Assembly: GCF_057098645.1 (NCBI RefSeq)
Contig: NZ_CM169472.1
Reading direction: 5' to 3' (one strand)
DNA length: 64,000 nucleotides
Shown here: positions 1 through 64,000 of the stretch, in pieces
How positions within the stretch are numbered: the first letter of the stretch is position 1
Layout of the letters: every line of letters begins with the position of its first letter
Made by a program: the position numbers and the translations under genes
Notes under the pieces: model-generated
What the model was told of the DNA's origin: nothing
Seen by the model: the letters and a program-made list of their open reading frames with translations, nothing else
Databases searched by the model: none

Positions 1-527
1 CGGCAAAAGGCACGCAAAACGGCGACAGCGCCGGATGCGTGGTGGTGGCACCGCCAGCCGTGCCGGGTGGTAAGTTCCGCATTCTTGAGCGTCACCAGTG
101 GCGCGGGATGGACTTCCGCGCCCAGGCTGACGCCATCAAAAAACTGACCGAACAGTACAACGTGACCTATATCGGTATCGACTCAACCGGCGTTGGTCAC
201 GGGGTTTACGAGAACGTGAAAGCGTTTTTTCCTGCCGTCCGGGAGTTTGTCTACAACCCCAACGTTAAAAACGCCCTGGTACTCAAGGCCTACGACATTA
301 TCAGCCACCGCCGTCTGGAGTTTGACGCCGGACACACCGACATAGCGCAGTCCTTTATGGCAATACGTCGCGCCACCACCGCCAGTGGCAACCGCCCGAC
401 CTATGAAGCCAGCCGCAGCGAAGAAGCCAGCCACGCCGATCTGGCCTGGGCAACAATGCACGCACTGTTTAACGAACCGCTGCAGGGCGAATCCGCCAAT
501 ACCAGCAATATTGTGGAGATTTTTTGA
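1..527 (+). CDS. Terminase large (ATPase) subunit, P2 gpP-like, C-terminal part (5' end outside window)
   Basis: Frame open from window edge to TGA 525-527, overlapping the next ATG (TGATG). P-then-Q gene order of P2-like phages. Similarity recalled, not searched. Confidence 0.7.
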   Translation, partial: AKGTQNGDSAGCVVVAPPAVPGGKFRILERHQWRGMDFRAQADAIKKLTEQYNVTYIGIDSTGVGHGVYENVKAFFPAVREFVYNPNVKNALVLKAYDIISHRRLEFDAGHTDIAQSFMAIRRATTASGNRPTYEASRSEEASHADLAWATMHALFNEPLQGESANTSNIVEIF

Positions 528-1552
528 TGGGAAAGAGTAAGAAGAACCGCACTGCGGCGACGAAACAGATCCAGCTTAAAAGTCAAACTACAGCCGAAGC
601 ATTCAGCTTCGGCGATCCCGTTCCTGTTCTGGACCGCCGAGAACTGCTGGATTATGTGGAATGCGTACAGATGGACCGCTGGTATGAGCCGCCCGTCAGC
701 TTTGACGGACTGGCGCGCACCTTCCGCGCTGCCGTGCATCATAGTTCCCCGATTGCAGTAAAGTGCAACATTCTGACCAGCACCTACATCCCTCACCCGC
801 TGCTCAGCCAGCAGGCTTTTTCGCGTTTTGTGCAGGACTATCTGGTATTTGGTAACGCCTACCTGGAGAAACGCACGAACCGCTTCGGTGAAGTTATCGC
901 CCTTGAACCTGCCCTGGCAAAATATACCCGACGCGGGTTAGACCTGGATACCTACTGGTTTGTGCAATACGGTATGACCACGCAGCCATATCAGTTCACG
1001 AAAGGCAGCATCTTTCATCTGATGGAACCGGACATCAACCAGGAGATCTACGGCCTGCCCGGTTATCTTTCTGCCATTCCGTCAGCCCTGCTCAACGAGT
1101 CCGCCACGCTGTTCCGCCGAAAGTATTACATTAACGGCAGTCATGCTGGCTTCATCATGTACATGACCGATGCTGCGCAGAACCAGGAGGATGTGAACAA
1201 CCTCCGCAACGCAATGAAAAGCGCCAAAGGTCCAGGCAACTTCCGCAACCTGTTTATGTACTCACCTAACGGCAAAAAGGATGGTCTTCAGATTATCCCG
1301 TTGTCAGAAGTCGCGGCGAAGGATGAATTTCTGAATATCAAAAATGTCAGCCGCGACGACATGATGGCTGCGCACCGTGTACCACCACAAATGATGGGGA
1401 TAATGCCTAATAATGTTGGGGGATTTGGGGATGTGGAGAAAGCCTGCAAAGTATTTGTTAGAAATGAGTTAACAGTATTACAAAAAAAAATACTGGAACT
1501 GAACACTTGGTTAGATGATGATGTAATTAATTTTAATGAGTATATGCTTTGA
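527..1552 (+). CDS. Portal protein, P2 gpQ-like
   Basis: 341-aa ORF translationally coupled to the terminase gene. Resembles the P2/186 Q portal family. Confidence 0.8.
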   Translation: MGKSKKNRTAATKQIQLKSQTTAEAFSFGDPVPVLDRRELLDYVECVQMDRWYEPPVSFDGLARTFRAAVHHSSPIAVKCNILTSTYIPHPLLSQQAFSRFVQDYLVFGNAYLEKRTNRFGEVIALEPALAKYTRRGLDLDTYWFVQYGMTTQPYQFTKGSIFHLMEPDINQEIYGLPGYLSAIPSALLNESATLFRRKYYINGSHAGFIMYMTDAAQNQEDVNNLRNAMKSAKGPGNFRNLFMYSPNGKKDGLQIIPLSEVAAKDEFLNIKNVSRDDMMAAHRVPPQMMGIMPNNVGGFGDVEKACKVFVRNELTVLQKKILELNTWLDDDVINFNEYML

Positions 1553-1554
1553 TG

Positions 1555-1581
1555 AAATAGGGGGCTAACGCCCCTATTTTT
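1555..1581. terminator. Bidirectional intrinsic terminator between convergent portal and cargo genes
   Basis: aaataggggc-taac-gcccctattttt: 10-bp stem flanked by an A-run and a T-run, sitting between two convergent stop codons. Confidence 0.6.
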
Positions 1582-2377
1582 AATCATTTTCTGGTTTGTT
1601 TGAAGTTTCATTTACAGGCTGGATCACATCCTTATTAAAATGGCGCGTTTGTTCGACTTTACCTTTTCTAGAAAGGCCTGCACCTTCTAAAATTGAATCG
1701 ATTTTATCGCCACCATTAGCTAAGAAATGCTTAAAATTTTCCGATGATAACATTTCCATTATAGGCGATGAATGGGTAGCTTCTTCAACAAATCTTAATG
1801 GCGGCTCCTCCAGTCGAGTAAGTGCATTACCAAATAACCTTTGGGTAAAGTCGCTATCAAGTTGGACAGCTTCTCTTCTATATCCCTCATAAGCTTTGGA
1901 TACTGAGGCCTTGAATTCATAATCCTCTGCCAATCTGAATCGCTGACCAATTTGTTTCGTTGCTAACCAAGCAAACCATAATGGTGCTCCAACACTTAAA
2001 ATGGAGAGTAAAAGTTGAATAGCTAACTTTATACCTGATGCGTCAGGGTTTGACAGATATGCTTCGAGAGCATGTAAACGCGTATAACCAACAGCAGCAC
2101 CTGCAACCAAAGCACCTATTAGTCCACATACCCACCAACGTATGCTCCGGTTTAATTTTTCTGCTTTATCTTGAAATGCCCCAGCCAAACCTTTTGAAGT
2201 AGTAGTTCTAAATGCCTCTTCACATTTATTAATATAACCCTGAGCTTCTTCACGGAGAGATTGTAAATAATCTTTTGCATCCTTGCTTGCATTCTGTTTC
2301 AGCGCCAAAATTTCTTGTCTGGCCTCATCTACGATTTTGGAGTTCTCTTCAGTCTCTTTAAGGGTAATGACTCCAAC

Positions 2378-2881
2378 TTATTGATAGTGTTTTATGTTCA
2401 GATAATGCCCGATGACTTTGTCATGCAGCTCCACCGATTTTGAGAACGACAGCGACTTCCGTCCCAGCCGTGCCAGGTGCTGCCTCAGATTCAGGTTATG
2501 CCGCTCAATTCGCTGCGTATATCGCTTGCTGATTACGTGCAGCTTTCCCTTCAGGCGGGATTCATACAGCGGCCAGCCATCCGTCATCCATATCACCACG
2601 TCAAAGGGTGACAGCAGGCTCATAAGACGCCCCAGCGTCGCCATAGTGCGTTCACCGAATACGTGCGCAACAACCGTCTTCCGGAGCCTGTCATACGCGT
2701 AAAACAGCCAGCGCTGGCGCGATTTAGCCCCGACGTATCCCCACTGTTCGTCCATTTCCGCGCAGACGATGACGTCACTGCCCGGCTGTATGCGCGAGGT
2801 TACCGACTGCGGCCTGAGTTTTTTAAATGGCGGAAAATCGTGTTGAGGCCAACGCCCATAATGCGGGCGGTTGCCCGGCAT
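2378..2881 (-). CDS. insB: IS1 InsB reading frame (expressed as InsAB' by frameshifting)
   Basis: 167-aa ORF overlapping the insA 3' end inside the IS1 boundaries. Confidence 0.85.
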
Positions 2882-3075
2882 CCAACGCCATTCATGGCCA
2901 TATCAATGATTTTCTGGTGCGTACCGGGTTGAGAAGCGGTGTAAGTGAACTGCAGTTGCCATGTTTTACGGCAGTGAGAGCAGAGATAGCGCTGATGTCC
3001 GGCGGTGCTTTTGCCGTTACGCACCACCCCGTCAGTAGCTGAACAGGAGGGACAGCTGATAGAAACAGAAGCCAC
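2800..3075 (-). CDS. insA: IS1 InsA
   Basis: 91-aa [25 protein letters not shown]..., recognised as IS1 InsA. Confidence 0.9.
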
Positions 3076-3840
3076 TGGAGCACCTCAAAAACACCATCAT
3101 ACACTAAATCAGTAAGTTGGCAGCATCACCTCTTTAAGCATGCCATTAATATTTCTGCAATGCTCAACTGCGCTATTGTAAACATTTTTAACTTCATCAT
3201 TTGTTTCACGAAGCATTTTTACTGTTGTCGGTAGATTCTCGGCTGCATCATATGCTTCATTTATAGTTTTAATTTTCTCTTCTATATTACCAGTTTCAGC
3301 TGCAATTGCAGATATACCTGAATTATATAATTCTAATCTGCGTAAAATTTGCTTTGGTAATAAATTTCTATCTTTCAGCCTCTCAAATGAAAAAAGGTCA
3401 TTAATCCTATGAGAGATATATAACATTGAAATAACATAAGATGGTATAGCGGTCTGTTGAACTGATGCGTTACCATTGTTTATATGATTAATATTTTGCT
3501 GAGCATGATCCAGAGTGTAAATGAGCGCATCAATTACTGCAATGTCATCTGAAGATGGTACAAATTCCTGCATCTGATTAATTCTATCAGATAACATTTT
3601 TGGTAGTTCTATCAGATCCTCTTTATGTAAAAAAGGAAATGTGTACGGCCCAAGGTTTATAAAATCTTCCACAGGGAATACAAGACCATTAAGTGTTGTA
3701 TGTAAATTATCTAGTTTCTCTTTTAATTCAGTTAGTTTTTCGTTCATTAAAAAAATCCTTTATGACGCTATAGAACTTCCAGAGTAATCCGATAAAGATA
3801 TCATAAGACAATATTTTGGTATAAACACTTATTGCGCGCG

Positions 3841-3859
3841 CTCGTATCCCCGCCACGCC
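3841..3859. other. Candidate P2/186-type cos (cohesive end) sequence
   Basis: Reverse complement reads ggcgtggcggggatacgag. The first 13 nt match my recollection of the 186 cohesive end GGCGTGGCGGGGA. Its position between Q and A is as in P2-like genomes. Confidence 0.5.
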
Positions 3860-3904
3860 TGCCCGCTTTATGTAGTGGTTTTCATGCACCTGCATGATCT
3901 ACGC

Positions 3905-3928
3905 AAAAGCCCGCCAGAACTGGCGGGC
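3905..3928 (-). terminator. Intrinsic terminator downstream of lipoprotein gene
   Basis: gcccgccag/ctggcgggc stem followed by a T-run on the minus strand. Confidence 0.5.
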
Positions 3929-4032
3929 CTTAACACAAAAGATCCTCAAACGATCATGCGATCTCATGCAGCATAGACATGCGCGCTTATGCAGAATGTG
4001 CAAAATCGTAACATACTCAGTAAGCGTGAAAA

Positions 4033-4710
4033 CTAGAACGTGACAGCCTTGTCAAAGCCAGAAATAATTGTATAAGAAATAGACGAGTTATCAGCCTTGT
4101 TCACTTTGAACTTGGCACCTTTGTAAGCGATAACGTCACTTCCCTTAGAATCTACAGAAAAATCTGTTGTAAATGCTGCACGAGCCATATCGTTTGCAAA
4201 TTCACGATAGGTGAACTTCATTACACCGCCTGCATTTCCATTGTATTCGATAGTCTTAACCAATGAGTTACTAACTCGACACAGCCCATCAGGAACACGT
4301 TTGATAGAAATTTCTGATGCAGTATAAGAAGTACCATTTGGCGGTGATATCTCATTTTTTGCAGCATCGTAACTAACATAATCAACATAGTTACCGATTT
4401 GCCCATAGAGATTTTTTAACGCAACAGCTTGAGGGTTATGATAATTGCGGTAAATTCCATTCCCCTCACTGCAATATGTACCAGCAGCGATAGAAGACAA
4501 TGCACCATTAGCCGCACCAAGTTCTAGTACGTCCGTTTTAAATCCAGTAGCAGATGTGATAATGGGATCGCCCATGTAGGCGGTAGCACTTTGCCCAATA
4601 GCAGGCTTCACCACTTCAATAGCAGTGATATTTCGGTTAGAAGCATGTGGCACGCAACCAGTTAGGATTACAGCAAGAGATATTGGTAACGCTACATTAT
4701 TAATTTTCAT
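4033..4710 (-). CDS. Predicted lipoprotein, unknown function (prophage cargo)
   Basis: Start MKINNVALPISLAVILTGC with lipobox LTGC. 225-aa ORF with no family recognised. Confidence 0.65.
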   Translation of the reverse strand: MKINNVALPISLAVILTGCVPHASNRNITAIEVVKPAIGQSATAYMGDPIITSATGFKTDVLELGAANGALSSIAAGTYCSEGNGIYRNYHNPQAVALKNLYGQIGNYVDYVSYDAAKNEISPPNGTSYTASEISIKRVPDGLCRVSNSLVKTIEYNGNAGGVMKFTYREFANDMARAAFTTDFSVDSKGSDVIAYKGAKFKVNKADNSSISYTIISGFDKAVTF

Positions 4711-4823
4711 TTTTAGCCTATTATTCTTTTCTTGACAAAAAACAAGGCGATATCCGATTGACATCGCCTCTCACTCATATGTAACCCTTTTTGATTAGTA
4801 AAAACAAGCGTCTATTGACAAAA

Positions 4824-5057
4824 TCAATGCAGCCAGCTGTCGTCTTCCCACACCTTCTGCATAATTTTCATCACTTGTTTTCTTTCTTCGTCCAGTTGCA
4901 GTCCGGTCAGTTCCACACCGTTAGAGCTACCTTTACGGATACGGATTACCGTTTTGGGATACAGGGGGCGCAGATTGCGGTAAAGCTCGGATTCAAGGGC
5001 GTCCAGGGTAGACTGGCTAATCTTCTGCTCTTTATCGATCATTATTTCAATGCGCAT
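4824..5057 (-). CDS. DinI-like protein (Tum C-terminal-like)
   Basis: MRIEIMIDKEQ...KVWEDDSWLH resembles DinI (MRIEVTI...ETWESADDWF). RBS gaggtg. Downstream of a LexA box. Confidence 0.7.
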   Translation of the reverse strand: MRIEIMIDKEQKISQSTLDALESELYRNLRPLYPKTVIRIRKGSSNGVELTGLQLDEERKQVMKIMQKVWEDDSWLH

Positions 5058-5067
5058 AAAAGTCACC

Positions 5068-5256
5068 TCAGCTGATGACATCCATTGAGCGGTTGTATTC
5101 GTGGCTTCTGATTTTTGCCATGAGTTCATCAGTCAATTCAGAAACCCACTGCAGAGCCAGCCCCTTCTCTTCATCACTACACTCACTAGCCGCTACAAGC
5201 TTAAGAAAAAAATCAATGCGCTGGAGCTTCAAAGACTCCAAAAAATAGTCCTGCAT
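5068..5256 (-). CDS. Small hypothetical protein, first gene of the SOS-box operon
   Basis: 62-aa ORF with strong RBS aggagga, 11 nt upstream of the DinI-like gene. Confidence 0.5.
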   Translation of the reverse strand: MQDYFLESLKLQRIDFFLKLVAASECSDEEKGLALQWVSELTDELMAKIRSHEYNRSMDVIS

Positions 5257-5297
5257 CTTTCCTCCTATGACACCACAAGAAATACTGTATGTATAAC

Positions 5298-5318
5298 CAC
5301 TGTTTATATTTACAGTAT
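5298..5318. promoter_or_regulatory. LexA (SOS) box
   Basis: cACTGTttatatttACAGTat fits CTGT-N8-ACAG. Lies about 45 bp upstream of ATG 5256. Confidence 0.6.
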
Positions 5319-7515
5319 ATAATAATCTTACTGATGTAAAACGTTTTTTTTACGCTTATCAGCTTGATATGCCTGGTATTATTAAGAGCACGAATTGTTA
5401 ACCAGCGTAATTAATACAGGTTCCGCCACTTATCATCTTCCTGCAAACGCTGGTTCCGATAGAAGATACGCAGGCCTGCTCCTGACGGAATACTGCCGCC
5501 GCGAAGGAGTAAATCGACCTCTTTCTCGCTGCCATCAAATCCTCTGGATTTCAGTTCATAGACGAGCTGCTGTCGTTGATGGTCTGTAATTCGCTGTTTG
5601 TAGTCTCTACGCCGTTTCGGTTTCACCAGACGTAACCTTGCAGCCAGTTCCCGGCGCTCCTTTTTGTTCATACTGTGCAGGTAATCGTGCAACTCCTTGT
5701 CATCCATGCGGGTAAAGTCCGTTCTGGGGTCCCCATCAGCTGATTTATCTTTCTCCTGTTGGTTCAAATTTTCAGCAAGGGGACAGTTATTGCCACGAGT
5801 CCAAGGGGCGCAAGCGCCCTGGTCGGCTGCCGCCTCCTGAACGTCAACGGCCTTACGAACCATTTTCCACTTCACTGCATGAGTACAAATCTTGCCCTCT
5901 GCAATGGGTGACCAGATGCCATAAATACGAATACCGTGATCGCCATAGGCGGTCGGCTCTTCGTTAATTTCATAAGCTGTTCTGATAAGGTGATATTTGC
6001 GGGGAACCAGTACGCCGCCCTGCTTCATAATGTAGGTGGCAAAACAACCAGCATCAGCAGCAGCCAGAATGGCATCAAGGCGCGGGTTATCCAGTACCGG
6101 CGCACCTGCTTTTTTGTCACCCTGTTGCCTTGCCGCCTGACCAGCCAGCAATCGCAATTCACGGTACGCCTGACGCCCCGGAATACCAAAGAAGCGAAAT
6201 TGCTGAACACGATGCAGAGACGCCCAGGCATTAACGTATTCAGCGTTATCACGCAGGGATTTACCCGTTTCCTTGCTGATTTCGCCAGCCAGACCACGCC
6301 CATCAATGTTCTTACTGATGTATTTCGCGATGTAGCTTGTCGGCGTTCCTTTTCGCGGGTTAATCAGCTCAGACTTAAAGCGCGGCCCCGTGTTATTGCC
6401 CAGCTCCTCACGGTCTTCACGGATAGCAAACTTACGCAACAATGCAGTAATGGCGCGGCGGTCTTTTTTGCGCATGAAACACAACAGGTGCCAGTGAACT
6501 GTGCCGTCATGATGCGGCTCAGCCACCCGCACGCCATACCAGCGCAACCCGGCTTTGTGCATCGCCTTACGAAATGCAGCAAACATACCGACCAGATAAT
6601 CGCTGCTTTGTCTTACCGTCGCATTTGTCCATGTCGGGTTGGGTCTGCCGTTATTGAGCGTGGAATGGAAACGTGACGGACAGGTAATGGTGTAGAAAAC
6701 GGCGCAGTCACCGCGCATTTCCGCGATAAGCTCCAGACCTTTAACACAGGCCATCATCTCATTGCGACGATGCGCCGGGTTGCTGCTGCTGGCGTTTACC
6801 ACATCTTCCATATCCAGCGCGTCTCCGTCTTCGTTCACCAGTTCATGAGAACGGAAAAACTCCAGTGACTTACGGCGCTGCTCACGTTTATGCATCACGG
6901 CTTCATAGCTGACATAGGGAGATGCTTTTTTGCTGACCAGGCAGACAGCACGCAACTGCTCTTCCCGCCATTCGCAACGCATCTTCCACAATTTCCGATA
7001 CCACCAGTCGGCGCACAGCATACGCGCCAGCGAACCCGGAATGAGTTCATAGGGCACGGGTTTACGGCGGTTTCTTTTCCGACGGAGTTGCTCAAACGCA
7101 GGCGGGATGACATCCAGACGCAGGGTTTCCGCTGCCACCTTTTCCCATGTCTTGCGGATTTCTTCTGGCTTAACGTCATCGGTGGCATACAAATCACCAC
7201 AAGCTGCATCAAGGCACATACTCATATGCGCAGCTACCAAGGTGGACAGGCGTTTCACCTGATCCTGACTCATTTCAGGCAGGATCAGCAGGCCGTCCAG
7301 CCCTTCATGGCTTGCCATAAAGCGAAAAGATGCAGATAGCTGACTGTCGCGTACATGCTCCAGTCGTTCCAGACATGGCTTAATCGTCTCACGTAAATAG
7401 CGGGAATAAGCCTTTGTGCGTATTCCGCTCTATTCGATCACGGATTGGCATCGAAGTCCGATCAGCGATTCGCATCCATTCGATCAACCGGGAACTTAAC
7501 TTTTTCTACCGCTTT

Positions 7516-8271
7516 TTAACGCGTTTTTTCGCTGCTTTCCACTACCGGGGGATTTTTCCTCAGTGACTCTCCCTGAAGGACCACTCGGTGTGAGTTATGT
7601 ACCAGTCTGTCCAGGATGGCATCTGCTGTTGTTGGGTTCTCCATCAGACCATGCCATTTATCTACCGGGAACTGGCTTACCACTATCGTGCTGCTTTGTC
7701 CGTAACGATCCTCTATGAGCTCCAGAAGGTCATTACACTGGGCGTTACTTAACTGTTCCAGCCCCAGATCGTCCAGGATTAGAACCTGTATTTTTTGCAA
7801 CTGTTTCAGATATTTCAGCCAGCTGCCATCAACACGTCCCTGAGCCAGTTGTTCCAGTAATCGCCCGGTTCTACAGTACCGGACGCTGTGTTTCTGTCGA
7901 CATGCCTGTTCGCCCAGCGCATTGGCTATCCAGCTCTTGCCACATCCTGTCGGACCGGTTATCAGCAGGTTTTTCCTGTGGGTTATGTAGTGGCCGTTCA
8001 GCAGTTCTCTCATCTGTTCAGCCCGCAGACCTCTTGAGGCCGGATAGCGCAGCCCTTCCGGTGTTGCCTGGTATTTCAGGCCGGCATTTTTTCTCAACCG
8101 TGCCACACGGCTGTTTTCCCTGCTCAGAAGCTCGTCATCAACCAGCAGCGTCAGCCTTTCCTCGAACGACAGTTCGTCGTAGGTCTGAGGCGTTTCCCGC
8201 TGCCGTATCAGGCTCCCGGCCATCGCCGGGAGTTTCAGTTGGGTCAGTTTGTTTAACAGGTTATCACTCAT
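7516..8271 (-). CDS. istB: IS21-family helper ATPase IstB
   Basis: MSDNLLNKL.. with Walker A GPTGCGKS and Walker B LILDDLG. Confidence 0.9.
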   Translation of the reverse strand: MSDNLLNKLTQLKLPAMAGSLIRQRETPQTYDELSFEERLTLLVDDELLSRENSRVARLRKNAGLKYQATPEGLRYPASRGLRAEQMRELLNGHYITHRKNLLITGPTGCGKSWIANALGEQACRQKHSVRYCRTGRLLEQLAQGRVDGSWLKYLKQLQKIQVLILDDLGLEQLSNAQCNDLLELIEDRYGQSSTIVVSQFPVDKWHGLMENPTTADAILDRLVHNSHRVVLQGESLRKNPPVVESSEKTR

Positions 8272-8287
8272 ACTGTTGTTCCTTCTG

Positions 8288-9823
8288 TCAGTGGTAGTAG
8301 CCCGGACCACGCAGGTTTTCATGCTCTGAAGCATATGCCGGATGTTGTTCGCCCTGGCGGGATAATGGAAGCTCCAGGTTCTCCCGATGGTGACGCAGCA
8401 GATTGTCGATAAAGCGTCTGTCAGGGGCGTTATAGTGCAGGGCAACGTAACAGGCCTTTTCCAGCCGTTCCGGGCCGTATTTTTTCTGAAGTGCCAGCAG
8501 CCCCAGAACTGCACGATAAGCCAGTTCCGGATGGGGTTTTGCCTTCAGCATGGATTCAACCACCCGGCCTGTGGACGGGCCCGTACGTTTTCCCTGCTCG
8601 ATCAGGCGTTCCGGTGTCCATGTCCCGTGCTGCCGGTGGCGCTCTGGCATGTGAAGCGGATTGGTTGTGTGTTTATATTCATGTGTGCTGCGCGGATGTT
8701 GCGCCACACACTGCCCCTTGTGCCAGAGCTGTACCACCGACTGCCCCGCCTTCAGTGACAGACGCTGACCGACCAGTTCGTGTGGAACGGAGTACCAGTG
8801 ACGGGCATATTCAACGTGGTAGTCAGGGCCAACCTTCACAGCTTTGTATTCCGTGTATTCATAAGGTGCCAGAGGCAGCGGAGAGAGTGCTGGCGCATCC
8901 AGTATGCGGAAGCGTTCTGCACGGGTTTGATTGCCGTACCCCTTCATTGGCCGGTTATTCATGTCTGTCAGTAACTCCCTAAGGCGCGCATTCAGCGCCC
9001 TGAGCGTGTGGAAGGTTTCATTACGGATGCGGGCAAGAAGCCATCGTTCAACGATGAGGACGCCGTTTTCTGCTTTTGGTTTATCTTTAGGTTTGCGTGG
9101 TCGGGCCGGGATGATAACCGTGCCATAGTGCTCAGCCAGTGCCTGATAACTGTCGTTGATGACAGGCTCATATCGATCGGCCTTTTTCACTGCGCTTCTG
9201 AGGTTATCGGGGATGAGCAGCTTCGGTACGCCGCCCAGGAAGGTCAGGCAACGGCTGTGGGCATTTAACCATGACATCATGTCCTGACCTTCGCACGCTT
9301 CAACGTAGGTATAGTTGGACGCCCCCATTACGGCCACGAAGATTGCCACGCGGCGTATCTCACCGGTGTCCGGATTAATAACAGGAACCGTAGGACCACA
9401 GAAGTCGATAAAAAGCTTTTCGCCGGCACGATGCTCCTGGCGCATGGAGAGACGTCGCGTTTTTTTCCACTCCCGGTAGCAACGGCAGAAGTGCGAGTAT
9501 CCCATCGCTTTGTTACCCGCCTGTGCCTTGTATTCCATCCACAACAGTTGCCGCGTCACACCTGGTTTTCTCATTTCCGTATCGAAGTACAACATGTCAG
9601 GCATTACAAGCTCTGATGCAAAGGTGTCTTTGGGCGGAAAAATGAGTTTCTCCAGCGTGTCATGGGATATATCAGCAGGTAATGGCCATGACAGAGAAGA
9701 GGCTTTGAAGCGGGCAAGAACCTCAAAAACGGTTGAGGCGCTGATGTGTAACGTCAGTCCGATACAACGGTTAGTCAGCTTCTTGTCGAACTTGAGCTGA
9801 AGGATCTTAAAACAGGTTTCCAT
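8288..9823 (-). CDS. istA: IS21-family transposase IstA
   Basis: Long ORF with METCFKILQLK.. start and DDE-type IstA-like sequence. Start codon choice uncertain. Confidence 0.85.
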   Translation of the reverse strand: METCFKILQLKFDKKLTNRCIGLTLHISASTVFEVLARFKASSLSWPLPADISHDTLEKLIFPPKDTFASELVMPDMLYFDTEMRKPGVTRQLLWMEYKAQAGNKAMGYSHFCRCYREWKKTRRLSMRQEHRAGEKLFIDFCGPTVPVINPDTGEIRRVAIFVAVMGASNYTYVEACEGQDMMSWLNAHSRCLTFLGGVPKLLIPDNLRSAVKKADRYEPVINDSYQALAEHYGTVIIPARPRKPKDKPKAENGVLIVERWLLARIRNETFHTLRALNARLRELLTDMNNRPMKGYGNQTRAERFRILDAPALSPLPLAPYEYTEYKAVKVGPDYHVEYARHWYSVPHELVGQRLSLKAGQSVVQLWHKGQCVAQHPRSTHEYKHTTNPLHMPERHRQHGTWTPERLIEQGKRTGPSTGRVVESMLKAKPHPELAYRAVLGLLALQKKYGPERLEKACYVALHYNAPDRRFIDNLLRHHRENLELPLSRQGEQHPAYASEHENLRGPGYYH

Positions 9824-10466
9824 AGTGCTCCTGGATTTTCTCTTTCTGGACATTGACGTCTCCACTGGTTTAAACACGGCAATGGAGACTGTGGTGAAAA
9901 GAGTTAATTCCCGGAGTGACTGGCAGGATGCCAATCAATGATCGGAAGCATGCCAAATCGTGATCGATTGTGATGCCAAACTGTGATCGGAGATGGATGC
10001 CAAATCATGATCGATTCGAATGCCAAACTGCGATCGATTCAGATGCCATTTTGCACCTTTGGCCTGCCCAGGCTGCTGAAGTATTCAATACGTTGCATCA
10101 GCGGCTTGCTGATATGGGAAGGCTGGGCGTTGACGTCCGCCAGAATGACCATGTCTGAATTAAAACGCTGCTGCTCATGCGCCAGCTTTGCCCGGCTAAT
10201 GAGCTTATCCTGCTCCATTTCGCGCTGGACAGGATCACGTGATTCATTAAAGAAATAACGCTCCCAGACCTGATCACTCAGTGCCTCGCGGCGCAACTGT
10301 TCCTGCTCGTTATCGGCAGCGTACAGAGTGATCAGGTTTGAAAGCGTAGAAACCGGCGCAACTTCCGCCGGGTCCAGATAAGGGTTAATGGCCTTTTTCG
10401 GGCTGTTCCATGAGAACGCTGCGGCAGCCTCGTTAAAGCCGCAGCAGTTGTTCATATCGGCATGAC

Positions 10467-11324
10467 TCATGCACGTACTCCGTACACGGCAGAACTATCC
10501 ACGCCACGCGAATAATCAAATCCCATCCAGCAGCGCGGCCCGGAAACAGCAATGATTTCTGTTGCTGATTTACCCTCGCCAGCTGCCACACCGATGCTGC
10601 GTTTTACCTTGATATAGTGGTGAGTAAAATTGCGATACAGCGAACGGATCAGGGATGTGTCACTGTTAGAAACAATGACCGGATGTCCTTCTGATGACCG
10701 ATGTTCAAGAACGGATGCCAGGTGATACTGGTCATCTTCAGTGAAACCATCAGTGTGATAGCCGGAAAACGTACCGTCATACGGCGGATCGCAATACACC
10801 ACATCTCCCGCCTTCAACATCGCCAGCGTTTCATCAAAGCTGGCGCAGATAAACGTTGCTCGCTGGGCCTTTTCTGCAAATGCGCGAATTTCTTTTTCAG
10901 GGAAATACGGATTTTTATAATTACCGTAGGGAATGTTGAAATGCCCGCTCTTGTTATAGCGACATAAACCACGGTAACCGTGACGATTGAGATACAGGAA
11001 ATATACCGCTTTCATGAAATCAGTAATTTCAGTTGAGTAATTAAACTCCTGCCTTATGTTGTAATAAGCCACCTCCCTGTTTGCGATCTCAAATAAAACT
11101 CTGGCGCGAGATATAAACGATTCACAATCAGCGGCAACCTTTTTATAGAGGTTGATTAAATCAGGATTAATATCCGCAACCAGATAGCTGGGATAATCCG
11201 TCTCCATCATCACAGCACAGGACCCCGCGAAAGGTTCAACCAGTCGCGGGCCAGCAGGAAGATGTTTTTTCAGTTCGGACATAATGGCGGTTTTATTTCC
11301 CGCCCATTTCAGGATGGTGCTCAT
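10467..11324 (-). CDS. DNA adenine methyltransferase (Dam family)
   Basis: [11 protein letters not shown].., FAGS and DPPY motifs. ATGA overlaps with both neighbouring genes. Confidence 0.85.
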
Positions 11325-11548
11325 ACAACACCTCCGTTGTAATGTTTGCCTTTCAGCTCTGCGATTTCCTGACAGGTAATGCAAAGCTGCACACCCGGAA
11401 TGGCGCGGCGGCGTGCTGGCGGAATTGGCGCTTCACATTCAATACAAAGCACGCGAGACACGCCCGGTGTTTTGGCACGGGCAGCACGGATATGGCGCTG
11501 GCGTTCTTCTTCAACGCGCTGCTGTACGAGATCCATTGCATCAGCCAT
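11321..11548 (-). CDS. TraR/DksA-type zinc-finger protein
   Basis: CIECEAPIP..17 aa..CITCQ four-cysteine motif. 75 aa. Confidence 0.7.
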   Translation of the reverse strand: MADAMDLVQQRVEEERQRHIRAARAKTPGVSRVLCIECEAPIPPARRRAIPGVQLCITCQEIAELKGKHYNGGVV

Positions 11549-11787
11549 TAGTGGATCTCCTGCGCTTCGCTCTGGATTGCTTCAGCAGTCACACGCAGCA
11601 GTTCTGCTGCTTCGACGTGGTTTAGCTGGCGGGATGTGATATGACACGCCAGGCTATCAAGGCGAGCTGCCATTGCTTCAGCCCTTGCCCGGCGTTCTTC
11701 CAGACGAGCCTCTGTCAGTAAAATATTAAGCCCTGCGTCATCCGGTCCGGTTTTAGTCGTGAGGATTTCAATATTACGCATAATCAA
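11548..11787 (-). CDS. Small phage early protein, unknown function
   Basis: 79-aa ORF tightly packed in the early operon. Confidence 0.45.
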   Translation of the reverse strand: MIMRNIEILTTKTGPDDAGLNILLTEARLEERRARAEAMAARLDSLACHITSRQLNHVEAAELLRVTAEAIQSEAQEIH

Positions 11788-11848
11788 TTCTCCTGAATTT
11801 AGATAAAGGGATGCCCGGCGGGTTTACGCCATTAATTTCATTAGTTGG

Positions 11849-12190
11849 TTAATTCGGCATGGTTAGCCGTCTGGGAAATAAGCTCACCACTGCACGAAAA
11901 TGATTCATTGCTTTAATCAACTCCCGCTTTTCGTCAGTGGTCAGCTCATTAATGCTGGTGCTATGACGTTCAGCTGGAATTTTTGCCATAAAGAATATGG
12001 CAGCCAGTGCCCTTTTATTTTGTTCATTATTGATATCCCATGGATCACGCATATCTTTAATAAACCGCTCAAGCTCTGACTCAATATTCAGGCCAAAAAC
12101 TTTCGCCCTTAATTCCGCAATGTGATTAAGTCCATTCAGGCGTTCACCGGGGCTTAATGGAACAGTCGCCGCAGTGCCTTCAATAGCCAT
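11849..12190 (-). CDS. Phage early protein, unknown function
   Basis: 113-aa ORF in the early operon of the P2/186-like prophage. Confidence 0.45.
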   Translation of the reverse strand: MAIEGTAATVPLSPGERLNGLNHIAELRAKVFGLNIESELERFIKDMRDPWDINNEQNKRALAAIFFMAKIPAERHSTSINELTTDEKRELIKAMNHFRAVVSLFPRRLTMPN

Positions 12191-12354
12191 TTGTTCCCCC
12201 GTTTTTTCGTAGATAGTTCTGCCAGCAATTCATCTTGTGAACGGCACGGATGCCAGCGTTTACCATCCTCACCCATGATCCAGCCGTGACCGTAGTGCAT
12301 TGCCGGGCTTTGTTTTACCAGCAGCGATGCAAATGATGGTTCTTTCGTCAGCAT
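12154..12354 (-). CDS. Small early protein at the position of 186 fil
   Basis: MLTKEPSFASLLVKQSPAMHYGHGW.. with RBS gaggtg, immediately after the cII stop. Confidence 0.45.
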   Translation of the reverse strand: MLTKEPSFASLLVKQSPAMHYGHGWIMGEDGKRWHPCRSQDELLAELSTKKRGNKWLLKALRRLFH

Positions 12355-12361
12355 AAGCACC

Positions 12362-12877
12362 TCACAGCAAACCGAATGAAGCACCGAGGCCAGTCACGGT
12401 ATCAACTGCACTCGCCATCGCAGGATTAGCCTGTAAACGGGCCTGCAATGAAACAGCCGCCAGCGCCATCAGTCGTGTTACAGAGTTAATGCTGCTGATA
12501 GCATCACGACGACCGGCACAGGTTTTTACATCGCCAGATACCGCACCTGCAGCAACACGCCCGATCTCTGCGGTTGCACTCATGACGTAATGTGGCAGTT
12601 TCTCTTTTGCCACCTCATTAATCGGTACACATGGCAGACAATGAATCTGTGCCAGAAAACCATCTACCAGCGTTGAATCTTCAGTCAGATCGGTAAGCAG
12701 CCAGATTTCTGGTGCGGTTAATAAATGAGGTTGAGCTGGGTTCAGCTTGTTCCGCAGAATCTGCACATTCATGCCAGCACGTTCTGCCAGTTGCACCAGG
12801 TTGTGGCGCAATGCGAATGCACGACAGGCTTCATCAAAATGTGGATGTTTGGAAACTTGGTAATCAAACATGGTCAA
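12362..12877 (-). CDS. cII: Phage 186 CII-like lysogeny-establishment regulator
   Basis: [24 protein letters not shown]...[24 protein letters not shown] closely matches the recalled 186 CII sequence. Confidence 0.8.
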
Positions 12878-12903
12878 TGCCTCTGATGTATCTCAGAATC
12901 GAA

Positions 12904-13125
12904 CTAATTAAGGTTTAGATTGCATTCTGAAAGCGCATCAACGGTCATTGCTGCTATGTTGATCATCACTTTTTCGCGTTTTTTATCTTTGCGCAGACGG
13001 TGACGGATAAGGCGTCCATCAGCCAACATGTCATTGATGGTATCGATGGATAGCCCTGTCAGCTCGCTATAGCGTTCAATAGTCACATGAGGCGTGGTAA
13101 GAGTGATTGAAATGTTAGGTCTCAT
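12904..13125 (-). CDS. Apl/Cox-like excisionase-repressor (by position)
   Basis: 73-aa first gene of the lytic operon, divergent from cI. HTH-like segment [18 protein letters not shown]. Confidence 0.5.
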
Positions 13126-13244
13126 GATGCAACATTCCTCGTTTAATGATGATTAATCAGGACGAATACGGATCGTTTGTATTTTGTGAACACCATAAAC
13201 ATACGATCGCACAGTGAAATCTTCAAGATAAAAGTTCACTTGGA

Positions 13245-13820
13245 GTGACCATGAATTTGGAGAAAGGCGGACGAGGCGCTATAGAGCGCATGGTAGAAGC
13301 TTATGGATTCAAGACTCGACAGGCGTTGTGCGATCATTTAGGAATCTCTAAAAGTACACTCGCCACACGCTACATGCGTGACTCATTCCCAGCAGAATGG
13401 GTAATCCAGTGCGCCCTTGAAACAGGCACCTCGCTTAATTGGCTCACAACCGGGCATGGTTCAAAGCAAACTTCAGGTAATACAAATACTATGGAAGTTG
13501 CTAAATATGTATTATCTGATGGGGCCTTGTGTGAAGACGGTTTTTATATTTTCGATAGAGAATTTCTACCGTCGGCATTCAAGAATCTTTTTGTAATCAC
13601 AGATAATAATTCTGAATTTATTTGTGATAAGGAATTTGATGATATACGTGATGGTAAATGGGTAATAAGTATTGATGGCGAAATAACGATCCGTGACATT
13701 ACTCGTTTACCCGGTGGAAGAATCTTCGTCGAGGGTGGAAACAGAGCCTTCGAATGCAAGATAGAAGACATTGAAATAATTGGTAAAATTATAAGCTTAA
13801 CAGTCAAGTATGTTAAATAG
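13245..13820 (+). CDS. cI: Phage 186 CI-like immunity repressor
   Basis: ..MVEAYGFKTRQALCDHLGISKSTLATRY..ALETGTSLNWLTTG.. parallels the recalled 186 CI. Start may be ATG 13251. Confidence 0.75.
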   Translation: MTMNLEKGGRGAIERMVEAYGFKTRQALCDHLGISKSTLATRYMRDSFPAEWVIQCALETGTSLNWLTTGHGSKQTSGNTNTMEVAKYVLSDGALCEDGFYIFDREFLPSAFKNLFVITDNNSEFICDKEFDDIRDGKWVISIDGEITIRDITRLPGGRIFVEGGNRAFECKIEDIEIIGKIISLTVKYVK

Positions 13821-13835
13821 TACCGGGAGGAAATT

Positions 13836-14027
13836 ATGCTTGGTAAGGTATTTTTTGTGGTTTTGTCATGTTCTTTGTTATTAAACCCACTAGCTACCTA
13901 TGCTAGAAATTATCCCTGCTCAGGGAAAAAGGGAGGTGTTTCTCACTGTACCTCTGATGGCAAATTCGTTTGCAATGATGGAACTATTAGTAAATCCAAA
14001 AAAATCTGTACTAAAAACTCACGATAA
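13836..14027 (+). CDS. Small secreted cysteine-rich protein (cargo between cI and int)
   Basis: Signal-like N terminus [23 protein letters not shown], 5 Cys in the mature part, RBS gggagga. Confidence 0.45.
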
Positions 14028-14215
14028 CTTTTGCTTTTATATCTGCGCCTAAAATAAAAATGAGCCACAGGTTAACCGCAAAAGTTACATGCTCACATAG
14101 CAAAAAGAATAGCCTACTTCATTATGGCTTCAGTGAGATGTATGGTCGCAGGATTTCATACATTGAAACTGGTTATACATACAGTAAAAATGCTCTCTAT
14201 TGGAGGGCATTTTTT

Positions 14216-15247
14216 ATGGCTGTACGAAAACTCACCACAGGAAAATGGCTTTGCGAATGTTACCCCGCCGGACGTAGTGGGCGTCGTGTGCGTAAACAAT
14301 TCGCCACCAAAGGCGAAGCACTGGCTTTTGAGCGTCACACGATGGAAGAAACCGAAGCAAAGCCCTGGCTGGGTGAATCAGTGGATCGTCGAACACTGAA
14401 AGACGTGGTTGAGCTATGGTTCAAACTACATGGTAAATCACTGACTGCTGGGCAGCATGTCTATGACAAATTGCTGCTGATGGTTGACGCTCTGGGCAAT
14501 CCCCTTGCAACTGATCTCACATCTAAAATGTTTGCCCACTATCGAGATAAACGCCTGACAGGTGAGATCTACTTCAGCGAGAAATGGAAGAAAGGAGCAA
14601 GCCCGGTCACCATTAACCTGGAGCAAAGCTATCTAAGTAGTGTTTTTAGCGAACTATCCCGCCTGGGCGAATGGTCGTATCCGAACCCACTGGAGAACAT
14701 GCGAAAATTCACCATCGCAGAAAAAGAGATGGCATGGCTTACCCATGAGCAGATTGTTGAATTGCTGGCTGATTGCAAACGTCAGGACCCAATTCTGGCA
14801 CTGGTAGTTAAGATATGCTTAAGCACAGGCGCACGTTGGCGTGAAGCCGTAAATCTTACCCGCTCACAGGTGACCAAATACCGAATTACCTTTGTAAGAA
14901 CGAAGGGGAAGAAAAACAGAAGCATCCCTATCAGTAAAGAGCTTTACGAAGAGATCATGGCGCTTGATGGGTTCAATTTCTTTACAGACTGCTATTTTCA
15001 ATTTTTATCCGTGATGGAAAAAACGTCTATCGTGCTCCCTCGCGGTCAACTGACACACGTTCTGCGCCATACGTTTGCGGCGCACTTCATGATGTCGGGT
15101 GGAAATATCCTGGCCTTACAAAAAATTCTCGGGCATCACGATATAAAAATGACTATGCGTTACGCACATCTGGCACCGGATCACCTGGAAACTGCATTAC
15201 GGTTTAATCCGCTGGCAACACTACCAACATCAATAGCAAGTTTTTGA
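14216..15247 (+). CDS. int: Tyrosine integrase, P2/186 type
   Basis: MAVRKLTTGKWLCECYP..GARW..HVLRHTFA..MRYAH resembles the recalled 186 Int. The upstream part of track ORF 14060.. is not conserved. Confidence 0.9.
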   Translation: MAVRKLTTGKWLCECYPAGRSGRRVRKQFATKGEALAFERHTMEETEAKPWLGESVDRRTLKDVVELWFKLHGKSLTAGQHVYDKLLLMVDALGNPLATDLTSKMFAHYRDKRLTGEIYFSEKWKKGASPVTINLEQSYLSSVFSELSRLGEWSYPNPLENMRKFTIAEKEMAWLTHEQIVELLADCKRQDPILALVVKICLSTGARWREAVNLTRSQVTKYRITFVRTKGKKNRSIPISKELYEEIMALDGFNFFTDCYFQFLSVMEKTSIVLPRGQLTHVLRHTFAAHFMMSGGNILALQKILGHHDIKMTMRYAHLAPDHLETALRFNPLATLPTSIASF

Positions 15248-15305
15248 AAATGCGTATTTTGCCCTGTTGAGCTAATATTCTTTTTTTTCACATGGAGCAC
15301 TATCA

Positions 15306-15575
15306 ATGAATAAGTTTCAGCATCAGGGAGCGGAATTGCGCAACAGAGCCAAAGAATTGGCTTTATCCGTACTTAAAACTCACCCAGATGCCCAAAAAAA
15401 CGGCAACGGCGTTAAGCAAGCTGAGGTATTTCGTCTAAGCGGCCTCGATTGGGGAGAAAAACGGAAAGCAACAAGTTCGAACCAACAATATTGGGTTGTT
15501 GCACTATTGCGTGAACTAGAAGAGGAGGGGTTAGTCGAACAGATTGAAGATAGAGGCCCCTGGCGTCTAAGGTAA
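15306..15575 (+). CDS. Small hypothetical protein between int and prophage end
   Basis: 89-aa ORF with RBS ggag. No family recognised. Confidence 0.4.
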   Translation: MNKFQHQGAELRNRAKELALSVLKTHPDAQKNGNGVKQAEVFRLSGLDWGEKRKATSSNQQYWVVALLRELEEEGLVEQIEDRGPWRLR

Positions 15576-15644
15576 AACAAGTGGCGACAAAGTGGCGGCA
15601 GCGGTTGGCATTACCCCGTAATAACCACCACTGACCACCAACCC

Positions 15645-15676
15645 AACTTATTGTTTTTACTCTAACTTATTGTTTT
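15645..15676. repeat. 13-bp direct repeat aacttattgtttt x2 at the prophage/hchA junction (possible Int arm or core sites)
   Basis: Copies at 15645-15657 and 15664-15676, just before hchA homology resumes at about 15695. Confidence 0.4.
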
Positions 15677-15694
15677 CATTAACCCATTTACATA

Positions 15695-16018
15695 AATGAC
15701 CGTTTTGTTATCTCCCTTTGCCACGGCCCGGCGGCTTTTCTGGCGCTTCGCCACGGCGATAACCCACTGAATGGTTATTCCATTTGCGCATTCCCAGACG
15801 CCGCAGACAAACAAACGCCAGAGATAGGCTATATGCCGGGTCATCTCACCTGGTACTTCGGCGAAGAGCTGAAGAAAATGGGCATGAACATTATTAATGA
15901 CGACATCACCGGGCGAGTACATAAGGACCGTAAAGTTCTCACCGGCGACAGTCCTTTCGCAGCGAATGCGTTGGGTAAACTGGCGGCGCAGGAAATGCTG
16001 GCAGCTTACGCGGGTTAA
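15695..16018 (+). pseudogene. hchA: hchA (Hsp31 glyoxalase) 3' fragment, last 107 codons
   Basis: NDRFVISLCHGPAAFLALRHGDNPLNGY...AAQEMLAAYAG matches the K-12 HchA C terminus. The 5' part is displaced by the prophage. Confidence 0.85.
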
Positions 16019-16125
16019 TCCCTGTTACGTTTTAATGTAAGCGCATAATCAATCGCAGCCGCGTTAGTATTCACGACGTGGCTGCGTTTTTTCACGGTTA
16101 ATTTATGGCGTACTGAAGCCCTATG

Positions 16126-17484
16126 TTAATTTCTTTGCGGCAACGTAATCCGGAACACATTATGCTTATTGAGATAGTGATACGTAGCACTTCCCCCATG
16201 TAATTCGGCAATCGCTTTGACTAAAGAAAGGCCTAGTCCCTGACCTACGGAATGACGCGAATTATCTCCCCGCCAAAATCTACGGAAGAGTTTTTCAGGC
16301 TCATTAATTTTCGTTCCAGGGCTGGCGATATCAATATTAAGAGATCCGTTAGTATCAAGAAAACTGGTTATATGAATGCGCGATTTTTCTGGTGAATATC
16401 GAATGGCGTTAACAATAAGATTCGATAACATTCGTTGCAGTAAAATTTTATCCGCATAAATTTGCTGATTGCACTCGACCTTAAAGCAAATCTCTTTCTC
16501 GTCTGAAAGGTATTCAAGATAGTCCAACAAATTTTCGACTTCCTTATTGAGAGAAAGCGATTCCAGTTTCACCAAAACATTATTTTTATCTGCCCTGGCA
16601 AGAAACAGTATGTTCTCTGTTAACCGCGAAATATTTTCCAGCTCTTCAATGTTTCCGGCAATTGTTTTTTGATATTCAGCGATACTTCTGGTTTGACTGA
16701 GCGTAACCTGATTCTGACCCAGTAATGCATTAATTGGCGTTCTAAGTTCATGAGCGAGATCGTCAGCAAACTGACTTAGACGCTCAAAATCTTTGACTAA
16801 AGCATGATGCATTTTATTCAACGCCTGCCCAAGCGGTTTTAGTTCTCTCGGTAATGCGCTAACCTCAACAGGCTCTCGGCTATCGTTATAATTCAGCGCT
16901 TCCGTTACACCACTCAACTTTTTGATCTCTCGTAACCCCGTTCGGATTAACAGCGGACTTAATACTGAGCACAGTATAATGGCGACAATGCAAATTATAA
17001 TGCTATTGATTTTATACTGTTCAAGCATGTTATGTCTGGCTGAAGCCAATTTAGCCACAGTAACCGTTAATGATGGCGAAACTTCATCAATATTAATTCG
17101 TAAAGCATCTATCTCTGTATCATTAATAATGCTTCTGTAAATGCCAGCTGCACTGATTGTCTCACTAGCAGGTATGTTATTTAACATGCCATCACTGACA
17201 TTTGTCCGGTTAACAATTTTATTGATGCTATCACCATGAATGATCAAGATATCCTGACTAACATCCATCATCCGGTTAAAGTACACAGGTAACGTATCTG
17301 GATTTACCCCATCAATTAACAACTGCTTGATCTGTGCTGTCCGGTTAATGAGTGTTGTATCATCGCGCCATTTCAACTCACTTGCCAGGCCATTATAGAG
17401 AGTCCAGACAATTCCAGCGCCAGCAACAGACAGCAGCAATATAAAAAGCAAGGTTAAACGGACGGTTATAGACAATCTTTTCAT
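16126..17484 (-). CDS. hprS: Sensor histidine kinase HprS (YedV)
   Basis: 452-aa ORF with two TM segments, H-box HELRTPI and ATPase domain. K-12 synteny. Confidence 0.9.
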   Translation of the reverse strand: MKRLSITVRLTLLFILLLSVAGAGIVWTLYNGLASELKWRDDTTLINRTAQIKQLLIDGVNPDTLPVYFNRMMDVSQDILIIHGDSINKIVNRTNVSDGMLNNIPASETISAAGIYRSIINDTEIDALRINIDEVSPSLTVTVAKLASARHNMLEQYKINSIIICIVAIILCSVLSPLLIRTGLREIKKLSGVTEALNYNDSREPVEVSALPRELKPLGQALNKMHHALVKDFERLSQFADDLAHELRTPINALLGQNQVTLSQTRSIAEYQKTIAGNIEELENISRLTENILFLARADKNNVLVKLESLSLNKEVENLLDYLEYLSDEKEICFKVECNQQIYADKILLQRMLSNLIVNAIRYSPEKSRIHITSFLDTNGSLNIDIASPGTKINEPEKLFRRFWRGDNSRHSVGQGLGLSLVKAIAELHGGSATYHYLNKHNVFRITLPQRN

Positions 17485-18155
17485 TATTTTTTTACCGCTA
17501 CGAACGAATATCCCATCCCACGGATTGTGGCAATTAGCTTTTCAGGAAAAGGATCATCAACTTTTGCGCGGAGCCTGCGAATGGCGACATCCACCGTATT
17601 GGTATCACTATCAAAGTTGATTCCCCAAATTTCACTCGCAATAACCGTTCTGGGTATAATTTCGCCAGCTCTGGAGGCCAGTAGCCAAAGTAACTGAAAC
17701 TCCTTGCGCGTCAGTGTAATACTGATATTGTCCCTGCTCACACTTTGACTAACAGAGTCCATTCTTAAGCCGCTGATTTCTAATATTGAATTCAAAGCGT
17801 GATGTTGCCTTAATTGTGCCCGAACCCTTGCCAGCAACTCAGAAAATGAAAAAGGTTTTACCAGATAATCATTTGCTCCACTGTCCAGCCCTCTGACTCT
17901 GTCATCGACAGAATCCCTTGCAGTAAGGCAAATAACAGGGGTTTGCTTTGCCGTTCTTAACGTTTGTAAGATCTGCCAGCCATCCATACCCGGAAGCATA
18001 ATATCCAGAATGATCAATGCATAATCATCCTTCAGCGCAAGATAAAGCCCATCTCTGCCATCAGAAACGGCATCAATGACATAACCCGCTTCGGAAAGCC
18101 CCTGCGTTACCCACTCCTGGGTCCTTTGATTATCTTCAATAAGTAAAATCTTCAT
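17484..18155 (-). CDS. hprR: Response regulator HprR (YedW)
   Basis: MKILLIEDNQRTQEW.. OmpR-family receiver plus winged helix. The track ORF is extended upstream. Confidence 0.9.
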   Translation of the reverse strand: MKILLIEDNQRTQEWVTQGLSEAGYVIDAVSDGRDGLYLALKDDYALIILDIMLPGMDGWQILQTLRTAKQTPVICLTARDSVDDRVRGLDSGANDYLVKPFSFSELLARVRAQLRQHHALNSILEISGLRMDSVSQSVSRDNISITLTRKEFQLLWLLASRAGEIIPRTVIASEIWGINFDSDTNTVDVAIRRLRAKVDDPFPEKLIATIRGMGYSFVAVKK

Positions 18156-18200
18156 GAAAATAATATGCCATAAATCATATGTTATAGAAACAGCCTGGTT

Positions 18201-18218
18201 CATTACAAAATTGTAATG
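18201..18218. promoter_or_regulatory. HprR/CusR-type box in the hprR-hiuH divergent intergenic region
   Basis: Perfect palindrome cattacaaaattgtaatg, matching the recalled HprR box. Confidence 0.55.
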
Positions 18219-18287
18219 CTGCTGTAAGGTTACCCTGGACGCTTTTTCGCTATCCTCAAAACTCATTCACATGACAAGGATATAAAC

Positions 18288-18701
18288 ATGTTAAAGCGTT
18301 ATTTAGTACTCTCCGTAGTAACGGCTGCATTTTCATTACCTTCTTTGGTCTATGCTGCACAACAAAACATTCTTAGCGTGCACATTTTGAACCAGCAAAC
18401 AGGAAAACCCGCTGCCGACGTGACAGTCACTCTTGAAAAGAAAGCGGACAACGGCTGGTTACAACTTAATACCGCCAAAACAGATAAGGATGGACGAATT
18501 AAGGCACTGTGGCCCGAGCAAACTGCAACTACGGGCGATTACCGTGTCGTATTTAAAACCGGGGACTATTTCAAGAAACAAAATCTTGAAAGTTTCTTCC
18601 CTGAGATCCCCGTTGAATTTCATATTAATAAAGTGAACGAGCATTATCATGTGCCTTTATTACTTAGCCAATATGGGTATTCAACCTATCGTGGCAGTTA
18701 A
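18288..18701 (+). CDS. hiuH: 5-hydroxyisourate hydrolase (transthyretin-like) HiuH/YedX
   Basis: 137 aa with signal peptide and C-terminal YSTYRGS motif. Confidence 0.9.
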
Positions 18702-18803
18702 TGCATAAATATGTAAAAGCAGATCTCTGCTACTGTTAGGGAGGACACTCCCTGACAGATTAACAGTAAACGGCTCTTGCTGGCTAACGACAAAAAAGTG
18801 TGA

Positions 18804-19814
<1,011 letters not shown>

Positions 19815-20450
19815 ATGCGTCTGACAGCAAAACAGGTGACATGGCTGAAAGTTTGCCTGCATCTTGCCGGATTGTTGCCGTTTCTCTGGCTGGTCTGGGC
19901 GATCAATCACGGTGGACTGGGTGCCGATCCGGTGAAAGATATTCAGCATTTTACCGGTCGCACTGCACTGAAATTTTTGCTGGCGACCTTGTTAATCACA
20001 CCTCTGGCACGCTACGCAAAACAGCCGTTATTGATACGCACTCGCCGCCTGTTAGGATTATGGTGCTTTGCCTGGGCGACACTGCATTTAACAAGTTACG
20101 CATTGCTGGAGCTGGGCGTGAATAATCTGGCGTTATTAGGTAAGGAGTTAATTACCCGGCCTTATTTAACGTTAGGTATTATCAGCTGGGTAATTTTGCT
20201 TGCTTTAGCGTTCACTTCAACCCAGGCGATGCAGCGAAAACTCGGCAAGCACTGGCAACAGTTGCATAATTTCGTCTATCTTGTCGCGATCCTGGCCCCA
20301 ATACATTATCTGTGGTCAGTGAAGATTATTTCACCGCAGCCGCTCATCTACGCTGGGCTGGCTGTACTGCTTTTAGCCTTACGGTATAAGAAGTTGCGTT
20401 CCCTTTTTAACCGGTTACGCAAGCAGATTCACAACAAATTATCTGTATAA
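19815..20450 (+). CDS. msrQ: Heme-binding membrane subunit MsrQ (YedZ)
   Basis: 211-aa polytopic membrane ORF abutting the msrP stop. Confidence 0.9.
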
Positions 20451-20483
20451 CTTCATATTGCCGACAAAGTACGCGTTATCCCT

Positions 20484-20513
20484 GCCGGATGTGGCGCTAG
20501 CGCCCTATCCGGC
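20484..20513. repeat. REP element
   Basis: gccggatgtggcgctagcgccctatccggc, a typical E. coli REP palindrome after msrQ. Confidence 0.55.
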
Positions 20514-20653
20514 ATACACAGATCGCATCAGGTTATGTTTCGTTTGTCATCAACCTCAAATCACCAAAATAATTTATTTTATTTCAATAAGATAGATAAG
20601 TAGAACTGAGAAAGCCATGCTCTCGTTTCCTAAGAGTTGTTGCATTTTGCTAT

Positions 20654-20670
20654 ATGTTACAATATAACAT
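20654..20670. promoter_or_regulatory. Zur box upstream of zinT
   Basis: atgttacaatataacat fits the Zur consensus core ATGTTATawTATAACAT. Confidence 0.6.
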
Positions 20671-20706
20671 TACACATCATATACATTAACTCTGGAGGAA
20701 ACTGTT

Positions 20707-21357
20707 TTGGCGATTCGTCTTCACAAACTGGCTGTTGCTTTAGGTGTCTTTATTGTTAGCGCTCCTGCCTTTTCGCATGGTCATCACTCACACGGCAAAC
20801 CCTTAACAGAGGTCGAACAAAAAGCTGCTAATGGTGTTTTTGATGATGCCAATGTACAAAACCGAACGCTCAGTGACTGGCATGGAGTCTGGCAATCCGT
20901 TTATCCTTTACTGCAAAGTGGCAAACTTGACCCCGTCTTTCAGAAGAAAGCGGATGCAGATAAAACTAAAACATTTGCTGAAATTAAAGATTATTATCAC
21001 AAAGGTTATGCAACAGATATCGAGATGATTGGCATTGAGGACGGCATTGTTGAATTCCATAGAAATAATGAAACAACATCCTGTAAATATGATTACGATG
21101 GATACAAAATACTCACCTATAAATCAGGCAAGAAAGGCGTTCGTTACTTATTCGAATGTAAAGATCCTGAAAGCAAAGCCCCTAAATATATACAATTTAG
21201 CGATCATATAATTGCACCACGAAAATCATCTCATTTTCACATTTTTATGGGTAATGATTCACAGCAATCTTTATTAAATGAAATGGAAAACTGGCCAACG
21301 TATTATCCATATCAGTTGAGTAGCGAAGAAGTGGTCGAGGAAATGATGTCTCATTGA
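20707..21357 (+). CDS. zinT: Periplasmic zinc/cadmium-binding protein ZinT (YodA)
   Basis: TTG start. [25 protein letters not shown].. matches K-12 ZinT. Confidence 0.9.
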
Positions 21358-21699
21358 GTATTCTCATGATAACGCCTCGATGCCGCTTTAGTAAGTCATC
21401 ATAACTGCCACTGGTCCATCCACAAACGCCACTGAACGCAAGCTAGCTACAGACACGCTCATCACTATGACGTGTCTGTATATTAATAAGCTAACCCGCA
21501 TTGAGTTAACCAATAACGGATTCCATACACAATACGGCCAACAGAGAAAGATACCTGTGCTCACGCCATTGCTTATATTGGCTGGTTACAATGTGCACTA
21601 TCAATTTTTTAAATAACAAATTCTTAAAACCACATCTGTATAAGGAATTTTTAAGGTTCGTGGGATAGCTTGACTGTGAAAATCACAGGAGCTACAAAA

Positions 21700-22230
21700 A
21701 TGAACCGATTCTCAAAAACTCAAATTTATTTACATTGGATAACGCTGCTTTTCGTTGCAATAACCTATGCCGCGATGGAACTCCGTGGCTGGTTTCCTAA
21801 AGGTAGTAGTACTTATCTGCTGATGCGAGAAACACATTACAATGCGGGTATATTCGTTTGGGTGTTAATGTTTTCACGCCTGATTATAAAACACCGTTAT
21901 AGTGATCCTTCTATTGTGCCACCGCCACCTGCCTGGCAAATGAAAGCGGCTTCGCTAATGCACATCATGCTTTATATAACCTTCCTTGCGCTTCCTCTGC
22001 TGGGGATTGCTTTAATGGCTTACAGTGGAAAATCGTGGAGTTTCCTTGGTTTCAATGTGCCTCCCTTTGTTACCCCAAACAGTGAAATTAAAGCACTGAT
22101 AAAAAATATTCACGAAACCTGGGCGAATGTAGGTTACTTTTTAATCGCAGCTCACGCTGGCGCAGCACTCTTTCATCACTACATTCAGAAAGATAATACT
22201 CTGTTACGAATGATGCCTCGCCGCAAATAA
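21700..22230 (+). CDS. yodB: Cytochrome b561 homologue YodB
   Basis: MNRFSKTQIYLHWITLLF.., four TM helices with conserved His residues. Confidence 0.85.
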   Translation: MNRFSKTQIYLHWITLLFVAITYAAMELRGWFPKGSSTYLLMRETHYNAGIFVWVLMFSRLIIKHRYSDPSIVPPPPAWQMKAASLMHIMLYITFLALPLLGIALMAYSGKSWSFLGFNVPPFVTPNSEIKALIKNIHETWANVGYFLIAAHAGAALFHHYIQKDNTLLRMMPRRK

Positions 22231-22799
22231 GTCGATCCCCTGACAAGGAAATGTGAACCCTGGACATCAACGCATCATAAATGTTTACGCAAGTGCATAA
22301 TGCACTCTTTCCACTATCAACAAGGAGGAGCAGAAACTGTGTAAATCGTACAATGGTAAGACTTATCAAAAATACAGGTTAATTTTGGTATTTAAACCTT
22401 TTTTACTTGTTAGTATGATACAAAGGCTTTCAAAAAAGCTGGGAAATTCAACAACTCTTGGAAATTATGGACTTTGTCCCGCGGCTTTAATCTGACGGCC
22501 GCGTTCCTTTTTTGACTCAATTATTGACCCCTTCTCTACGCAACTTCAGTTCCCACCACCAACTTTGCGGCAGTTTCATAGGATCAATGTCTAAAAGAAT
22601 AATGGTGAGCGATAAGAAAACGACTGAATAACTGCACATTTTCGCTCGAAAGCTTCCTGTCAGATCCATAGCGAATCAAGTGCTGAATGTCACAGTATCG
22701 AACAGAAAACAGTGACGATCTAACCCTTCAAGAATATTCTACGATTGTTCTGTTTAGGAAAAGCAAGGCGGGAAGTCGGGAGATAAGTCATTGATAAAG

Positions 22800-22861
22800 T
22801 GGCGGAGAGAGGGGGATTTGAACCCCCGGTAGAGTTGCCCCTACTCCGGTTTTCGAGACCG
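22800..22861 (-). repeat. Displaced 3' 62 nt of tRNA-Ser(CGA) serU = prophage att repeat
   Basis: Identical to 54162-54223 except for two paired substitutions. Carries the K-12-type bases. Confidence 0.85.
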
Positions 22862-23070
22862 ATGATACCGAATCGCAAAATCAAAAGGTTATAAATTTTT
22901 CTTGGAATAAATGTCTTAAAAACATACACGAAAAATCAATAAACTACGTTGAATTCAATAAGAATATTCCAAGCCTTCTTTGAGTTATTTTTGACCAGTT
23001 TGCTGTTTTTCTTTCTCATAAAATATTTCCTGATATCCCTTAACATTACTGATACTCAAGTAGTGAATTT

Positions 23071-23245
23071 ATGAGCAATCCTAATCCATGCATGACGTGT
23101 GGTGCCTGTTGTGCATTTTTCGCGTCTCTTTTTACTGGGCTGAAGCAGATGATGCTGGCGAAAGGTTTATCAGAAAACCGTAGCGCCTTCTTGCATACGA
23201 CGTGTCCGCAGTTTTATATAATCCCGACCAGAAACCTCTTATAAA
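23071..23245 (+). pseudogene. Remnant of a YkgJ-like cysteine-cluster protein gene
   Basis: MSNPNPCMTCGACCAFF then frame loss. Short fragment only. Confidence 0.3.
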
Positions 23246-23574
23246 AAGTCGATACACAAATATCATGGATAATCACCACCTTCTGACGAAGAATATCTGA
23301 TGAAATTAATCGCCCCTCTCCTGAGACCATTGCGCTGGGGTAAATTTGTAACTACGTGTGTACAGTGAGGTGTCGTATAGCACGCCGTCAGGAAATGCAA
23401 GGTGCCCCCGATATCCCCGACTACAAGTCAGCAAACAAAGTGATTGGCTGGCAATCCACATCACAGAAATGGACAATGCTACTTTATAATCGAGCTTGGT
23501 AGCCACCTTGATGGTCACTTTTAAAAAAAGCGTTTACACAAAATGATAAGCAGGCTCACAGGACCTCCCTCTAA

Positions 23575-24144
23575 TCATCCACATTGTAAAGCTCCTTTGT
23601 TGTAAGTAAGATCCGGCACCCTAATAATATCAAAAGGATCAAAATCATCACTGCATCCTTCCACAAGACATTTCATTGCTCGTAGATCACCATATAGCTC
23701 TGAAGAGTGATGCGGACATAACAGACCATAAACTTTACATTTAGAACTTTCTTTACCTTGTCTACTTTCCTCAATTTTTACTTTCAATGAATACAGAAAA
23801 AAAAGCTCCCTGATATAACCATCCCTGTCATCTATCGTCATCCCCTCCCTCAGTGCTCCGACAACCTCATCAGTATTTTCATTTCTCACCTCAAATACAC
23901 TATTTCTCTTATCCATCAGCCCACTTACAAAAGCACTTAGCTCTTGATAAATTTCCTCAAGCTCATTACTATTTCTGGCATTTGAGTATATAGAGATCAT
24001 AACATCAAGTTTATCTTGTAATTCAGGAGTAAGAAAATGATTATGATTAAGTTCACTTACTGATTCCGGAGTCGAAGGGTTACCTCTTCCTGATACATAC
24101 ATCCATGAATAAAGATTTGCTGAAGAGCCACTTGTTGGTAACAT
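23575..24144 (-). CDS. nleF: T3SS effector NleF
   Basis: 189 aa, MLPTSGSSANLYSWMYVSGRGNPSTPESV...DLTYNKGALQCG, near-identical to the recalled NleF. Confidence 0.9.
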   Translation of the reverse strand: MLPTSGSSANLYSWMYVSGRGNPSTPESVSELNHNHFLTPELQDKLDVMISIYSNARNSNELEEIYQELSAFVSGLMDKRNSVFEVRNENTDEVVGALREGMTIDDRDGYIRELFFLYSLKVKIEESRQGKESSKCKVYGLLCPHHSSELYGDLRAMKCLVEGCSDDFDPFDIIRVPDLTYNKGALQCG

Positions 24145-24198
24145 ATCAAAACCCCCTTAACAAATAAATATTATAAAAAATATGGCTGTATAAAAATA

Positions 24199-25110
24199 TT
24201 ATACCTTACTTAATACCACACTAATAAGATCTTGCTTTCCTCCATGATAAGATTGCATGATTTCATGTCTACTCCATGAAATATCAGAAACATTATAAGA
24301 TGATATATCTATTGGATTAAATTCATTTCTCACACGATCATATAAAACATTTGTTTCTGTTGTATCAACAAAAAGAATTCCTTTTTTTCCAGTCTCTCAA
24401 ACATATCATAAATAGCATGCTCAGCCTGTGCTGGCAAGGACGAAATATTTAAAAGCGATTCTCCATTTATTTTATCCATTCTAATACCAATAATATCTCT
24501 ATTATCGCCATATATTTTCTCTGCACTCCCGGCACCATAATACTGGTTGAAACAACGAACTTCGCTTGTCACCTCTTCATGGCTTTGAGATATAGTAAAC
24601 ATCTTCAACACTTTTGTTGTATTTTCCATATCTTCATACACGACAGCATTACCACCTTTACCAATAACGTTACCTAGCACGGGTGATTTGTTGTTGCTAA
24701 GCCTCAGCAACGCTGACTGAGTATAATCCGCTGGCGGTAACTCCGGCTGCGCATAATCCACTGGAGGTAAATCAGGTCTGTTCGAACGAACAGATCCTCT
24801 TTCTATAGTCGTGCTCACTGTCGATGAATTCAGCATAGCCTCAATTTTTCTGGTGATCTCTCCCTTAGGCCATCCCAGTCTATACAGCATATTAGTAAAA
24901 CATCCACTATGACTCTCTCTTGTCACGCAAAACCTATTATCACTTAAAACAACGCGATATGTTCTGTTGCTAACCTTTACTTGCGCCCCATTATCAGAGT
25001 GAGCGGCAGCATCCCTTACAGAGGGATAAAACACGATTATCAGGCAAAGTCAGGTTTCTGGTTAAAGAATTCCATGAACACCCCAAATTTACAGAAGATG
25101 GTGATAGCAT
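24199..25110 (-). pseudogene. nleH: T3SS effector kinase NleH, inactivated by two frameshifts
   Basis: MLSPSSVNLGCSWNSLTRNL.. start at 25110. Extra C near 25035. A7 run (24371-24378) where the frame needs A8. The C terminus ..ISVVLSKV* is readable in the shifted frame down to 24199. Confidence 0.85.
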
Positions 25111-25394
25111 ACATTTCAACCTTCAAAATGAATCAATCTTTACTTTCTTAACAAACATCACCATGACATGACAACAAAAAACTGGAAATTAACTATTGTT
25201 TTTGAGTATCTGGCAACTCATTCATCCTTCCAGCATCCCGTCAGACGAACGTTTACGAACTATAAATCAGGTATTACTGGCCCTCGAAATCTGGAGATAC
25301 TGACGTATCAACACGGTTCAGTAACACCCGATACCTCTTCCAGACTGTCAACAACGATGTCTCTTCATCCGTTGCGATCTGCAGCATCCTGAAT

Positions 25395-25691
25395 ATGAAT
25401 GCCATAGCTTACGGCATCACGAAAAGTTTATGAGCGGCTCAAAGCATCAAGTATAGTATTACTAATCATATCGACCGTATGCTGATCAATGAGTCTGCCA
25501 CGACTGTCATGGACGGCGCGTATTACACTTTCGTATACGTTGCTTAAATCTGCTGCGGAAAGTGGTATTCGCTTACCTATATCCAAAACGTAATCCGCAT
25601 AGGCATTTTCAGCACGATTAGGAGCAATGGGAGCAGAGTATCCTGCCGGGGCGGAAAAGTTGAAGTTGGACTGTAATGAGGGAATTTTCAT
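25395..25691 (-). pseudogene. nleC: T3SS effector protease NleC, N-terminal remnant with premature stop
   Basis: MKIPSLQSNFNFSAPAGYSAPIAPNR..DALSRS then TAA where Q is expected. [11 protein letters not shown] follows, then similarity ends. The HEIIH protease motif is absent. Confidence 0.7.
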
Positions 25692-25733
25692 GTTTATATC
25701 TAATACCCTGCAAATCATTTATTACAACAAAAT

Positions 25734-26753
25734 TGATCCTACCCACGTAATATGGACACAGGCCTAAGCGAGGTTCTTGTTTTCAAATTGTTCCGGACTG
25801 AGGCCGCCACACCAACTGTGCCGCCGCCACCGATTGTAATCACATTCGATATAATTAAACACCGTTGCCCGCATTATTTCCCGGCTGATAAAGTGTTCTC
25901 CATGGATACATTCCACTTTCAGCGAATGAAAGAAGCTTTCCACGCAGGCATTATCGTAGCAGCAACCTTTTGCGCTCATACTTCCACGCAGATTATGCCG
26001 CTTCAGTTGCGCCTGATAATCTGCTGAACAGTACTGGCCTCCACGGTCCGTGTGAACGATAACGTTCCGGGGCCTCTTACGCCGCCACAGCGCCATCTGC
26101 AGGGCATCGCAGGCCAGTTGCGCCGTCATGCGTGGCGACATTGACCAGCCAATAACGGCACGTGACCACAGGTCAATGACCACTGCCAGATACAGCCAGC
26201 CTTCATCTGTACGTAAGTACGTGATGTCTCCTGCCCACTTCTGGTTCGGGCCACTGGCGTAAAAATCCTGCTCCAACAGATTTTCTGACACAGGCAGGCC
26301 GTGTGCGCGGTAGCTGACCGGGCTGAACTTCCGGGAGGCCTTTGCCCTCAGTCCCTGACGGCGCAGGCTTGCCGCCACGGTTTTTACGTTAAAGGGGTAA
26401 CCCTGAGCACGCAGTTCATCCGTCAGGCGTGGGGCACCGTAACGCTGTTTTGACCGGGTAAAAGCCGCGAGGACAACGCTGTCGCAGTGTTGGCGGAACT
26501 GCTGACGCGTGCTTATCCTTGTCCGCCGCTGACACCACGTATACCAGCCGCTGCGGGCCACCCGGAGCACGCGGCACATTGCTTTGATGCTGAACTCAGC
26601 CTGATGTTTTTCAATAAAGACATACTTCATTTCAGGCGCTTCGCGAAGTATGTCGCGGCCTTTTGGAGGATAGCCAGCTCTTCATCCCGTTCTGCCAGCT
26701 GGCGTTTGAGACGTGCAATCTCGGTAGACATCTCCAGTTCACGTTCAGAAGAC
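25734..26753 (-). mobile_element. IS3, truncated (1020 of about 1258 bp) by IS629
   Basis: Right end tgatcctacccacgtaatatggacacagg at 25734. Intact insF. insE is cut at 26753 by the IS629 terminus. Confidence 0.9.
25764..26630 (-). CDS. insF: IS3 transposase OrfB (InsF)
   Basis: 288 aa, [30 protein letters not shown].., recognised as IS3 InsF. Confidence 0.9.
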
Positions 26754-26795
26754 TGAACCGCCCCGGGTTTCCTGGAGAGTGTTTTATCTGTGAAC

Positions 26796-27686
26796 TCAGG
26801 CTGCCAGATCATCGTTTCCGATGGAAGCATAATAAGCTTTTTCTGCTTCTGCCGGGGGAGTATGGCCCAGCCTTTCCAGCAATCGTCGATTGTTATACCA
26901 GTCCACCCACGTGAGTGTGGCCAGTTCCACTTCTGCACGGTTTTTCCAGCTCTTACGGTGTATTACCTCCGCTTTGTAAAGACCATTGATGCTCTCCGCC
27001 ATCGCGTTGTCATACGAGTCACCTGTACTCCCTGTTGATGCCAGCAGTTTTGCTTCTTTTAGTCGCTCCGTATAGGCCAGTGATACATACTGAGAACCTT
27101 TATCACTGTGATGGACTGTGCCGGACGGCCGACGGGCCCACAACGCCTGCTCCAGTGCATCCAGCACGAATGTCGTTTCCATGGACGATGAGACCCGCCA
27201 CCCCACGATGTATCCGGCAAACACATCAATGATGAACGCCACATAGACGAAGCCCCGCCATGTGCTGACGTAAGTAAAATCAGCCACCCACAGCTGGTCA
27301 GGTCGTTCTGCCACGAACTGACGGTTTACGCGGTCGCCTGCGGCAACGGCTTTCCGGCTGATGGTCGTACGGACCTTTTTACCCCGGAGAACACCGGCAA
27401 GTCCCATAACTGCCATGAGACGTGCCACAGTGCATCTGGCCACTCTGATACCTTCCCGTAACAACTGACGCCAGACTTTACGCACACCGTATACCTGGTG
27501 ATTTTCATCGTATACGCGCTGTATCTCTTTCTTCAGCCAGTCATCGTGCTGCGCACGGGCACTGCGTTTATCCGGATGATGTCGCTGTTGCTGACAATGG
27601 TAATACGTTGACGGGGCAATATGCAGTTCGCTGCATAGCGGTCCGACCCCGTACTGCTCACGCAGCTTATCCAGCAGTGGCATCAT
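26796..27686 (-). CDS. IS629 OrfB (DDE transposase domain)
   Basis: 296 aa, [22 protein letters not shown].. Confidence 0.9.
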
Positions 27687-28009
27687 TTTTTCCAGAGGCG
27701 GTCGAACTCCGCCTTCGCAAAATAAGCGGAAGCCTGGCGAAGGATATCGTTACTGCGGCGCAGTTCACGATTTTCACGCTCCAGCTCTTTCAGACGCTGA
27801 CGTTCAGCGGTGGTGAGCCCGCCATCACCGCCCCCGGTATCCCGCTCATGCTGGCGAACCCAGACACGCAGAGTCTCCGGCGTACAGCCAATCTTTGGAG
27901 CAATGGAACAAATTGTCGCCCATTGTGAGTCATATTCATCCTGACTTTCCAGAACCATACGAATCGCCCGCTGACGGACTTCGGGGGAAAAACGAGTATT
28001 TTTAGTCAT
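27683..28009 (-). CDS. IS629 OrfA
   Basis: 108 aa, [22 protein letters not shown].. ATGA overlap with orfB. Confidence 0.9.
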
Positions 28010-28063
28010 CCTGTTTACCTCTTTCTCAGGGAGTTTAGTCTCCAGGATTTCCGGGGCGGTTCA

Positions 28064-28979
28064 GACCGTCACGGGTCCACATGCCCGTGTTTTCACAGAT
28101 CCACCGCCCGTTGCTCTGGTCCAGTTCAGACTGATGGATCACGCAGCCATGATGTTCACAGAGGTAGAAAACACTTTCGGGGCTGTCCTTCTCCCATTTA
28201 AGCCCAAAAGGCGTGGACTCATCGCCAAATTTCAGATACTGCGCCTCCCCACAGTGCGGGCAGGGCACATAAAAACGCATAAAATGCGCCGACTCGTTAG
28301 CGGCTTTTTCGATCTGGCAGGTGCCTTTGATTTTAGGCGTCGAGCCGCGAATGGATTTTGGCCACACCGACCCCTCAATACGCTTATCCCCCAGCAGGGT
28401 TGGCGAGCCCTCTTTTTCGACATCCGGCTCGAACGAGGAAAGTTCGTCATAGCAGACCACGTCCACGGATTTTTCACGGTAGTTTTTGGCGGCAGCGCCG
28501 CCCAGGCACCAGAAACCGACGCCCGATGAAAAGCGTTTCAGCGTGAGAGTATTGTCACGATGTTTACGACCCAGCCATGGGGAAAGGTCTTTCAGGCATG
28601 GCACGTTCCGAATCGTCGCCTCCACGTGAGACTTCATAAAATCTTCAGCGGCAGAATCCGTGGGCTGAAAAAGCAGACTGTTTCGGGATTTATGCTCAAT
28701 AAAATACCCGACCACCCCCAGCAACATCTTTGTATAGCCAACACGGGCAGATTTAATCAGGTTAACCGTGCGAACCTGGTCGTTACCCATACAGTTCATA
28801 ATGGCGATCTGGAATGGCAGCGTTTTCCATTCGCCCTCACCGTATGAGGATTCTTTAGGCAGATAATAATTTTGATCAGCCCATTCAACTGCCGTCATTG
28901 GTACAACCCTGACCAGAGGCTGCAGCGCAACCGAAACGGCAGCCATCATATTATTCAGTTGTTGCTCTGATATATTCAT
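28064..28979 (-). pseudogene. Lambda-type terminase large subunit (gpA), N-terminal ~305 codons, truncated by IS629
   Basis: MNISEQQLNN..AVEWADQNYYLPKES..VPCPHCGEAQYLKFGD..TGMWTRDGL parallels lambda A up to about residue 306 of 641, then runs into the IS629 end. Confidence 0.85.
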
Positions 28980-29460
28980 CGAGTAAATCCGGTAATTTAT
29001 CCCCTGCCCGCGCACACTGATTTGCCCCCTTAGCAATAAGGGTTTTCAGATGGTCAAGATGGCGCGGTGTTAAATCAGGAAACTGTCGCTGCATGGATAA
29101 AGGGATGGAATCAAGCGTACTGGATAACGCCATTGCCAGCTTACTGAGGGCAAAAATACAGAACCCGGTGTCAATAAGTTTTCCTTTTGACACCTCATTT
29201 TTTAACTGCTGTGTAACAGCCTGTTCTGCTGTCAGTTCCCATCTGGCAATAAGCAATTTCTCCTCATAGTCGTCTTCGCTATCGCCATCAGGCACATCGT
29301 TTTTACTTCTCCTCAGATACGATATGTAAAAATCGCGCCAGGCATCCAGATCCAGTTGCCCTCGCTTATTTGATATCGGGGCACCCGGCAATTTCTGCAA
29401 TCTGCGAAGCTGGCGATCGGTCAGACTTAAATGCCTGGCAACTTCAGTCTGCGTAGCCAC
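28951..29460 (-). CDS. Lambda-type terminase small subunit (Nu1)
   Basis: GTG start. 169 aa. The C half ..IDTGFCIFALSKLAMALSSTLDSIPLSMQRQFPDL.. parallels lambda Nu1. Adjacent to cos. Confidence 0.8.
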   Translation of the reverse strand: MATQTEVARHLSLTDRQLRRLQKLPGAPISNKRGQLDLDAWRDFYISYLRRSKNDVPDGDSEDDYEEKLLIARWELTAEQAVTQQLKNEVSKGKLIDTGFCIFALSKLAMALSSTLDSIPLSMQRQFPDLTPRHLDHLKTLIAKGANQCARAGDKLPDLLDEYIRATTE

Positions 29461-29643
29461 TCCTCACCTCGCAAAAACTCTCACCTCACAATTAGCACAA
29501 AACCGATCATGTCCGGTTTATATGTCCATTTTTTGCGCATGTCCGGTTCACGGAAAGCCCGTTCTTATATTTTTCATGTAGTTAACTTGCAGAGAAACCG
29601 GACATGGTTCCCGGAAAATTTTCATAAATAGCGAAAACCCGCG

Positions 29644-29655
29644 AGGTCGCCGCCC
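29644..29655. other. Lambda-type cosN (12-nt cohesive end)
   Basis: aggtcgccgccc is the reverse complement of GGGCGGCGACCT. Flanking sequence matches the lambda cos region (ttttcataaatagcgaaaacccgcg). Confidence 0.75.
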
Positions 29656-29861
29656 CGTAACCTGTCGGATCGCCGGAAAGGACCCGCAAAATGATAATAA
29701 TTATCATCTACATGAGGTTTATCACGACATGTGTGTACGCCATCAAACCACGAGAAATAATCAATTATTACGCAGGTATCGTATTAATTGATCTGCATCA
29801 AATTAGCGTAAAAGCAACTTCAGATAATACAAATCAGCAACACTGAATACGGGGCAACATT

Positions 29862-30086
29862 ATGTCATCAAAGAACAGAACCCGCAGAACAACAACCCGC
29901 AACATCCGATTTCCAAACCAGATAATTGAACAAATTAACATCGCTCTTGACCTGAAAGGTTCAGGTAATTTTTCAGCGTGGGTTATTGAAGCCTGCAGAA
30001 GAAGATTAATTAATGAAAAATATTCTCAATTTGTACCCAACAAAGACAAACACGACCAGAGCACCTGTTCAGACAGGTTTACTTAA
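29862..30086 (+). CDS. Small lambda-right-end protein (YnfO/YlcI-like)
   Basis: MSSKNRTRRTTTRNIRFPNQIIEQINIAL.. corresponds to the ORF at the right end of the lambda genome. Confidence 0.6.
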   Translation: MSSKNRTRRTTTRNIRFPNQIIEQINIALDLKGSGNFSAWVIEACRRRLINEKYSQFVPNKDKHDQSTCSDRFT

Positions 30087-30167
30087 ACGACTTATATATG
30101 ACACAAAAAGCGACCACTAAAGTCGCTTTTTCTTATGGTAACAGGCAATAACTCTCTCAGATATTTT

Positions 30168-30482
30168 TTAGCATTTTTTTGACCGCGCGTTTCCGGACGT
30201 ATTCTGTTCTCCTGTCCCTTTATATCGTCGGAATACCCGCCGCTCTTCAAATCCCATTCCCAACTCAGAATGTAGTCTGTTGACCGCTTGTTTTATTTCG
30301 GTCAGGTTCACCGGTGAAACCGGAGTCCGGCGCGCCTTACGCAAACACTCTGCTCGTTTCTGTGCCGCCACTTTTCTTTTCTGGTCATCACTTAGCTGTA
30401 CCATCACTTTTGCCCATCGTTCAGCTGCTCTCCGGTACAGTCCTTTTTTCTCCAGACATTCTGCCACGTGATCATGTAGCAT
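30168..30482 (-). CDS. pch: PerC/Pch-family transcriptional activator
   Basis: Contains the GLYRRAAERW motif typical of PerC/Pch. 104 aa. Prophage location next to cos. Confidence 0.7.
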   Translation of the reverse strand: MLHDHVAECLEKKGLYRRAAERWAKVMVQLSDDQKRKVAAQKRAECLRKARRTPVSPVNLTEIKQAVNRLHSELGMGFEERRVFRRYKGTGEQNTSGNARSKKC

Positions 30483-30947
30483 AAGTGACCTCCGATTATC
30501 TACAGACTGCCATCCTGAATTTACCTTCCCTTAATGAAATAACAATAAAAAACAAACCACGCAAAAACAATAAAACAACACACAAAAAAAACTAAATAAT
30601 AAACAAAAATAATCACCTTATTTTATTATTTTTTGAGGGAGCAATTACTGAACAAAAAACGCTGACTATATACTCAAAACCAAACAACTATTCTGCCAAT
30701 CAGGTATCATGGCAACACACGGAATTACCGTGTTTTTGCCTTCTCTGCCCATACAATACGGGCATATACTTCATTCTCTATTGTAATATTTCTATCCATG
30801 TGCCCCACTCCATTTACCTGTAAATAATATTCAAAATATTTATCACAGAAATCGTTTTTGGCCATGAACTGAGCACACTATAAAGTCCGGAACTGACTCT
30901 TTGTTAAATTACCTTAACGTTACCAGTAACACCTTCATAACAAAACA

Positions 30948-31415
30948 TCACGGTATACACTGGGTACGGATATATTCCTGTGCTCCTTCCAGTTGCTTCT
31001 GCATTGCCATCAGCCGTTCTCTGAGGATGAAATAATCCCGTTCAGCGGCTTCTGCCAGTCGGGGACCGGTTGCATTATCCACGCCGGAGGTGATGGGGGC
31101 TTTACGCAAGGAGCCTGGACAGTTGGCGTTGATGCGCAGGCGCTTACGACCAGCGGCAACATCAGCACGCAGAGTTTCATTTTCAGCTCTCGCATCGGCT
31201 AATTCCCTCGAGTATCTGGCATCAAGTGCAGCGACATCACGCTGGCGTATCTGCATATCAGTAATTGTCGCGTTCGCCAGCTCCAGCTCACTGGCTTTTT
31301 TATCGCGCTGCTCTTTGTAGATGATGGCGTGATCACGGTAATGATTCAGCCCCAGACTAAGCACACCACAGGCTACCAGCAGGACAATAATCACCACACA
31401 CAGAACACGGTTCAT
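30948..31415 (-). CDS. i-spanin Rz
   Basis: N-terminal TM, coiled-coil periplasmic domain, embedded Rz1 frame. Confidence 0.85.
31010..31195 (-). CDS. o-spanin Rz1 (embedded lipoprotein)
   Basis: ..MLPLVVSAC lipobox and proline-rich [15 protein letters not shown], as in lambda Rz1. Lies in the +1 frame inside Rz. Confidence 0.8.
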
Positions 31416-31566
31416 ATCCCCCTCACCCCACCAGCCATGACAAAGTTAAGACGCGCCAGGCAGTGGAAAAGCAAATAGCAACCAGCATTAGTGAAAATGA
31501 AATGCCGACGATTACACAGAGGATCTTCGCCAGCGTTATGAGCTTGTCTGACATGCTTAATCCTCT

Positions 31567-31749
31567 TCACGATTTCAACGCAATGACCAGTTTTGCCAGC
31601 CCATACAGCATCGGAGACACAGCAATACCGACCGCCACCCACTTAATAGCAAAAGCCAGCGCTCTGCTGACGTCATCAGTTACAGGCGCTTTCAGTTCAA
31701 GGCCGTTTTTCATAGTCAATCTCAACAGAATTCGTTTATACTTTCCCAT
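31567..31749 (-). CDS. Small C-terminally membrane-anchored hypothetical protein
   Basis: MGKYKRILLRL.. with one hydrophobic helix. Lies between the endolysin and Rz genes. Confidence 0.3.
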   Translation of the reverse strand: MGKYKRILLRLTMKNGLELKAPVTDDVSRALAFAIKWVAVGIAVSPMLYGLAKLVIALKS

Positions 31750-31904
31750 GTTCTCCCTTGCCTTACTCAAGGTCAGAAACACAAAACCCCGTTTGCGGCC
31801 AACAAACGGGGTTTTACTTTTATTCACTTAGTTTTTGCCAGTTCGCAGGATTTCGTGTTATCCGCCAGTGTGAGCAAACCGCATTTTTCAGCAAAATATT
31901 CTGC

Positions 31905-32438
31905 TTATCTGTCAATTCCCCAGCACGCCAGCGCGCTCTCCTGGTCACGCCGTGAAACCTGACCGTAGCAGTTGTTTGAGCGAATACGGCAGTCTCTGCC
32001 ACCGTCCTTAATCCACCAGCGAATCGCTTCGCAGGCACCTTTTAGATCACCTGCATTAATCCGTCTGTAAAACGTAGACGGGAAACACTTACCGGGGCCA
32101 ATGTTATAAGGACAAAATGACGCGATACCCGCCTTCTGGGGTTCGGTCAGCGGTACTTTAATATTGCGCTCCACCCACTCCAGCGCCTTATCACGTTCAA
32201 TGGCGTTAACCTGGTCGCATTTTTCCTTCGACAACTTCATGCCCGGGACGACAGGTTTACCATCCACTCGGGTGGTACCGCGGCAGATGGTCCAGATCCC
32301 CGCACCATCACGGTATGCCGTGGTGTGGTTACCTTCTTTTTCGTCAAGAAACTGGTCGAGGATTTCAGGCGCAGACGCCCCTGCACCAATCAGCGCCAGA
32401 ACGGCAGCCGACAGGCCGTATCTGATTTTTGCGTTCAT
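31905..32438 (-). CDS. Endolysin (lysozyme, probable signal-anchor-release type)
   Basis: 177 aa. N-terminal hydrophobic segment SAAVLALIGAGA, then E..D..T lysozyme-like core (EGNHTTAYRDGAGIWTICRG). Confidence 0.9.
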   Translation of the reverse strand: MNAKIRYGLSAAVLALIGAGASAPEILDQFLDEKEGNHTTAYRDGAGIWTICRGTTRVDGKPVVPGMKLSKEKCDQVNAIERDKALEWVERNIKVPLTEPQKAGIASFCPYNIGPGKCFPSTFYRRINAGDLKGACEAIRWWIKDGGRDCRIRSNNCYGQVSRRDQESALACWGIDR

Positions 32439-32488
32439 GGATATTTATCAGGGTTTATCGATTTCAAATCCCTGGATATGTTAAGTCT

Positions 32489-32833
32489 TCAGGCCAGCGG
32501 TGGAGTCTTCAGAGAACCAGTAATTATTCCCGGTAGTTTTCCTCTGTAGGTTATCAACACATCCTGCGCCTCTAAAATTACGGGGCGCTTTTCCGGCAAC
32601 GGACCATCCCCTTCACATAACCCGGCAGCAACATCCATGAAAAACTGCTTCGCCTGCTTTTTCGCCTCAGCTTCGTAAAACTCCAGCGTGGCACCTTCAG
32701 TACGGTCAAGACTAATCGCCACATCTGGCAACAACAGTGACGGATACCCACCAATTTCCAGTGCCACAGTAACAGTAATCTTATCCGGGTAATTATTTAT
32801 CCCTTTAACACCCAGTTCGTATTTTTTCTTCAT
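32489..32833 (-). CDS. Conserved lambdoid lysis-cassette protein of unknown function (YdfR-like)
   Basis: 114 aa between holin and endolysin. Resembles K-12 Qin YdfR (..VTVTVAL..GATLEFYEA..). Confidence 0.6.
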   Translation of the reverse strand: MKKKYELGVKGINNYPDKITVTVALEIGGYPSLLLPDVAISLDRTEGATLEFYEAEAKKQAKQFFMDVAAGLCEGDGPLPEKRPVILEAQDVLITYRGKLPGIITGSLKTPPLA

Positions 32834-32837
32834 CGCT

Positions 32838-33044
32838 TTACTCCCCCCGCGCCGCCTTACGACGGTCCTCTCTGATTTTGAAATACAGGTTAGTCAGATA
32901 CGTCAGCAGGCCAAACAGCAGACTCCCCAGCACACCGATTGCCACCCACTGGGACGGAGAGACTTTGTCCAGCAGCTGCAGTAACCAGTATCCCGTCCCC
33001 ACCGCTGACGTGGTGTATGACACACCTGTTGTGATTTTTTCCAT
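32838..33044 (-). CDS. Holin
   Basis: 68 aa, two TM helices, charged C tail ([11 protein letters not shown]). First gene of the lysis cassette. Confidence 0.8.
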
Positions 33045-33090
33045 CTGATGTATGTCTCCGTCACCGCCGACAGAAAATGAAAGTAAAGGA

Positions 33091-33124
33091 AAACAAAAAG
33101 CCGCCAGTGTCGCCCACTGACGGC
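33091..33124 (-). terminator. Intrinsic terminator upstream of holin
   Basis: gccgtcagtg-ggcga-cactggcggc stem followed by tttttgtttt on the minus strand. Confidence 0.45.
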
Positions 33125-33301
33125 CAACGCCGGGAGCCGTGATTATGGCATTCAGGCTCTGCTAAAAATGCCAGATAACATTCCGGCTCCCCCCCCTGAT
33201 TCAGGTTATAAATGACACAATATCTTGACAACACCCATCACTGTCTGTCAGAAAATGTACTGCCAGATATAAGTATCATGTGAAACCCAACTATCCTTCT
33301 T

Positions 33302-33344
33302 AGCCAGTACTTCTCCGACGAAAGTCAGTACTGGCTGTTTTTTT
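33302..33344 (+). terminator. Plus-strand intrinsic terminator facing against the late operon
   Basis: agccagtac..gac-gaaa-gtc..gtactggct followed by T7. Confidence 0.5.
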
Positions 33345-33345
33345 A

Positions 33346-35196
33346 TTATGCTGCCGGTGCATTTATCTCCAGCATCAGACTTTCTATCTCAACGCCATAC
33401 GCTGCATTTTTTGTAACATCCGTCAGCGTCAGCGCATTCAGTCCCAGTGTCAGACTGTCTTTTATAACCTGGAATGCCGGGCCAGCCACTCCATTCAGTT
33501 TCGGAGTAACCGTGGCACTGCCGGCGGTGAACACCAGCTCCAGCGTCTGCCAGTCGTTACCGTAATCGCCGAACTCCCCCAGCTTCGTGTTTCCGGCTTT
33601 CCTGTGATGCATCAGATTCACTCTGCCGTCAGTGGTCTGAGTGAAGTACGACATCAGGAACGGATTACCGGTACCCGTCATCGCCACACCATCAGGAACG
33701 GGAGCATCCGTATACAGATAAATCCCCAGCCCGAACTGATTGTTGGTCAGTGCGCCTGACAGGCGGAACTTACAGGTCAGTCTGCCGCCCTGTGTCAGCA
33801 GGGTAATTGCGTCATCCACCGGATGCGTCAGGGACCAGGTTTTATTGCTCTGCTTGGTGATCTTAAATACACCATCTGACAACTGAATTCCGCCATCCTT
33901 AATGCTCCAGCCCTGCGCAGCAGCCTCTCCGGCTGCCGGCAGCAGGGAGATTGTGCGAACGGACGTATCTGCAGACGGACCCGATGGCGTGTTGCCGCCG
34001 GGCGAGGGTTTGATTTCCGGTGCCTTACCACTGATGAAGGCTGAGGTGCGCCCGGCTGCGTTCAGAATAGCGGTTGCCAGACGATCCGGAATAATGCTCC
34101 TGCGCGCCCATGAACTGAAATGTGTCGGGCGGTTTGATGATACCTGGTTTCCATTCGTTCTCGATGCCGCACCGTAATATCCTGATGCCGGAATATCCGG
34201 ATCTTCTGCCGGCGCGTTAGTGGCGGTATTGACGCCGTTACCGTCTGTCATGAAGGGCACAAAATAAACGCCCTCACTCTCCCTGTTTTTATACCCGCCG
34301 TACACGGTGTCGTACTGGGTAGCGTATGTATTTTTCCAGTAATACGTCGTGTCACCACAAATCCACGGCACATCTGCAGCACTGCCACCATGGCACTGCG
34401 CGTTAAACACGGAGAGGTCAGCACGAAACTGTGTCAGCATGGCTGTAAACAGCGCAGGTTGCTGTGCGTGGGTGGCGGCGCTCATGTCAAACTCACCCTG
34501 CATCCAGCAGACGGCCAGCAGAACGTTTTTGGGATTTTTCTGCAATGCCGCTTTTGTGCGGGAAATCAGATCCTGATATAACGGCTTGCCCACCCCCCAG
34601 CGCGCCGAATCCTGACTGGCCCCCGTGGACTCGCTGAATGTCCCCTCCGCGCCCTGGGTAAATGCCGAACCACCACGACAGCATGGTACCAGCAGGATCC
34701 CCGCGTTATTCGGGATATACGGGAGCAGTTTTTTGGCAATATGTAAACCCTGGCCGACACAGCCGTACTGCCCTTTGCTCAGGTCAGCCCTCGGATGATT
34801 CAGCGTACTCATATCCTGCACATCATGCAGACAGTGGTCAGCCGGAATAATATCGTTATATCTGCAGGCAGCCCCGCCCGGCGTCACTGTACTGCGGCGC
34901 GCCAGCTGTTTAATGCGCGGATCCGGAGCATCGTATGAATCCGGCAGCGGAAGCCCTTCACCGTAAGCCATGGCATTGGACTGCCCGGCCAGTACGATGA
35001 CGTAGTACCAATCCGGCTCAGATGAAGGGCCGACCTGTGGCTCTCCTTCAATAGCCACCGCCTGCATCAGTGTGTACGGCGTAATGGCAACCGGTCCGCC
35101 GTATGGCTGCCAGCCCTCTTTCAGTTTGTGTGTCAGCTTTTCCGCAAGGTCTGACGGCGACGCCGCCCTGACAACATCATAATGTTTAATCGACAT
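33346..35196 (-). CDS. Prophage sialate O-acetylesterase (NanS-p type)
   Basis: 616 aa. MSIKHYDVVRAASPSDLAEKLTHKLKEGWQPYG N domain, then an esterase region (LAGQSNAM). Typical Stx-phage late-region gene. Confidence 0.8.
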   Translation of the reverse strand: MSIKHYDVVRAASPSDLAEKLTHKLKEGWQPYGGPVAITPYTLMQAVAIEGEPQVGPSSEPDWYYVIVLAGQSNAMAYGEGLPLPDSYDAPDPRIKQLARRSTVTPGGAACRYNDIIPADHCLHDVQDMSTLNHPRADLSKGQYGCVGQGLHIAKKLLPYIPNNAGILLVPCCRGGSAFTQGAEGTFSESTGASQDSARWGVGKPLYQDLISRTKAALQKNPKNVLLAVCWMQGEFDMSAATHAQQPALFTAMLTQFRADLSVFNAQCHGGSAADVPWICGDTTYYWKNTYATQYDTVYGGYKNRESEGVYFVPFMTDGNGVNTATNAPAEDPDIPASGYYGAASRTNGNQVSSNRPTHFSSWARRSIIPDRLATAILNAAGRTSAFISGKAPEIKPSPGGNTPSGPSADTSVRTISLLPAAGEAAAQGWSIKDGGIQLSDGVFKITKQSNKTWSLTHPVDDAITLLTQGGRLTCKFRLSGALTNNQFGLGIYLYTDAPVPDGVAMTGTGNPFLMSYFTQTTDGRVNLMHHRKAGNTKLGEFGDYGNDWQTLELVFTAGSATVTPKLNGVAGPAFQVIKDSLTLGLNALTLTDVTKNAAYGVEIESLMLEINAPAA

Positions 35197-35510
35197 CGAA
35201 TTTCTCCCGTGTAGAGGAACAGAGTTAAAAAGCCGGAAGCGGAATCAAATCACAGGATGACCATCTGCCAGTGGCTGGTCGTAAAAAAAAGGCCGCGCCA
35301 TGCGCAGCCGAAAATAAAGGGATAACGATGATAGTTTGAGAAAAACAGAAATAACACTTTTGTGGCAAAGCATGGTGCCGGGTGCCTCCCGGTGAATTCA
35401 GTATCAGCACCTGAATCCGCGATTACCCCATATTCCTTCTTGCTGATTGCCCCACCGCACAGGGGGATTCACCATGCAGAAGTGTTTTTAATAAACAGCA
35501 AACAAAAAAA

Positions 35511-35678
35511 TCAAGCATTATGCAGGCTGTTTCTTTTTATCACCGGCCACAGCAATACCACAATGCCGCAGACCAGCACCCCATCCGCCAGCACCGACAT
35601 GATTCTGCTGGTGAAATCCACCATCACCACCAGAAACAGCAGGAGTGCAGCCACAGCCAGGCGCAGTTTTACCGTCAC
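35511..35678 (-). CDS. Unannotated 55-aa two-TM protein coupled to the TerB-like gene
   Basis: GTG overlaps the TerB-like stop (GTGA). VTVKLRLAVAALLLFLVVMVDF..VLVCGIVVLLWPVI. Below the 60-aa cut-off of the ORF track. Confidence 0.45.
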   Translation of the reverse strand: MTVKLRLAVAALLLFLVVMVDFTSRIMSVLADGVLVCGIVVLLWPVIKRNSLHNA

Positions 35679-36106
35679 TGGTGATTCTCCAGACGAAGAC
35701 CCAGAACACCGGCAATCTCTTCCAGCACCTTGCGCTCTTCCGGCTCAATTTCGCCGTCTGCCTCCGCAATGGCCACCGCCACATCCAGCACATCTTCCGC
35801 TTCACGCGTATCGTGTTTCACATCCTCGATCTCACGTAACGCCGCACGACGACCAATTTTAAAGTTCGTATCCAGCTGACCGATAATGGTTGCGCTCATC
35901 GCATTAATTTCTGACGTAAACGCGGACAGCGCTGGCTGATTACGCAGTACCTGTTCGATCTTCGCTTTCTCGGAAGCCTCACATTCACCATCTGCACAGG
36001 CCACCAGGTATGCAGCGTTAATCACCGCCTGTGCCAGATCGCGTTTCTCAAACTTTTTAATTTCCGCTGCCGCTCTGCGGGTTTTCTTTTTGAAGATTCC
36101 AAACAT
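35675..36106 (-). CDS. TerB-like (tellurite-resistance TerB fold) protein
   Basis: MFGIFKKKTRRAAAE.. 143 aa. Paired acidic helices ..VACADGECEASE.. and ..IAEADGEIEPEE.. typical of TerB. Confidence 0.65.
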   Translation of the reverse strand: MFGIFKKKTRRAAAEIKKFEKRDLAQAVINAAYLVACADGECEASEKAKIEQVLRNQPALSAFTSEINAMSATIIGQLDTNFKIGRRAALREIEDVKHDTREAEDVLDVAVAIAEADGEIEPEERKVLEEIAGVLGLRLENHQ

Positions 36107-36274
36107 CGTGACGTTCCTTTGGGTGGGTGAGCCAACGCCCGGGAGCGATCTGCCCACAGAGAAAGTCACACTGACCACTCCGTAAGCTCACCCCCGAAAG
36201 GCTCTGTGGTTGATATGCGCCGGGCGTGGCGCAGATACAAAAAAGGCCCGCCGAAGCGAGCCTGGAAAATAAGT

Positions 36275-36351
36275 GTGGCGCGTTGTAGTGGAGTCGAACC
36301 ACTGACCGATTGCTTAGAAGGCAATTGCTCTGTCCGGCTGAGCTAACAACG
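36275..36351 (-). tRNA. tRNA-Arg (anticodon UCU)
   Basis: Cloverleaf read by eye: acceptor gcgttgt/acaacgc, anticodon loop ctTCTaa, T-loop ttcgact, CCA end. Confidence 0.9.
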
Positions 36352-36452
36352 CAGAATACCGATAATGGACCGCCATCGGGGACCCGGCCCCGCACCAACA
36401 ACCCTGTTATGGTGTCGTCTGCTCTTCCTGATAAGCTAATGGCGGTTTGTGA

Positions 36453-36528
36453 TGGTGGCCCTTGCTGGATTTGAACCAGCGACCTGGCGATTATGAGTCG
36501 CTCGCTCTCACCACTGAGCTAAAGGGCC
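36453..36528 (-). tRNA. tRNA with CAU anticodon (ileX/ileZ-like tRNA-Ile2, or Met)
   Basis: ggccctttagctcagtgg...ctCATaa...ggttcaaatcc..CCA, close to E. coli ileX. Confidence 0.8.
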
Positions 36529-36556
36529 GAGCCAAAAAATAATAATCAGATGAAAA

Positions 36557-37270
36557 TCAATAATCAAGCCCTTGCCTGGATACATATCTGTCTGGCGGGA
36601 AGCCATAATAGCGGTGAAATACAGAAATAAAGTAGGACCGGCTTGAATAACCACATTTTTCTGCTACAGCCTGTCCATATCCATACCGGGAACATAACAT
36701 ATTTACAGCAACACGCATCCGCTCTTCCAGCAACAAGCGACTGAACATGCCCCCTTCATTTTTCAGTTTTGTCTTTAACAAACTCTCACTCATATGCAAC
36801 TGTAGAGCAATCGCACCAAGCGTCCAGCTTGCTGATATATCTGTCTGAATTATCGCCCTGACTTTGGCACTTATGCTGGATAAACATCCACTTAAAAACA
36901 ATGACATCCGTTCATCTGTTTCAAACAGAGACAGGCAGGCCATCATAAGAAACATATCCGTGACCTCTCCGGAAAATCCCTGGCTGGTAATTAAAGCCGC
37001 AGCCAACGCAGGATTGTTGGGTTCCAGCAACAGGTAAAGCGGAATGTCAGTCAGACGAGTCCTCGTCAGCTTATGCTGACTTTCCAGATATTGACTTACG
37101 ACGGATTCGCTTATATCGACAATTTTAACTTTGCCATAATGCATAAGGAAAAGCTCCCTGATGCATTTGGTGGCCAGAACGACTGAGCCTGGCTTAAGTG
37201 ACAACGTATCCTTTTCAAGAAAAATATTAATTGGGGAGCAAACCATGATAACTGAACAGACAACAGCCAT
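36557..37270 (-). CDS. AraC-family regulator (prophage PatE/Psr-like)
   Basis: C-terminal double HTH (..SWTLGAIALQLHMSESLLKTKL.. and ..VAEKCGYSSRSYFISVFHRYYG..). Confidence 0.7.
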   Translation of the reverse strand: MAVVCSVIMVCSPINIFLEKDTLSLKPGSVVLATKCIRELFLMHYGKVKIVDISESVVSQYLESQHKLTRTRLTDIPLYLLLEPNNPALAAALITSQGFSGEVTDMFLMMACLSLFETDERMSLFLSGCLSSISAKVRAIIQTDISASWTLGAIALQLHMSESLLKTKLKNEGGMFSRLLLEERMRVAVNMLCSRYGYGQAVAEKCGYSSRSYFISVFHRYYGFPPDRYVSRQGLDY

Positions 37271-37405
37271 TATAATTTTACTTTCATTAGCAATTGGTTA
37301 GCTCAATTATAGCCCCAAAAGGTAAATTATCATCAACACATAAGCAAAGGACTGACAGGTGCCGCCCCCCCCACCAGCCGCCCATTTACCACAAATAAAA
37401 AGCCT

Positions 37406-37603
37406 TCAGGACTGAATGCGTCTGTAACAACCGCACTGATAGTCTGCCAGACCCGCCATAACCAGCTGGGTCAGTATTAACTGGCAGCGTTCGCGTGAAA
37501 GGTAAGTATTCTGCGCAATCTCCCCGACTGTCGCCGGTTCGGTAACGCTTAATTCATTAAACACCACTCTGGCGGTTTCTGTCATATCCTGCTGTTTTAG
37601 CAT
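37406..37603 (-). CDS. Small hypothetical protein (winged-helix-like)
   Basis: MLKQQDMTETARVVFNELSVTEPATVGEIAQ.. Start codon uncertain. Confidence 0.35.
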   Translation of the reverse strand: MLKQQDMTETARVVFNELSVTEPATVGEIAQNTYLSRERCQLILTQLVMAGLADYQCGCYRRIQS

Positions 37604-37726
37604 GTCTTTTTCCCTTTTCCGGTTAACGTGACATACCAATAACTCTTGTCGAAAAAGCCAGCAAGTTGAAAGACCGGTATTAGCAACCACCAGCGCGTTT
37701 AACGCCCCGTGCCGTTTTTCAGTCAT

Positions 37727-37748
37727 AAAAAAACCCGCAAAAAGCGGG
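37727..37748 (-). terminator. Intrinsic terminator just downstream of Q (tR'-like position)
   Basis: cccgc-ttttt-gcggg followed by T7 on the minus strand. Confidence 0.5.
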
Positions 37749-37827
37749 CTCTTTCAAATGTCCATGTCTGCTATTCGCCTCGCGGTACAGCTTTGCGAAG
37801 CTTACCGGAATTGAAGCAGTTTTTACG

Positions 37828-38394
37828 TCAAAAAGCAATAACTTTTTTCTCTATACCAAAAGCCATAACCATTGGTTTGTACAAAATAAATTCTGCCACC
37901 TTTAGCCAATGCTCAATGCGTCTTTCACAGGTTCTTAAACTCCATTCCGGATGTGCATCATTCAGCAATTCAGCCATTTTGCGCTTAGTCATCCCCCGCC
38001 CCACATAACGCTGACTCAGAACATTGAGCAGCCCGGGATAACCTGCCAGTACTTCACCAATAACCCTGTCGATTATTAACGCCTCTGAATCGGTACAATG
38101 TGCCAGCCAGCTTTTTTGATTGCCGTTGATCATATCCCGCAAAAAAGCCTCAAGTTCAGGTTTGTCCAGACCCGCTTTTTTCATCCTCCGGAGCGCCTCG
38201 TTAATTGCCGTTTTTGTCAGCTTTTTAGAGGTCAGTAATTGGTTGAACATATTTCCCGTCTTACCGTCGCCAATATACGACCAACGCCCCCACATACGCA
38301 GTTTCCCCTGGATCCAGACACTTTCCAGCGTTTTCAGGCGTAAATGCTCACCGCTTTTGCCTGTAATTTCCGGGTATATCATATTTATGCTCAC
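37828..38394 (-). CDS. Late-gene antiterminator Q-like protein
   Basis: 188 aa after rusA (ATGA overlap), at the lambdoid Q position. Family assignment recalled. Confidence 0.65.
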   Translation of the reverse strand: MSINMIYPEITGKSGEHLRLKTLESVWIQGKLRMWGRWSYIGDGKTGNMFNQLLTSKKLTKTAINEALRRMKKAGLDKPELEAFLRDMINGNQKSWLAHCTDSEALIIDRVIGEVLAGYPGLLNVLSQRYVGRGMTKRKMAELLNDAHPEWSLRTCERRIEHWLKVAEFILYKPMVMAFGIEKKVIAF

Positions 38395-38750
38395 TCACTT
38401 TCAATTTTGTAAATCTTCACGCCCAGCCGCCCACCAGAAACGAGCTGGCCGCGCACAATATTGATTTCATCAAACTGCTCGTCGTCTATGAGAAGTCCGG
38501 CATGCGTCAGCGCATCCAGTGGTGCTTTCAGGATATTGTCCAGGTCACGACGGCGCTTATCCGGTGGCTCTGCAATAATCTTTATCGCCAGCCTTCCGGA
38601 CAGGTTTAATTTCAGCCGCTGCTGGCGAACAATAAGTGCCACATCCCGGCGATAACGCTCACCGGCTTTTGATACAAAATATGTGCTGCCACGACGTCGC
38701 CAGTAGGTGTTCACCGTCGGCGGGTAAGGCAAAACAAACTCTCTACGCAT
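38391..38750 (-). CDS. rusA: Holliday-junction resolvase RusA
   Basis: 119 aa, ..LPYPPTVNTYWR..RRRDLDNILKAPLDAL.. RusA signature. Confidence 0.9.
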   Translation of the reverse strand: MRREFVLPYPPTVNTYWRRRGSTYFVSKAGERYRRDVALIVRQQRLKLNLSGRLAIKIIAEPPDKRRRDLDNILKAPLDALTHAGLLIDDEQFDEINIVRGQLVSGGRLGVKIYKIESE

Positions 38751-38762
38751 CAGTAACCTCTT

Positions 38763-39812
38763 TTACCCGAGCACGCCGGTTGCAAAGGCGTGATCAAGAA
38801 AACGAAAAATTAAATCAACCTGGGAACCATGCTTTTCTTCGAACGCCAGCGGATCCGCATGAAGCTCGTTGTGATGCTCCCGACACAGCGGTAGCGTGAA
38901 AATATCGTGGGATTTTGTTCCCATTCCGCCCTGACCATGACCAATCAGATGATGAGGATCGTCCGCTGGCTTACCACAACACGCACACGGCTGTGTCTTT
39001 ACCCAGCGTGTGTATTTCTCATTTACCCAGCGGCGACGTTTAGGTCGTTTCATGAAGGATTCCGGAGACTCCGGATCAACGGCAATGCTGACCACCGTCT
39101 TTTCCTGTGGTGGGTTCTGTTGCTGGTGGGTGTGAGGCGGTAGCGCAATATTTTTTGTGCGCTGCTTCAGTATGCTGGTGGCGGTCTGTTCTCCCGGTAT
39201 GATGTCGCTTTCACGGTATACGGAGCGGATTTTTTCCGCCGGTAATCCCAGAGAGCGACGCGATACTGCCTCAGGTAATGCGTCCACCACCTGATTGCAG
39301 ACTGCCCACCAGGATAATTCAGCCAGCGATAATTCCCGCTCCTGCGTGCCATTCATTACATGGCGTATGACGTCAATCATCCAGGCTGTCAGATTTTGTT
39401 GAGTAAGTTGCTCAAGTGATTCGGAGGTCTGGTCGCGCAGCTGGTTGTCGCAGTGCCAGCACAACACCATTGCGCCAGCACCGTAACTGTGAATAACGGT
39501 TTCGCTGTGATGATAATCGCCGTGTGGCCACTGGCAGGATTTCACGTGACGTAATAACCAGTCAGACAGTGCACCAGCGCCGCCAGCTGCACGAATCACC
39601 CGCTCATCGCTGAAAAATGGCAGCAGTGATTTATCTTCCGCCAGCGGCTGGCGAACAGCAGGAACCGCTCCAGATGGCAGCGCCCGCATGTTTTTCGGTT
39701 CCGGCTCCACCAGCACCCTGCCGCGATGAAAAACTGGCAATGATTCACGACCGGGCTTAAGGACCACCAGCCCGAGTTCCGGAACCAGAACAGGTCGAAG
39801 TAATACCCGCAC
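38763..39812 (-). CDS. YdfU-like (DUF968) protein with C-terminal HNH-like Cys/His motif
   Basis: GTG start after RBS ggagg. The C terminus CACCGKPADDPHHL..LPLCREHHNELH matches the Qin YdfU family. Confidence 0.7.
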   Translation of the reverse strand: MRVLLRPVLVPELGLVVLKPGRESLPVFHRGRVLVEPEPKNMRALPSGAVPAVRQPLAEDKSLLPFFSDERVIRAAGGAGALSDWLLRHVKSCQWPHGDYHHSETVIHSYGAGAMVLCWHCDNQLRDQTSESLEQLTQQNLTAWMIDVIRHVMNGTQERELSLAELSWWAVCNQVVDALPEAVSRRSLGLPAEKIRSVYRESDIIPGEQTATSILKQRTKNIALPPHTHQQQNPPQEKTVVSIAVDPESPESFMKRPKRRRWVNEKYTRWVKTQPCACCGKPADDPHHLIGHGQGGMGTKSHDIFTLPLCREHHNELHADPLAFEEKHGSQVDLIFRFLDHAFATGVLG

Positions 39813-39813
39813 A

Positions 39814-40086
39814 TTACCTCCAGACGCGCTGACGGTAGCAGGCATGTGTCCGTGGCAGATGTGCACGAACAGGAAGATATACAGAAACGGTCCAGGTCAG
39901 ACGATCAGAGTTCAGACTCCGCTCCACACGGACACCGCGACGCAGATACGCCTCTTGAAGCATATCTGCCTCATCGATCGTACAGAACAGATAGTGAAAC
40001 CAGCCATACTGAGGCGCACGAAAACGCCTCCCCTGCTTAATTTCCGGGTCGGCTTCAGAATTGTGGGATTTTATGTGTTGTGTCAT
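39814..40086 (-). CDS. Hypothetical nin-region protein
   Basis: 90-aa ORF ending 1 nt before the next gene's start. Confidence 0.35.
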   Translation of the reverse strand: MTQHIKSHNSEADPEIKQGRRFRAPQYGWFHYLFCTIDEADMLQEAYLRRGVRVERSLNSDRLTWTVSVYLPVRAHLPRTHACYRQRVWR

Positions 40087-40207
40087 CGGATTCTCCGGTG
40101 ACAGCAGGTGTCAGTTGTTCAGGCTGACTGCGCGAATTGTAAGGCAATACGCCGGAATGTACAAACAGAAAACCCGTCAGTAAGACGGGCTTAACAAGCA
40201 GGGGCGG

Positions 40208-40552
40208 TTACTTTAATAATTTCAGTGCCTTTACATCAACTTCAACACTGCTCAGGTCTTTATCAATTTCACCCTCAATTCTTACTTTGTCTTTCGGAGA
40301 AACATTCTGCCCGGCCCATACGCTGTCATCAATATCCGTGACAATTGTCCCGCTATTGTCACGAAACTCATAACGTTCATCACCCACTTTTTTAACGATG
40401 CTCCCTTCAAGGATAACCCATGCATCATCCTTCAGTTCTTTTGCCTGCGCTACTGTTGAACGCTCTGCTTCTGGCCCCTGGAAACCACCCTGCTGTGCAA
40501 AAGCGCCAAAAGACACACCGGAAATAAGTGCTGCAATCAATACCTTTTTCAT
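40208..40552 (-). CDS. Periplasmic OB-fold protein (YgiW/YdeI family)
   Basis: Signal peptide MKKVLIAALISGVSFGAFA, then ..VILEGSIVKKVGDERYEFRDNSG.. Confidence 0.8.
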   Translation of the reverse strand: MKKVLIAALISGVSFGAFAQQGGFQGPEAERSTVAQAKELKDDAWVILEGSIVKKVGDERYEFRDNSGTIVTDIDDSVWAGQNVSPKDKVRIEGEIDKDLSSVEVDVKALKLLK

Positions 40553-40671
40553 TCATAGTCCTCTTTCAGAGATGAACATTCAAACAGCATTTTCAGTATG
40601 GTAAAGCGCGGGTGCGTTGAGGATGCCTGACACATCAGAGGTGGCGGGAGATTACTCCCCCGCCTGGTCTC

Positions 40672-40827
40672 TTACTTCTCAGATTCGTAGTCTACGAAGA
40701 CAGCGACCTCCGTCTGACCGGTTCGGATTCGCACCTCGCAGAGGTCTTTCCTCGTTACCAGTGCCGTCACTATGACGGTTAAACAGATGACGATCAGGGC
40801 GATTAACATCGCCTTTTGCTGCTTCAT
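40672..40827 (-). CDS. hok: Hok-family membrane toxin (type I TA)
   Basis: MKQQKAMLIALIVICLTVIVTALVTRKDLCEVRIRTGQTEVAVF.., near-identical to HokD/RelF. The sok antisense is expected at about 40830-40900 on the plus strand. Confidence 0.85.
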   Translation of the reverse strand: MKQQKAMLIALIVICLTVIVTALVTRKDLCEVRIRTGQTEVAVFVDYESEK

Positions 40828-41117
40828 AGCCTGCTTCTCCTTGCCTTTCGGCACGTAAGAGGCTAACCTACATGTGTTCAGCATGGATTGAGCCTCAGAT
40901 TAATGTTAAGCGTCTTGCAGGACGCGTAATGTTAACTGGGGCTTTTCTCTATCTGCCGTTGGTGTTCATGCCCGAGGCAGATAGCCTCAAGCACCCGCTG
41001 CAATTCTACTTAACTATCCTTTTCCCGCAAACCGTTTTTATCCCCAGCGGCAAATCGAATACACCACCAGCGCCACCGCCATCGCAATTCCTACCGTTGT
41101 GAATGCTTCAGGCCAGG

Positions 41118-41675
41118 TCATTGATTCACCTCCTGCGGCGGTTCTGGTAGCGACATCCAGTGGGTTGCTTGCCTAAGATCATTACCCGGACTAACTGCTA
41201 TACCTCCGCGCCGGAACGTGCCTCCGAGATAGCGTGCGGAATATATTAATGGCCCAGCCTCGCTATCGATATTCATCGAAATAAGCACGTTCTGGCTCTT
41301 TTCAGGCATTCGCTCAGTACAGCTTATCCAGCCATCCAGAGTTATCGGAGATCTGGTTGACGTTTCCGAGATTTCCCGAAAATTGTTGGTTGACGAATTC
41401 TTATTTTCCCGAAAGTTTCCGGCCTGAAGCATGGCGACGCGGCAGGCGTTCCAGCCATCAGCATATGTTTTAGTTACACCGTCGAGATGGCAGGTAAGCA
41501 AATCCATTTCATCAGGCACTACCATTGCTATCGGCTCTGCTTCCAGTGATGCCAGCGCGATACGAAACACATTAGCCAGCAGGCTGTCTGAAGACTTGTT
41601 ATCGTGCGCCGAGTCGCTCAGGAAGCCTGTGATGTATGATTTAATCTCCGCGCGTTCTCTGGTAATAGTGCTCAT
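41118..41675 (-). CDS. DUF551-type phage protein
   Basis: C terminus ..WISCTERMPEK..THWMSLPEPP is typical of DUF551. Confidence 0.6.
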   Translation of the reverse strand: MSTITRERAEIKSYITGFLSDSAHDNKSSDSLLANVFRIALASLEAEPIAMVVPDEMDLLTCHLDGVTKTYADGWNACRVAMLQAGNFRENKNSSTNNFREISETSTRSPITLDGWISCTERMPEKSQNVLISMNIDSEAGPLIYSARYLGGTFRRGGIAVSPGNDLRQATHWMSLPEPPQEVNQ

Positions 41676-41676
41676 A

Positions 41677-41895
41677 TCAGTTTTCCTTATACGGATTAAT
41701 TTTATTGTGCAGTGCGCTGAATGATTCCCATGTCACATCGGTATATAGCTCAATAACTGGTTCAAATGTCCTTCCAATTATCCAGACCAGTAATAGCGGG
41801 GATATCGGTATCATCAACACTATAAACAGAATGAAAAACAGAAACTCTGTTGTTCTGCTCTTTCGTGGGTAATTTTTTTCTAAATAATGTTTCAT
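41677..41895 (-). CDS. Small membrane protein
   Basis: 72 aa with a long hydrophobic segment FLFFILFIVLMIPISPLLLVWIIG. Confidence 0.4.
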   Translation of the reverse strand: MKHYLEKNYPRKSRTTEFLFFILFIVLMIPISPLLLVWIIGRTFEPVIELYTDVTWESFSALHNKINPYKEN

Positions 41896-42022
41896 TTCTT
41901 ACCGCCCTTTCGGGCGGCCTCCTGATGTTCTGAGGGTGCAGGAATCCCTCCGGTTAAGGATTTAATAAAAATCGTTTCTGATTTAAATCTTCAGTATTTA
42001 GTTGTTAGTTGGTTTATCGCCT

Positions 42023-42334
42023 TTATGCTTCAGCCTTATTTCGCAACCAGACACAAACCGGGCCATCTTCCGTATCATGAATGGAACCAATAAACCAGCC
42101 ATCGCCCTCTGGTCGTTCCGGTTCCCATGCAGAAATATCAGCATCACACGCATCAAGGTCAGCACATCCTTCATCTCTGAAGCAGAGGACGTATTGAAGA
42201 TTATTTTCCTCCATCCAGGCGTTAAACTCTTCCGTTGAAATATATTCCCGACCATCACAGAATTTTTCATATTCAGGATGTGTCCAGTAGCCATATCCGT
42301 CACGAACTACCGGCATTTCTTTAATTTTACTCAC
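42023..42334 (-). CDS. Hypothetical acidic phage protein
   Basis: 103-aa ORF in the packed early-right operon. Confidence 0.45.
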   Translation of the reverse strand: MSKIKEMPVVRDGYGYWTHPEYEKFCDGREYISTEEFNAWMEENNLQYVLCFRDEGCADLDACDADISAWEPERPEGDGWFIGSIHDTEDGPVCVWLRNKAEA

Positions 42335-42554
42335 TGTTAACCTCCTGCAACGCTACACGATACGCCTTCTTTATCCACGCCTTACTGCCATATAATTTCG
42401 TCTTCATAATAAACACACCTGCACGACTCGCCGATATCCCCGGACAGGTTAACAGCACAGCATCCACCACACGGTTATGCTTCCGAAACTCCATTACAGT
42501 ACTGCTGATAACCACCTGCCCCACCGGGCCGTAATCCTGATACAGGATTTTCAC
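42327..42554 (-). CDS. Hypothetical phage protein
   Basis: 75-aa ORF overlapping both neighbours by a few nt. Confidence 0.45.
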   Translation of the reverse strand: MKILYQDYGPVGQVVISSTVMEFRKHNRVVDAVLLTCPGISASRAGVFIMKTKLYGSKAWIKKAYRVALQEVNSE

Positions 42555-42832
42555 GCAGACACCCTCCTGTCGAAATAAACGTAGTTATTCACTATGCGCA
42601 GCGGCATGCCTAATTTTCTGGCAATTTCCCTTCTTTGCATGCCTCTCTGATGCAGTTGCCGCGCCAGCTCAATATCACGCTGAGAATATTTTGCCGACGG
42701 GTGAAAATCACCACGTAACATCATGCTGATGCCCAGCTCCCGTGCCTTCGTTCTCACTGCCGCTTCAGTTCGTCCGATAAGTGCGCCAACGCTTTTTACC
42801 TTCCTCGTTCCCGCACACTGCCGGAGTATCAT
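42551..42832 (-). CDS. Small HTH DNA-binding protein
   Basis: ..RREIARKLGMPLRIVNNYV.. HTH. Start codon uncertain. Confidence 0.45.
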   Translation of the reverse strand: MILRQCAGTRKVKSVGALIGRTEAAVRTKARELGISMMLRGDFHPSAKYSQRDIELARQLHQRGMQRREIARKLGMPLRIVNNYVYFDRRVSA

Positions 42833-42864
42833 GATTTCCGCCCGGCACCACGTCTTCCACCCAC

Positions 42865-43581
42865 TCACCGCTGCTGTTCTCTGGTGGCGGTAATATCCCG
42901 GAGAATATCCCGGCACTTGTTCAGCTCCCGCAGCGCGGCGCAGACTCGCTCCCACTTCTGAACCTGACCTTTTGCCCGGCGCAGCTCGCGGTTAGCCACA
43001 TGCAGCGATGGTAAAATCAGACCATCCGGATGCTTTCTGGTGAACGACGGCTGTGACTGCACTGTGACCGCCACACTTTCCGTTTTTATTTCTTCCTGTG
43101 TTTCCGCTTCCCCGACTGGTAACGCAACACCTGCTGGCTGAGGAAAGGCTTTACCATCCGTTTCCGCTATGGATGCGGCTTTCGGCTCTGCCGGTAAATC
43201 AGCGCCCGGTATGCAGTACCGAAATTTACCGCCCTGATTCACGCGAATCAGACGCCCTTTGCTGATTGCCATGGCCAGTGATGAATTCGCCCGGCGGGAG
43301 GTAATCCCGAACATCAGTGCCAGCTCATCCGCCGTTTGTGGGCCATGATGTTCAATCGCCTCAGTCAGCATTTGCGCTGTCACTTTCGGTACCGGTGACA
43401 CTGGTTCACTTTCACCAGCCTGAATCAGCCACCACATCGAACCCTTGTTATCCGCTTCACCACGGCGCTTCAGTTTCCACAGTTCGTTGACAGCATCTTC
43501 GCGGCTGATTCCAAGGCGCGATGCCACTACCTGTGAAGAGGCTTTTTTCAGTGCTTTCAGTGCGTCAAATACAGTTTCCAT
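42865..43581 (-). CDS. DUF1627-like prophage protein
   Basis: [29 protein letters not shown].. RBS ggagg. Common in EHEC-type lambdoid prophages (recalled). Confidence 0.55.
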
Positions 43582-43602
43582 TAAAACGTCCTCCAACAAA
43601 AA

Positions 43603-44349
43603 TTACTTCACAACCCTCTGATTGCTGACATTTGGACGCCAGCTATCCCAGTTAAACGTCACCCACCGACCACCGTTCATGGTCATGCGGTCCATAATCC
43701 TCTCACCAAGAAGCGTGCTCATTGCGGCATGATTCAGGTTTGTTAACATCCCGACACTGCACAGTGATGCTGTCCGGCGATCAATTATCTGGTGTAATAC
43801 CACCTGCTCGTTTTTCGTCTCCCGCTGAACGCCTATTTCATCCAGGACCAGCAAATCAACACTGCAAAGCTCCTGTAAAAATTTTTCCCCGGATTTGCCG
43901 TTGTCGTAGCTGTCATGCAACACGCTCATGACATCAGACACGGTGACGATAATCACGCTGCGCCCCTTCGCCATCAGCCGGTTACCCATCGCCGCTGCAA
44001 GGTGATTTTTCCCGGTGCCGGTTTTACCGCTGAACACAAAATTCGTGCACCCGGTCATCAGTTCGTCAGCTATGGATTTGGCCTGGCTCAGCGCGTATTT
44101 TTGCCCGTCGTTCTGCACCTGATAATTCGCAAACGAGCATTTGCTGTGCAGAGGCTGGATGCCCGAACGATTCAGGATTTTTTCCACCCGCAACTGGTGA
44201 TTCTGGCGGTTAATCTCCTCGCTGCGTTTTCGTCCTTCAACAAGTTGCCATTCCCGCCACTCCTCCACCGTCCGGTACGGTGGAACCGACGCCTGTGGTG
44301 CAAGTCTGCGAATACGTTCAAGAACCCCGGCTGCCGCAATGTTTTTCAT
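43603..44349 (-). CDS. DnaC/IstB-like helicase loader (replication protein P analogue)
   Basis: Walker A GKTGTGKNH and Walker B LLVLDEIG. Confidence 0.85.
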   Translation of the reverse strand: MKNIAAAGVLERIRRLAPQASVPPYRTVEEWREWQLVEGRKRSEEINRQNHQLRVEKILNRSGIQPLHSKCSFANYQVQNDGQKYALSQAKSIADELMTGCTNFVFSGKTGTGKNHLAAAMGNRLMAKGRSVIIVTVSDVMSVLHDSYDNGKSGEKFLQELCSVDLLVLDEIGVQRETKNEQVVLHQIIDRRTASLCSVGMLTNLNHAAMSTLLGERIMDRMTMNGGRWVTFNWDSWRPNVSNQRVVK

Positions 44350-44355
44350 GCCACA

Positions 44356-45444
44356 TCACCCCCTGAATCCCGGCGGAATTTCGGTATCCGGTTCAGAAAT
44401 ATGATTCACACAACGCTGGTTGTTCGTGCCGCTTACCGGGAGCAACCAGGGGTTTTCAAAATTCCGGTCCGGCCCAAAAAACGTCGTCGCTCGCTGAACA
44501 AATTCCGTTCCCGTTTTCCCGGTAGCCGCCAGGTATCTTGCGTAACGCCTCACACCATCCAGTATGGCCTCTGGTGGCACCCCCTCGCGTAATCTGGCCT
44601 TCCAGGCACTGAAAGCGGATTTCTTCGGGTTTGCCCCAGCACGCAACGGGTATTCCCGCCAGACCTGTTCGAACACATCCGGATAATCCACTCGTCCCAC
44701 AGGCTGCCCGGTGTTTTCCGGGACTACCCGATCGGCTTCCCGCTGAATGGCGGAATCGGCTTCAGGCTGCTGCAGTTGGTGTGATTGCTCCGGCCTTGCG
44801 GTCATCACCTGCTGCACAGCGCCCGAATCGGCTTTCAGCGCATACGCTGAATCGGCTTCCGGTGTCGTGCCTGCTGGCTGACCAGGATTGACGGTCTGAA
44901 CATCCCCTGCCTGGTTCGTGGCGTTTTTTACGCCATGGACCATAGTGTTTTGATCTTCTTGATCTGTATCTTTATCTGTATCTTTATCTGTATCTTTATC
45001 TGTCGTGACTCGTCGTGACATGTGCGTGACATTTCGTGACGCGCCGTGACAATCGCCATTTTGTTCCCGCTTTCTTTCCCTCTCTCGCTGCGCCCTCTTG
45101 CGCTCTGCAGGAGATTTTGCGGTTTGCGAAATATTGCCGTTGTCCTCTTTAAGCACCTGGCGTTTTTCCCATCCAGTGATTAAATCACCATCAAGTACCC
45201 GCCCCTGCATCGTCTGCAAAATTGAATCAATTACCTCTTCTGTCACGTCGAGCGCACTTGCCAAATCTTCTGTCGTGACATCAATGTGACCTCGCGTGAC
45301 ATTTCGTGACGCGCTCACCAGGAGGTGGATATACACTGCCATCACTGTTGCAATTGGCTGCCCTGACACCCTGGCAATTGTTCGCCACTTAGGGTCATTT
45401 GGCATGTCATGCCATAATCTGAGCCAGGCGTTAGCCATACTCAC
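44356..45444 (-). CDS. Replication initiator (O-analogue) containing the iteron origin
   Basis: 362-aa ORF upstream of the DnaC-like gene. Internal DNA repeats encode DKDTDKDTDKDTD and repeated SRNVT/RRVTT. Confidence 0.65.
   Translation of the reverse strand: MSMANAWLRLWHDMPNDPKWRTIARVSGQPIATVMAVYIHLLVSASRNVTRGHIDVTTEDLASALDVTEEVIDSILQTMQGRVLDGDLITGWEKRQVLKEDNGNISQTAKSPAERKRAQRERERKREQNGDCHGASRNVTHMSRRVTTDKDTDKDTDKDTDQEDQNTMVHGVKNATNQAGDVQTVNPGQPAGTTPEADSAYALKADSGAVQQVMTARPEQSHQLQQPEADSAIQREADRVVPENTGQPVGRVDYPDVFEQVWREYPLRAGANPKKSAFSAWKARLREGVPPEAILDGVRRYARYLAATGKTGTEFVQRATTFFGPDRNFENPWLLPVSGTNNQRCVNHISEPDTEIPPGFRG
44964..45055. repeat. Origin repeats, cluster 1: 12-bp atctgtatcttt x3 plus five CGTGAC iterons
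   Basis: Read directly: ..atctgtatctttatctgtatctttatctgtatctttatctgtcgtgactcgtcgtgacatgtgcgtgacatttcgtgacgcgccgtgaca. Confidence 0.7.
45241..45312. repeat. Origin repeats, cluster 2: four to five (C)GTGAC iterons
   Basis: tgtcacg..tcgtgaca..atgtgacc..gcgtgacatttcgtgacgcgc. Shares the 18-mer gtgacatttcgtgacgcg with cluster 1. Confidence 0.6.
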
Positions 45445-45509
45445 CTCTTCTGATACCGAATCTTTTTACTCACGAGTTGCCGGAAGCGATTCGATACGGC
45501 TATTGTCAG

Positions 45510-45935
45510 TCAATGTACTGCCACAGCATTTCCTGCCGGGCCACCACGGTTCATCTGATTGAAACCGGCGATTGCCACTGCGACAAAATCATCAGCGTCT
45601 CTCACCAGTCGCTCCCGCGTCTCCACCAGCTCCCGAAAATAAGCTGAACTGTGGCTGCGCATTCTGGCCACCAGCAAAGGTGGCATTGCCTTTTCGATCG
45701 CTGGTAACAACGCCTGAATTTTTTCAACTGCATCAGGGGTGTCTTTCTCTACCCAGCGGAAAATTTTCTGGGTATTGCGAGCCAGGGCTTCCGGATGGCT
45801 GTCGTCATACAGTTCAGGAAACGTCATACCCAACTCAAAATAAGCCTGGGTTATTCCAGCTGCTGGAACTTTTTCGCCATCAGGACGCGCCCAGGCATTC
45901 ATCGCCATGCGGATGTGTTCATGCTTGATTTTCAT
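45510..45935 (-). CDS. YdaT-like regulator (CII position)
   Basis: MKIKHEHI.. start and length match K-12 Rac YdaT. Confidence 0.7.
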   Translation of the reverse strand: MKIKHEHIRMAMNAWARPDGEKVPAAGITQAYFELGMTFPELYDDSHPEALARNTQKIFRWVEKDTPDAVEKIQALLPAIEKAMPPLLVARMRSHSSAYFRELVETRERLVRDADDFVAVAIAGFNQMNRGGPAGNAVAVH

Positions 45936-46200
45936 GAATCAAGCTCCTAGTAAGTGGTTGTGTTAACGTTTTGGTATCTTCCAGCTCGGGCCAAATATTC
46001 ATCCAATCAAAAGGCCTTAGTTGCTGACGTGTAACTTCACCATTACTGGCTCGCTCAATAAGGACACATAACGATGCCCCTAACATTTGACCTTTACTCA
46101 ATGCCTTTCTTAGATAACCGATGCTAGTACCACACTCACATGCAAACATACGCTGTTCATCTGACGAAAGAGAATTGAGAAATATTCTTAATTCTTCCAT
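45919..46200 (-). CDS. Cro-like/YdaS-like HTH regulator
   Basis: First gene of the rightward operon, divergent from the repressor. HTH ..CGTSIGYLRKALSKG.. Confidence 0.65.
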   Translation of the reverse strand: MEELRIFLNSLSSDEQRMFACECGTSIGYLRKALSKGQMLGASLCVLIERASNGEVTRQQLRPFDWMNIWPELEDTKTLTQPLTRSLIHENQA

Positions 46201-46228
46201 AGCTACTCCTTAGTAAACACAGCAAGAA

Positions 46229-46279
46229 TACCTACAGGTAAACAAAAGTCAATACCCTTGGGTTGTTTACCTTGCGGTA
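46229..46279. promoter_or_regulatory. Three OR-type operators (TACC-N4-GGTA family)
   Basis: tacctacaggta (46229), tacccttgggtt (46253) and taccttgcggta (46268), between the divergent cro-like and repressor genes. Confidence 0.5.
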
Positions 46280-46299
46280 ATCGCATCTATTATTTACCT

Positions 46300-46719
46300 A
46301 TGGACAAATATGAATTTAGACGACAACAACTCATCAAAATTCGTGATGAGAAATGCGATGGTAAAGCGGTTAACGTGGCCAGAAAGATCGGTCGCGAGCC
46401 TTCTTATGTATCAAGAATGTTGTACCCAGAGGGGAAAAAAGGAAAAAAACGGATCGCTGATGATATGGTGGAGATTATAGAAGAGTCCTTTGGGTTACCC
46501 CGGGGATGGATGGATGGTATCGTTTCATCATCAACGAACACAGCCTCCAATTATGAAACAAGGGTTCTAACGCCACGACAACGTATTTTTTTAGATCTCT
46601 TAGACGAACTGCCAGAAAGTGAAGCGGATAACTTATTAAAAACTCTTGAAGAGAAAAAACAGTATTACAATATGATCTACGAAGAAATCCGTAAAAAGAA
46701 AGCACAAAACGCATCATAA
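46300..46719 (+). CDS. Prophage immunity repressor (DicA-related C terminus)
   Basis: MDKYEFRRQQLIKIRDE.. HTH ..VNVARKIGREPSYVSRML.. The C part ..LDLLDELPESEADNLLKTLEE.. resembles the DicA tail. Confidence 0.65.
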   Translation: MDKYEFRRQQLIKIRDEKCDGKAVNVARKIGREPSYVSRMLYPEGKKGKKRIADDMVEIIEESFGLPRGWMDGIVSSSTNTASNYETRVLTPRQRIFLDLLDELPESEADNLLKTLEEKKQYYNMIYEEIRKKKAQNAS

Positions 46720-46762
46720 CTCACCAAACAACCAGTCACCAGTTAAGACACATCAAAAAAAT

Positions 46763-46799
46763 TACCCATGGGTATTTACTTTTTAAATACCCACGGGTA
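46763..46799. promoter_or_regulatory. Two OL-type operators
   Basis: tacccatgggta (perfect palindrome, 46763) and tacccacgggta (46788), downstream of the repressor gene. Confidence 0.5.
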
Positions 46800-46985
46800 T
46801 CCTTCCTTTCATACCAACCCACCCCGTCCCACAGAACGCAGGGCAATACTTCGAGTTACCAGGCAGTGGTCAGGGGGTAAGTAGCCAGCCCGAGGCGTAA
46901 GAACATGACGGCAGGGTTCAACTTTAATAACTATGCAGCAGGTTTTTGTTCCGCTACCCCGGCGTTAAGGGGAAATGAGGTCAGC

Positions 46986-47138
46986 ATGGATACTATCGAT
47001 CTTGGCAACAGCGAATCTCTGGTATGCGGCGTGTTTCCCAACCAGGACGGTACGTTTACCGCGATGACGTATACCAAAAGTAAAACGTTTAAAACCGAAG
47101 CTGGCGCGCATCGCTGGTTAGCAAGAAACTCCGACTGA
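46986..47138 (+). CDS. ydfA: YdfA-like small protein
   Basis: MDTIDLGNSESLVCGVFPNQDGTFTAMTYTKSKTFKTE.. matches K-12 Qin YdfA. Confidence 0.7.
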   Translation: MDTIDLGNSESLVCGVFPNQDGTFTAMTYTKSKTFKTEAGAHRWLARNSD

Positions 47139-47149
47139 TGAGGTTGACG

Positions 47150-47788
47150 ATGGAATTTAAAGATTTACCTCCTTCAATCCAGGAGATTGCAGCACACACA
47201 CTTCGTCATCGTCTGAACGAACTTGAATTGGAATCGGTAACGAAAAAAGACACTGATAATATGGCTCGTAATGTGCGCGATGCGTTTACCGGATTGTATT
47301 TCTGTGCGTCTATAAATAAACACGACTCAGAGAGTGTGGCAAATAAAATTGCAGAAACGACAGCGCAAAACATCAATACGAAACCAACGGAAGAAGAAAT
47401 TGATCAGTTTGCTCATGATGCTGGTTTAAAAAACAAGAAAGAAAAATCGCCATATGCGGGGAACATGTTTGTTTATGACAATCTCATCAGAATTCGTGGC
47501 GAAATTCCGGCGGAATACCTGGCAAGAGTCCATCAGGCATTGCTTAAAAATTTGGAAACAGAATTATTTGATGGCAACACTAACGGTTTCTTCATGGTAT
47601 CAGGCCTTGATAAAGACTGGGATGCAGAAAAACGCTGGAATGTTGCTACATGGTTATTCAGTAACAGAGCCGCTGCACTGGAAGCTTCGGCATGTATTTG
47701 CGGCCTGTTCTTAACAGACCACAAATATAATCTGGATGTGTACAGTTATATTTACGCTGAACACGGTCCACTCTGGATTGACTGGTAA
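47150..47788 (+). CDS. Hypothetical early-left protein (212 aa), family not recognised
   Basis: MEFKDLPPSIQEIAAHTL.. with RBS gaggt. Occupies the place of Qin ydfB/ydfC. Confidence 0.5.
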   Translation: MEFKDLPPSIQEIAAHTLRHRLNELELESVTKKDTDNMARNVRDAFTGLYFCASINKHDSESVANKIAETTAQNINTKPTEEEIDQFAHDAGLKNKKEKSPYAGNMFVYDNLIRIRGEIPAEYLARVHQALLKNLETELFDGNTNGFFMVSGLDKDWDAEKRWNVATWLFSNRAAALEASACICGLFLTDHKYNLDVYSYIYAEHGPLWIDW

Positions 47789-47998
47789 TTATAAGGAAAC
47801 ACCAGCAGGGCCGCGGCGACCAACAGAACGATTAAAATCAATAATGCCATTATAAAGGACATTATTTAATTTATCGTCGAATGCTGATTCTGTGAGCCTC
47901 AACTCTGAATGAGTTTTTAATAACCCTGATTGCCTGAGTTGATTTACCAGGCATTCAATCTGTTTTTCAATAAGCGGATTTCTTTTTTTGTTTGGCAT
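47789..47998 (-). CDS. Hypothetical 69-aa protein convergent with the previous gene
   Basis: RBS ggagga 5 nt before the ATG. Its stop codon abuts the stop of the plus-strand gene with zero spacing. Confidence 0.4.
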   Translation of the reverse strand: MPNKKRNPLIEKQIECLVNQLRQSGLLKTHSELRLTESAFDDKLNNVLYNGIIDFNRSVGRRGPAGVSL

Positions 47999-48349
47999 TT
48001 TATCCTCCATTGAGGTTCTGGGTTAAAAATGGAGACCAACACGCTGTCACGTGTGGTCGTGCGCCGGACACGGATAAGAATCCGGTACTGACAGTTTACT
48101 GAAAGGATATTTCCCTGAAAAGTCAGGGCATAACGCGAAAGCGTACGGCGAAGCTCTTTCCCTTAGAAGGCTTGTCGTTAGATTTCTTCGAACGTGCGCT
48201 TCCGGTTGTGGCACTCCGCGAAATGGCGCGGCGGTAAGTATGGCGGGGTTATTCCTTCCCCGTTGAGGACACCGGGTTGTCAGGTTGACCATACGCTTAA
48301 GTGACAATGAACCGCCCCGGGTTTCCTGGAGAGTGTTTTATCTGTGAAC

Positions 48350-49240
48350 TCAGGCTGCCAGATCATCGTTTCCGATGGAAGCATAATAAGCTTTTTCTGC
48401 TTCTGCCGGAGGAGTATGGCCCAGCCTTTCCAGCAATCGTCGATTGTTATACCAGTCCACCCACGTGAGTGTGGCCAGTTCCACTTCTGCACGGTTTTTC
48501 CAGCTCTTACGGTGTATTACCTCCGCTTTGTAAAGACCATTGATGCTCTCCGCCATCGCGTTGTCATACGAGTCGCCTGTACTTCCTGTTGATGCCAGTA
48601 ATCCGGCTTCCTTAAGCCGCTGTGTGTAGGCCAGCGATACATACTGAGAACCTTTATCACTGTGATGGACCGTGCCGGACGGTCGACGGGCCCATAACGC
48701 CTGCTCCAGTGCATCCAGCACGAATGTCGTCTCCATGGACGATGAGACCCGCCACCCCACAATGTATCCGGCAAACACATCAATGATGAACGCCACATAG
48801 ACGAAGCCCTGCCATGTGCTGACGTAAGTAAAATCAGCCACCCACAGCTGGTCAGGTCGTTCTGCCACGAACTGACGGTTTACGCGGTCGCCTGCGGCAA
48901 CGGCTTTCCGGCTGATGGTCGTACGGACCTTTTTACCCCGGAGAACACCGGCAAGTCCCATAACCGCCATGAGACGTGCCACAGTGCATCTGGCCACTCT
49001 GATACCTTCCCGTAACAACTGACGCCAGACTTTACGCACACCGTATACCTTGTGATTTTCATCGTATACGCGCTGTATCTCTTTCTTCAGCCAGTCATCG
49101 CGCTGCGCACGGGCACTGCGTTTATCCGGATGATGTCGCTGTTGCTGACAGTGGTAATACGTTGACGGGGCAATATGCAGTTCGCTGCATAGCGGTCCGA
49201 CCCCGTACTGCTCACGCAGCTTATCCAGCAGTGGCATCAT
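48350..49240 (-). CDS. IS629 OrfB
   Basis: 296 aa, a few substitutions relative to copy 1. Confidence 0.9.
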
Positions 49241-49563
49241 TTTTTCCAGAGGCGGTCGAACTCCGCCTTCGCAAAATAAGCGGAAGCCTGGCGAAGGATA
49301 TCGTTACTGCGGCGCAGTTCACGATTTTCACGCTCCAGCTCTTTCAGACGCTGACGTTCAGCGGTGGTGAGCCCTCCATCACCGCCCCCGGTATCCCGCT
49401 CATGCTGGCGAACCCAGACACGCAGAGTCTCCGGCGTACAGCCAATCTTTGGAGCAATGGAACAAATTGTCGCCCATTGTGAGTCATATTCGCCCTGACT
49501 TTCCAGAACCATACGGACTGCCCGTTGACGGACTTCAGGGGAAAAACGAGTATTTTTAGTCAT
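49237..49563 (-). CDS. IS629 OrfA
   Basis: 108 aa, a few substitutions relative to copy 1. Confidence 0.9.
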
Positions 49564-49647
49564 CCTGTTTACCTCTTTCTCAGGAAGTTTAGTCTCCAGG
49601 ATTCCCGGGGCGGTTCACAACCCCGCTGCAACGCCCTCTGTTATCAA

Positions 49648-49706
49648 TTTTCTGGTGACGTTTGGCGGTATCAGTTTTACTCCGTGGCTGCTCTGCCGCC
49701 CTTTTT
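49648..49706 (+). ncRNA. dicF: DicF small RNA (ftsZ-targeting) with its terminator
   Basis: tttctggtgacgtttggcggtatcagttttactccgtggctgctctgccgccc+ttttt, one mismatch to the recalled K-12 DicF. Followed by dicB as in Qin. Confidence 0.8.
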
Positions 49707-49881
49707 AAAGTGAATTTTGTGATGCGGTGAATGCGGCTAAGCGCACGCGGAACAGTTAAAACAAGCGGTCTTTTACGGGCGTAACGGGAATGCTCTGTAT
49801 CCGGCGTTAATTGTTAACTGGTTAACGTCACCTGGAGGCACCAGGCACTGCATCACAAAATTCATTGTTGAGGACGCGATA

Positions 49882-50070
49882 ATGGAAACGTTATTACCAA
49901 ACGTTAATACGTCTGAAGGTTGTTTTGAAATTGGTGTCACTATCAGTAACCCTGTATTTACTGAAGATGCCATTAACAAGAGAAAACACGAACGGGAGCT
50001 ATTAAATAAAATATGCATTCTTTCAATGCTGGCCCGTTTACGTCCGATACAAAAAGGATGCTGGCAATGA
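49882..50070 (+). CDS. dicB: Cell-division inhibitor DicB
   Basis: METLLPNVNTSEGCFEIGVTISNPVFTEDAINKRK.. matches K-12 DicB (62 aa). Confidence 0.85.
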   Translation: METLLPNVNTSEGCFEIGVTISNPVFTEDAINKRKHERELLNKICILSMLARLRPIQKGCWQ

Positions 50071-50258
50071 ATACAGCATTTGCACTTGTTCTGACAGTTT
50101 TTCTTGTTTCCGGAGAGCCAGTTGATATTGCAGTCAGTGTTCACAGGACAATGCAGGAGTGTGTAACTGCAGCAACCGAACAGAAAATTCCCGGTAACTG
50201 TTACCCGGTCGATAAAGTTATTCACCAGGATAATAACGAAATCCCGGCAGGTCTTTAA
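50067..50258 (+). CDS. ydfD: YdfD-like lysis/membrane protein
   Basis: MNTAFALVLTVFLVSGEPVDIAVSVHRTMQEC.. matches Qin YdfD. ATGA overlap with dicB. Confidence 0.8.
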   Translation: MNTAFALVLTVFLVSGEPVDIAVSVHRTMQECVTAATEQKIPGNCYPVDKVIHQDNNEIPAGL

Positions 50259-50350
50259 AACAGTTCCGTAATAAACATCCGATTTCATTCTTATATGCCA
50301 GCAATGGCAGGGATTTGTTCACCCTTAAATCTGTAATGAGGTAAAACAAA

Positions 50351-52822
50351 ATGAGTAAAGTCTTTATTTGCGCCGCCATTCCGGACGAACAGGCAATAAA
50401 GGAAGAAGGTGCAGTCGCTGTAGCCACTGCCATTGAAGCCGGTGATGAATGTCGCGCCCGCGCAAAATTTCACTGGCAATTCCTGGAACATTATCCGGCT
50501 GCTCAGGACTGCGCTTATAAATTTATTGTCTGCGAGGATAAACCTGGCATACCCCGCCCTGCCCTCGATTCATGGGATGCTGAATATATGCAGGAAAACC
50601 GCTGGGATGAGGAGTCTGCTTCTTTTGTCCCGGTTGAGACTGAATCCTATCCGATGAACGTCACTTTTGACAAGCTGGCCCCTGAAGTACAGAACGCTGT
50701 CATGGTTAAGTTCGACACATGTGAAAACATCACCGTTGATATGGTTATTAGCGCACAGGAATTGTTGCAGGAAGACATGGCAACATTCGACGGACATATC
50801 GTTGAAGCGTTGATGAAAATGCCAGAAGTTAACACCATGTATCCGGAGCTTAAGTTGCACGCCATTGGGTGGGTTAAGCATAAATGTATTCCTGGTGCTA
50901 AATGGCCCGAAATTCAGGCAGAGATGCGCATCTGGAAAAAACGTCGCGAAGGTGAACGCAAGGAAACCGGAAAATACACGTCTGTTGTTGATCTCGCCCG
51001 CGCCAGAGCCAATCAACAGTACACTGAAAATTCAACAGGAAAAATCAGCCCGGTCATTGCTGCCATTCATCGCGAATACAAGCAGACATGGAAAACACTG
51101 GATGACGAACTGGCCTACGCTCTCTGGCCTGGTGATGTGGATGCCGGAAACATTGACGGCAGCATCCATCGCTGGGCAAAAAATGAAGTTATCGACAACG
51201 ACCGCGAAGACTGGAAGCGTATCTCGGCATCAATGCGCAAACAGCCTGATGCCCTTCGCTACGACCGCCAGACTATTTTTGGCCTTGTCCGTGAACGTCC
51301 GATCGACATTCACAAAGACCCTGTGGCACTGAACAAATACATTACTGAATACCTGACTACAAAGGGCGTGTTTGAAGATGAAGGAACAAATCAGAGCGCA
51401 ACTGATACTCTCTCGTCGCCAGTACCAGAAACTGATGCAGTGGAAACTGAGGTATCTGATATCCCAAAAAATGAAACCGCGCCGGAAGCTGAACCATCTG
51501 TAGAGCGTGAGGGGCCGTTCTACTTCCTCTTCACCGACAAGGATGGCGAAAAATACGGTCGCGCAAACAAACTTTCTGGTCTGGATAAGGCGCTGTCTGC
51601 TGGGGCTACTGAAATCACGAAAGAAGAATATTTCGCCCGCAAAAACGGTACATACTCAGGTTCACAACAAAATACTGGTGCATCTGACACGACCGCACAA
51701 CCAGGGTCAGTAAAAGTTACCGCTGACGAAGTAAACAAAATTATGCAGGCAGCCAATATCAGCCAGCCTGACGCCGATGAACTGCTTGCAGTATCACGTG
51801 GTGAATTTGTTGAAGGGATTAGCGACCCGAATGATCCGAAATGGGTTAAGGGGATCCAGACCCGCGATTCTGTGAACCAGAACCAGCAAGAAACGGAACA
51901 GAACGACCAGAAAGCGGAACAAAACAGCCCAAATACGCAACAAAACGAGCCAGAAACGAAACAACCTGAACCAGTAGTGCAACAGGAACCGGAAAAGATC
52001 TGCACCGCCTGCGGTCAGAGCGGTGGCGGCAACTGCCCTGATTGTGGTGCGGTGATGGGTGAGGCAACATACCAGGAAATATTCGATGGAGAGAATCAGC
52101 CTGAAGTTCAGGAAAATGATCCGGAGGAAATGGAAGGCACTGCGCATCAGCACAAGGAGAACACTGGCGGCAATCAGCATCATGCCAGCGATAGTGAAAC
52201 TGGCGAGGCGTCAGATCCCTTAATTAAGGCGAACGGTCATCATAATCTCACATCCACCAGCAGAGCGGGGATTCATCTGATGATCGACCTTGAAACCATG
52301 GGAAAAAATCCCGATGCCCCGATTATCTCAATAGGTGCAATATTTTTCGATCCGCAAACCGGAGATATGGGACCGGAATTTAGTAAGACTATCGATCTGG
52401 AAACTGCTGGCGGAGTCATTGATCGGGACACCATTAAATGGTGGCTTAAGCAATCACGCGAAGCGCAATCTGCCATTATGACCGATGAAATCCCGTTAGA
52501 TGATGCACTGTTACAATTGCGGGAATTTATCGACGAAAACTCCGGTGAATTTTTTGTTCAGGTCTGGGGAAATGGAGCCAACTTCGACAACACGATTTTG
52601 CGCCGTTCATACGAACGGCAGGGGATCCCCTGCCCGTGGCGTTACTACAACGATCGCGATGTACGCACAATCGTTGAGCTGGGGAAAGCCATAGACTTCG
52701 ATGCCAGAATGGCTATTCCATTCGAAGGTGAGCGCCATAATGCACTTGATGACGCCCGTTACCAGGCAAAATACGTTTCAGTTATCTGGCAAAAACTGAT
52801 CCCGAGTCAGGCTGATTTTTAA
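50351..52822 (+). CDS. ydfE: Full-length YdfE-like protein with C-terminal DEDDh 3'-5' exonuclease domain
   Basis: The N-terminal ~300 aa match the recalled K-12 YdfE fragment. The C terminus has DLET, NGANFD and HNALDDA exonuclease motifs. CTACG..8 aa..CPDCG zinc ribbon. Confidence 0.7.
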   Translation: MSKVFICAAIPDEQAIKEEGAVAVATAIEAGDECRARAKFHWQFLEHYPAAQDCAYKFIVCEDKPGIPRPALDSWDAEYMQENRWDEESASFVPVETESYPMNVTFDKLAPEVQNAVMVKFDTCENITVDMVISAQELLQEDMATFDGHIVEALMKMPEVNTMYPELKLHAIGWVKHKCIPGAKWPEIQAEMRIWKKRREGERKETGKYTSVVDLARARANQQYTENSTGKISPVIAAIHREYKQTWKTLDDELAYALWPGDVDAGNIDGSIHRWAKNEVIDNDREDWKRISASMRKQPDALRYDRQTIFGLVRERPIDIHKDPVALNKYITEYLTTKGVFEDEGTNQSATDTLSSPVPETDAVETEVSDIPKNETAPEAEPSVEREGPFYFLFTDKDGEKYGRANKLSGLDKALSAGATEITKEEYFARKNGTYSGSQQNTGASDTTAQPGSVKVTADEVNKIMQAANISQPDADELLAVSRGEFVEGISDPNDPKWVKGIQTRDSVNQNQQETEQNDQKAEQNSPNTQQNEPETKQPEPVVQQEPEKICTACGQSGGGNCPDCGAVMGEATYQEIFDGENQPEVQENDPEEMEGTAHQHKENTGGNQHHASDSETGEASDPLIKANGHHNLTSTSRAGIHLMIDLETMGKNPDAPIISIGAIFFDPQTGDMGPEFSKTIDLETAGGVIDRDTIKWWLKQSREAQSAIMTDEIPLDDALLQLREFIDENSGEFFVQVWGNGANFDNTILRRSYERQGIPCPWRYYNDRDVRTIVELGKAIDFDARMAIPFEGERHNALDDARYQAKYVSVIWQKLIPSQADF

Positions 52823-52880
52823 TGTTCAACCCTAATTGCCGCTAACCGTATATAGTTAGCGGCGGTTATGAGATATAGCT

Positions 52881-53084
52881 ATGAGTAGCTTATTTTTAAC
52901 CGAAGATGAATTGCTAATATTAACGGGCTGCAAATATGCAAGCCACCAGCGAAAATGGTTAACGGAAAACGGGCTTCCGTTCTATACCAATCGTAGTGGC
53001 AAACCGATTGTCAGCCGGGATCTATTTACCTGCAATAAAACTTTACCACCACGCGAGGTAGAGCCGAATTTTGGTGCAATCTGA
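52881..53084 (+). CDS. Excisionase-like small protein
   Basis: 67 aa immediately upstream of int with a TGATG overlap. Confidence 0.55.
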   Translation: MSSLFLTEDELLILTGCKYASHQRKWLTENGLPFYTNRSGKPIVSRDLFTCNKTLPPREVEPNFGAI

Positions 53085-54109
53085 TGGGAAGACGAAGGAA
53101 AAATCCTGAACACGAAAAACTACCTCCAAATGTATACCCAAATAAATATAGTTATGTATGGAAACCAACATCCAGAGAATCTGTCACACTAACCGCCATC
53201 AAGGATGGTTTAGCTGCTTTATGGAAAAGGTATGAGGAAACTGTAAATAATCGCGATCGCGCAATGACATTCGGTCGCTTGTGGGAAAAATTCCTCGCCA
53301 GCGCCTATTACAGTGACCTCAGTCCAAGAACACAAAAAGATTATCTACAACATCAAAAAAAGTTGCTTGCCGTATTCGGTAAGGTGCCGGCAGATTCCAT
53401 AAAACCAGAACACATCCGTCGATACATGGACAAGAGAGGGGAGCAGAGTAAAACGCAAGCCAACCATGAAAAAAGCAGTATGTCCCGCGTTTACAGTTGG
53501 GGGTATGAGCGAGGGTACGTGAAGGGTAACCCATGTGCAGGTGTAAGTAAATTCAAGGCCAAAAACCGCGAACGATATGTAACCGACAAAGAATACCAGG
53601 CAGTATTAAGCGTTGCACCTCTTCCTGTTTTTATCGCAATGGAAATTGCCTATCTGTGTGCAGCGAGGGTTTCCGATGTGTTATCGCTGAAATGGGAGCA
53701 GATTGGAAACGACGGAATCTTTATCCAGCAAGGGAAAACAGGAAAAAAACAGATAAAAGCATGGAGTCCACGATTACAGGCGGCGATCGAAAAAGCAAAA
53801 CAGTTACCAACATCCGCCTATGTAATCAGTAATCAATACGGCAACCGATATATGTACAAAGGCTTTAACGAAATGTGGGTAGAAGCAAGAAATCGCGCAG
53901 GCAAAATTTCAGGTATTTTAACCGACTTCACCTTTCATGATCTGAAGGCGAAAGGAATTTCAGACTATGAAGGAAGCAGTCGGGATAAGCAACTTTTCTC
54001 TGGTCACAAAACCGAGGGGCAAGTGCTAATCTATGACAGGAAGGTTAAAGTTTCACCGACACTTGATGTCCCGTTACCTGAAAATATTCCAAGAAAATAT
54101 TCCAAGTAA
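53084..54109 (+). CDS. int: Lambda-family tyrosine integrase
   Basis: MGRRRKNPEHEKLPPNVY.. (lambda Int starts MGRRRSHERRDLPPNLY). C-terminal ..FHDLKA..GH.. catalytic region. Adjacent to tRNA-Ser. Confidence 0.85.
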   Translation: MGRRRKNPEHEKLPPNVYPNKYSYVWKPTSRESVTLTAIKDGLAALWKRYEETVNNRDRAMTFGRLWEKFLASAYYSDLSPRTQKDYLQHQKKLLAVFGKVPADSIKPEHIRRYMDKRGEQSKTQANHEKSSMSRVYSWGYERGYVKGNPCAGVSKFKAKNRERYVTDKEYQAVLSVAPLPVFIAMEIAYLCAARVSDVLSLKWEQIGNDGIFIQQGKTGKKQIKAWSPRLQAAIEKAKQLPTSAYVISNQYGNRYMYKGFNEMWVEARNRAGKISGILTDFTFHDLKAKGISDYEGSSRDKQLFSGHKTEGQVLIYDRKVKVSPTLDVPLPENIPRKYSK

Positions 54110-54161
54110 TTCCAAGTGTGATTTTTGTCACTGACTTAATGATGTATAAGTGATTGAATTT

Positions 54162-54251
54162 TGGCGGAGAGAGGGGGATTTGAACCCCCGGTGGAGTTGC
54201 CCCCACTCCGGTTTTCGAGACCGGTCCGTTCAGCCGCTCCGGCATCTCTCC
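54162..54251 (-). tRNA. serU: tRNA-Ser (anticodon CGA), serU; 3' 62 nt supplied by the prophage
   Basis: ggagagatgccggagcggctgaacggaccggtctCGAaaaccgg...CCA, with the long variable arm of class II tRNA. Confidence 0.9.
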
Positions 54252-54344
54252 GTTCAGATGGTTGCCATGATGCCAGGAAATTTGGCATTTTAACAGTCCC
54301 TGTCCGTGCAATTTTGTTCAAGTGACGAGTTTGCGAGCAAAACG

Positions 54345-55142
54345 ATGATTAAGTGGCCCTGGAAAGTACAAGAATCAGCACATCAAACTGCCCTTCCCTG
54401 GCAGGAAGCACTATCGATCCCCCTTTTAACGTGTCTGACGGAACAGGAACAAAGCAAATTAGTCACTCTTGCCGAACGTTTTTTACAGCAAAAGCGGCTT
54501 GTTCCTTTACAGGGCTTTGAACTGGATTCATTAAGAAGCTGCCGGATAGCACTTCTATTTTGCCTACCCGTTCTGGAGTTAGGACTGGAATGGCTGGATG
54601 GTTTTCATGAAGTCTTAATTTATCCTGCGCCATTTGTGGTCGATGATGAATGGGAAGACGATATCGGTCTGGTGCATAACCAACGTATTGTTCAGTCAGG
54701 TCAGAGCTGGCAGCAAGGGCCTATCGTTTTGAACTGGTTGGATATACAAGATTCTTTTGATGCTTCTGGTTTTAACCTGATTATTCATGAAGTCGCTCAT
54801 AAGCTGGACACCCGTAACGGCGATCGCGCAAGCGGAGTTCCCTTTATTCCGTTGCGTGAGGTTGCTGGCTGGGAACACGATCTTCATGCTGCAATGAACA
54901 ACATTCAGGAAGAAATCGAATTGGTTGGCGAGAATGCGGCGAGCATTGATGCTTATGCTGCCAGTGATCCTGCTGAATGTTTTGCCGTACTTTCTGAATA
55001 TTTCTTTAGCGCCCCAGAACTTTTTGCTCCTCGTTTCCCTTCATTGTGGCAACGTTTCTGCCAATTTTATCAACAAGATCCTTTGCAGAGACTGCATCAC
55101 GCTAATGATACAGACTCGTTTTCGGCGACGAATGTTCATTAA
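54345..55142 (+). CDS. mtfA: Mlc-titration factor / aminopeptidase MtfA (YeeI)
   Basis: [23 protein letters not shown].., HEVAH zinc motif. K-12 synteny. Confidence 0.9.
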
Positions 55143-55242
55143 TTAACAACTTTGCAGATTAATTAACCAATTGAAATGACTTATGAAATTTAGTGTTGAC
55201 AGACAAGGTACCGCTAAGTAATATGCGCCCCGTTCACACGAT

Positions 55243-55318
55243 TCCTCTGTAGTTCAGTCGGTAGAACGGCGGACTGTTAATCCGTATGTCACTGGTTCGA
55301 GTCCAGTCAGAGGAGCCA
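55243..55318 (+). tRNA. asnT: tRNA-Asn (anticodon GUU), asnT position
   Basis: tcctctgtagttcagtcggtagaacggcggactGTTaatccg..ggttcgagtcc..CCA. Confidence 0.9.
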
Positions 55319-55479
55319 AATTCCTGTTTTCATGCTTATCTGTACGTCTCTGTTTGTTTAGGATTCAGTAAGTTAGCATGAAAATCCTTCCCGGTGCGTA
55401 TCTGGTTTTATCTCCGCATCGGGATAATTTGGTGGTCAGATCTGGGGTCAGTTTGGTTCGATTCTGGAGTGACCCCCAA

Positions 55480-56742
55480 ATGTCTTTAAACGATTCTAAA
55501 ATCCGCAAGTTAAAATCTTCTTCCCGTCCGGTAAAACTCTCCGACTCTCACGGTCTGTATCTGCTCGTCAATCCGGGCGGTTCGCGCATCTGGTATCTCA
55601 AATATCGTTTCAACGGAAAAGAATCCAGGGTCAGTCTTGGCGCATATCCGCTGGTCTCACTGGCAGAAGCCAGGCAGCAGCGCGACGGTATCCGTAAGCT
55701 ACTGGCGCAGAATATCAACCCGGCGCAACAGCGCATGGCAGAGAAATCCGCCTGCTCCCCTGAAAAGTGCTTTAAAGCGGTGGCGCTGGCCTGGCACAAA
55801 ACCAACAAAAAATGGTCGGCTGATTATGCCGCCCGTATTCTCGCCAGTATGGAAAACCATATCTTCCCGGCGGTTGGTCACCTGCCCGTTGCTGCGCTTA
55901 AAACGCAGGATTTCACCGCACTGCTGCGGGTTATTGAGGATAAGGGCTTTCTGGAAGTCGCGTCCCGCACGCGACAGCAACTCAGCAACATCATGCGCTA
56001 TGCCGTTCAGCAGGGACTTACCGACAGTAACCCGGCGCAGCATCTGGAAGGCGTTGTCTCCTCCCCCGTAAAGAATCACTACCCCGCGTTACCGCTGGAG
56101 CGGTTGTCCGAACTGCTTGGCCGCATCGGTGACTATCAGCAGGGCCGGGAGTTAACCCGGCTGGCGGTGGTGCTGACACTGCACCTGTTCATCCGTTCCA
56201 GCGAACTGCGTTTCGCCCGCTGGAGCGAGATCGATTTCAGGCACAAAATCTGGACCATCCCCGCCACCCGCGAGGCCATCGACAAAGTTCGGTTTTCGGG
56301 GCGTGGCGCAAAAATGCGTACCCCGCATATCGTACCGCTCTCCCGCCAGGCGATTGCCCTTCTGAAACAGATACAGGAGCTTTCCGGCCATCTGGATCTG
56401 GTGTTTCCCGGCGATCATAATCCGTACAAGCCAATGAGCGAAAACACAACCAACCGGGCGCTGCGCCTGATGGGGTATGACACGAAAACTGAAATCTGCG
56501 GGCATGGACTCAAGGCAATGGCCTGTAGCGCCCTGGTGGAGTCGGACCTGTGGTCACGCGATACGGTGGAGCGGCAAATGAGCCACCAGGAGCGCAACAG
56601 CGTGCGGGCGGCATATGTGCATAAAGCAGAGCATCTGGAGGCCAGAAAGGCCATGATGCAGTGGTGGTCGGATTATCTGGATGTGTGCCGCGAGGGGTAT
56701 GTTGCGCCGTACATTTATGCCCGGCAGCATAAGGCAGCCTGA
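55480..56742 (+). CDS. P4-type tyrosine integrase of the asnT island
   Basis: MSLNDSKIRKLKSSSRPVKLSDSHGLYLLVNPGGSRIWYLKYRF.., a typical P4/HPI-like Int, 160 bp after the tRNA. Confidence 0.85.
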   Translation: MSLNDSKIRKLKSSSRPVKLSDSHGLYLLVNPGGSRIWYLKYRFNGKESRVSLGAYPLVSLAEARQQRDGIRKLLAQNINPAQQRMAEKSACSPEKCFKAVALAWHKTNKKWSADYAARILASMENHIFPAVGHLPVAALKTQDFTALLRVIEDKGFLEVASRTRQQLSNIMRYAVQQGLTDSNPAQHLEGVVSSPVKNHYPALPLERLSELLGRIGDYQQGRELTRLAVVLTLHLFIRSSELRFARWSEIDFRHKIWTIPATREAIDKVRFSGRGAKMRTPHIVPLSRQAIALLKQIQELSGHLDLVFPGDHNPYKPMSENTTNRALRLMGYDTKTEICGHGLKAMACSALVESDLWSRDTVERQMSHQERNSVRAAYVHKAEHLEARKAMMQWWSDYLDVCREGYVAPYIYARQHKAA

Positions 56743-56777
56743 ATCAGAAATAGCGTAAATCATTAAAACCGGAAAAG

Positions 56778-56808
56778 CAGATCCTGATTGACCGGGATCT
56801 GTTTTTTT
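56778..56808 (+). terminator. Intrinsic terminator after the integrase gene
   Basis: cagatcc-N10-ggatctg followed by T7. Confidence 0.5.
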
Positions 56809-56927
56809 GTATTGAGAGGTATTGTTGCTGTTTTTGTTATTATTAATTGGGAAGCACCGAAAATTATTCCAGTAGAATATTTGCAGGCGACTGCCTATTA
56901 ATAAATGCATTATTGATAGATAACTAC

Positions 56928-56957
56928 CTTCTGTGATTTGCCCGCAAATCACAGAAG
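56928..56957. repeat. Palindrome 1: 12-bp arms cttctgtgattt / aaatcacagaag, 6-nt spacer
   Basis: Read directly. Shares the core CTTCYGTGATT with palindrome 2. Confidence 0.8.
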
Positions 56958-57153
56958 ATGAAAACCTATCAATACGGGATATTTTCACGGAAATACCAAT
57001 TAATACTCCAGAATATCTCCTGACCATATACTCTGAAACCTGTAAGAACTGCATCAGATATTGAGAGACCAGATAGATGTAAGTCTGAAATTATTTTGTT
57101 TCCAATGATTTCAGGCGAAAAACCTATCAATACATCTGTTTTCAATAGGCAGC

Positions 57154-57189
57154 CACCTTCCGTGATTAACATGTTAATCACGGAAGGTG
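57154..57189. repeat. Palindrome 2: perfect 36-bp spacerless palindrome
   Basis: caccttccgtgattaacatgttaatcacggaaggtg equals its own reverse complement. Confidence 0.85.
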
Positions 57190-57512
57190 AAAAGCTTTCA
57201 ATAATCGATATTTCCACGGTATTACCACTTAATACATCCCAAAAAATGCGCCATAAAATACCGGACAATCTTTCCTGATACACATTATCACTGCACCAGC
57301 TATACAGAGACAAAATAATCTGCACCCGTCCTGGATAATCTGCTATCTGCGCCAGCGTCCCGCCGCTCTACCTGTTCAGGGCTGCGCCAGTTCCTGGCCC
57401 TTTAGTTTTTGGCCCTTTCAGGTCAGGCGCTGTTACCCTTATCGCCCCCTTAACCTTTATGACCCTTTCCCTTTCTGGCGCAACCAGTTTATTTGGAAAT
57501 GCTCCATGACAG

Positions 57513-57527
57513 TCTGCACCAGACTGT
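57513..57527. repeat. Inverted copy of the 15-mer acagtctggtgcaga
   Basis: tctgcaccagactgt is the reverse complement of 59304-59318. Lies within the near-palindrome acagtctg-cac-cagactgt. Confidence 0.75.
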
Positions 57528-58040
57528 ATTTTCACCACAGGATAACGATCACAAAGTGCAAAAAATAACATGAAGCACCGAAGATTCTTAATTCATATGA
57601 AGCAGGTTATTATGCCAAAAACCGTCGCAGCATTTTTATAAAATCATGAGGCATCCTGAGACCATATAATATATGTCACAGGATACGGAAAAACACAGAG
57701 AGAATTATTCAGATATAAGCCTGCACCAAAATTAATGTGATGCCCCGGTGAATTTACATTTTAAAATTTCCCCAGCCCTGTAGTATTGGTAAAAATGAAT
57801 GAAACACCTGTTATCAATTGGAATCGTTTCGAGTGATTACAGGGTAATCACTATAATATCCCGGCAAACTATATTGGTTAAGCAGGAGAATCTGATCTGT
57901 TGATATTTATTCGTCATGCTGTAACGATATTTTCACAATATAAACCCGTTCGCCCCCTGCGCCAGATCCGGAACATAGGGTACGATAAATCGCTGTCGTT
58001 ACACAGTAACCGCATTATTTTGCGCCATTCATGAACTCAG

Positions 58041-58924
58041 TCATTCCTCCTTCCAGCGGTAGCCGTACACCTGTTTCACCCAGCGACCGCGACCGTCGCC
58101 ATGACCCAGATCCGTCGCCGTCAGCGCCAGTGACTCCTTTTCGCTGAATCCCTGTTCCAGATAATGGCGGATCGCATCCTGCGCCCATGCATAACGCAGG
58201 GAGTGCGGGGAAAATTCGCCTGTCAGCCCCACTTTAACCGCCTGTCTGTGCCAGTGATTCATGGCTGTTTTAAGGTCGGGCTTGTCGATCAGCCTGCTAT
58301 TGCATTGTTCTGCTGCAAGTAACGCTTTTTCAAGGGCTTTCCTGACTGCGCCAGTATCCAGGACTGTCGTATGGCGGGGACGACCGCCCTTGGTGCCAAA
58401 CACCACTTTCAGCCGGTTTTCCCCGCGTTCAATGGTTTTCAGCCACGTTTTCAGCGACTGTGAACTCTGTACCGCCTCCTGCGAACGTAGCCCCATCAGC
58501 CGCGCAATCTCCAGCACTGCCGCCAGCCCTGCGTCCTGAGTGCGGGCTTTCTCCATCACCTGCTGGTAATGTTCCGGCGTGATGGCGCGGCGCGTGCCGT
58601 TGCGCGAAGCGCCTGACACCCCTAATGCCTTATTGGTCAGACGCGGATGCTCCACCACCTGCCTGCGTTCAGCCTATCTCAGCACGGTCCGCAACGCTGC
58701 CATTCCGTTTTGCAGCGTTCGTAAACCAATATCCTGCTCCAGCCGTTCCTCAATGTAGCATTCGATATGGCGAACCTTGATCTGCTGCACCCGCTGGATC
58801 TGGATATTCAGCGCCCGTAAATGTTCACTGAACCGTTTGTAATATGGATATGGTCATTCACCGTTTTGAAGCTGCCGCCCGCTTTCTTCGCCAGCGCCTT
58901 CATTTCACTGCTTAATTTACTCAT
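58041..58924 (-). pseudogene. Tyrosine recombinase (integrase-fold) gene with one frameshift and one in-frame TAG
   Basis: MSKLSSEMKALAKK.. then frame change near 58825-58840. TAG at 58674-58676. The downstream part keeps the catalytic ..GGRPR.. and HSLRYAWAQD ... VYGY motifs. Confidence 0.7.
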
Positions 58925-59253
58925 GAATCCCCTGCAACATAAACAAACAGTCTCCGGCGTGTGCTGTTTGGCTGCGCCAGAACGATACCTTCACGCCGGA
59001 GTGGCTGGTTGTTGAGGTTTAAGGAGTTTCAGGCTGTACGCGGTACAGACTGCCTGACGAAGCAGGGGTGTCTCCGGAGCATCGTGCCCCCCTCGGTATC
59101 GATCTTTTTCTCCTTTACTCTGAGCTGACAGCTGCCCCAAAGGGCATGTCAGACGGCGGAAATATGGCGCAGGCCAGGACTGGCGCGGCTTGCGGCGGTG
59201 AGTTGTGCGGCGTCACTTTGCCCTGTCGCTGGCGCGACCAAAGTGACGCCTTG

Positions 59254-59317
59254 TCTGGTGCAGGGGGGAAACGTTGCGCTTCTGGTGCAGTATTCAAAAA
59301 TTAACAGTCTGGTGCAG
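59254..59317. repeat. Three perfect TCTGGTGCAG direct repeats phased exactly 27 bp apart
   Basis: Copies start at 59254, 59281 and 59308. They lie 330-390 bp upstream of the recombinase pseudogene start. Confidence 0.85.
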
Positions 59318-59733
59318 ATTAACGGTCACGCGGCAGCAAAGCCTGCTGTCTTTGCAGGCCGCAGCCCGTCATGTAAAAGGCGCTGGTCATCAGCAAGGGA
59401 TAAGTAGGCCGGAGAAATTCCGGCAAAGGAAAGCCGTTCAGCCGGTGAAGGCCATTGCGGTAAAGCGATGACGATGGAGCTGTCCTTGTATATATGTACT
59501 TCGCCTCAAACACTTTCGCGTTCCGGTATTGCGGAGGTCGTACCGGTAGCAAGGGCTGGTCGTCCTGTTAAATCAGGGGCTTCTTGCAGACCATGAAGCC
59601 AAAGGGTGCCCGAAGGCATAGTGCAGGAGGGAGATTACACCGTTATTTCTGGCGCAGAAAGGGGAAATTCATTTTTCTGGAAAAAGGGTTTCCCCTTGAT
59701 TTTAACGTGTATTTGTGAACGTGAAATGCTGAG

Positions 59734-60006
59734 CTAACCTCTCAATGACCGGATAACAGGCCGTGGCTTTTGCGATGCCTGCCAGAGATCATATTCAGAC
59801 TGCATCCCCGCCCATAGCTCAGCGCGGGTATTCAGCAGCGCCGCCAGACGCAGCGCCATATCAGCCGTCACTGGCGCATGTCCATTGAGAATGCGGGATA
59901 ACCGGGAGCGGGAAATGTTCAGCGCAGAAGCTGCCTGCACAATACTTGTGCCGCCCAGATAATCACGAAGAACCGCTCCCGGATGATGCGGATTAAACAT
60001 GCGCAT
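59734..60006 (-). CDS. higA: HigA-type (Xre-family) antitoxin-like HTH protein
   Basis: MRMFNPHHPGAVLRDYLG..AASALNISRSRLSRILNGHAPVTADMALRLA.., typical of HigA/VapI. Confidence 0.7.
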   Translation of the reverse strand: MRMFNPHHPGAVLRDYLGGTSIVQAASALNISRSRLSRILNGHAPVTADMALRLAALLNTRAELWAGMQSEYDLWQASQKPRPVIRSLRG

Positions 60007-60156
60007 AAAAACGACTCCGGCTGTGACCTTTACCAGCAGTGGGATGGTATCCTGCCGCGCTTCGCTTGTCTTCTCCCGGCTTTCCGCCAGCAAAACGCTG
60101 GTGGAAAGCCGGGAGAGTCCGATTTTACTGTAACGGTGCTCTTGCGGGTTCTGTTA

Positions 60157-60411
60157 TCAGGAGTACCGCTTTCGCATGGGTCTCTCAGTGCGGTTGCCCT
60201 GATCATCGAAGTATCTGGACGGACAGATGATTTCCGGTGATGTTTCCAGCACATCCGCAATGAGTTTTTCGCCGCGCGGCCACGAACGGCTCAGCGCGTT
60301 TGCCAGCGTGGCGGACGCCAGTCCCGCGCTGCGGGAAACCTCAGCCAGCGATGTCCTCTGTTTTCTCAGTCCCGCGATAATATCGGCGGGGTGCCAGTCT
60401 TGCTGCATCAT
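60157..60411 (-). CDS. Ner/Nlp(SfsB)-like DNA-binding protein
   Basis: ..DWHPADIIAGLRK..SLA..SR..GL..STLANALSR.WP.GE parallels the recalled E. coli Nlp. Confidence 0.75.
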   Translation of the reverse strand: MMQQDWHPADIIAGLRKQRTSLAEVSRSAGLASATLANALSRSWPRGEKLIADVLETSPEIICPSRYFDDQGNRTERPMRKRYS

Positions 60412-60869
60412 GCTGGCCTCCCGTCGATAACCTGTACGCCGTCAGCGGTACGTATCCAGTGCGGGGCGTTCAGATCGGCGGCAAAATACCAGACCAGCTC
60501 GCACAGCAGTCCGGTCAGCGTCGTTTCGGTTTCCGGTAACAGTGAGTGACCATTCAGTATCTGCGTCAGCGCCAGACAGTAATCGCAGAGTGATTCTGCA
60601 TCAGGTTCAAAACCGGGTGAAACATCGGGAACATCATTCGTAATAAAACCGTCGATCAGATGCGGCGGGATCGGCTCGTTCAGCGTGGGCCGCAACAGTG
60701 CAAGGCAGGTATTAAGTCTGCCACAGAGCGCCATTTTTAGCGCAGGATTGTGGCATTCGATTAGGGTCTGGGCGAATCGATCGCCGTGAGCGGTCAGAAT
60801 GGTGAAATCGGTAGCGGCGCTGAAAGGAATAGAGAGTAAATCGCAGTCAGGGGAAGGACTTGTAGCCAT
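60408..60869 (-). CDS. Hypothetical protein coupled to the ner-like gene
   Basis: ORF whose TGA overlaps the ner-like ATG (ATGA). No family recognised. Start uncertain (60869 or 60917). Confidence 0.45.
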   Translation of the reverse strand: MATSPSPDCDLLSIPFSAATDFTILTAHGDRFAQTLIECHNPALKMALCGRLNTCLALLRPTLNEPIPPHLIDGFITNDVPDVSPGFEPDAESLCDYCLALTQILNGHSLLPETETTLTGLLCELVWYFAADLNAPHWIRTADGVQVIDGRPA

Positions 60870-61204
60870 TGGACAATCTCCAGTATGTGGTTTTAAATCC
60901 ACCATCAGAGGTTCCAATCTCCTGGGTGGTGGACTGAGCGAGGTTGGAACTACCGATCATACTGGAACCGGCGCACTTTGCAGTGCCCTCACCCAGCCCA
61001 CCATTGAGGTACAGCCAAGCGCACGACACAAAAAATGTGTCGCCAGTATGAATAATCCGGGGTTCCAATCCCGACGCCTGATTTTGCAGACGCAGGCTAA
61101 GGATACTGTGATTAGCAATGAGTCACATGAGGGCATATGGATATCCCGGAGCAGACTTACCGGGGCCAGTACCTCGCCAGAAAGAGCGCCGTTCCTGTTA
61201 TTTA

Positions 61205-62266
61205 TTATCCCCTTACCCGTATTGAAATAAAATTCTCACGGCGTGGTTTGCCAATAAACATTGTTCGCCCCTGTTGAGAGGTGCTCCTGTCCCCCAGACG
61301 CATTCCGCTAATCTCGTCCGGTGCAAGCCCCAGTCTCAAATCCCAGGCGAACTGATCACGCAACAGGAATGATACAAACGTGGTCAAAGGCTGATAATCT
61401 TCACCTTCCGGCAAAAAAGCCAGGTAACGTTCCAGTTTCAGGTTATTAATGCACAACAAAAATTTACCACTGAGATCCGGGATATGTCTGCCGATAATGA
61501 AGTTTTTTCCCAGCACCGATTTGCCCTGCAATCCCCCTTCCCCGGTCAGTTCACTGACCCCCAGCCGGTTCTGTTGTTCCTGCGGGATTGGCACCCGGCG
61601 CAATTGCCAGTTCTCCAGTTTCACATCTGACAGATCAAAACAGTGCTCAATAAGGTTACAGACAATTTCCGGCGAGCGCCCTGTTCCGGCAAGAATGCCG
61701 GCATATGCCAGCAGTTTACTGTGGCAGATATTAAGTCGCTCACGAACCCGCGGATTACCCAGCCCGATAAGTGAATATATGCTCTGCGATATGGCATCAG
61801 AGCCATCGTTACGGAAGTTGACATGCCAGCGGTATTTTTGCCAGATGTGATAGCGAAACTGAGTCCAGCGATGGCTGAACAGATTCAGAAAATCCGCTGT
61901 TGCGCTGCTTCCCTCCTGTGCCTGCTGCCAGGCCATCTCATCCAGGTAGTAACCCGGTAGTGGCGATGAACTGCCTGATAATCCCATAAAATGAGTGGTC
62001 ATCACGTATTGACCGGCTGCATTTTTTTCCAGCGATTCAATATCCCGCAGGGGAAATGCAATGCTGGCACTGGCACGAAAATGAACATTTTCCTGTTCAG
62101 GTTCCGTTCTCAGTGAAACGGCATCTTTCCGGCTACGGTACAGCAGGTCAGTGACCACAAAAAAGTTACCATAACAAGCATCGCGCAACGCCTGCGTTTC
62201 ATCCTGGTTTGTTGTGACGTCTGCGGGGGTTACATCGCCGGAAACTGTCCGGTTCTCTCTGTCCAT
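61205..62266 (-). CDS. tssG: Type VI secretion baseplate subunit TssG
   Basis: 353 aa following tssF with a 37-nt overlap. Family recalled (ImpH/VasB-like). Confidence 0.8.
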   Translation of the reverse strand: MDRENRTVSGDVTPADVTTNQDETQALRDACYGNFFVVTDLLYRSRKDAVSLRTEPEQENVHFRASASIAFPLRDIESLEKNAAGQYVMTTHFMGLSGSSSPLPGYYLDEMAWQQAQEGSSATADFLNLFSHRWTQFRYHIWQKYRWHVNFRNDGSDAISQSIYSLIGLGNPRVRERLNICHSKLLAYAGILAGTGRSPEIVCNLIEHCFDLSDVKLENWQLRRVPIPQEQQNRLGVSELTGEGGLQGKSVLGKNFIIGRHIPDLSGKFLLCINNLKLERYLAFLPEGEDYQPLTTFVSFLLRDQFAWDLRLGLAPDEISGMRLGDRSTSQQGRTMFIGKPRRENFISIRVRG

Positions 62267-64000
62267 CGCCAGACCTCCTCGGTTTGGGTATTAATCATGG
62301 TCAGCATATGCCAGGAATTGACACTGGCGTACAGGGCGAAAAAATGCGACAACACGGTTCCCAGGTGATACATCTCCCCTTCACAGGCGAAAGGTTGCGG
62401 GTTGACATACAGCGTGGATGACAATCCGCGTACCACTATGTCCCGGAAGACACGATCTGTGGGCCGGGTTTCCAGTTTTTCCAGCGCATTCAGTTTTTCC
62501 GGCGACAGCCGGGCGCAGAATGGTGTATGAATACCGCAGCGGTCGAAAGTGCGCAAAATATCGCGCAATACCTCCACATCATTCATGGTCAGATAATTGA
62601 GCGTCATAGTGTTGAGTAGCGACCAGTGGCGCGGGCCGTCCGGCACTGGCGGTAAAGGTGGGGTTGGCGTGGTGACGTTACGAAAAGGGGCCACGGATGC
62701 ATCCTGCCCCACGGGAACGCAGATATCACCGGGTGCCAGGCGACAGGGCTGATCGCCGTTCGTACAGATGAGTGATATCTGAATGGGATCCCGCCCCGTG
62801 AGAGTGGCGTCCGGTACACTGTTGTCAGCATGGCGGAATGAAATAAAATGAGCCGGATTGACACTAAGCAGCGAACGACGAACGCTGTGCTTCCAGTAAA
62901 TAATTCGGCGCTCCTGGTGATATTCCATGGGGCGCAGGGGACTGTCTGATGACAGCCATTTGCGCTGATTTCCATGGCGGGAGAGCGCGACCAGATCATC
63001 ATCCCTGAATGTGTTGTGCTCCTGCCCCTGTACGCTGTCAACACGAAAAATATCAAAATAACCGGGCCAGAATTGGCTGGCCTGCAACGGATATTCCTGA
63101 TGCGGGTTATCGGGCGTAACAGGAACGGCGTCATGAAAAAACAGGTTCACCGCCGGAGTACAGTGCAGACGCAGGGATTGCCTGCTCAGATTAACAGTTT
63201 CCGGCAATGGTCGATCAAAGCGAAGGCGCAGCGTAAAGGGGCGGGAGATAATCTCTCCGGGCAGCGATATTCCGCTGAGATCAAAAAAGAAGAATGCGTC
63301 AGGAAAACAAAACCAGTCCTGAATTATCCGGTAGCCACTGTGAAGGCTGCCGGGTTGTGGCAGCAATGATTCATCATGACTGAACCCGGAAGGCTTTATC
63401 GTCAGCCCTGGCTGAGGGTAACGTCGTCCACCGGTAATCAGTTCCGCGCCTCTCCGGTAGCGACAGAGCCACAAATAAACCTGCCAGCGGCTGATAATGT
63501 TTTCATCTCCCAGCCATAAACTGATGCCTTTGAGATCGGCTGCCGTTATTCTGCTGCCTGGCAGTGGCGCAAAGATGATATCAATGATGCCCTGATCAGG
63601 TGTACTGTAATTATTTACGTTATGAATATGTAATGGCAGCAACCTGATATTACGGCACAGGGTAAAAATACACGGCGGCTCTTCTTCTTCCGGCAGATCA
63701 TCCTGTGCGCCGGGTATCAGATAACTTTCTTCAGGGTGACTATCCCTGTGGGGGGCATTCATCACCTGTGCATCGCGGGGAATATCGCACACTGTGGCAA
63801 GGGTATTATCAGGCGTATATTCGATAATCGTCATGGGGGGAACCGTGCGCAGATAACTGGGACACAAACGTTTAATTAATGGCACGGTGATTTCGGGAAA
63901 CCGGTCTTCAATCTTTTCGCGTAGTCTGCCGGAAAGAAAGGCAAATGTTCCCATCAGTCGTTCTGTATCCGGGTCTACATCTTTATCACCGAGAAAGTTT
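62230..64000 (-). CDS. tssF: Type VI secretion baseplate subunit TssF (5' end outside window)
   Basis: Frame stays open upstream of the track ATG to the window edge (..DKDVDPDTERLMGTFAFLSGRLREKIED.. fits the conserved TssF N region). ImpG/VasA-like. Confidence 0.85.
   Translation of the reverse strand, partial: NFLGDKDVDPDTERLMGTFAFLSGRLREKIEDRFPEITVPLIKRLCPSYLRTVPPMTIIEYTPDNTLATVCDIPRDAQVMNAPHRDSHPEESYLIPGAQDDLPEEEEPPCIFTLCRNIRLLPLHIHNVNNYSTPDQGIIDIIFAPLPGSRITAADLKGISLWLGDENIISRWQVYLWLCRYRRGAELITGGRRYPQPGLTIKPSGFSHDESLLPQPGSLHSGYRIIQDWFCFPDAFFFFDLSGISLPGEIISRPFTLRLRFDRPLPETVNLSRQSLRLHCTPAVNLFFHDAVPVTPDNPHQEYPLQASQFWPGYFDIFRVDSVQGQEHNTFRDDDLVALSRHGNQRKWLSSDSPLRPMEYHQERRIIYWKHSVRRSLLSVNPAHFISFRHADNSVPDATLTGRDPIQISLICTNGDQPCRLAPGDICVPVGQDASVAPFRNVTTPTPPLPPVPDGPRHWSLLNTMTLNYLTMNDVEVLRDILRTFDRCGIHTPFCARLSPEKLNALEKLETRPTDRVFRDIVVRGLSSTLYVNPQPFACEGEMYHLGTVLSHFFALYASVNSWHMLTMINTQTEEVWRWTERTGQFPAM

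Follow-up and report, generated by a model that had tools for sequence, protein, structure and literature searches.

Two independently exchanged cassettes flanking cos in a Fels-2/186-like prophage: a candidate membrane-acting defence gene and an SOS-operon lipoprotein gene

The evidence supports assignment of the region between the portal gene Q and the replication gene A, in the 64,000-nucleotide stretch of DNA analysed here (contig NZ_CM169472.1; hereafter the window), to the cos-proximal gpA-gpQ accessory hotspot of a Fels-2/186-like (Peduoviridae) prophage. This hotspot of P2-like phages, with the anti-phage genes it holds, has already been described (Rousset et al. 2022, PMC9122126); the island itself is therefore not new, and its value lies in what fills it. 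The new detail is that the hotspot here consists of two independently exchanged cassettes, with cos between them. Cassette 1, between cos and Q (about 1380 to 3833), contains a single gene, for a 463-residue predicted inner-membrane protein (ORF463); cassette 2, between A and cos, extends from 3834 to about 4810 and contains a lipoprotein gene. Our overall explanation, in which ORF463 would be an anti-phage system and the lipoprotein would act on the envelope at induction, seems to us a little short of an even chance.

Organization of the cos-proximal region

The order of elements given in the initial annotation was confirmed: Q, a bidirectional terminator, ORF463 split by IS1, cos, a terminator, the lipoprotein gene, a DinI/Tum-like pair, a LexA box and gene A, each found at, or a few bases from, the place it had been given (Table 1). 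The cargo had also been described as AT-rich relative to the phage backbone, which is borne out by GC contents of 32-43% versus 51-59%. Cargo is present on both sides of cos, and the gene content between gpA and gpQ varies among relatives: related prophages contain ORF463/454, AIPR, retron St85, DUF8087, the lipoprotein, or nothing. The accession of the lipoprotein, WP_000700647, is present in Table S5A of Rousset et al., with differing partners.

Table 1. Features of the cos-proximal region, in window coordinates.
Feature	Position	Strand	Basis or remark
Terminase ATPase gene P, 3' end	39..527	+	Pfam Terminase_6C, 2.5e-43
Portal gene Q	524..1552	+	Pfam Phage_portal
Bidirectional intrinsic terminator, common to convergent Q and ORF463	hairpin 1554..1580	both	terminator scan
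ORF463 distal part (stalk end, pre-TM motif, TM1, TM2, conserved post-TM segment, tail)	1580..2362	-	rebuilt ORF, conservation by region
IS1	2363..3130	-	768 bp; Pfam DDE_Tnp_IS1, HTH_Tnp_IS1, Zn_ribbon_InsA
ORF463 proximal part (N-terminal four-helix bundle, stalk start)	3131..3747	-	ATG at 3747
ORF463 cassette-specific leader, 86 nt	3748..3833	-	sequence; relatives diverge from 3833 downwards
cos 19-nt cohesive end (3841-3859) and CGCGCGC	3834..3859	-	alignment with P2 and 186 ends
Conserved right-end cos flank, including operon terminator hairpin 3905-3930	3860..3960	-	alignment with 186 and P2 right ends
Lipoprotein gene, 225 aa	4033..4710	-	lipobox; phrog_1353; counterpart of Fels-2 STM2726
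Hairpin terminator between DinI-like and lipoprotein genes	4744..4770	-	terminator scan; positional analogue of 186 partial terminator t95a
DinI/Tum-like gene	4824..5129	-	Pfam DinI, 1.2e-22; 77 aa (4824-5057) in the E. coli HS annotation
62-aa first operon gene	5068..5256	-	phrog_698, function-unknown family
LexA box CTGTTTATATTTACAG	5300..5315		44 nt upstream of the 62-aa gene; placed as the LexA site of 186 p95
Replication gene A, 3' two-thirds, ended by IS21-family element	5411..7416	-	Pfam Phage_GPA, 1e-127; identity to the HS A gene stops at about 7416

The cos site and the cassette junctions

The reverse complement of the cos sequence, GGCGTGGCGGGGATACGAG, is a 19-nt cohesive end of the GGCGnGGCGGGGAnnnnnn type. 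Its first 13 nucleotides (positions 1-13) are identical to 186 cos, and the entire 19-mer is also present in Fels-2 and the HS prophage. Both flanks align with the DNA ends of P2 and 186, the right-end one over about 100 nt and the left-end one over about 7-15 nt. Going by this cohesive-end sequence, its two-sided flanks and its location between Q and the A-side accessory genes, the sequence 3841-3859 is a P2/186-type cos.

The cargo between cos and Q starts exactly 26 nt after the cos nick. The same 26-mer, followed by unrelated sequence, is found in the related loci L007-L011 and in Fels-2, so that the cargo of all these and of the window diverges precisely 26 nt past the cos start; two Pantoea loci have the 26-mer with a 1-nt difference. 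On the other side, the Q stop codon (1552) had been taken as the limit of the variable region. The variability is real, but the boundary is inside Q, at about 1380-1400: the last 150-170 nt or so of the gene (about 1380-1552) are mosaic and AT-rich and form part of the exchangeable cassette. Over the last three 60-nt bins of Q, identity to relatives is 53-58%, down from 82-98%, and GC content drops to 25-35%. Junctions at these two points, 26 nt past the cos nick and within the 3' end of Q, explain how cassettes can be exchanged with packaging left unharmed.

Close relatives have recognised defence genes at identical junctions. In the cos-Q slot, Fels-2 has STM2723.1, an AIPR protein (Pfam 9e-43), Klebsiella phage 4LV2017 has the reverse transcriptase and effector of retron St85, and other Klebsiella phages have AIPR or 'Abi' genes.

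Structure and interruption of ORF463

The element interrupting ORF463 has the terminal inverted repeats and the length of IS1, the genes insA (2800-3075) and insB (2378-2881), and a target duplication, TCTTTAAG, of 8 bp (2355-2362 and 3131-3138), within the 8-9 bp range of IS1. It breaks the gene after about codon 203-206, leaving an N-terminal fragment of 212 aa. Removal of 776 bp (the 768-bp IS1 and the 8-bp duplication) restores a single 463-codon frame on the minus strand, 3747 to 1580, the product of which is 100% identical to intact E. coli alleles. E. coli HS has an intact allele, ECHS_RS04510. The leader contains a -10-like TATGAT (3805-3800) and an AAGGA ribosome-binding site; a promoter scan of its 86 nt gave no candidate that passed.

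The initial annotation described a helical N-terminal half joined to a membrane module, and the predictions agree with it. In the structure model, a cytoplasmic N-terminal four-helix bundle is followed by a stalk of about 100 residues, which continues directly into a hairpin of two transmembrane helices (predicted TM1, 277-299; TM2, 313-337); a predicted cytoplasmic post-membrane segment comes after the hairpin.

IS1 parts the N-terminal half from the membrane module, so ORF463 is dead in the window; gene A is also interrupted, by the IS21-family element, making the prophage defective. With gene and prophage inactivated, the biological relevance of this particular window is low, and in this genome the island is probably functionless, a decaying remnant in which both genes are neutral passengers. 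The interrupted allele, found in none of the 5,426 complete E. coli genomes, is consistent with this. Such a reading holds for the window copy only, as the identical intact alleles circulate, and even here the lipoprotein operon is undamaged.

The ORF463 family

ORF463 has no match in Pfam, NCBIfam, PADLOC or the PDB. Against the PADLOC-DB 2.0 profiles its best match, JetC (E=5.8e-4), runs over the coiled coil, and 31 members of its family gave coiled-coil-type matches only; the weak matches to JetC, LmuB and ZorA were rejected as coiled-coil noise. The lipoprotein has no match in Pfam or NCBIfam and none among the PADLOC-DB 2.0 profiles. No defence-family profile thus recognises either protein and, as the PHROGs families to which they belong are function-unknown, the initial view that neither can be placed in a named family stands.

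The family nevertheless is a large one, with 1,722 clusters at 50% identity (E<=1e-3) in Proteobacteria, Bacteroidota, Acidobacteriota, Spirochaetota and other phyla. When one genome was searched for each of 185,579 species, relatives were found at 247 places in many phyla. The family is rare in E. coli, with 13 of the 5,426 complete genomes, and nearly missing from sequenced phage genomes, with one of 50,697 records. Comparison of the homologue loci revealed no conserved neighbour gene. The 139 neighbours of about 40 distant loci include, as raw counts, 7 phage integrases, 3 resolvases and several transposases; strong PADLOC matches among them are AbiEii, Old, PD-T4-2, NsnA, a type IV REase, DrmD, AriA, SduA and GajA. 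Single homologues are located in a non-P2 prophage, in an island with an integrase, IS21 and SIR2, beside BrnTA and beside an inovirus, while several distant ones stand alone among housekeeping genes (the Aeromonas fdhD and Pseudomonas nrd loci). In other phage types, namely a Delftia prophage, in which the homologue follows a lysozyme gene, and a Providencia phage, the neighbours are lysis or tail genes. Enterobacterales homologues are always in the cos-Q slot. The ORF463 family is, then, a large, unnamed and mobile single-gene module of patchy distribution.

Conservation is very uneven along the protein. Within Enterobacterales, the pre- and post-TM segments reach 86-87% identity and the N-terminal half 44-45%; between phyla, these values drop to 51-62% and 21-24%. 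The post-TM segment contains an invariant motif, E349/D350/Y351. The peaks of conservation are in the juxtamembrane cytoplasmic segments, not in the transmembrane helices.

Possible function of ORF463

Our best guess, tentatively held and drawn from sequence and context, is that ORF463 is a membrane-acting defence protein, working as a single-protein anti-phage system. Its variable N-terminal half, a fast-evolving cytoplasmic four-helix bundle on a coiled-coil stalk, would recognise an infection cue; the near-invariant hairpin and juxtamembrane segments would then disturb the membrane in the manner of abortive infection, arresting or killing the infected cell. Alternatively, they might block a membrane step of the infection. 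Counting against a defence role are the negative PADLOC comparison, the leader in which the scan passed no promoter, the homologues standing alone among housekeeping genes, and the rarity of the family in E. coli and in sequenced phage genomes.

A non-antiviral role seems unlikely to us but deserves consideration: ORF463 could be a mobile membrane 'moron' that, for example, helps the cell to tolerate envelope stress, remodels membranes, or anchors or sequesters a host factor, in a hotspot that merely tolerates insertions. Rousset et al. (2022, PMC9122126) found cargo other than defence genes in this hotspot too, such as partition systems and cytolethal distending toxin. Certain homologues have housekeeping genes alone for neighbours, no defence profile matches the protein, and its conserved membrane-proximal segments could equally bind a conserved host component. 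The very sparse and patchy distribution fits general physiology badly, however. The genes allelic to ORF463 at identical junctions are defence genes, and members of the family recur beside integrases, insertion sequences, toxin-antitoxin genes and defence genes. A fast-diverging N-terminal half joined to a frozen C-terminal half is, moreover, typical of conflict genes.

More improbable still is that ORF463 serves its own phage, by excluding the DNA entry of related superinfecting phages at the inner membrane (Imm/SieA-like) or by modulating lysis timing. The protein is predicted to be bitopic in the inner membrane, its gene has a short leader of its own and lies at the extreme left of the packaged genome, and lysis or tail genes adjoin homologues in other phage types (the Delftia prophage and Providencia phage). 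Yet the gene is missing from most P2/186-like phages and is replaceable by AIPR or a retron, and therefore does not belong to the core phage cycle. Many homologues lie outside prophages, and others are intact in prophage remnants with structural genes lost or truncated (L009, L012-L014).

In the literature searched, the accessions and PHROG families of ORF463 and the lipoprotein are not named; the sole locus-tag match is STM2726 in PMC2225428, which concerns expression, not phage resistance. The ORF463 accession is absent from the table of Rousset et al., where that of the lipoprotein is present, and the DefensePredictor tables contain neither.

The SOS operon and its lipoprotein

The lipoprotein gene had been taken for a unit of its own, with its own terminator. 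Terminators are present, but the gene is not autonomous: the evidence strongly supports its being the distal gene of a LexA-controlled orf62-dinI/tum operon. The LexA box, of the form CTGT-N8-ACAG, lies at the promoter of this operon. The DinI/Tum-like protein has 41% identity to the C-terminal half of 186 Tum (residues 71-145); the product of the 62-aa gene has no similarity to the N-terminal half. The hairpin at 3905-3930 aligns with the 186 t95b region, and the 186 SOS operon has the same gene order, with a matching LexA box and pair of terminators. Being at the end of the operon, the lipoprotein gene would be transcribed by read-through after DNA damage. STM2726 of Fels-2 is 99% identical to the lipoprotein, and the mutagen MX raises expression of its operon, STM2726-2727-2728, by 2.6- to 14.8-fold, with p<0.05 for all three genes (PMC2225428). 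By analogy with this orthologous operon, the operon of the window is probably inducible by DNA damage, as befits a 186-type SOS operon.

The 225-residue product is a predicted bacterial lipoprotein, which would be Lol-sorted to the outer membrane. Its putative signal peptide, MKINNVALPISLAVILTG, is followed by Cys and then Val, giving an L-T-G-C lipobox with no Asp at +2. None of 22 homologues varies at Gly18 or the lipobox Cys19, and in distant phage homologues the lipobox is LVGC. Two further Cys residues are conserved, making a disulphide likely. Sequence and structure searches revealed no similarity in sequence or fold to anything characterised, and comparison with PHROGs and Pfam gave no similarity to spanins, Bor or exclusion-annotated PHROG families.

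The lipoprotein may act on the envelope at prophage induction, for instance through the masking or alteration of a surface receptor, which would keep phage from being taken up by the induced cell or its debris. Its gene holds the place that orf97 has in phage 186, and the GenBank note to orf97 (NC_001317) reads 'expression from plasmid blocks 186 infection'. With the gene behind a LexA box and a partial terminator, and the Fels-2 operon induced by DNA damage, any exclusion role would be at induction, not in the resting lysogen; SOS-dependent expression argues against classical exclusion in the latter. Nor does its gene resemble one for constitutive lysogenic conversion. Since LPS is what P2/186-type phages adsorb to, simple masking of a receptor against phages of its own kind is not obvious.

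Rather than exclusion, its role could be that of a host-fitness or virulence factor (serum resistance as for Bor or TraT, or adhesion), or it could assist in lysis or release, which we consider somewhat unlikely. Such roles would suit a predicted outer-membrane lipoprotein that probably has a disulphide and is expressed together with the SOS operon at induction, when lysis occurs, and distant homologues occur among the tail genes of Acinetobacter and Moraxella siphophages. Against them, the gene is dispensable, being absent from 186, P2 and many relatives in which the slot is empty or contains DUF8087; its position is that of the infection-blocking orf97; and comparison with PHROGs and Pfam shows it to resemble neither spanins nor Bor.

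Significance

That ORF463 represents a new, widespread single-protein anti-phage system and, jointly, that the SOS-induced lipoprotein represents a new class of envelope exclusion at induction is possible but rather doubtful. 'Defence-less' P2-like prophages have been put at 19% (PMC13586616), and ORF463 is among the unnamed cargo genes behind a part of these. If it is antiviral, one more single-gene membrane system would be known, and a family that Pfam lacks would gain a function; the variable N-terminal half and frozen membrane module of ORF463 would be a simple design for specificity swapping. The mapped junctions provide exact anchors for mining the cos-Q slot, and the lipoprotein is a case of an envelope protein linked to the SOS operon in Fels-2/186-type phages.

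Comparison with known systems

Membrane-acting abortive-infection effectors include RexB, the 2-TM retron effectors and the TM effectors of CBASS and Pycsar. As in these, a small transmembrane module, presumed to kill or arrest the cell, would in ORF463 be coupled to a part that senses in the cytoplasm. It differs from them in having no profile match, in that sensor and effector would share one polypeptide with a long coiled-coil stalk, and in being most conserved in the juxtamembrane segments rather than the transmembrane helices. Its modelled bundle was also compared with the CC domain of the plant NLR Rx (4m70) and the four-helix bundle of MLKL (4btf, 6ux8). Identity is 6-13%, hundreds of unrelated helical bundles score alike and, unlike in those executioner domains, the bundle of ORF463 is the variable part, not the conserved one; the likeness is a lead only.

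According to GenBank NC_001317, and to Brumby et al. 1996 as cited in PMC5322425, the 186 SOS operon is p95-tum-orf97. The operon of the window shares its LexA box, Tum/DinI-like gene, partial terminator, distal gene of about 225-243 codons and final terminator, followed by cos, a layout with which the response of the Fels-2 counterpart to DNA damage agrees. Unlike in 186, the DinI-like part is a separate 77-aa gene, preceded by an orf62 that does not resemble the Tum N-terminal half, and the lipoprotein is no homologue of orf97 (BLASTP E=4.7), agreeing with it in position and size alone.

Llp of T5 and Cor of phi80 and N15 are outer-membrane lipoproteins of lytic development, which prevent superinfection and the loss of progeny on debris. 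Theirs is the mode of action proposed for the lipoprotein; at about 60-80 residues, they are far smaller than its 225, and it has no similarity to exclusion-annotated PHROGs.

The hotspot of P2 contains old and tin, and that of P2-like prophages many systems (PMC9122126; Vassallo et al. 2022, PMC9519451). The window shares with it the location between A and Q beside cos, the AT-rich variable cargo and, in close relatives, the presence of known defence genes. Its recognised systems do not include the ORF463 family, and P2 has old and tin on the A side of cos, whereas the main slot here is on the Q side, as it is in Fels-2 and the Klebsiella phages. The AIPR protein of Fels-2 and the retron St85 of 4LV2017 are cytoplasmic and have known domains, unlike the sequence-unrelated ORF463, a predicted membrane protein with none. 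They are, however, allelic to it, occupying exactly the same slot in the same orientation, from cos towards Q, in backbones 93-96% identical to that of the window, and are paired with the same lipoprotein gene.

Organization of the prophage end around cos

A P2/186-type (Peduoviridae) prophage, followed here through its packaging site, makes up the left part of the window. The initial annotation had proposed an order running from the portal gene Q through a bidirectional terminator, an open reading frame split by IS1, cos, a further terminator, a lipoprotein gene and a DinI/Tum-like pair to a LexA box and the replication gene A, with cargo AT-rich relative to the phage backbone. Every one of these elements was found, and the GC content is 32–43% for both cargo genes and 51–59% for the backbone.

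Features of the prophage end in the window
Feature	Position	Strand	Evidence or remark
Terminase gene P, 3' end	39–527	+	Pfam Terminase_6C
Portal gene Q	524–1552	+	Pfam Phage_portal
Hairpin terminator	1554–1580	both	terminator scan
ORF463, rebuilt	3747 to 1580	−	463 residues
IS1 within ORF463	2363–3130		768 bp exactly; InsA and InsB by Pfam
ORF463 motif, residues 158–179	about 3211–3276	−	KIxxINxAxxAAExLPxxLxxL
cos	3841–3859		reverse complement GGCGTGGCGGGGATACGAG
Hairpin terminator	3905–3930	−	aligns with 186 t95b region
Lipoprotein gene	4033–4710	−	225 residues
Second hairpin	4744–4770	−	terminator scan
DinI/Tum-like gene		−	Pfam; 41% identity to C half of 186 Tum
orf62		−	62 residues; phrog_698
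LexA box	5300–5315		consensus; upstream of orf62, before gene A
Replication gene A	5411–7416; 10039–10470 (5' part)	−	Pfam; cut at about 7416
IS21-family element	7417 to about 10000	−	istB 7516–8514, istA 8288–9934; IstB_IS21 2e-60; rve and Mu-transpos_C_2
Dam-type DNA adenine methyltransferase gene	10467–11384	−	D12 class

The IS1 copy has the 8-bp duplication TCTTTAAG on both sides, and once 776 bp are taken out a single open reading frame, here called ORF463, is regained. The rebuilt protein is 100% identical to intact E. coli alleles, and its DNA is 99.8–100% identical to ECHS_RS04510 (protein WP_001003256.1), a prophage gene of E. coli HS. The first 13 positions of the cos-like sequence are the same as those of 186 cos (13/13), and its flanks align with the P2 and 186 ends as annotated, for about 100 nt on one side and for the adjoining 7–15 nt on the other; judged by these alignments, it is a genuine cos. 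The methyltransferase gene is immediately upstream of gene A, an arrangement shared with E. coli HS and Fels-2.

IS1 cuts ORF463 after about codon 203–206, within the stalk of the encoded protein, leaving an N-terminal fragment without the membrane module. This insertion and that of the IS21-family element in gene A make the prophage defective, and its ORF463 gene is a pseudogene. The IS1-split allele was found in 0 of 5,426 complete E. coli genomes.

Two cargo slots, one on either side of cos

The initial annotation described the cos-proximal island as an anti-phage hotspot. The island as such is already known: it is the hotspot for anti-phage systems that P2-like phages have beside cos, between gpA and gpQ (Rousset et al. 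2022, PMC9122126), and from which four new systems have been obtained (Vassallo et al. 2022). What the comparison of loci adds is the division of the hotspot into two slots, one on either side of cos. P2 has old and tin on the A side, with 168 nt between the end of Q and cos; in the lineage of the window, the main slot is the cos-Q interval.

A 26-mer, made up of the 19-nt cohesive end and CGCGCGC, is identical in the window, in Fels-2 and in five E. coli/Enterobacter-type loci whose ORF463 allele is 65% identical, and from the very next base these sequences are unrelated. Two Pantoea loci show the same pattern of divergence, with one base of the 26-mer changed. The point of divergence is exactly 26 nt past the start of cos (window 3833/3834; 5898 + 26 and 4352 + 26 in the comparison loci L007 and L095), so about 90–110 nt separate the cargo gene, which reads inwards, from the left end of the packaged DNA. 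Alignment with relatives places the other break inside Q, in its last 150–170 nt or so (about 1380–1552): over the last three 60-nt bins of the gene, identity drops from 82–98% to 53–58%, with a GC content of 25–35%. With these two junctions, each cassette carries its own C-terminal Q codons (around 50), terminator and leader. The segment 3834–5400 is common to many E. coli genomes at 99% identity, and to the left of 3834 these genomes differ; the two slots thus recombine independently.

The lipoprotein and the SOS operon

The lipoprotein signal peptide ends in Leu-Thr-Gly-Cys, with Val at position +2. In 22 homologues the Gly-Cys of the lipobox is invariant, and two further cysteines are conserved. 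The family is small (27 clusters, from Enterobacterales), with distant relatives at 24–27% identity, also with lipoboxes, in Acinetobacter and Moraxella siphophages. In Acinetobacter Vieuvirus and Moraxella Mcat28 phages, relatives with an LVGC lipobox are located among tail genes (3462–4142 in L109 and 3474–4151 in L110), one of them adjoining a DUF4258/HTH pair, with the tape-measure gene immediately downstream. Over 20 Klebsiella phage records encode a lipoprotein 100% identical in amino acid sequence to that of the window, and the Fels-2 protein is 99% identical; the surrounding backbone has only 93–96% DNA identity. In the RefSeq record of Klebsiella phage 4LV2017 only the last 62 lipoprotein codons are called (L002 4346–4534; NC_047818, HOR69_gp09), and the DinI-like and 62-residue genes are missing; the operon is thus under-annotated in reference phages.

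The gene takes the position of orf97 of phage 186, the last gene of the LexA-controlled p95 operon, located beyond the partial terminator t95a; according to the GenBank annotation, orf97 blocks 186 infection when expressed from a plasmid. Equivalence of the two was rejected: position and length agree, and sequence similarity is absent. Equivalence of orf62, the first gene of the LexA-controlled operon, to the N half of 186 Tum was likewise rejected. In an array experiment on Salmonella TA100, which carries Fels-2, treated with the mutagen MX, the STM2726-STM2727-STM2728 operon was among the most induced, with fold changes of 14.8 to 2.6 (p<0.05 for all three) alongside 8.6–14.3-fold for umuDC in the same table (PMC2225428). 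STM2726 is the orthologue of the window lipoprotein (99% identical). Given this induction and its position in the SOS operon, the lipoprotein is best regarded as an SOS-induced envelope protein, produced at prophage induction, and not as a constitutive conversion gene. The earlier interpretation is partly supported: the known hotspot and the lack of a family for both proteins stood, and the lipoprotein, then treated as a cargo gene with its own terminator, is reinterpreted as a member of the SOS operon. Our preferred guess for its function, held with low confidence, is that it may act in envelope-level exclusion or receptor masking at induction, for which T5 Llp and phi80 Cor are models.

Structure and conservation of ORF463

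Neither ORF463 nor the lipoprotein could be placed in a named family of Pfam, NCBIfam, PADLOC or PHROGs, as the initial annotation had held. For ORF463, no Pfam, NCBIfam or PADLOC family matched, weak matches (JetC, ATG17, ATP-synt_B and similar) were confined to the coiled coil, and the PHROGs assignment is phrog_34659, function unknown. Scanning 31 diverse relatives yielded no named family and coiled-coil noise only. Profile searches against PDB sequences returned coiled coils only for ORF463 and no match for the lipoprotein. A promoter scan of ORF463 gave no convincing sigma-70 promoter.

Hydropathy analysis reveals two transmembrane helices, 277–299 and 313–337, both flanked by positive residues and joined by a short acidic loop; these charges suggest that both termini are cytoplasmic. 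The AlphaFold model (mean pLDDT 70.8) has a confident N-terminal four-helix bundle (residues 1–125 or so), then a less certain helical linker and a very long helix, 175–306, continuing into the first transmembrane helix; the return helix 313–369 holds the second. Conservation is strongly asymmetric, with a variable N half and conserved juxtamembrane segments. The N-terminal bundle and stalk have 44–45% identity within Enterobacterales and 21–24% across phyla, and the cytoplasmic segments just before the first (243–276) and after the second transmembrane helix (338–413) both have 86–87% within Enterobacterales and 51–62% across phyla. Motifs of the conserved segments include CEEAFRTTTSKGLAGAF and GAPLWFAWLATKQIGQRFRLAEDYxFKASVxKAYEGY. 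Inside the otherwise variable N half, the motif at residues 158–179 is kept across phyla, with little or no variation at Ile162, Ala165, Leu172, Pro173 and Leu179; the predicted helices have a low-confidence break inside this motif, at residues 170–173 (pLDDT<50).

Distribution of the ORF463 family

The family comprises 1,722 clusters (50% identity) with E<=1e-3, 481 of them with E<=1e-30, and nearly all members are 400–470 residues long. In a collection of one genome per species (185,579 species), relatives occur in 247 places, among them Gamma-, Beta- and Alphaproteobacteria, Bacteroidota, Acidobacteriota, Leptospira, Verrucomicrobiota and Nitrospirota. In Enterobacterales the gene always occupies the cos-Q slot when found in P2/186-like prophages, its only setting there, paired with varying A-side cargo (the lipoprotein, DUF8087 or none), and it is intact in prophage remnants whose structural genes (portal, terminase and all tail genes) are lost or truncated: E. 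coli GCA_028502105.1 lacks the whole stretch from Q to ogr, and in a Serratia locus (L012–L014) A, portal and terminase are truncated. Both remnants adjoin the same host genes (Asp-Al_Ex transporter, ybjM and grxA).

No conserved partner gene was present in 76 loci. Elsewhere, family members are found in a non-P2 prophage of Delftia, after the lysozyme gene, in Providencia phage PSTCR8lys, in a Dyadobacter island with an integrase, an IS21 element and a SIR2 protein, beside BrnT/BrnA, beside an integrated inovirus and a DUF2726 gene, and as solitary insertions amid housekeeping genes. The 139 larger neighbours at some 40 distant loci fell most often into the Pfam families phage integrase (7), resolvase (3) and rve (3). 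The set also included Mrr_cat domains, NACHT-associated REase domains and strong single PADLOC matches to AbiEii, Old, PD-T4-2, NsnA, type IV REase, DrmD, AriA, SduA, GajA and PDC-S15. These are raw counts, and any enrichment is qualitative. The family behaves as a mobile single-gene accessory module, of a kind that is often antiviral, which is not proof of such a role.

ORF463 as a candidate defence gene

Both cargo genes are dispensable and are replaced in close relatives, and a role in morphogenesis or lysis was rejected on these grounds. Literature searches by accession, locus tag and PHROG identifier gave nothing relevant beyond the STM2726 expression data. Within the portion of the Rousset 2022 supplementary tables covered here, the lipoprotein accession is present and that of ORF463 absent; the portion of the DefensePredictor tables covered contains neither. 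A putative defence function for ORF463 is suggested by its allelic position, its mobility and its pattern of conservation. The main point of interest is that the family is large, unnamed and easily tested.

In Fels-2, the cos-Q slot is occupied by STM2723.1, an AIPR (abortive infection phage resistance) protein, in Klebsiella phage 4LV2017 by the reverse transcriptase and effector of retron St85, and in other Klebsiella phages by AIPR or 'Abi' genes; Fels-2 and the Klebsiella phages with such slots have the same lipoprotein gene, at 99–100% amino acid identity. ORF463, the Fels-2 AIPR gene and the Klebsiella retron St85 are allelic alternatives at identical junctions, and this shared position with recognised defence genes is the strongest argument, though a circumstantial one, for a defence role of ORF463.

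Follow-up and report, generated by a model that had tools for sequence, protein, structure and literature searches.

A conserved folded RNA in the leader upstream of DicF, interrupted by IS629 in a dicB-type prophage operon

The DicF-dicB locus and its IS629 insertion

The stretch of DNA analysed here, referred to as the window, comprises 64,000 nt of contig NZ_CM169472.1 (assembly GCF_057098645.1). About 1.3 kb after the repressor gene of a dicB-type operon, it carries an untranslated leader that is split by an insertion sequence and followed by the small RNA DicF, its terminator and a dicB homologue:

48011-48112, plus strand: 5' part of the leader with the hairpin CCGGA/UCCGG (48064-48085), specific to this prophage type
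48308-49617, minus strand: IS629 (IS3 family), 1310 bp, ending in inverted repeats and flanked by a 3-bp CAA duplication
49633-49706, plus strand: linker with an AU-rich stretch, DicF (49650-49701; Rfam RF00039, 75 bits) and the U-tract of the terminator
49710-49865, plus strand: long-range stem between DicF and dicB, GUGAAUUUUGUGAUGC (49710-25) with GCAUCACAAAAUUCAU (49850-65), the 16-nt strands being exactly complementary
49882-50070, plus strand: dicB homologue, the first gene past the leader and terminator; the identical gene in E. coli E2863 is annotated "cell division inhibition protein DicB"

DicF, one of the first small RNAs known from bacteria, is important in cell division, metabolism and EHEC virulence, while the ~340-nt untranslated RNA ahead of it has so far been treated as spacer. 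RNase E and RNase III have been described as releasing DicF from the ydfABC-dicF-dicB RNA, with a 5' end made by RNase E and a 3' end made by the terminator (PMC5069750, PMC9438474). The DicF covariance model matched only 49650-49701, with no match in 48011-48307 or 49618-49649. The RNase III cutting that gives a 72-nt DicF has been placed at the position of the downstream long-range stem (PMC5069750), and we infer that the 49710-25/49850-65 pairing is its substrate; the same stem gave a weak STnc100-like Rfam match (34.5 bits).

The interruption by IS629 that an earlier note on this DNA had described was confirmed, with bounds at exactly 48308-49617. The insertion shows every hallmark of the IS3 family: a length of ~1.3 kb, inverted repeats at its ends (TGAACCGCCCCGGG), copies of the CAA target duplication at 48305-07 and 49618-20, orfA and orfB on the minus strand (ORFs of 108 and 296 aa), and an IS3-type ALIL frameshift pseudoknot at 49166-49282 (120 bits, Rfam). 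As a single contiguous match, the IS629/leader junction was absent from complete E. coli genomes. E. coli E2863 carries the same locus without the insertion and is 100% identical, the sequence beyond the insertion being contiguous there with 48307.

A conserved non-coding fold

The leader RNA is genuinely conserved, folded and non-coding, and the family it represents has not previously been described. Its core spans ~128 nt without the insertion (48205-48307 and 49621-49632) and forms a four-way junction (P0, P1, P2/P3, P4) with a pseudoknot. The upstream domain, consisting of hairpin X and helix P-1, is also conserved. The parts of the element in the window are:

48113-48135, plus strand: hairpin X, CCCUGA-AAAG-UCAGGG (48113-48128), and a CAUAAC motif; other leader types have hairpins in the same place
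48137-48203, plus strand: helix P-1, GAAAGCGUAC (48137-48146) with GUGCGCUUCC (48194-48203), a long-range pairing around a variable insert
48205-48212, plus strand: 5' strand of P0, GUUGUGGC, which pairs with 49625-49632 and closes the core
48216-48231, plus strand: hairpin P1, CCGCG-AAAUGG-CGCGG, nearly invariant in all homologues
48232-48274, plus strand: P2, CGGU (48232-35) with ACCG (48271-74), enclosing GUAUGG (48238-43) and P3 (48244-48262); its UA pair is CG in 4 sequences
48275-48307, plus strand: P4, with 5' strand GGUUGUCAGG, loop UUGACCAUACG containing the pseudoknot strand CCAUAC (48289-94), and the start of the 3' strand up to the insertion; changed on both sides among homologues
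49618-49632, plus strand: second CAA copy, the end of the P4 3' strand (CC), junction CC and the P0 3' strand GCUGCAAC (49625-49632); contiguous with 48307 in E2863

Over 75 distinct homologues, 96% of the pair cells were paired and 13 pairs had changed on both sides, a number matched by none of 500 shuffles; in a slid-partner control, pairing fell to 31-56%. The compensatory changes occurred in independent lineages, namely phage P1, Izhakiella, Citrobacter, Serratia and the homologue L176. Conserved positions cluster in the junctions, the loops and the pseudoknot, while the stems covary, and the G-U pairs identify the plus strand as the one that folds. With the pairs that carry natural compensatory changes mapped, the model is directly testable by mutation.

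Six of the eight outer pairs of P4 have changed on both sides, as in phage P1 (UUGCCA/UGGCAA) and Izhakiella (GGGUAACCA/UGGUUACCC), and P0 exchanges UG/UA/CG and CG/UG/UA pairs among the 75 sequences; P0 is also drawn in the minimum free energy (MFE) fold of the uninterrupted sequence. For the pseudoknot, in which GUAUGG pairs with CCAUAC of the P4 loop, compensation has arisen twice independently, as GCAUGG/CCAUGC in phage P1 and as AUAUGG/CCAUAU in L176. The stems of P3 are highly variable (CGGGG/CCCCG, CUGGG/CCCAG, CAGGUG/CACCUG, CCCGGG/CCCGGG, CUGGGG/CUCCAG), and nearly all of the 44 variants are predicted to fold into a hairpin, mostly P3-like. Inspection by eye for a tertiary contact of the P3 loop with the GAGGA that follows it gave no consistent pairing across types. 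A relaxed viral scan with anchors placed outside the pseudoknot yielded mostly chance matches in GC-rich phages and one useful variant.

In the upstream domain, counterparts of hairpin X in other leader types read GCCUG..CAGGC, CCUGG-GAAGAGA-CCAGG, GCUGG-GAAAGA-CCAGC and CUCUGA/UCAGAG, each followed by RCAYAAC. For the 14 nt immediately 5' of P0, the best pairing partner was the segment directly after hairpin X in all 14 leader types, although the sequences of this helix P-1 differ by type and its inserts range from 33 to 129 nt. Helix P-1 also appears in the single-sequence MFE fold.

All five hairpins named in the earlier note are present, with differing comparative backing. Strong support was found for the one at 48244-62 (P3), and that at 48113-28 holds across leader types; the hairpin at 48216-31 (P1) is nearly invariant (97% paired; CCGCG-ACAGG-CGCGG in phages P1 and P7) and shows no compensatory change. 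The stem at 48064-85 is kept in Qin-type relatives but offers no informative variation, homology to K-12 Qin starting near 48069. The 48133-44 hairpin competes with helix P-1, which covaries across leader types. Conservation is lacking for the closing helix proposed in that note, ccggttgt/acaccgg (48202-09 with 48269-75), where cdtI-type homologues read agcgttgt, and the three-way junction built on it is wrong: the strands pair instead in P0 (48205-12 with 49625-32, past the insertion) and P2 (48232-35 with 48271-74). Likewise, the description "hairpin-dense" stands for the hairpins themselves but not for a density above chance in the single sequence, the core having a fold z-score of -0.63 and the upstream stretch of 193 nt one of -1.35; -2.66 was reached only for 400 nt that included DicF and the terminator.

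The leader was said to be free of ORFs, and with the insertion removed its longest stop-free stretch on the plus strand is indeed 62 codons. Homologues range from 138 to 149 nt in length, and P3 length changes of 1, 2, 4 and 5 nt throw the conserved block into three different reading frames; this disposes of the degraded gene that had been offered as one option. No annotated feature lies here in E2863 (RefSeq, PGAP) or K-12 Qin, ydfC of K-12 stops 60 nt ahead of the start of homology, and the uninterrupted loci hold no protein gene. Neither of the two observations that the earlier note had named as refuting it was made, and the covarying helices bear out its suggestion of a structured non-coding RNA within the DicF transcription unit, possibly an element for processing or antitermination. 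Several phage records carry a minus-strand "hypothetical protein" over the element, and such an ORF matches phrog_3651; the element explains these spurious opposite-strand calls. As a candidate, a protein-coding gene, whether a ydfC relative or the minus-strand phrog_3651 ORF, was rejected, no frame being kept open in register across homologues.

It is accordingly very improbable that the hairpins lack a function and owe their conservation only to recent prophage spread, or that the region is a protein gene, intact or decayed, of one strand or the other. The ordinary single-sequence folding energy would fit such an account, as would a minus-strand frame that runs through the element without a stop in 45 of the 75 sequences, an ORF of this kind matching a PHROG family. 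Against it stand the compensatory changes in independent lineages, a conserved core between flanks that are not conserved, the frame-breaking P3 indels and three-frame reading, and stops in all plus-strand frames in 68/75 sequences and in all minus-strand frames in 30/75.

Distribution and genomic context

Of 5426 complete E. coli genomes, 4416 carry the core and none has it annotated; an annotation for the element is lacking from thousands of genomes. Its identity among Qin, cdtI and phage P1 is 77-89%, and the flanks cannot be aligned. The Rfam scan proposed in the earlier note (Rfam 15, 4227 models, E <= 10, uninterrupted E2863 leader) returned no family over the element, where only noise appeared (mascRNA, E=8; Evf-2, E=5.5); outside the element it recovered DicF and, further downstream, an STnc100 match below threshold. 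ARAGORN found no tRNA-like or tmRNA-like RNA in 8 loci. In the literature searched, some key older papers lying outside its scope, neither the 128-nt core nor the upstream domain is described, and both are unannotated in K-12.

An intrinsic terminator follows the element by 46-151 nt in all 129 loci, across 18-70 nt of variable sequence, and in the window it is the terminator of DicF. In cdtI, E2863 and phage P1, this is the sole strong sense-strand terminator in the scanned stretch. That one terminator is tightly coupled to the element, with none obvious beyond, weighs against terminator control as a role, a local device or a small RNA gene fitting as well as antitermination does. Each locus has one copy, on the left-operon side only; no second, right-operon copy was found in 75 loci, nor another copy elsewhere in the window.

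Lambdoid phages carry the element downstream of PL. The order in cdtI is a promoter matching PL at 11/12 positions, a ~590-nt leader without a credible ORF, in which the element lies ~280 nt downstream of the promoter, and then the terminator, with a stem of ~10 bp. In phages P1 and P7, the element directly follows the repressor-controlled Pban; in P1 it begins ~20-35 nt past the annotated C1-controlled Pban and its operator, and is followed by a UUCG terminator, tRNA genes and ban. A "dicF-like region" in the P1 record overlaps P4 of the element and is not a DicF homologue. In Qin-type prophages the element comes after ydfABC-like genes and far from the promoter, unlike putL, an arrangement that counts against terminator control.

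The tails beyond the element differ much more than the element itself: DicF-like tails are very diverse, cdtI-type phages and P1 pair it with non-DicF tails, and pPE4 has a tandem duplicate of the DicF-like unit. PHROGs searches with eight flanking ORFs (three in cdtI, five in the window) matched only families of unknown function; no match was annotated as an N-type antiterminator, which is in keeping with terminator control.

The insertion point of IS629 lies within the P4 3' strand, so that P4 is severed at its base in the window and the 3' strand of P0 has been carried 1.3 kb away. IS629 also separates DicF and dicB from the operon promoter. Because it both splits P0 and P4 and severs the link to the promoter, the window copy should be inactive, and regulated expression of DicF and dicB is predicted to have been lost from the prophage of this genome.

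Candidate roles and comparison with known systems

The role that we consider most likely, although tentatively and on comparative sequence grounds, is control of the adjacent terminator. The element belongs to a repressor-controlled early transcript and is complete 46-151 nt before a strong intrinsic terminator; the folded nascent RNA may then influence, in cis, either the transcribing complex or the formation of the terminator. It could thereby set the share of polymerases that stop, releasing a DicF-type small RNA, against those that read on into dicB, kil and recombination genes, and the terminator decision would determine the ratio of DicF-type RNA to toxic proteins of the DicB/Kil type. 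As the fold is shared with phage P1 and many lambdoid phages that apparently lack N, it is a candidate for how the terminator at the head of an early operon is passed or regulated. It is possible, though doubtful, that the element represents a new class of protein-independent regulatory RNA, either a polymerase-directed antiterminator unrelated to put or a riboswitch-like sensor, gating lambdoid early-left operons and the ban/tRNA operon of P1. If so, an early-left operon with DicF/DicB-type division inhibitors, kil and recombination genes would be under a control that is unannotated in ~4/5 of E. coli genomes.

When six leader types were examined by constrained folds and duplex searches, no alternative, antiterminator helix involving the terminator proved to be conserved, which counts against terminator control; the only recurring feature was a GGCGG(UA) motif shared by the element and the 5' half of the terminator. 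The lack of such a helix agrees with another reading, to which we give appreciable but limited credence: the element would form the folded 5' portion of a precursor of the DicF class, or would be a small RNA in its own right, with the terminator simply ending the RNA gene. Such an RNA could steer or restrict the RNase E attack by which the base-pairing 3' RNA is released, could make the precursor more stable, or could have a trans function of its own, such as capturing a host protein as a partner or decoy. What Rfam (RF00039) and published work describe is limited to the 52-72 nt of DicF, and the element lies immediately upstream in the same transcript. Element and DicF-like terminator always occur together, the predicted primary transcript of P1 from the Pban start to the terminator is ~170-190 nt, the DicF-like unit of pPE4 is duplicated in tandem, and RNase E makes the DicF 5' end in the AU-rich linker, 18 nt past P0 (PMC5069750). 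However, a plain promoter would be enough for a small RNA, and plasmid-expressed DicF alone works (PMC6582626): the leader is dispensable for DicF action, a result that says nothing on read-through. In addition, the element sits inside long operon leaders with genes beyond the terminator, it is conserved while DicF-like tails diverge, and a candidate trans role has no known binding partner.

A riboswitch, that is, a sensor domain reading a host metabolite or ion and deciding termination at the adjacent terminator, appears unlikely. Like terminator-coupled riboswitches, the element is a conserved multi-helix junction with a pseudoknot in a 5' leader, followed by an intrinsic terminator that is always next. 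Its conservation in junctions, loops and pseudoknot combined with covarying stems is typical of ligand-binding domains, and a host-supplied signal would account for its sharing by unrelated phages (P1, lambdoid). In contrast to riboswitches, a conserved switching helix, with mutually exclusive pairing to the terminator across the 18-70 nt variable spacer, was not found in the six leader types searched; the element also has no known ligand or hint of one in the downstream genes, and no match, riboswitch or other, among the 4227 Rfam models.

Comparison with the lambda nutL/N leader bears on a further alternative, a nut-like site (boxA plus a boxB-like hairpin) for an N-type phage protein and host Nus factors. 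The lambda N leader consists of the site, a long RNase III-type hairpin and the first gene, and the element occupies the same early-left position in the same layout; the 5' half of hairpin X (CCCUGAAAAG...) resembles lambda boxB, and UGCUCUYU stands immediately 5' of P0 in several types. This boxA-like run, however, forms the 3' side of helix P-1 and changes in step with the opposite strand; it is absent in phage P1 and altered in the Qin type. A boxA/nut site was rejected as a candidate, as a single-stranded boxA (GCUCUUUA-like) 5' of boxB is missing: hairpin X has no boxA before it and the boxA-like run is base-paired. Moreover, none of the eight neighbouring ORFs has a PHROG annotated as N-like, P1 is not known to encode an N, and the element, which P1 shares, is far larger and more complex than nutL. 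The nut-like account is therefore hard to sustain.

Under the terminator-control reading, the element would be a gate or antiterminator that needs no phage protein, functionally similar to the put RNAs of HK022 and HK639 and unrelated to them in sequence and fold. Put RNA works in cis without phage proteins, and mutations in the beta' zinc-binding domain of RNA polymerase block its effect. It binds this domain and suppresses pausing and termination, its two stems forming a V shape with a triplex (PMC9378689). The element has a four-way junction and a pseudoknot instead, and put membership was rejected, the sequence and structure (two stems, 5' duplex/triplex, conserved U28 and G35) not being alignable. 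Blastn at word size 7 gave only chance 10-13-mers, and the covariance model R1 with filters off had no match at HK022 putL, putR or the HK639 putL-like feature; short common strings (GCGCGGCGG; UAAG(U/C)AUGG vs UAAACCAUG) were noticed on visual inspection alone and do not count as evidence. This lack of similarity to put weighs against terminator control. In contrast to put, the element is always coupled to one nearby terminator, and its antitermination is putative. The likeness lies in position and mode of encoding: the put RNAs (HK022 putL and putR, HK639 putL-like) are likewise cis-encoded, nascent folded RNAs on the sense strand of a repressor-controlled early operon, after its promoter and before terminators, as is the element in P1, cdtI and the window, and they require no phage protein upstream, as is proposed here. 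The HK639 putL-like feature, at 126 nt, is also near the element in size, and it is a single annotated copy in the left operon only, like the copies in the phages described here.

A conserved RNA fold in the DicF leader and its interruption by IS629

The DicF leader holds a widespread, covariation-supported RNA fold that lies on the sense strand, is non-coding and always stands just before a terminator. Its core (48205-48307 plus 49621-49632) was modelled from 75 distinct sequences (alignment A1).

Features of the core and its locus
P0, closing helix: GUUGUGGC with GCUGCAAC
P1, hairpin: CCGCG-AAAUGG-CGCGG
P2, helix enclosing P3: CGGU with ACCG
P3, hairpin: CGGGG..CCCCG
P4, hairpin: GGUUGUCAGG..CU-UAAG-UGACAACC
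Pseudoknot: GUAUGG (between P2 and P3) with CCAUAC of the P4 loop
48137-48146 with 48194-48203: helix P-1 of the upstream domain
48308-49617 (exactly; 1310 bp): IS629 insertion, TGAACCGCCCCGGG inverted ends, 3-bp duplication CAA at 48305-48307 and 49618-49620
49166-49282, minus strand: IS3-type frameshift (ALIL) pseudoknot (Rfam)
49650-49701, plus strand: DicF (Rfam)

In the MAFFT alignment of the 75 sequences, 94.9% of cells were paired and both sides had changed in 12 pairs; a model-guided alignment gave 96.0% and 13 pairs. None of 500 shuffles attained these values in either alignment, and pairing fell to 31-56% once the partners were offset by 1-3 columns. Independent compensatory events included UUGCCA/UGGCAA in phage P1, a triple change in Izhakiella (GGGUAACCA/UGGUUACCC), G-C to A-U in Citrobacter and, in P2, U-A to C-G in phage P7. 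The pseudoknot had undergone two independent double changes, GCAUGG/CCAUGC (phage P1) and AUAUGG/CCAUAU (contig L176), and the P3 stem showed wholesale sequence replacement in nearly all 44 variants, still with a predicted hairpin that was mostly P3-like. The helices of the model thus covary on homologous loci, the check proposed in the earlier note; hairpin P1 is conserved only, with no covariation among homologues. RNAfold returned the same nested helices from one uninterrupted sequence. Since the scan patterns fixed GGCGGYAAGYAT and AGGTTGACCATRCG, the invariance there is partly ascertainment; the P1, P7 and F1055 phage copies, found by BLAST, independently retain both motifs.

The leader had been described as hairpin-dense and ORF-free, and all five hairpins are present, with a longest open plus-strand frame of at most 62 codons. 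The proposed closing helix (48202-48209 with 48269-48275) shows no conservation: its 5' strand is part of P0, whose partner (49625-49632) lies beyond the IS. Folding energy by itself does not distinguish the region: the core has a z-score of -0.63 and the upstream half one of -1.35, and -2.66 is reached only when DicF and the terminator are included.

IS629, with both transposase ORFs on the minus strand, physically breaks the folded RNA in this genome. With the IS and one CAA removed, the leader matches, at 100% identity across 420 nt, the uninterrupted locus of E. coli E2863, which has no RefSeq annotation from a 69-aa minus-strand gene to dicB. As a contiguous match, the IS629 junction is absent from all complete E. 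coli genomes searched. A second ALIL pseudoknot at 27612-27728 (minus strand; 120.2 bits, the same score as the IS629 copy) indicates at least one further IS629/IS3-type copy in the window.

Coding potential and the upstream domain

The element measures 138 to 149 nt, with stops in all plus frames in 68 of 75 sequences and in all minus frames in 30 of 75. In open minus frames, identical conserved nucleotides translate as AILTAAPFRG, HTYRRAISR or PYLPPRRF, depending on the variant; the frame-by-frame stop counts and these three translations of one conserved block led us to reject a protein-coding reading. Some phages carry annotated minus-strand "hypothetical proteins" over the element, one of them matched by phrog_3651, and because the element is non-coding these are best read, with phrog_3651, as artefacts of nucleotide conservation. 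The phrog_3651 family ("unknown function") matches a minus-strand ORF at 3045-3500 of homologous locus L005, overlapping the element and its terminator, and in light of the frame analysis was probably built on non-coding sequence.

The 14 nt directly 5' of P0 are boxA-like (UGCUCUYU in several leader types). Their best pairing partner, in all 14 leader types examined, is the segment directly after hairpin X and the conserved RCAYAAC motif, which defines helix P-1; its strands differ in sequence among leader types and its inserts span 33 to 129 nt. A free boxA 5' of P0 was therefore rejected. Hairpin X (48113-48128) is replaced in other leader types by hairpins of other sequence. The sequence of a further hairpin of the earlier note (48133-48144) is present, but it overlaps P-1 in that helix's 5' strand, which makes the two mutually exclusive.

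F1055-, Erwinia- and Izhakiella-type leaders (homologous loci L010, ~2350-2480, L148 and L149) carry a P-1 insert with two canonical T-loop hairpins, CUGG-UUCGAUU-CCAG and GUCCG-UUCAAUU-CGGAC. ARAGORN called no tRNA on these leaders, and the hairpins could be T-loop structural modules or tRNA-gene remnants. Several leader types have two copies of the motif UUGUUGUUGGGGA(A/U)A, ~35 nt apart, just 5' of hairpin X (seen in loci L023, L033, L137 and L139, where they precede the core by 100-200 nt); the copies could serve as operators or promoter elements at the early-left promoter.

Relatives and distribution

K-12 Qin matches over ~360 nt at ~92% identity, from well upstream of DicF to just beyond its terminator; ydfC ends 60 nt before the homology starts, and the ydfC-dicF spacing is 340 nt. 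A ~120-nt sub-block is found without the remaining leader in three other settings. It lies 3' of a cI-type repressor and PL in phages cdtI, 2H10 and Ayreon, Stx2c phages, Salmonella phage F1055 and one phage deposited as Actinobacillus phage. In phages P1 and P7 it directly follows the C1-controlled Pban promoter (77-82% identity), and the P1 record has an overlapping annotation, "dicF-like region". It is also matched in 511 plasmid records, mostly with P1/P7-level identity, which we take to be P1-like.

A further 120 viral contigs and 17 species-representative genomes came from pattern scans, with matches in Escherichia, Shigella, Citrobacter, Serratia symbiotica, Trabulsiella, Erwinia tracheiphila and Izhakiella. 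Of 5426 complete E. coli genomes, 4416 carried the core (9458 copies, at most eight per genome) and none had it annotated; each locus, like the whole window, holds one copy. Copies in MAGs bearing the labels Bacillota, Veillonella parvula and Collinsella (L140, L141, L145) are identical in sequence to P1 or E. coli prophages and almost certainly reflect binning contamination. Phage vB_Apl-pPE4 (L011, ~2620-2800), deposited as an Actinobacillus phage, has an E. coli-like early region; in this phage the unit CCCCGCCACAAC...GGCGGGUAUCCG, comprising the 3' strand of P0 and the DicF-like RNA, is duplicated in tandem. In a Shigella flexneri deletion variant (L139, 1447-1590), the CACAAC motif after hairpin X is fused to hairpin P1, with loss of P-1 and the 5' strand of P0; this looks like decay via recombination between repeated YAAC motifs.

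Further RNA features of the window
49710-49865: RNA between DicF and dicB (3401-3547 in homologous locus L002), sub-threshold STnc100 match (34.5 bits vs a threshold of 47)
35334-35506, minus strand: full Rfam STnc100 match
40822-40996, 58979-59107, 60922-61106, 36279-36528, 54165-54251, 55243-55315 (jointly): sok antitoxin RNA, EFASI, C4 antisense RNA with a1/b1 targets, isrK, four tRNA genes

From these matches, STnc100 may be a leader hairpin of dicB/kil-type genes in prophages. C4 with its targets and isrK form a P1/P7-type immunity module, and the jointly listed RNA genes point to several prophages within the 64 kb.

Terminator context, possible functions and known RNA systems

At every one of 129 loci, P4 is followed within 46-151 nt (median 79) by an intrinsic terminator, a hairpin with a U-tract. 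This terminator is DicF itself, one of several DicF-like variants with UUUGGCGG(U/G)A in common or, in phage P1, GCCCAUC-UUCG-GGUGGGC. In cdtI, a PL promoter (11 of 12 consensus positions) is followed by a ~590-nt leader with the element and no credible ORF, the terminator, a long perfect hairpin and the first gene. This order recurs in the window, where a 16-bp long-range stem (49710-49725 with 49850-49865) precedes dicB; RNase III is reported to produce 72-nt DicF at this position (PMC5069750). The stretches scanned in E2863, P1 and cdtI contained no further strong sense-strand terminator, and PHROGs matches among 8 neighbouring ORFs included none annotated as an N-like protein. Our best guess, a tentative one, is that the element gates the adjacent terminator; that it is instead a trans-acting RNA, or forms the structured part of a DicF-class precursor, seems only somewhat less likely.

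Long terminator variants (L148, ~4690-4760; L010, L137, L146, L149) have a loop with AGGAG followed by AUG/GUG UUC U(A/G)C CG. The frame so opened continues through the U-tract; it may represent a leader peptide or another very small ORF, or arise by chance from the stem sequence.

The invariant GGCGGUA of the element (48230-48236, end of hairpin P1 and start of P2) recurs in the DicF terminator as its 5' half (UUUGGCGGUA, 49673-49679), and in a 400-nt MFE structure the element's copy pairs with the terminator's 3' half, which may reflect competition for the terminator strand. No conserved switching helix between element and terminator was found, which weakens a classical riboswitch reading more than a polymerase-directed one. 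A ligand sensor seems improbable.

An Rfam scan at E <= 10 matched no family to the element, and by the criteria examined no membership in the put, nut, DicF or Rfam riboswitch classes was established. We found no earlier description in the literature searched, although relevant older papers may mention it. The genomic logic of the element is also that of HK022 putL/putR and of the 126-nt RNA annotated as putL-like in HK639; neither blastn nor the covariance model showed any similarity to them. As solved, put RNA forms a V of two stems with a triplex (PMC9378689), whereas the element is modelled as a four-way junction with a pseudoknot; by analogy of position, it might nevertheless work in a put-like manner.

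Follow-up and report, generated by a model that had tools for sequence, protein, structure and literature searches.

MOB_M relaxases were only recently recognized as the commonest relaxases of enterobacterial chromosomes (bioRxiv 10.64898/2026.01.13.699239), and the cis-acting DNA of these relaxases is almost unknown. An oriT usually occupies the first sizeable intergenic region on the upstream side of its relaxase gene, and MOB_M elements are reported to have theirs upstream as well. In the case of SGI1, a small RNA is situated between mpsA and oriT, and MpsA-dependent mobilization requires a small RNA. In SGI-4, a conjugative element of Salmonella, the MOB_M gene is flanked by STAXI motifs (Rfam RF01728), which have been proposed to act as single-stranded DNA. 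On the 3′ side of relaxase genes, the sso1 of ICEBs1 lies immediately downstream of nicK and forms stem-loops when single-stranded, while the ssi of pIGRK closely follows the MOB_M gene mobK on its downstream side.

Palindromic DNA of other kinds also invites comparison. Simple tyrosine-recombinase core sites of the lox/FRT/dif type have inverted arms of 11–13 bp on either side of a 6–8-bp spacer, which includes a 12-6-12 geometry. Integron attC sites combine conserved outer boxes with a variable palindromic centre whose structure is kept, occur in tandem arrays, and are recognized by a tyrosine recombinase as a folded single strand. REP/BIME and ERIC sequences are intergenic palindromic repeats of enterobacteria, of which a genome has tens to hundreds of scattered copies.

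Here, we analysed palindromes in the spacer between the integrase gene of an asnT island and a convergent relaxase-like gene, within a 64-kb stretch of DNA referred to below as the window. The genes and elements that frame this spacer are listed below.

55243–55318, plus strand: tRNA-Asn (asnT), the integration site of the island (ARAGORN, Rfam tRNA and RefSeq annotation of an identical O145:H28 locus)
55480–56742, plus strand: P4-type tyrosine integrase, 420 aa by the RefSeq start (Pfam Arm-DNA-bind_3, Phage_int_M and Phage_integrase; annotated as tyrosine-type recombinase/integrase)
56773–56806, no strand assigned: GC-rich hairpin with T-runs on both strands (inverted pair; conserved in all alleles)
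57284–57313, minus strand: sigma-70-like promoter match (TTGTCT-18-GATAAT; 9 of 12 positions, by consensus match only), pointing into the modules
57291–57965, plus strand: array of the 9-mer CTGYRCCAG (exact at 57291, 57347, 57382, 57514 and 57957; one mismatch at 57049, 57320 and 57721)
58041–58924, minus strand: frameshifted Integrase_1/Phage_int_SAM_2 gene, a MOB_M (MpsA/SGI-4 type) homologue (RefSeq, 'frameshifted; internal stop')
58979–59107, minus strand: EFASI RNA motif (Rfam RF02957), immediately 5′ of the relaxase-like gene (score 94.1 bits; gathering score 51.2)
59255–59317, minus strand: three copies of CTGCACCAG, 27 nt apart, upstream of EFASI, on the side where MOB_M oriTs are expected

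The spacer is AT-rich, untranslated and 1.3 kb long here (1.0–1.4 kb across the family); the family that shares this arrangement consists of integrative mobilizable asn-tRNA islands of Escherichia and Salmonella. The hairpin at 56773–56806, which served as the anchor for the collection of alleles, is probably a bidirectional terminator of the integrase gene. As to the right-hand gene, an intact allele matched PF12835 at 1e-58 and PF12834 at 4e-38, and showed 48% identity over 293 aa (E 1e-99) to WP_033567157.1 of pSGI4/SGI-4; WP_033567157.1 is named as a MOB_M seed sequence, and PF12835 is in use as an MpsA-like signature. Judged by these similarities, the gene at 58041–58924 is a member of the MOB_M family of relaxases with a tyrosine-recombinase fold. 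This 'integrase-like' gene is the key neighbour of the spacer, and its nature had been missed before. The EFASI arrangement is the same at the loci L005, L059, L060 and L061, and other RNA elements of the cassette are C4, isrK and c4-a1b1. In E. coli E7-1N7 both the integrase (RMO93_RS10330) and the relaxase-like gene (RMO93_RS10325) are intact, and the MOB_M gene is intact in the L004 and L005 alleles. In many islands of the family the integrase or the relaxase gene is pseudogenised; because the relaxase gene of the window is itself a pseudogene, the modules described below are probably relics there.

The palindromes and the elements around them, all in the spacer, are as follows.

56840–56904, no strand assigned: degenerate Q-type palindrome, remnant of a further module (inverted pair, 70% complementary)
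56862–57092, plus strand: tandem unit 1 of a diverged duplication of ~230 bp (pairwise alignment with unit 2; four repeat families)
56895–56990, plus strand: hairpin module 1, comprising the CTATTAATA box, TATTGATAG, palindrome P1, and then the A and B boxes (covariance-model match of 111.7 bits)
56928–56957, no strand assigned: palindrome P1, 12-6-12, CTTCTGTGATTT GCCCGC AAATCACAGAAG
56961–57006, plus strand: A box (AAAACCTATCAATAC) and B box (ATATTTTCACGGAAATACCAATTAATA) of module 1 (repeat families; alignment of 25 modules)
57093–57335, plus strand: tandem unit 2 (pairwise alignment; the unit kept in the single-module alleles L004 and L005)
57124–57219, plus strand: hairpin module 2 (covariance-model match of 106.6 bits)
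57154–57189, no strand assigned: palindrome P2, a perfect 36-mer (inverted-repeat pair, 100% complementary)
57190–57235, plus strand: A box (AAAAGCTTTCAATAAT) and B box of module 2 (sequence, repeat family and module alignment)
57832–57852, no strand assigned: palindrome P3, AGTGATTAC AGG GTAATCACT, with a GTGATTA half-site as in P2

The original prediction had placed two palindromes with related boxes downstream of the asnT-island integrase, and this location, together with all the coordinates and sequences given for them, agreed with the sequence. By a strict reading P1 has arms of 14 bp and a 2-nt centre; it is kept in the alleles, with GCCTGC and GTCCGC as variants of the centre. For P2, the part conserved across alleles is the inner 30 bp only (CTTCCGTGATTAACATGTTAATCACGGAAG), the outer CACC/GGTG being broken in some, and symmetric double changes gave ACGCGT in L005 and CCATG/CATGG in L036. 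Of all perfect inverted repeats in the window whose spacer is ≤8 nt, P2 and P1 rank as the longest two, and only one other has arms of ≥11 bp (13 bp, at 31783). Exact matches to the core CTTCYGTGATT in the 64 kb were confined to the four half-sites of P1 and P2; with one mismatch permitted there were 6 matches against 2.1 expected, a number reached by no shuffle. Both palindromes contain GTGATT-N8-AATCAC, and all four arm positions at which they differ fall in complementary pairs. The half-site spacing of P3 is N7–8; this palindrome folds with −6.5 kcal/mol (z −2.95) and is kept in most alleles.

The A box at 56961 (AAAACCTATCAATAC) has a second exact copy at 57119 and a diverged form at 57190; the related boxes, CACGG...TTAATAC, form one repeat family of the window, and the A and B box columns are nearly invariant in the alignment of 25 modules. 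The diverged duplication that had been proposed proved to be larger than described. Units 1 and 2 align end to end, the repeat search gave a 113-nt core at 73% identity with its copies spaced 229 nt apart, and alleles with a single module bear the duplication out; Tandem Repeats Finder missed it because the copies are too diverged. As single-stranded DNA, module 1 folds with −18.3 kcal/mol (z −6.4) and module 2 with −18.7 kcal/mol (z −5.8). Module hairpins overall gave −17 to −19 kcal/mol for 95–97 nt on either strand (z −5.2 to −6.4), values equalled by no shuffle. The fold of the Q-type remnant at 56840–56904 is not significant in the window (z −1.4), and intact Q palindromes occupy the equivalent position in other alleles. 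P1 and P2 are thus real palindromes, and are part of a small family of non-coding, hairpin-forming DNA modules, in tandem duplication here.

A module of this family spans ~96 bp, has a GC content of 34–37%, and consists of a perfect or near-perfect palindrome of 26–36 bp, flanked by boxes that are conserved and asymmetric; CTATYAATA ... TTGATAG stands to the left of the palindrome and (A/G)TGAAAAYCTATCAATA ... ATATTTYCACGG to its right. In each allele, one to four modules fill the distal part of the spacer, 700–1100 nt from the stop codon of the relaxase-like gene on its 3′ side; single-module alleles were found in E7-1N7, AR Bank #0349 and E. whittamii. Within one array, unrelated stems stand between the same flanks, namely, Q-type AAAATTATTCACC... 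and P-type CTTCYGTGATT. With 25 distinct P modules as its input, a covariance model picked up the Q-type modules as well, in L018 (60.8 bits), L015, L002 and the Salmonella locus L059 (33 and 28 bits), with no match in the rest of the window, in the distant MOB_M loci L060–L064, or in 673 kb of unrelated DNA sharing the 15-mer box.

The palindromes do recur in related islands, where matching changes in the two arms preserve the symmetry. In the inner helix, 94% of cells are paired, compared with 33–42% in slid controls, and 6 of the 15 pairs show changes on both arms; L055 alone has three double changes, including GTGATT to TTGATT. No covariation was detected in the outer helix of the same module alignment. 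The flanking boxes are far better conserved than the stems. Module regions are 79–97% identical to the window, while third codon positions of the integrase are 72–96% identical, and the primary sequence of the modules drifts roughly neutrally, about as fast as these third positions. In Salmonella, the module architecture is found at the same position, where integrase third positions are 59% identical and module regions 40–58%. Several palindromes are symmetric through the centre (ACATGT, ACGCGT, GCATGC, ACCGGT and TACGTA). Among single-arm variants, G.T pairs on the plus and minus strands are about equal in number and so carry no information on strand. A hybrid E. whittamii allele has P1 intact, with its junction in the A box, outside the palindrome spacer. 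Among ~30 alleles there were no inverted segments, and we rejected an invertible or deletable segment between lox-like sites; arm-type sites of the integrase were likewise rejected, their motifs being missing between the tRNA and the integrase start. Inspection of the A box by eye against the consensus gave no convincing IHF or DnaA box.

The spacer is carried by about 8% of complete E. coli genomes, by E. whittamii and by one Salmonella record, with a median of 1 and a maximum of 4–6 places per genome; E. coli accounts for roughly 900 places. Every one of the fetched loci, a subset of these places, adjoins an asn-tRNA integrase or its remnant, and no further module copy is present in the 64-kb window. 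When one genome per species was scanned for the palindrome pattern, only E. whittamii and chance matches were returned. Among viral contigs, at least 120 matched the 15-mer A box by chance, and none of the 80 fetched from these matched the covariance model; the protein-based scan of viral contigs returned nothing but the same E. coli contig. By blastn, the spacer region had no phage match, and its only match in the plasmid collection was the homologous Salmonella island; on these grounds a mimic of a known plasmid oriT or a phage element was rejected. Downstream of other MOB_M genes, one further case of a long palindrome was found (L059, 1674–1722), and the feature is not general. The argument that the 36-bp palindrome is unusual in E. 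coli, being an SbcCD target, was overstated: the palindromes described here, of 30–36 bp, are stably inherited in hundreds of genomes, and SbcCD-dependent inviability concerns palindromes well over 100 bp.

We tentatively favour, at rather less than an even chance, the explanation that the modules are structure-specified, cis-acting DNA hairpins of the mobilization cassette, perhaps single-strand-origin-like. Since unrelated stems occur with the same flanks in one array, the recognized entity would be the extruded hairpin with its flanking sequence, instead of a duplex half-site, and from recognition of this kind it would follow that the modules are cis-acting DNA signals of the cassette. They would most plausibly act while the island is single-stranded, in conjugative transfer or rolling-circle replication, either as priming sites resembling single-strand origins or single-strand initiation sites, or as accessory relaxosome sites. 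Similar to sso1 of ICEBs1 and ssi of pIGRK, the modules are non-coding, lie 3′ of a relaxase gene (MOB_M-like in this case) in a mobilizable element, form one to three stable and extensive stem-loops as a single strand, and are asymmetric, so orientation could matter. In contrast to these elements, which immediately follow the relaxase gene and have imperfect hairpins, the modules lie at the distance given above and their stems are perfect palindromes; blastn in plasmid and phage collections detected no similarity to known sso or ssi sequences. STAXI shares with the modules the EFASI and Integrase_1/MOB_M neighbourhood and the tandem units of a hairpin plus a conserved unpaired motif, but the sequences differ, and STAXI elements are pseudoknots whereas the modules are simple long hairpins; STAXI had no match in the window even at E ≤ 1, and the module covariance model had none at the SGI-4 locus. 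The MOB_M oriTs of SGI1, pIGRK and pCW3 also adjoin a gene for a tyrosine-recombinase-type relaxase and contain several inverted and direct repeats. These oriTs are upstream of the relaxase gene, whereas the modules are downstream; the SGI1 oriT, situated beyond the small RNA, is GC-rich, 125 bp long and has a 7-bp inverted repeat, whereas the modules are AT-rich and much longer.

Several observations run against the hairpin explanation. By blastn in the plasmid and phage collections, no similarity of the modules to a known sso, ssi or oriT was detected, and the pseudogenes in many family islands also stand against it. Other MOB_M loci lack the modules, among them SGI-4 itself and a Salmonella homologue of 72% identity (L064); hence the modules are not a general requirement of this relaxase family. 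The fully symmetric centres, which a hairpin does not need, point to a DNA-level symmetrizing process or to duplex recognition. A bolder form of the hairpin explanation, which we regard as a long shot, is that the modules are recombination or nicking sites of a new, structure-specified class, attC-like folded hairpins with conserved flanks that would be read as single-stranded DNA by the MOB_M relaxase and could serve as a second transfer origin or terminus, or as a priming site. The resemblance to attC, i.e. conserved outer boxes, variable palindromes with kept structure and tandem arrays, is by analogy only, as the modules have no sequence relation to attC, no cassette ORFs between them and no IntI. 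If it were true, this form would show how the newly recognized and very abundant chromosomal MOB_M family reads DNA.

Duplex recognition had been put forward in the original prediction as paired sites for a dimeric regulator or recombinase. On this reading, the palindromes would bind a dimeric island protein (the MOB_M protein, the integrase core domain or an HTH regulator) as lox- or dif-like cores or as operators, paired by the duplication. P1 and P2 share the 12-6-12 geometry of loxP, FRT and dif/cer, with tyrosine-recombinase-type genes on both sides of the spacer; the sequence common to P1 and P2 recurs as a half-site in P3, perfectly symmetric centres suit duplex recognition, and the non-random 9-mer array resembles protein sites. 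The comparison among alleles has weakened this reading, however. The arms differ within one array, with Q and P stems unrelated between common flanks, unlike in loxP, FRT or dif, and the spacer of P2 is symmetric; L055 alters three arm pairs, the GTGATT half-site included; and ~30 alleles yielded neither inversions nor products with a crossover in the spacer, the junction of the E. whittamii hybrid being elsewhere. Moreover, neither the attL side nor the region upstream of the relaxase gene, where MOB_M oriTs are reported, contains the half-site. We consider duplex sites unlikely, and give slightly more weight, while still doubting it, to the view that the palindromes are neutral and self-perpetuating in a decaying AT-rich spacer, without present function. 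The flanking boxes would then have undergone unequal crossing-over, giving rise to the duplication and the copy-number changes, and mutation by template-switch correction would account for the 'compensatory' changes; symmetric double changes can indeed come from such correction of quasipalindromes without selection. Module divergence close to that of integrase third codon positions, alleles with 0, 1, 2 or 3 P or Q modules (P-less ones included), pseudogenes in many carriers and in the window, the lack of covariation in the outer helix, and the symmetric centres that hairpin selection leaves unexplained are all in accord with neutrality. Against it, the architecture persists at the same position in Salmonella at the low identities given above, the stems are far less conserved than the boxes beside them, and new palindromes of differing sequence always appear between the same boxes, which looks like constraint. 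REP/BIME and ERIC likewise cluster as perfect or imperfect palindromes between convergent genes, whereas, unlike these and MITEs, the modules are confined to the island spacer, with a median of one place per genome.

The hairpins might instead act as RNA, in minus-strand transcripts that would extend the relaxase operon by a long 3′ UTR, or form a small RNA of their own, with their end at the 56773–56806 terminator. Such hairpins would, as REP elements do, stabilize or terminate transcripts in the interval that separates the convergent genes. The minus-strand promoter-like match (57313–57284) sits inside the most conserved block, ACTGCACCAGCTATACAGAGACAA, just upstream of module 2; P1 was flagged as terminator-like on the minus strand, the relaxase gene has no obvious terminator after it, the cassette is rich in RNA elements, and a small RNA is essential for MpsA-dependent mobilization of SGI1. 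On the other hand, promoter-like and terminator-like matches in the region were no more numerous than expected from shuffles, wobble pairs have no strand bias, and perfect bulge-free stems of 15–18 bp with symmetric centres are atypical of functional RNAs. No Rfam family was matched either: a scan at gathering thresholds gave nothing in 56743–58040, and known families, STAXI included, gave no match to the module region even at E ≤ 1 except for a spurious mir-2944 hit on the P1 hairpin (25 bits against a gathering score of 56). An RNA role is accordingly rated as quite improbable. Far less credible still is a small protein gene, real or decayed, with an internal duplication, in the form of the 118-aa minus-strand ORF or of plus-strand ORFs of 43 and 60 aa. 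The 118-aa ORF spans the region, and for the O145 lineage alone a hypothetical protein of 99 aa is annotated in RefSeq. This ORF, however, is intact only in the lineage of the window and is broken by indels of −1, −2, −8 or +14 nt in all other alleles, so it was rejected as a gene; the NCBI pipeline annotates no gene in the module region of most genomes, and the four spacer ORFs had no Pfam match at E ≤ 0.1. In the GC-rich block at 57341–57560, the reading frame shifts among alleles. Setting covariation against codon-style conservation, as had been suggested, we found that conservation tracks palindromic symmetry and not codon positions. The module region is non-coding.

The hairpin modules and the 9-mer arrays, conserved and hitherto unannotated, are now candidate single-strand-stage or relaxosome signals of widespread asn-tRNA islands. 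The modules also provide a clean natural case of palindrome symmetry being held while the sequence turns over, which may be used in telling selection on structure from template-switch mutation; if they are neutral, the present account is only a tidy description of a decaying island spacer. In the window, the 9-mer CTGYRCCAG is matched exactly 17 times, where 1.75 matches would be expected, and 12 of the 17 fall within 57291–59657; the same pattern is found in related loci. The asn-tRNA island family also carries type VI secretion genes and other cargo.

The two long palindromes of hairpin modules 1 and 2, P1 and P2, and their flanking boxes were all found where the original prediction had placed them, by re-reading of the sequence and by repeat search.

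56928–56957: palindrome P1, CTTCTGTGATTT-GCCCGC-AAATCACAGAAG, read from the window sequence
57154–57189: palindrome P2, a perfect 36-bp palindrome, read from the window sequence
56961 and 57119: AAAACCTATCAATAC box and its exact repeat, with a diverged copy at 57190 (sequence and repeat search)

The shared 11-mer core, CTTCYGTGATT, was likewise confirmed, its exact matches in the 64 kb scanned being the four half-sites only. In a scan of the whole window for inverted repeats with perfect arms and a spacer of up to 8 nt, the longest were P2 (18-bp arms) and then P1 (14-bp arms, 2-nt centre); the sole other repeat with arms of at least 11 bp was a 13-bp terminator-like hairpin at 31783. P1 and P2 are each the midpoint of an inverted repeat that is longer but imperfect, TATTGATAG ... 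CTATCAATA (pair I1), and each module, as single-stranded DNA, folded at −17 to −19 kcal/mol (z of −5 to −6) on either strand. The proposed duplication of the modules was borne out, but its extent exceeds that described: units 56862–57092 and 57093–57335 align over their full length, with a 113-nt core of 73% identity whose copies lie 229 nt apart. Tandem Repeats Finder did not detect this duplication, because the copies are too diverged.

The spacer carrying the modules was present in 433 of 5,426 complete E. coli genomes, chromosomal in all, and each of the fetched loci adjoins an asn-tRNA gene or an integrase remnant. E. whittamii has the spacer too, and a highly diverged version of it lies in a Salmonella India record (L059) whose gene order is unchanged; the spacer was not found in the phage collection or in genuine plasmids. 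When related islands were examined for the palindromes, P-type or Q-type palindromes, the latter with an unrelated stem, recurred at asn-tRNA integrase loci. The alleles, gathered via an anchor in the integrase terminator, differ in module number: L004 and L005 carry a P2-type module alone, E. whittamii has the P1 palindrome fused to the tail of module 2, and L002 and L016 have both modules and an additional upstream module. Alleles L018 and L024 have no P-type palindrome; the perfect palindrome that they carry is of another sequence, Q (AAAATTATTCACCGGTGAATAATTTT), and the A and B boxes (the conserved right-hand flanks) come after it as they do after P palindromes. The Salmonella spacer contains three Q-type palindromes with a related box after each. 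Allele L003 (approximately 4170–4200) and related metagenome alleles, L027 and L033 among them, have a 14-nt insertion between the modules, CCAGAATATCTGCA beside CCAGAATATCTCC, that resembles a tandem duplication of local sequence. This insertion, a 70-nt extra Q module and a 45-nt deletion in the GC-rich block show slippage and unequal exchange to be the main modes of spacer evolution.

A covariance model with 25 distinct P modules as input recovered the Q modules of L018 (60.8 bits), L015 (33.2 bits) and L002 (27.5 bits), and those of Salmonella (33.2 and 27.8 bits), indicating that P and Q modules form one family with a variable palindrome and conserved asymmetric flanks. No match was obtained in five more distant MOB_M loci, in the rest of the window or in unrelated DNA totalling 673 kb in which the 15-mer box also occurs. 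The 25 modules align without gaps; their flanking boxes were nearly invariant, and the palindrome arms varied yet remained complementary, with 94% of inner-helix cells paired compared with 33–42% in slid controls. The check for covariation showed palindrome symmetry to be kept by changes on both arms, in 6 of 15 inner-helix pairs. The four arm positions that differ between P1 and P2 make up two complementary pairs. Symmetric changes also replace CCGTG/CACGG by CCATG/CATGG in L036 and the centre ACATGT by ACGCGT in L005, and L055 (ATTTTGATTTGCATGCAAATCAAAAT) departs from P1 by three double changes. No covariation was seen in the outer TATTGATAG/CTATCAATA helix. Identity to the window was 79–97% for the modules versus 72–96% for integrase third codon positions, and in Salmonella 40–58% for the module regions versus 59%; the primary sequence of the modules is under hardly any constraint.

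None of the four spacer ORFs matched Pfam, and a permissive scan against Rfam yielded nothing beyond a spurious microRNA match on the P1 hairpin. The 118-aa ORF is intact in the window lineage only, all other alleles having internal indels of −1, −2, −8 or +14 nt, which refutes the suggestion of a decayed small-gene module. The NCBI pipeline places no annotation at the module site in most genomes, and the frame also shifts between alleles in the GC-rich block 57341–57560.

The window is E. coli DNA: its sequence matches strains C325 and UTME-3 exactly and O145:H28 genomes at 99.9% identity. The local order is as follows.

55243–55318: tRNA-Asn (asnT), preceded by tRNA-Ser and then mtfA
55480–56742 (+): P4-type integrase, with a strong hairpin terminator at 56773–56806
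56743–58040: untranslated spacer, 1.3 kb, 34–47% GC
58041–58924 (−): frameshifted 'integrase domain' gene
58979–59107 (−): EFASI RNA motif, directly upstream of the MOB_M-type relaxase pseudogene
beyond EFASI: higA, HTH gene and 153-aa ORF
60922–61106 (−): C4 antisense RNA, isrK and c4-a1b1 target motifs, a P1/P4-type RNA immunity module
thereafter: type VI secretion genes

The C4, isrK and c4-a1b1 motifs lie upstream of the island's 153-aa ORF and HTH gene, and occur also in L005 and L059. An intact 341-aa lambdoid prophage integrase (53084–54109, +) abuts tRNA-Ser (serU; 54162–54251, −), so that two different integrative elements lie at adjacent tRNA genes flanking mtfA; in O145:H28 RM12581, the gene at the position of this prophage integrase is annotated as frameshifted.

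The key to the context of the modules is the MOB_M-type relaxase neighbour. Its intact allele, in L005, encodes 294 aa matching Integrase_1 (PF12835, 1e-58) and Phage_int_SAM_2 (PF12834, 4e-38), the former being the Burrus-group signature for the MpsA-type atypical relaxase of Salmonella genomic island 1 (PMC10484663). This protein shares 48% identity over 293 residues (E 1e-99) with WP_033567157.1 of the excised conjugative element SGI-4, one of the seed sequences of the tyrosine-recombinase-related MOB_M relaxase family, which is reported to be the commonest enterobacterial chromosomal relaxase, to be usually mis-annotated as an integrase and to lie near a true integrase in 96% of members (2026 preprint, bioRxiv 10.64898/2026.01.13.699239). 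The family membership of this neighbour marks the island as an integrative mobilisable element, and the hairpin modules lie within its predicted integration and mobilisation cassette. Pairing of EFASI with a MOB_M-type gene was also observed in L005, L059, SGI-4 (L060) and L061. In SGI-4, the relaxase gene (6001–6903) is bracketed by same-orientation STAXI motifs (5096–5266 and 7570–7720), with EFASI (5742–5890) between the first STAXI and the gene, a layout consistent with STAXI, units of which are suspected to work as single-stranded DNA, belonging to the oriT or single-stranded DNA machinery of such elements. By position, EFASI in the window parallels the SGI1 sgm-sRNA, a small RNA between mpsA and oriT that is essential for mobilisation (PMC9299015), and may be its equivalent. 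To judge by position, oriT probably lies on the side of EFASI and its upstream region, and the modules occupy the opposite, 3′ side of the relaxase gene.

The 9-mer CTGYRCCAG, whose array in the spacer bears on every reading of the modules, has 17 exact copies in the window versus 1.75 expected (approximately tenfold enrichment), 12 of them within the 2.4 kb of 57291–59657. The copies are on the plus strand on the 3′ side of the relaxase gene (57291–57965) and mostly on the minus strand on its 5′ side (59255–59657), where three CTGCACCAG copies 27 nt apart (59255, 59282 and 59309; 59255–59317) lie in the likely oriT region. A box of this kind closes both duplicated units, as CTGCATCAG at 57049 in the first and as CTGCACCAG at 57291 in the second. 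Relatives from E. coli, E. whittamii and Salmonella share the layout of the arrays, SGI-4 does not, and the copies look like protein-binding sites. Nowhere is the spacer better conserved than in the GC-rich block 57386–57485, where GGCCCTTT/CCCTTTC repeats occur: E. coli alleles are 85–98% identical there, and the block can still be recognised in Salmonella L059 (4370–4450). It is non-coding, since its frame shifts among alleles.

The modules are real, non-random, unannotated and narrowly distributed, and are best filed as putative cis-acting hairpin repeats of the island mobilisation region. Paired sites for a dimeric regulator or recombinase, as originally predicted, agree with the 12-6-12 geometry, the symmetric palindrome centres and the GTGATT-N8-AATCAC sequence common to P1 and P2, which P3 (57832–57852) resembles. 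However, within a single array the stems between identical flanks are unrelated, which speaks against a single dimeric protein that reads duplex half-sites; with inversions absent among the roughly 30 alleles compared and the hybrid-allele crossover lying outside the palindrome spacer, we consider such duplex sites unlikely. Minus-strand RNA hairpins are improbable: a promoter-like match lies in the conserved block 57313–57284 and P1 is called terminator-like, but promoter and terminator matches are at shuffle expectation and wobble intermediates are without strand bias. It is also rather unlikely that the palindromes are neutral and self-perpetuating. Near-neutral drift of the primary sequence, variable module copy number, flanking genes that are often pseudogenes and palindrome centres whose symmetry a hairpin does not need would all suit this explanation, and template-switch correction is able to mimic compensatory change; nevertheless, the flanks are conserved and the architecture persists into Salmonella.

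Our best guess, held tentatively, is that the modules may be a cis signal at the single-strand stage, serving priming or relaxosome function, in which the extruded hairpin plus flanking sequence would be the recognition target. Stem diversity, a relaxase cassette with STAXI-bearing relatives and two positional precedents point to this reading: in ICEBs1 the single-strand origin sso1 follows directly on the relaxase gene nicK (PMC4595007), in pIGRK the initiation site ssi is found just 3′ of the MOB_M gene mobK (PMC8152469), and the modules share with both a position 3′ of a relaxase gene. Searches of plasmid and phage collections gave no sequence link between the modules and known sso, ssi or oriT, and the covariance model detected no module at other MOB_M loci, among them that of a Salmonella homologue of 72% identity. 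Since the relaxase gene is a pseudogene in the window strain, the modules are probably relics there. Salmonella India L059 contains a second Integrase_1-type gene (722–1606) with STAXI upstream (8–150), and approximately 70 nt downstream of this gene lies a perfect 49-bp palindrome (24-1-24; 1674–1722) of unrelated sequence.

Follow-up and report, generated by a model that had tools for sequence, protein, structure and literature searches.

The stretch of DNA analyzed here, 64,000 nucleotides long and referred to as the window, carries a tRNA-Asn (GTT) gene at positions 55243–55318 (+ strand; ARAGORN) that forms the attL side of an integration site. The last 15 nt of this gene, CAGTCAGAGGAGCCA, occur again ∼15 kb downstream in a near-identical genome (L001, position 25314), directly before yeeJ, and the island is therefore bounded at ∼15 kb. 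An apparently intact P4-type island integrase occupies 55378–56742 (+) and matches the Pfam models Arm-DNA-bind_3, Phage_int_M and Phage_integrase. RefSeq places its start at ∼55480, and in genome L001, which is 99.9% identical, it is annotated as an intact tyrosine-type recombinase/integrase. A recombinase-like gene lies 1.3 kb from this integrase.

The recombinase-like gene was located at 58041–58924 (−) by tblastn against an intact allele and is a pseudogene for a 294-aa tyrosine-recombinase-like protein (N-terminal PF12834 and catalytic PF12835; MpsA/MOB_M-related). A preliminary description of the locus had called it decayed, and comparison with the intact 294-aa allele of ATCC 8739, WP_000041048.1, bears this out: there is a frameshift at ∼58835–58838 and a TAG at 58674–58676 (codon 84), and the RefSeq label reads “frameshifted; internal stop”. 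The intact allele matches PF12835 with E = 3e-60 and PF12834 with E = 4e-39. A match to PF00589 (E = 1.4e-4) is under the cut-off of that model, and there is a weak match to XerC (TIGR02224, E = 6e-6). The 294 aa match PF12834 and PF12835 alone, with no N-terminal arm-type DNA-binding domain. Residues R146, K178, H240, R243, H274 and Y286, the tyrosine recombinase catalytic set, are invariant in 12 homologues. An AlphaFold2 model built from a 16-sequence alignment was too poor for a fold search (pLDDT 55, pTM 0.36), and a sequence search of the PDB gave no match at E ≤ 0.01; the order of secondary-structure elements is compatible with a two-domain fold consisting of a core-binding helical bundle and a catalytic domain.

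Homology to characterized relaxases rests on the comparison with MpsA of SGI1 (L086:2232–3197, − strand), which was recovered by way of the published oriT sequence and itself matches PF12835 above threshold (E = 4e-11). MpsA and the E. coli protein gave a BLASTP alignment with E = 8e-7 and 28% identity over 200 aa, in which the GTKGGR(P/A)R hairpin and the box-I Arg are included, and hhalign gave a probability of only 54%. No separate MpsB-type small ORF was found 3′ of the gene, the PF12834 domain being fused N-terminally instead, so the module is a variant and not of the SGI1 type.

An EFASI RNA (Rfam RF02957) lies at 58979–59107 (−); its score is 94.1 bits, the gathering threshold being 51.2. 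It is on the gene's strand, 55–183 nt 5′ of the start codon. EFASI was also found close upstream of the gene (∼60–270 nt before the start) at 15 of 15 diverse chromosomal loci and on both of two plasmids. No STAXI motif (RF01728) was detected at E ≤ 1 in positions 56700–60500 of the window. At other loci STAXI or radC motifs are located upstream (STAXI in L036, L063, L067, L087 and L088), and on plasmids STAXI motifs flank the module. STAXI motifs have been described near ssb, topoisomerase and antirestriction genes (PMC2864571).

Three exact copies of TCTGGTGCAG are present on the + strand, at 59254–59263, 59281–59290 and 59308–59317, as had been claimed. A single − strand copy lies at 57514–57523, and the 64 kb hold no further exact copies. 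When one mismatch was allowed, 16 matches were counted versus 3.66 ± 1.97 in shuffled sequences, and none of 100 shuffles reached 16. The reported 15-mer, ACAGTCTGGTGCAGA, was likewise confirmed at 59304–59318 (+), with its exact reverse complement at 57513–57527 (−); at two mismatches or fewer, the expectation is 0.11 matches, and a count of two was not attained in any of 100 shuffles. The left 15-mer does sit inside a 19-nt palindrome (57509–57527; ACAGTCTG-CAC-CAGACTGT). Because the motif flanks, TCTG and CAGA, are self-complementary, orientation is set by the central CAC/GTG only. Little is gained from the perfect 15-mer over the 10-mer, since about 12 of its 15 bases are those of the family consensus CTGCACCAGAC. 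More degenerate motif copies lie at 57291, 57347, 57382 and 57957 on the + strand and at 59180, 59229, 59649 and 59871 on the − strand. The 15-mers had been said to enclose 1806 bp with the recombinase as the only gene; the recombinase-like gene is there, but it is not the sole feature, since the EFASI RNA (58979–59107, −) and a hairpin with 12-bp arms (59209–59250) lie between gene and repeats.

This hairpin, GGCGTCACTTTG-N18-CAAAGTGACGCC, has perfect 12-nt arms and is the dominant stem when the region is folded as single-stranded DNA. At 3–6 nt from it lie two conserved CTGCACCAGA repeats (59254–59263 and 59281–59290, −), spaced 27 bp start to start. An extra 27-bp unit at 59291–59317 (−), made up of a 17-nt spacer and the third repeat (59308–59317), is a lineage-specific addition and holds most of the right 15-mer. 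The outer limit of the module is a distal conserved box at 59318–59403 (−; GGGCTGCGGCCTGC...GGCTTTGCTGCCGCGTGACCG), recognized by its invariant alignment columns. Beyond it, at 59647–59655 (−), is an upstream motif copy, CTGCGCCAGA, oriented like the array. A further inverted motif copy, CCCCCTGCGCCAGA, at 57947–57966 (+) shows 85% complementarity with the repeat at 59254–59273 across 20 nt. On the 3′ side of the gene lies a conserved block (57288–57530, +) in which CTGCRCCAG copies at 57291, 57347, 57382 and 57514, opposite in orientation to the upstream array, are interleaved with CCCTTT repeats; this block includes the left 15-mer and the 19-nt palindrome.

The repeats are non-random and, as suspected, tied to the recombinase-like gene in many genera. 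The upstream pair was aligned and is conserved in 12 loci from 9 genera, with a spacing of 27 bp in 8 of 11 closely spaced pairs and of 24–26 bp in the other three. The gap between hairpin and repeat is 6 nt in 15 loci. The three-copy array is a minority form: the third unit is missing from 11 of the 12 aligned loci, which have two copies ∼27 bp apart, and the array region is 26–27 bp shorter in most E. coli matches. Strain MFDS1019527 has a degenerate third unit alongside an intact gene, whose product is WP_000041050.1. Hairpin arms are invariant from Escherichia to Xenorhabdus/Photorhabdus and a Pantoea plasmid, the loop being variable, and are kept down to ∼47–53% protein identity; GCGTCACT is found 340–400 nt upstream in 61 of 70 loci. 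A copy at aspV has a longer variant of the arms in which pairing is retained. The motif tracks the protein clade, being present where the protein is at least ∼60% identical to that of E. coli and replaced in the Xenorhabdus/Photorhabdus loci. Module homology ends at ∼59395–59403 in hundreds of genomes, among them most E. coli copies.

CTGCRCCAG is strongly polar, with 125 copies versus 7 in the two orientations upstream and 2 versus 198 from the gene onward. Other loci, too, have far-upstream copies, at −450 to −700. The arrays look like protein-binding sites whose orientation on one side of the gene is opposite to that on the other. The downstream block (57288–57530) aligns in Escherichia, Phytobacter, Klebsiella, Tenebrionibacter and Entomohabitans, with no conservation of the DNA that separates it from the stop codon. 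Among loci whose int/tRNA lie downstream of the gene, 21 of 23 have this inverted array, compared with 0 of 11 where int/tRNA are upstream; both the latter loci and the plasmids retain gene, EFASI and hairpin. The upstream and downstream regions were compared for extended homology, as expected of an inverted duplicate of the whole site, and gave motif-level matches only. Within the gene, copies in one orientation number 96 versus 32.5 ± 4.7 under synonymous-codon shuffling, an excess that we take only as a hint because the loci are related. Note that the inverted array 3′ of the gene and the one-orientation intragenic copies are left unexplained by the oriT model set out below.

Some simpler accounts of the repeats were considered and set aside. 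In some genomes the RefSeq annotation covers them with a small “hypothetical protein”; frame-breaking indels in the cross-genus alignment and conservation centered on the hairpin arms speak against a coding sequence. As arm sites of the P4-type integrase the arrays would lie ∼2–4 kb from the tRNA core, and one copy only is near int. Nor does the downstream block behave as an int-associated element, since loci with int upstream have no array beside the int 3′ end.

The module occurs in islands at tRNA-Asn, tRNA-Phe, tRNA-Gly, tmRNA and aspV, and in annotated examples an integrase adjoins it. Among 60 loci scanned, 34 have a tRNA or tmRNA gene within ∼3.5 kb. Relative to int/tRNA-Asn the module occurs in either orientation, as the window and strain A3 illustrate. 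These two represent old island lineages, ∼76% identical and different in gene content, and not a flip of the 1.8-kb segment. The array is kept despite other neighbors, ATCC 8739 having Rhs cargo and A3 having HTH genes of a different set. On a Pantoea plasmid typed MPF_G, with no recognized relaxase, the module is followed by genes for a zincin-like metallopeptidase and a methylase; we take the metallopeptidase to be ArdC-like. We read this MPF_G plasmid and the STAXI motifs that flank plasmid copies as connecting the module with conjugation.

The preliminary description read the 1.8 kb that the 15-mers enclose as a candidate invertible switch, or as a mobile cassette complete in itself with inverted repeats at its ends. 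Several features are what this model would lead one to expect: the exact 15-bp inverted repeat, further inverted motif copies around the gene, an adjacent recombinase, and flanking inverted arrays that are conserved at nearly every locus with int/tRNA downstream of the gene. Inversion left no trace in the genomes: with a synthetic inverted-junction query, none of the 425 matching E. coli genomes had one place covering at least 80% of it, though many have intact alleles. The preliminary description itself had named a single fixed orientation everywhere as refuting it, and this is what these genomes show. Neither a promoter nor a split gene extends across the segment ends, and homology between islands runs past both 15-mers (57008–59395). 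The cassette version is not supported by the copies that have no downstream inverted array (plasmids and int/tRNA-upstream loci) yet keep gene, EFASI and hairpin. We therefore regard the model in either form as very improbable. A role for the protein as a genuine site-specific recombinase that works on its own arrays is less far-fetched, but still unlikely in our estimation; it could serve in multimer resolution of the excised or replicating island or as an aid to integration or excision, the 10-mers being accessory or arm-like and the hairpin region the crossover. The complete catalytic set together with a fused core-binding-like N-terminal domain means that the protein could be a true recombinase, and the weak XerC match points the same way. 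In the plasmid resolution systems Rsd/crs and ResD/rfsF the recombination site lies beside the gene, as it does here; in addition, the arrays are oppositely oriented on the gene's two sides, and both module orientations relative to int/tRNA occur across island lineages. Against this, no inverted motif pair 6–8 bp apart recurs at a conserved position as a dif-, loxP- or cer-type core, the hairpin arms are 14–18 bp apart, unlike known crossover sites, the protein has no arm-binding domain, and a rearranged junction was seen in 0 of 425 genomes. The nearest characterized relative, moreover, works in transfer and not in recombination (PMC6414798).

The 10-mers might instead be operators for a transcription factor encoded nearby (HigA-like or HTH), controlling a long leftward transcript that yields both EFASI and the recombinase-like mRNA. 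From isrK/C4 through HigA to the recombinase-like gene, every neighboring gene is encoded on the minus strand, and a single transcript could thus run through the array, much as the SGI1 primary transcript crosses oriT, and the motif flanks are short and palindromic. The array, however, stays in place where the neighbors change, as in ATCC 8739 (Rhs cargo) and A3 (HTH genes), and the motif changes with the recombinase clade. Furthermore, the 4-bp half-sites, separated by a 3-bp centre, are spaced too tightly to suit a typical HTH dimer. We consider this explanation decidedly unlikely, a little more so than that of a genuine recombinase.

On balance, and on grounds of homology and synteny, we favor with modest confidence the reading that the ∼15-kb integrative island at tRNA-Asn carries a conjugative mobilization module, now decayed and made up of an oriT and a relaxase gene, and that the repeats belong to its cis-acting site. 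Read in the gene's orientation, the layout is a distal box, two (here three) CTGCACCAGA sites at 27 bp, the hairpin, EFASI and the PF12835 gene, with the hairpin as the candidate core of the oriT-like site. The mechanism is modeled on SGI1 (oriT, sgm-sRNA, mpsA) and on MobK of pIGRK. The P4-type integrase would excise the island as a circle, and from the analogy we infer that the PF12835 protein would then bind the phased 10-mer sites and nick near the hairpin via its catalytic tyrosine. Mobilization would follow when the strand is passed on to a helper element's type IV secretion system, the RNA encoded between site and gene being a required cofactor. Hairpin and boxes could also function at the RNA level, forming the 5′ portion of an EFASI precursor, instead of in DNA. 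Because the gene is dead, having both a frameshift and a TAG, the site and the RNA are relics in the window and at most usable with protein supplied in trans; nor is there any sign of an active switch.

More tentatively, and at less than even likelihood, EFASI and perhaps STAXI may be parts of a widespread relaxosome of tyrosine-recombinase-like relaxases, in which the RNA would be an obligatory cofactor, the part played by sgm-sRNA in SGI1, and polar CTGCRCCAG arrays would place the protein at a universally conserved hairpin nick site. Many “immobile” tRNA-linked islands of Enterobacterales (T6SS, Rhs, defence) would then be mobilizable or have been so recently. If the mobilization reading is correct, the “second integrase” that accompanies P4-type integrases in hundreds of islands of E. 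coli, Salmonella, Klebsiella, Citrobacter and Brenneria would be a relaxase that has an oriT and an RNA cofactor of its own, which would explain the spread of T6SS, Rhs and defence islands at tRNA genes and provide a function for the orphan EFASI RNA. The hairpin and phased 10-mers would also offer a defined site at which to study a tyrosine-recombinase fold turned relaxase.

The locus resembles the switches and shufflons fimS/FimBE, hin and Rci/sfx in that a tyrosine recombinase gene has short inverted repeats around it. Unlike those systems, it has one orientation in 425 genomes and no promoter or alternative coding ends were found at it; its repeat arrays are multi-copy and extend over hundreds of bp. 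The location of EFASI in the window upstream of an “integrase” gene agrees with the family description, as the Rfam EFASI entry, cited in PMC12370729, already notes the RNA 5′ of integrase genes; a position downstream of STAXI, likewise expected of the family, is seen at other loci but not in the scanned part of the window. The repeats and the hairpin lie outside the Rfam model. PF12835 has been used as the signature of MpsA-type relaxases, “INT_DTR_like” (PMC10484663). MOB_M relaxases beside integrases are reported as the commonest chromosomal relaxases, 96% of them adjoining an integrase, and in the same work the intergenic DNA 5′ of relaxase genes was taken as candidate oriTs (preprint 10.64898/2026.01.13.699239). 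The preliminary description knew of no described element with this layout, a claim that is not supported in view of these records of EFASI 5′ of integrase genes, the MpsA-type PF12835 signature and chromosomal MOB_M beside integrases (PMC12370729, PMC10484663, 10.64898/2026.01.13.699239).

The closest parallel is SGI1, whose MpsA is an atypical tyrosine-recombinase-type relaxase (MOB_M) that acts in transfer, not recombination (PMC6414798). In SGI1 the oriT lies ∼300–430 bp 5′ of mpsA, and an essential sgm-sRNA core is located between the two (PMC9299015); in the window the repeats and hairpin are 285–393 bp 5′ of the gene and EFASI intervenes. Both elements have a cis site upstream, in the window a conserved candidate at 59209–59403, then an RNA between site and gene on the gene's strand, then a PF12835 gene, within an integrative island that has a separate integrase (PMC6414798, PMC9299015). 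They differ in that the proteins share 28% identity only and PF12834 is fused here in place of a separate mpsB. The attachment sites are also different, trmE for SGI1 versus tRNA genes or ssrA here. The RNA here is EFASI, and the Rfam model is blind to that of SGI1: a scan of the SGI1 mob region gave no EFASI match to sgm-sRNA. The site sequences are unrelated, with phased direct repeats here versus an inverted-repeat array in oriT_SGI1, and oriT_SGI1 had no match in E. coli genomes. Since the EFASI model misses the sgm-sRNA region and oriT(SGI1) shares no sequence, the parallel between the cis elements is one of analogy, not homology.

Comparison can be extended to the MOB_M relaxases in general. 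Some MPF_G elements such as SGI-4 also have a TraI-like relaxase (PMC6543542), so the PF12835 protein there need not be the relaxase. MobK of pIGRK carries out Tyr-dependent site-specific nicking (PMC8152469). MobK and TcpM of pCW3 have no core-binding domain (PMC9299015), in contrast to the protein of the window with its core-binding-like domain. Like MobK, TcpM and the chromosomal “iMOB” elements, the latter is a recombinase-like protein of the kind found next to an island integrase and often annotated as “integrase”. The oriTs of MobK, TcpM and MpsA all lie 5′ of the gene (PMC9299015), and that of pIGRK combines inverted and direct repeats, as does the candidate site in the window.

The window matched E. 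coli O145 chromosomes at 99.9–100%. Its island lies at tRNA-Asn (55243-55318), between mtfA and yeeJ, and contains, in order, a P4-type integrase gene (int, 55378-56742), the decayed recombinase-like gene (58041-58924, minus strand), HigA-like and HTH genes, a C4/isrK RNA pair (60922-61106) and type VI secretion remnants. The tRNA 3′ end recurs as a 15-nt repeat ∼15 kb downstream in a near-identical genome, bounding the island. Among 5426 complete E. coli genomes, about 570-590 carry related modules, in every case on the chromosome; these include a truncated copy in the T6SS island at aspV. The HigA-family antitoxin gene (59734-60093, minus strand) is without an obvious HigB partner and is directly followed by a 17-nt inverted repeat (59659-59697), which is kept in strain A3. 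C4 antisense RNA (60922-61008), isrK (61030-61093) and the c4-a1b1 target (61054-61106), all on the minus strand, are a P1/P4-style immunity RNA module. These RNAs share their strand with HigA, the HTH gene, EFASI RNA and the recombinase-like gene, possibly head a long leftward transcript, and were found again upstream of the module in other genera. Note also that two ALIL pseudoknots (IS3-family frameshift signals; 27612-27728 and 49166-49282), together with sok antitoxin RNA and DicF (40822-40996 and 49650-49701, in that order), fit the prophage and IS content left of tRNA-Ser.

When compared with an intact 294-aa allele from E. coli ATCC 8739, the gene showed the decay described previously, a frameshift near 58835-58838 and a TAG at 58674-58676, and RefSeq annotation records the same lesions. 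The intact allele consists of Phage_int_SAM_2 (PF12834) and Integrase_1 (PF12835) domains in Pfam; its matches to XerC and the general phage-integrase model stayed below threshold. Catalytic residues R146, K178, H240, R243, H274 and Y286 were invariant in 12 homologues. More than 1300 homologues occur in Enterobacterales, often several per genome, and 58 plasmid records also carry them. No solved structure was detectable by sequence search, and the quality of an AlphaFold2 model was too poor for use.

The preliminary description was accurate on the repeats: three exact copies of TCTGGTGCAG begin at 59254, 59281 and 59308, and the 15-mer pair lies at 59304-59318 (plus) and 57513-57527 (minus), the left member within a 19-nt palindrome (57509-57527). 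Allowing one mismatch at most, the 10-mer TCTGGTGCAG had 16 matches in the window versus 3.7±2.0 in shuffled sequences, with the additional one-mismatch copies mostly grouped at 57049-59657. The repeat observation is real and biologically meaningful. What had been overlooked between the 15-mers, where the decayed gene was correctly recognized, was an EFASI RNA (RF02957, 94 bits; 58979-59107, on the gene's strand) and, between it and the repeats, a hairpin with perfect 12-nt arms (59209-59250). All 15 chromosomal loci examined, ranging from Escherichia to Xenorhabdus, Sodalis and Zophobihabitans, have EFASI RNA ahead of the gene, as do two plasmids. The hairpin arms were invariant in all alignments made, including loci whose proteins are only 47–53% identical, while the loop varies; 61 of 70 loci have GCGTCACT at a distance of 340-400 nt upstream of the gene. 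The hairpin may function as RNA instead of DNA. In the aspV copy a longer variant of the arms retains pairing. In this second, differently decayed copy (E. coli GTEN_24, locus L003, 5900-6060), inverted motif copies flank the hairpin, which is joined directly to approximately codon 95 of the gene by deletion of EFASI and the gene's 5′ end. In some loci, of Brenneria and Sodalis (L040 and L056, at about 3320-3490), a radC RNA motif (RF01754) replaces STAXI upstream of the hairpin.

In 12 aligned loci from nine genera, CTGCACCAG(A) is present twice at a 27-bp spacing, and ∼6 nt separate the proximal copy from the hairpin. The window has one extra 27-bp unit (59291-59317), whose spacer is closer to those of other genera than to the usual E. 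coli spacer; in most E. coli copies this region is shorter by 26-27 bp, and strain MFDS1019527 combines a degenerate three-unit array with an intact gene. The conserved design has two copies; the exactly phased array of three elaborates on it in a lineage-specific way. Across 72 loci, CTGCRCCAG is strongly polar: upstream of −250 (relative to the gene) 125 copies were in gene orientation and 7 opposite, versus 2 and 198, respectively, from −250 through the gene to +700 on its downstream side, against a background of ∼0.04 per kb. This motif also ranked first among polar words in an unbiased 8-mer screen. Within the gene, 96 copies in one orientation were observed versus 32.5±4.7 in synonymous shuffles, although the loci are non-independent. 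Xenorhabdus and Photorhabdus loci keep the hairpin, the TCTGACAC box and EFASI but not the motif, which therefore varies with protein clade. Two Citrobacter youngae loci (L039 and L049) carry a ∼315-bp tandem duplication upstream of the gene, at roughly −60 to −700.

Downstream of the gene, a block at 57288-57530, composed of four inverted motif copies and CCCTTT repeats and including the left 15-mer, could be aligned across genera, whereas the DNA from the block to the stop codon could not. Of 23 loci in which int and tRNA follow the gene, 21 have the block; the 11 loci with int and tRNA upstream all lack it. No wider homology was found between the upstream and downstream regions. Between the integrase gene and the block is an AT-rich stretch (56840-57240) rich in palindromes and short repeats, such as a perfect 18+18 palindrome (57154-57189), 42-nt arms (56900-56985) and a AAAACCTATCAATAC-like sequence in four copies. 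At the same place in other genera, the units are different yet similarly palindromic (TACAAAAAATTTTGGGGCCAAAATTTTTTGTA).

The feature does not represent a novel type of mobile or invertible cassette. E. coli genomes were searched using a query in which the left flank was joined to the inverted interior, a design also sensitive to inversion at neighboring motif copies. Matches were obtained in 425 genomes, none of which had one place covering at least 80% of the query, and no closely spaced inverted motif pair of the kind that might provide a crossover site recurred at a conserved position. The module does occur in both orientations relative to int and tRNA-Asn (compare the window with strain A3). 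However, the islands concerned are only ∼76% identical and differ in gene content, and so do not represent a flip of the 1.8-kb segment. From sequence comparison and analogy, the most plausible reading of the feature is a putative oriT-like site belonging to a decayed mobilization module of the MpsA/MOB_M type, carried by an integrative island. Modules of this kind have been recognized only recently, and for the EFASI-linked subfamily the transfer role is putative. A true recombinase role is possible because the protein retains a fused core-binding-like domain; the oriT-like reading also leaves the downstream inverted array and the one-orientation excess inside the gene unaccounted for.

The oriT-like reading draws on known relaxases. 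According to a 2026 preprint (10.64898/2026.01.13.699239), the MOB_M class is the commonest among relaxases encoded in E. coli, Salmonella and Klebsiella chromosomes; an integrase lies nearby in 96% of cases, and the proteins either stand alone or are associated with MPF_G systems. Its authors drew their candidate oriTs from the intergenic DNA upstream of relaxase genes. Plasmid copies of the module have STAXI motifs, which accompany ssb, topoisomerase and antirestriction genes (PMC2864571), on their flanks. The 106-kb Pantoea piersonii plasmid NZ_CP104761.1 was typed MPF_G, and “non-mobilizable” because no relaxase was recognized. On this plasmid the hairpin, EFASI and the PF12835 gene are enclosed by two STAXI motifs. 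Beyond the module come genes for a zincin-like metallopeptidase (read as ArdC-like) and a methylase. The plasmid is a natural candidate for probing the relaxase idea.

PF12835 serves as the signature of SGI1 MpsA (PMC10484663), an atypical relaxase of the tyrosine-recombinase family (PMC6414798). MpsA from the real SGI1 mob region, retrieved by a search with the published oriT sequence, matched PF12835 (E = 4e-11) and could be aligned with 28% identity to the E. coli protein over 200 residues (E = 8e-7; hhalign probability only 54%). MobK, of the same relaxase group, nicks its own oriT, which contains inverted and direct repeats, via a catalytic tyrosine (PMC8152469). The cis elements of SGI1 and the module have no common sequence, and the Rfam EFASI model did not match SGI1. 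Their arrangement is alike: about 300-430 bp separate the SGI1 oriT from the mpsA gene downstream of it, with an essential small RNA encoded in between on the same strand (PMC9299015), and the window has its hairpin and repeats 285-393 bp upstream of the gene, with EFASI in the interval.
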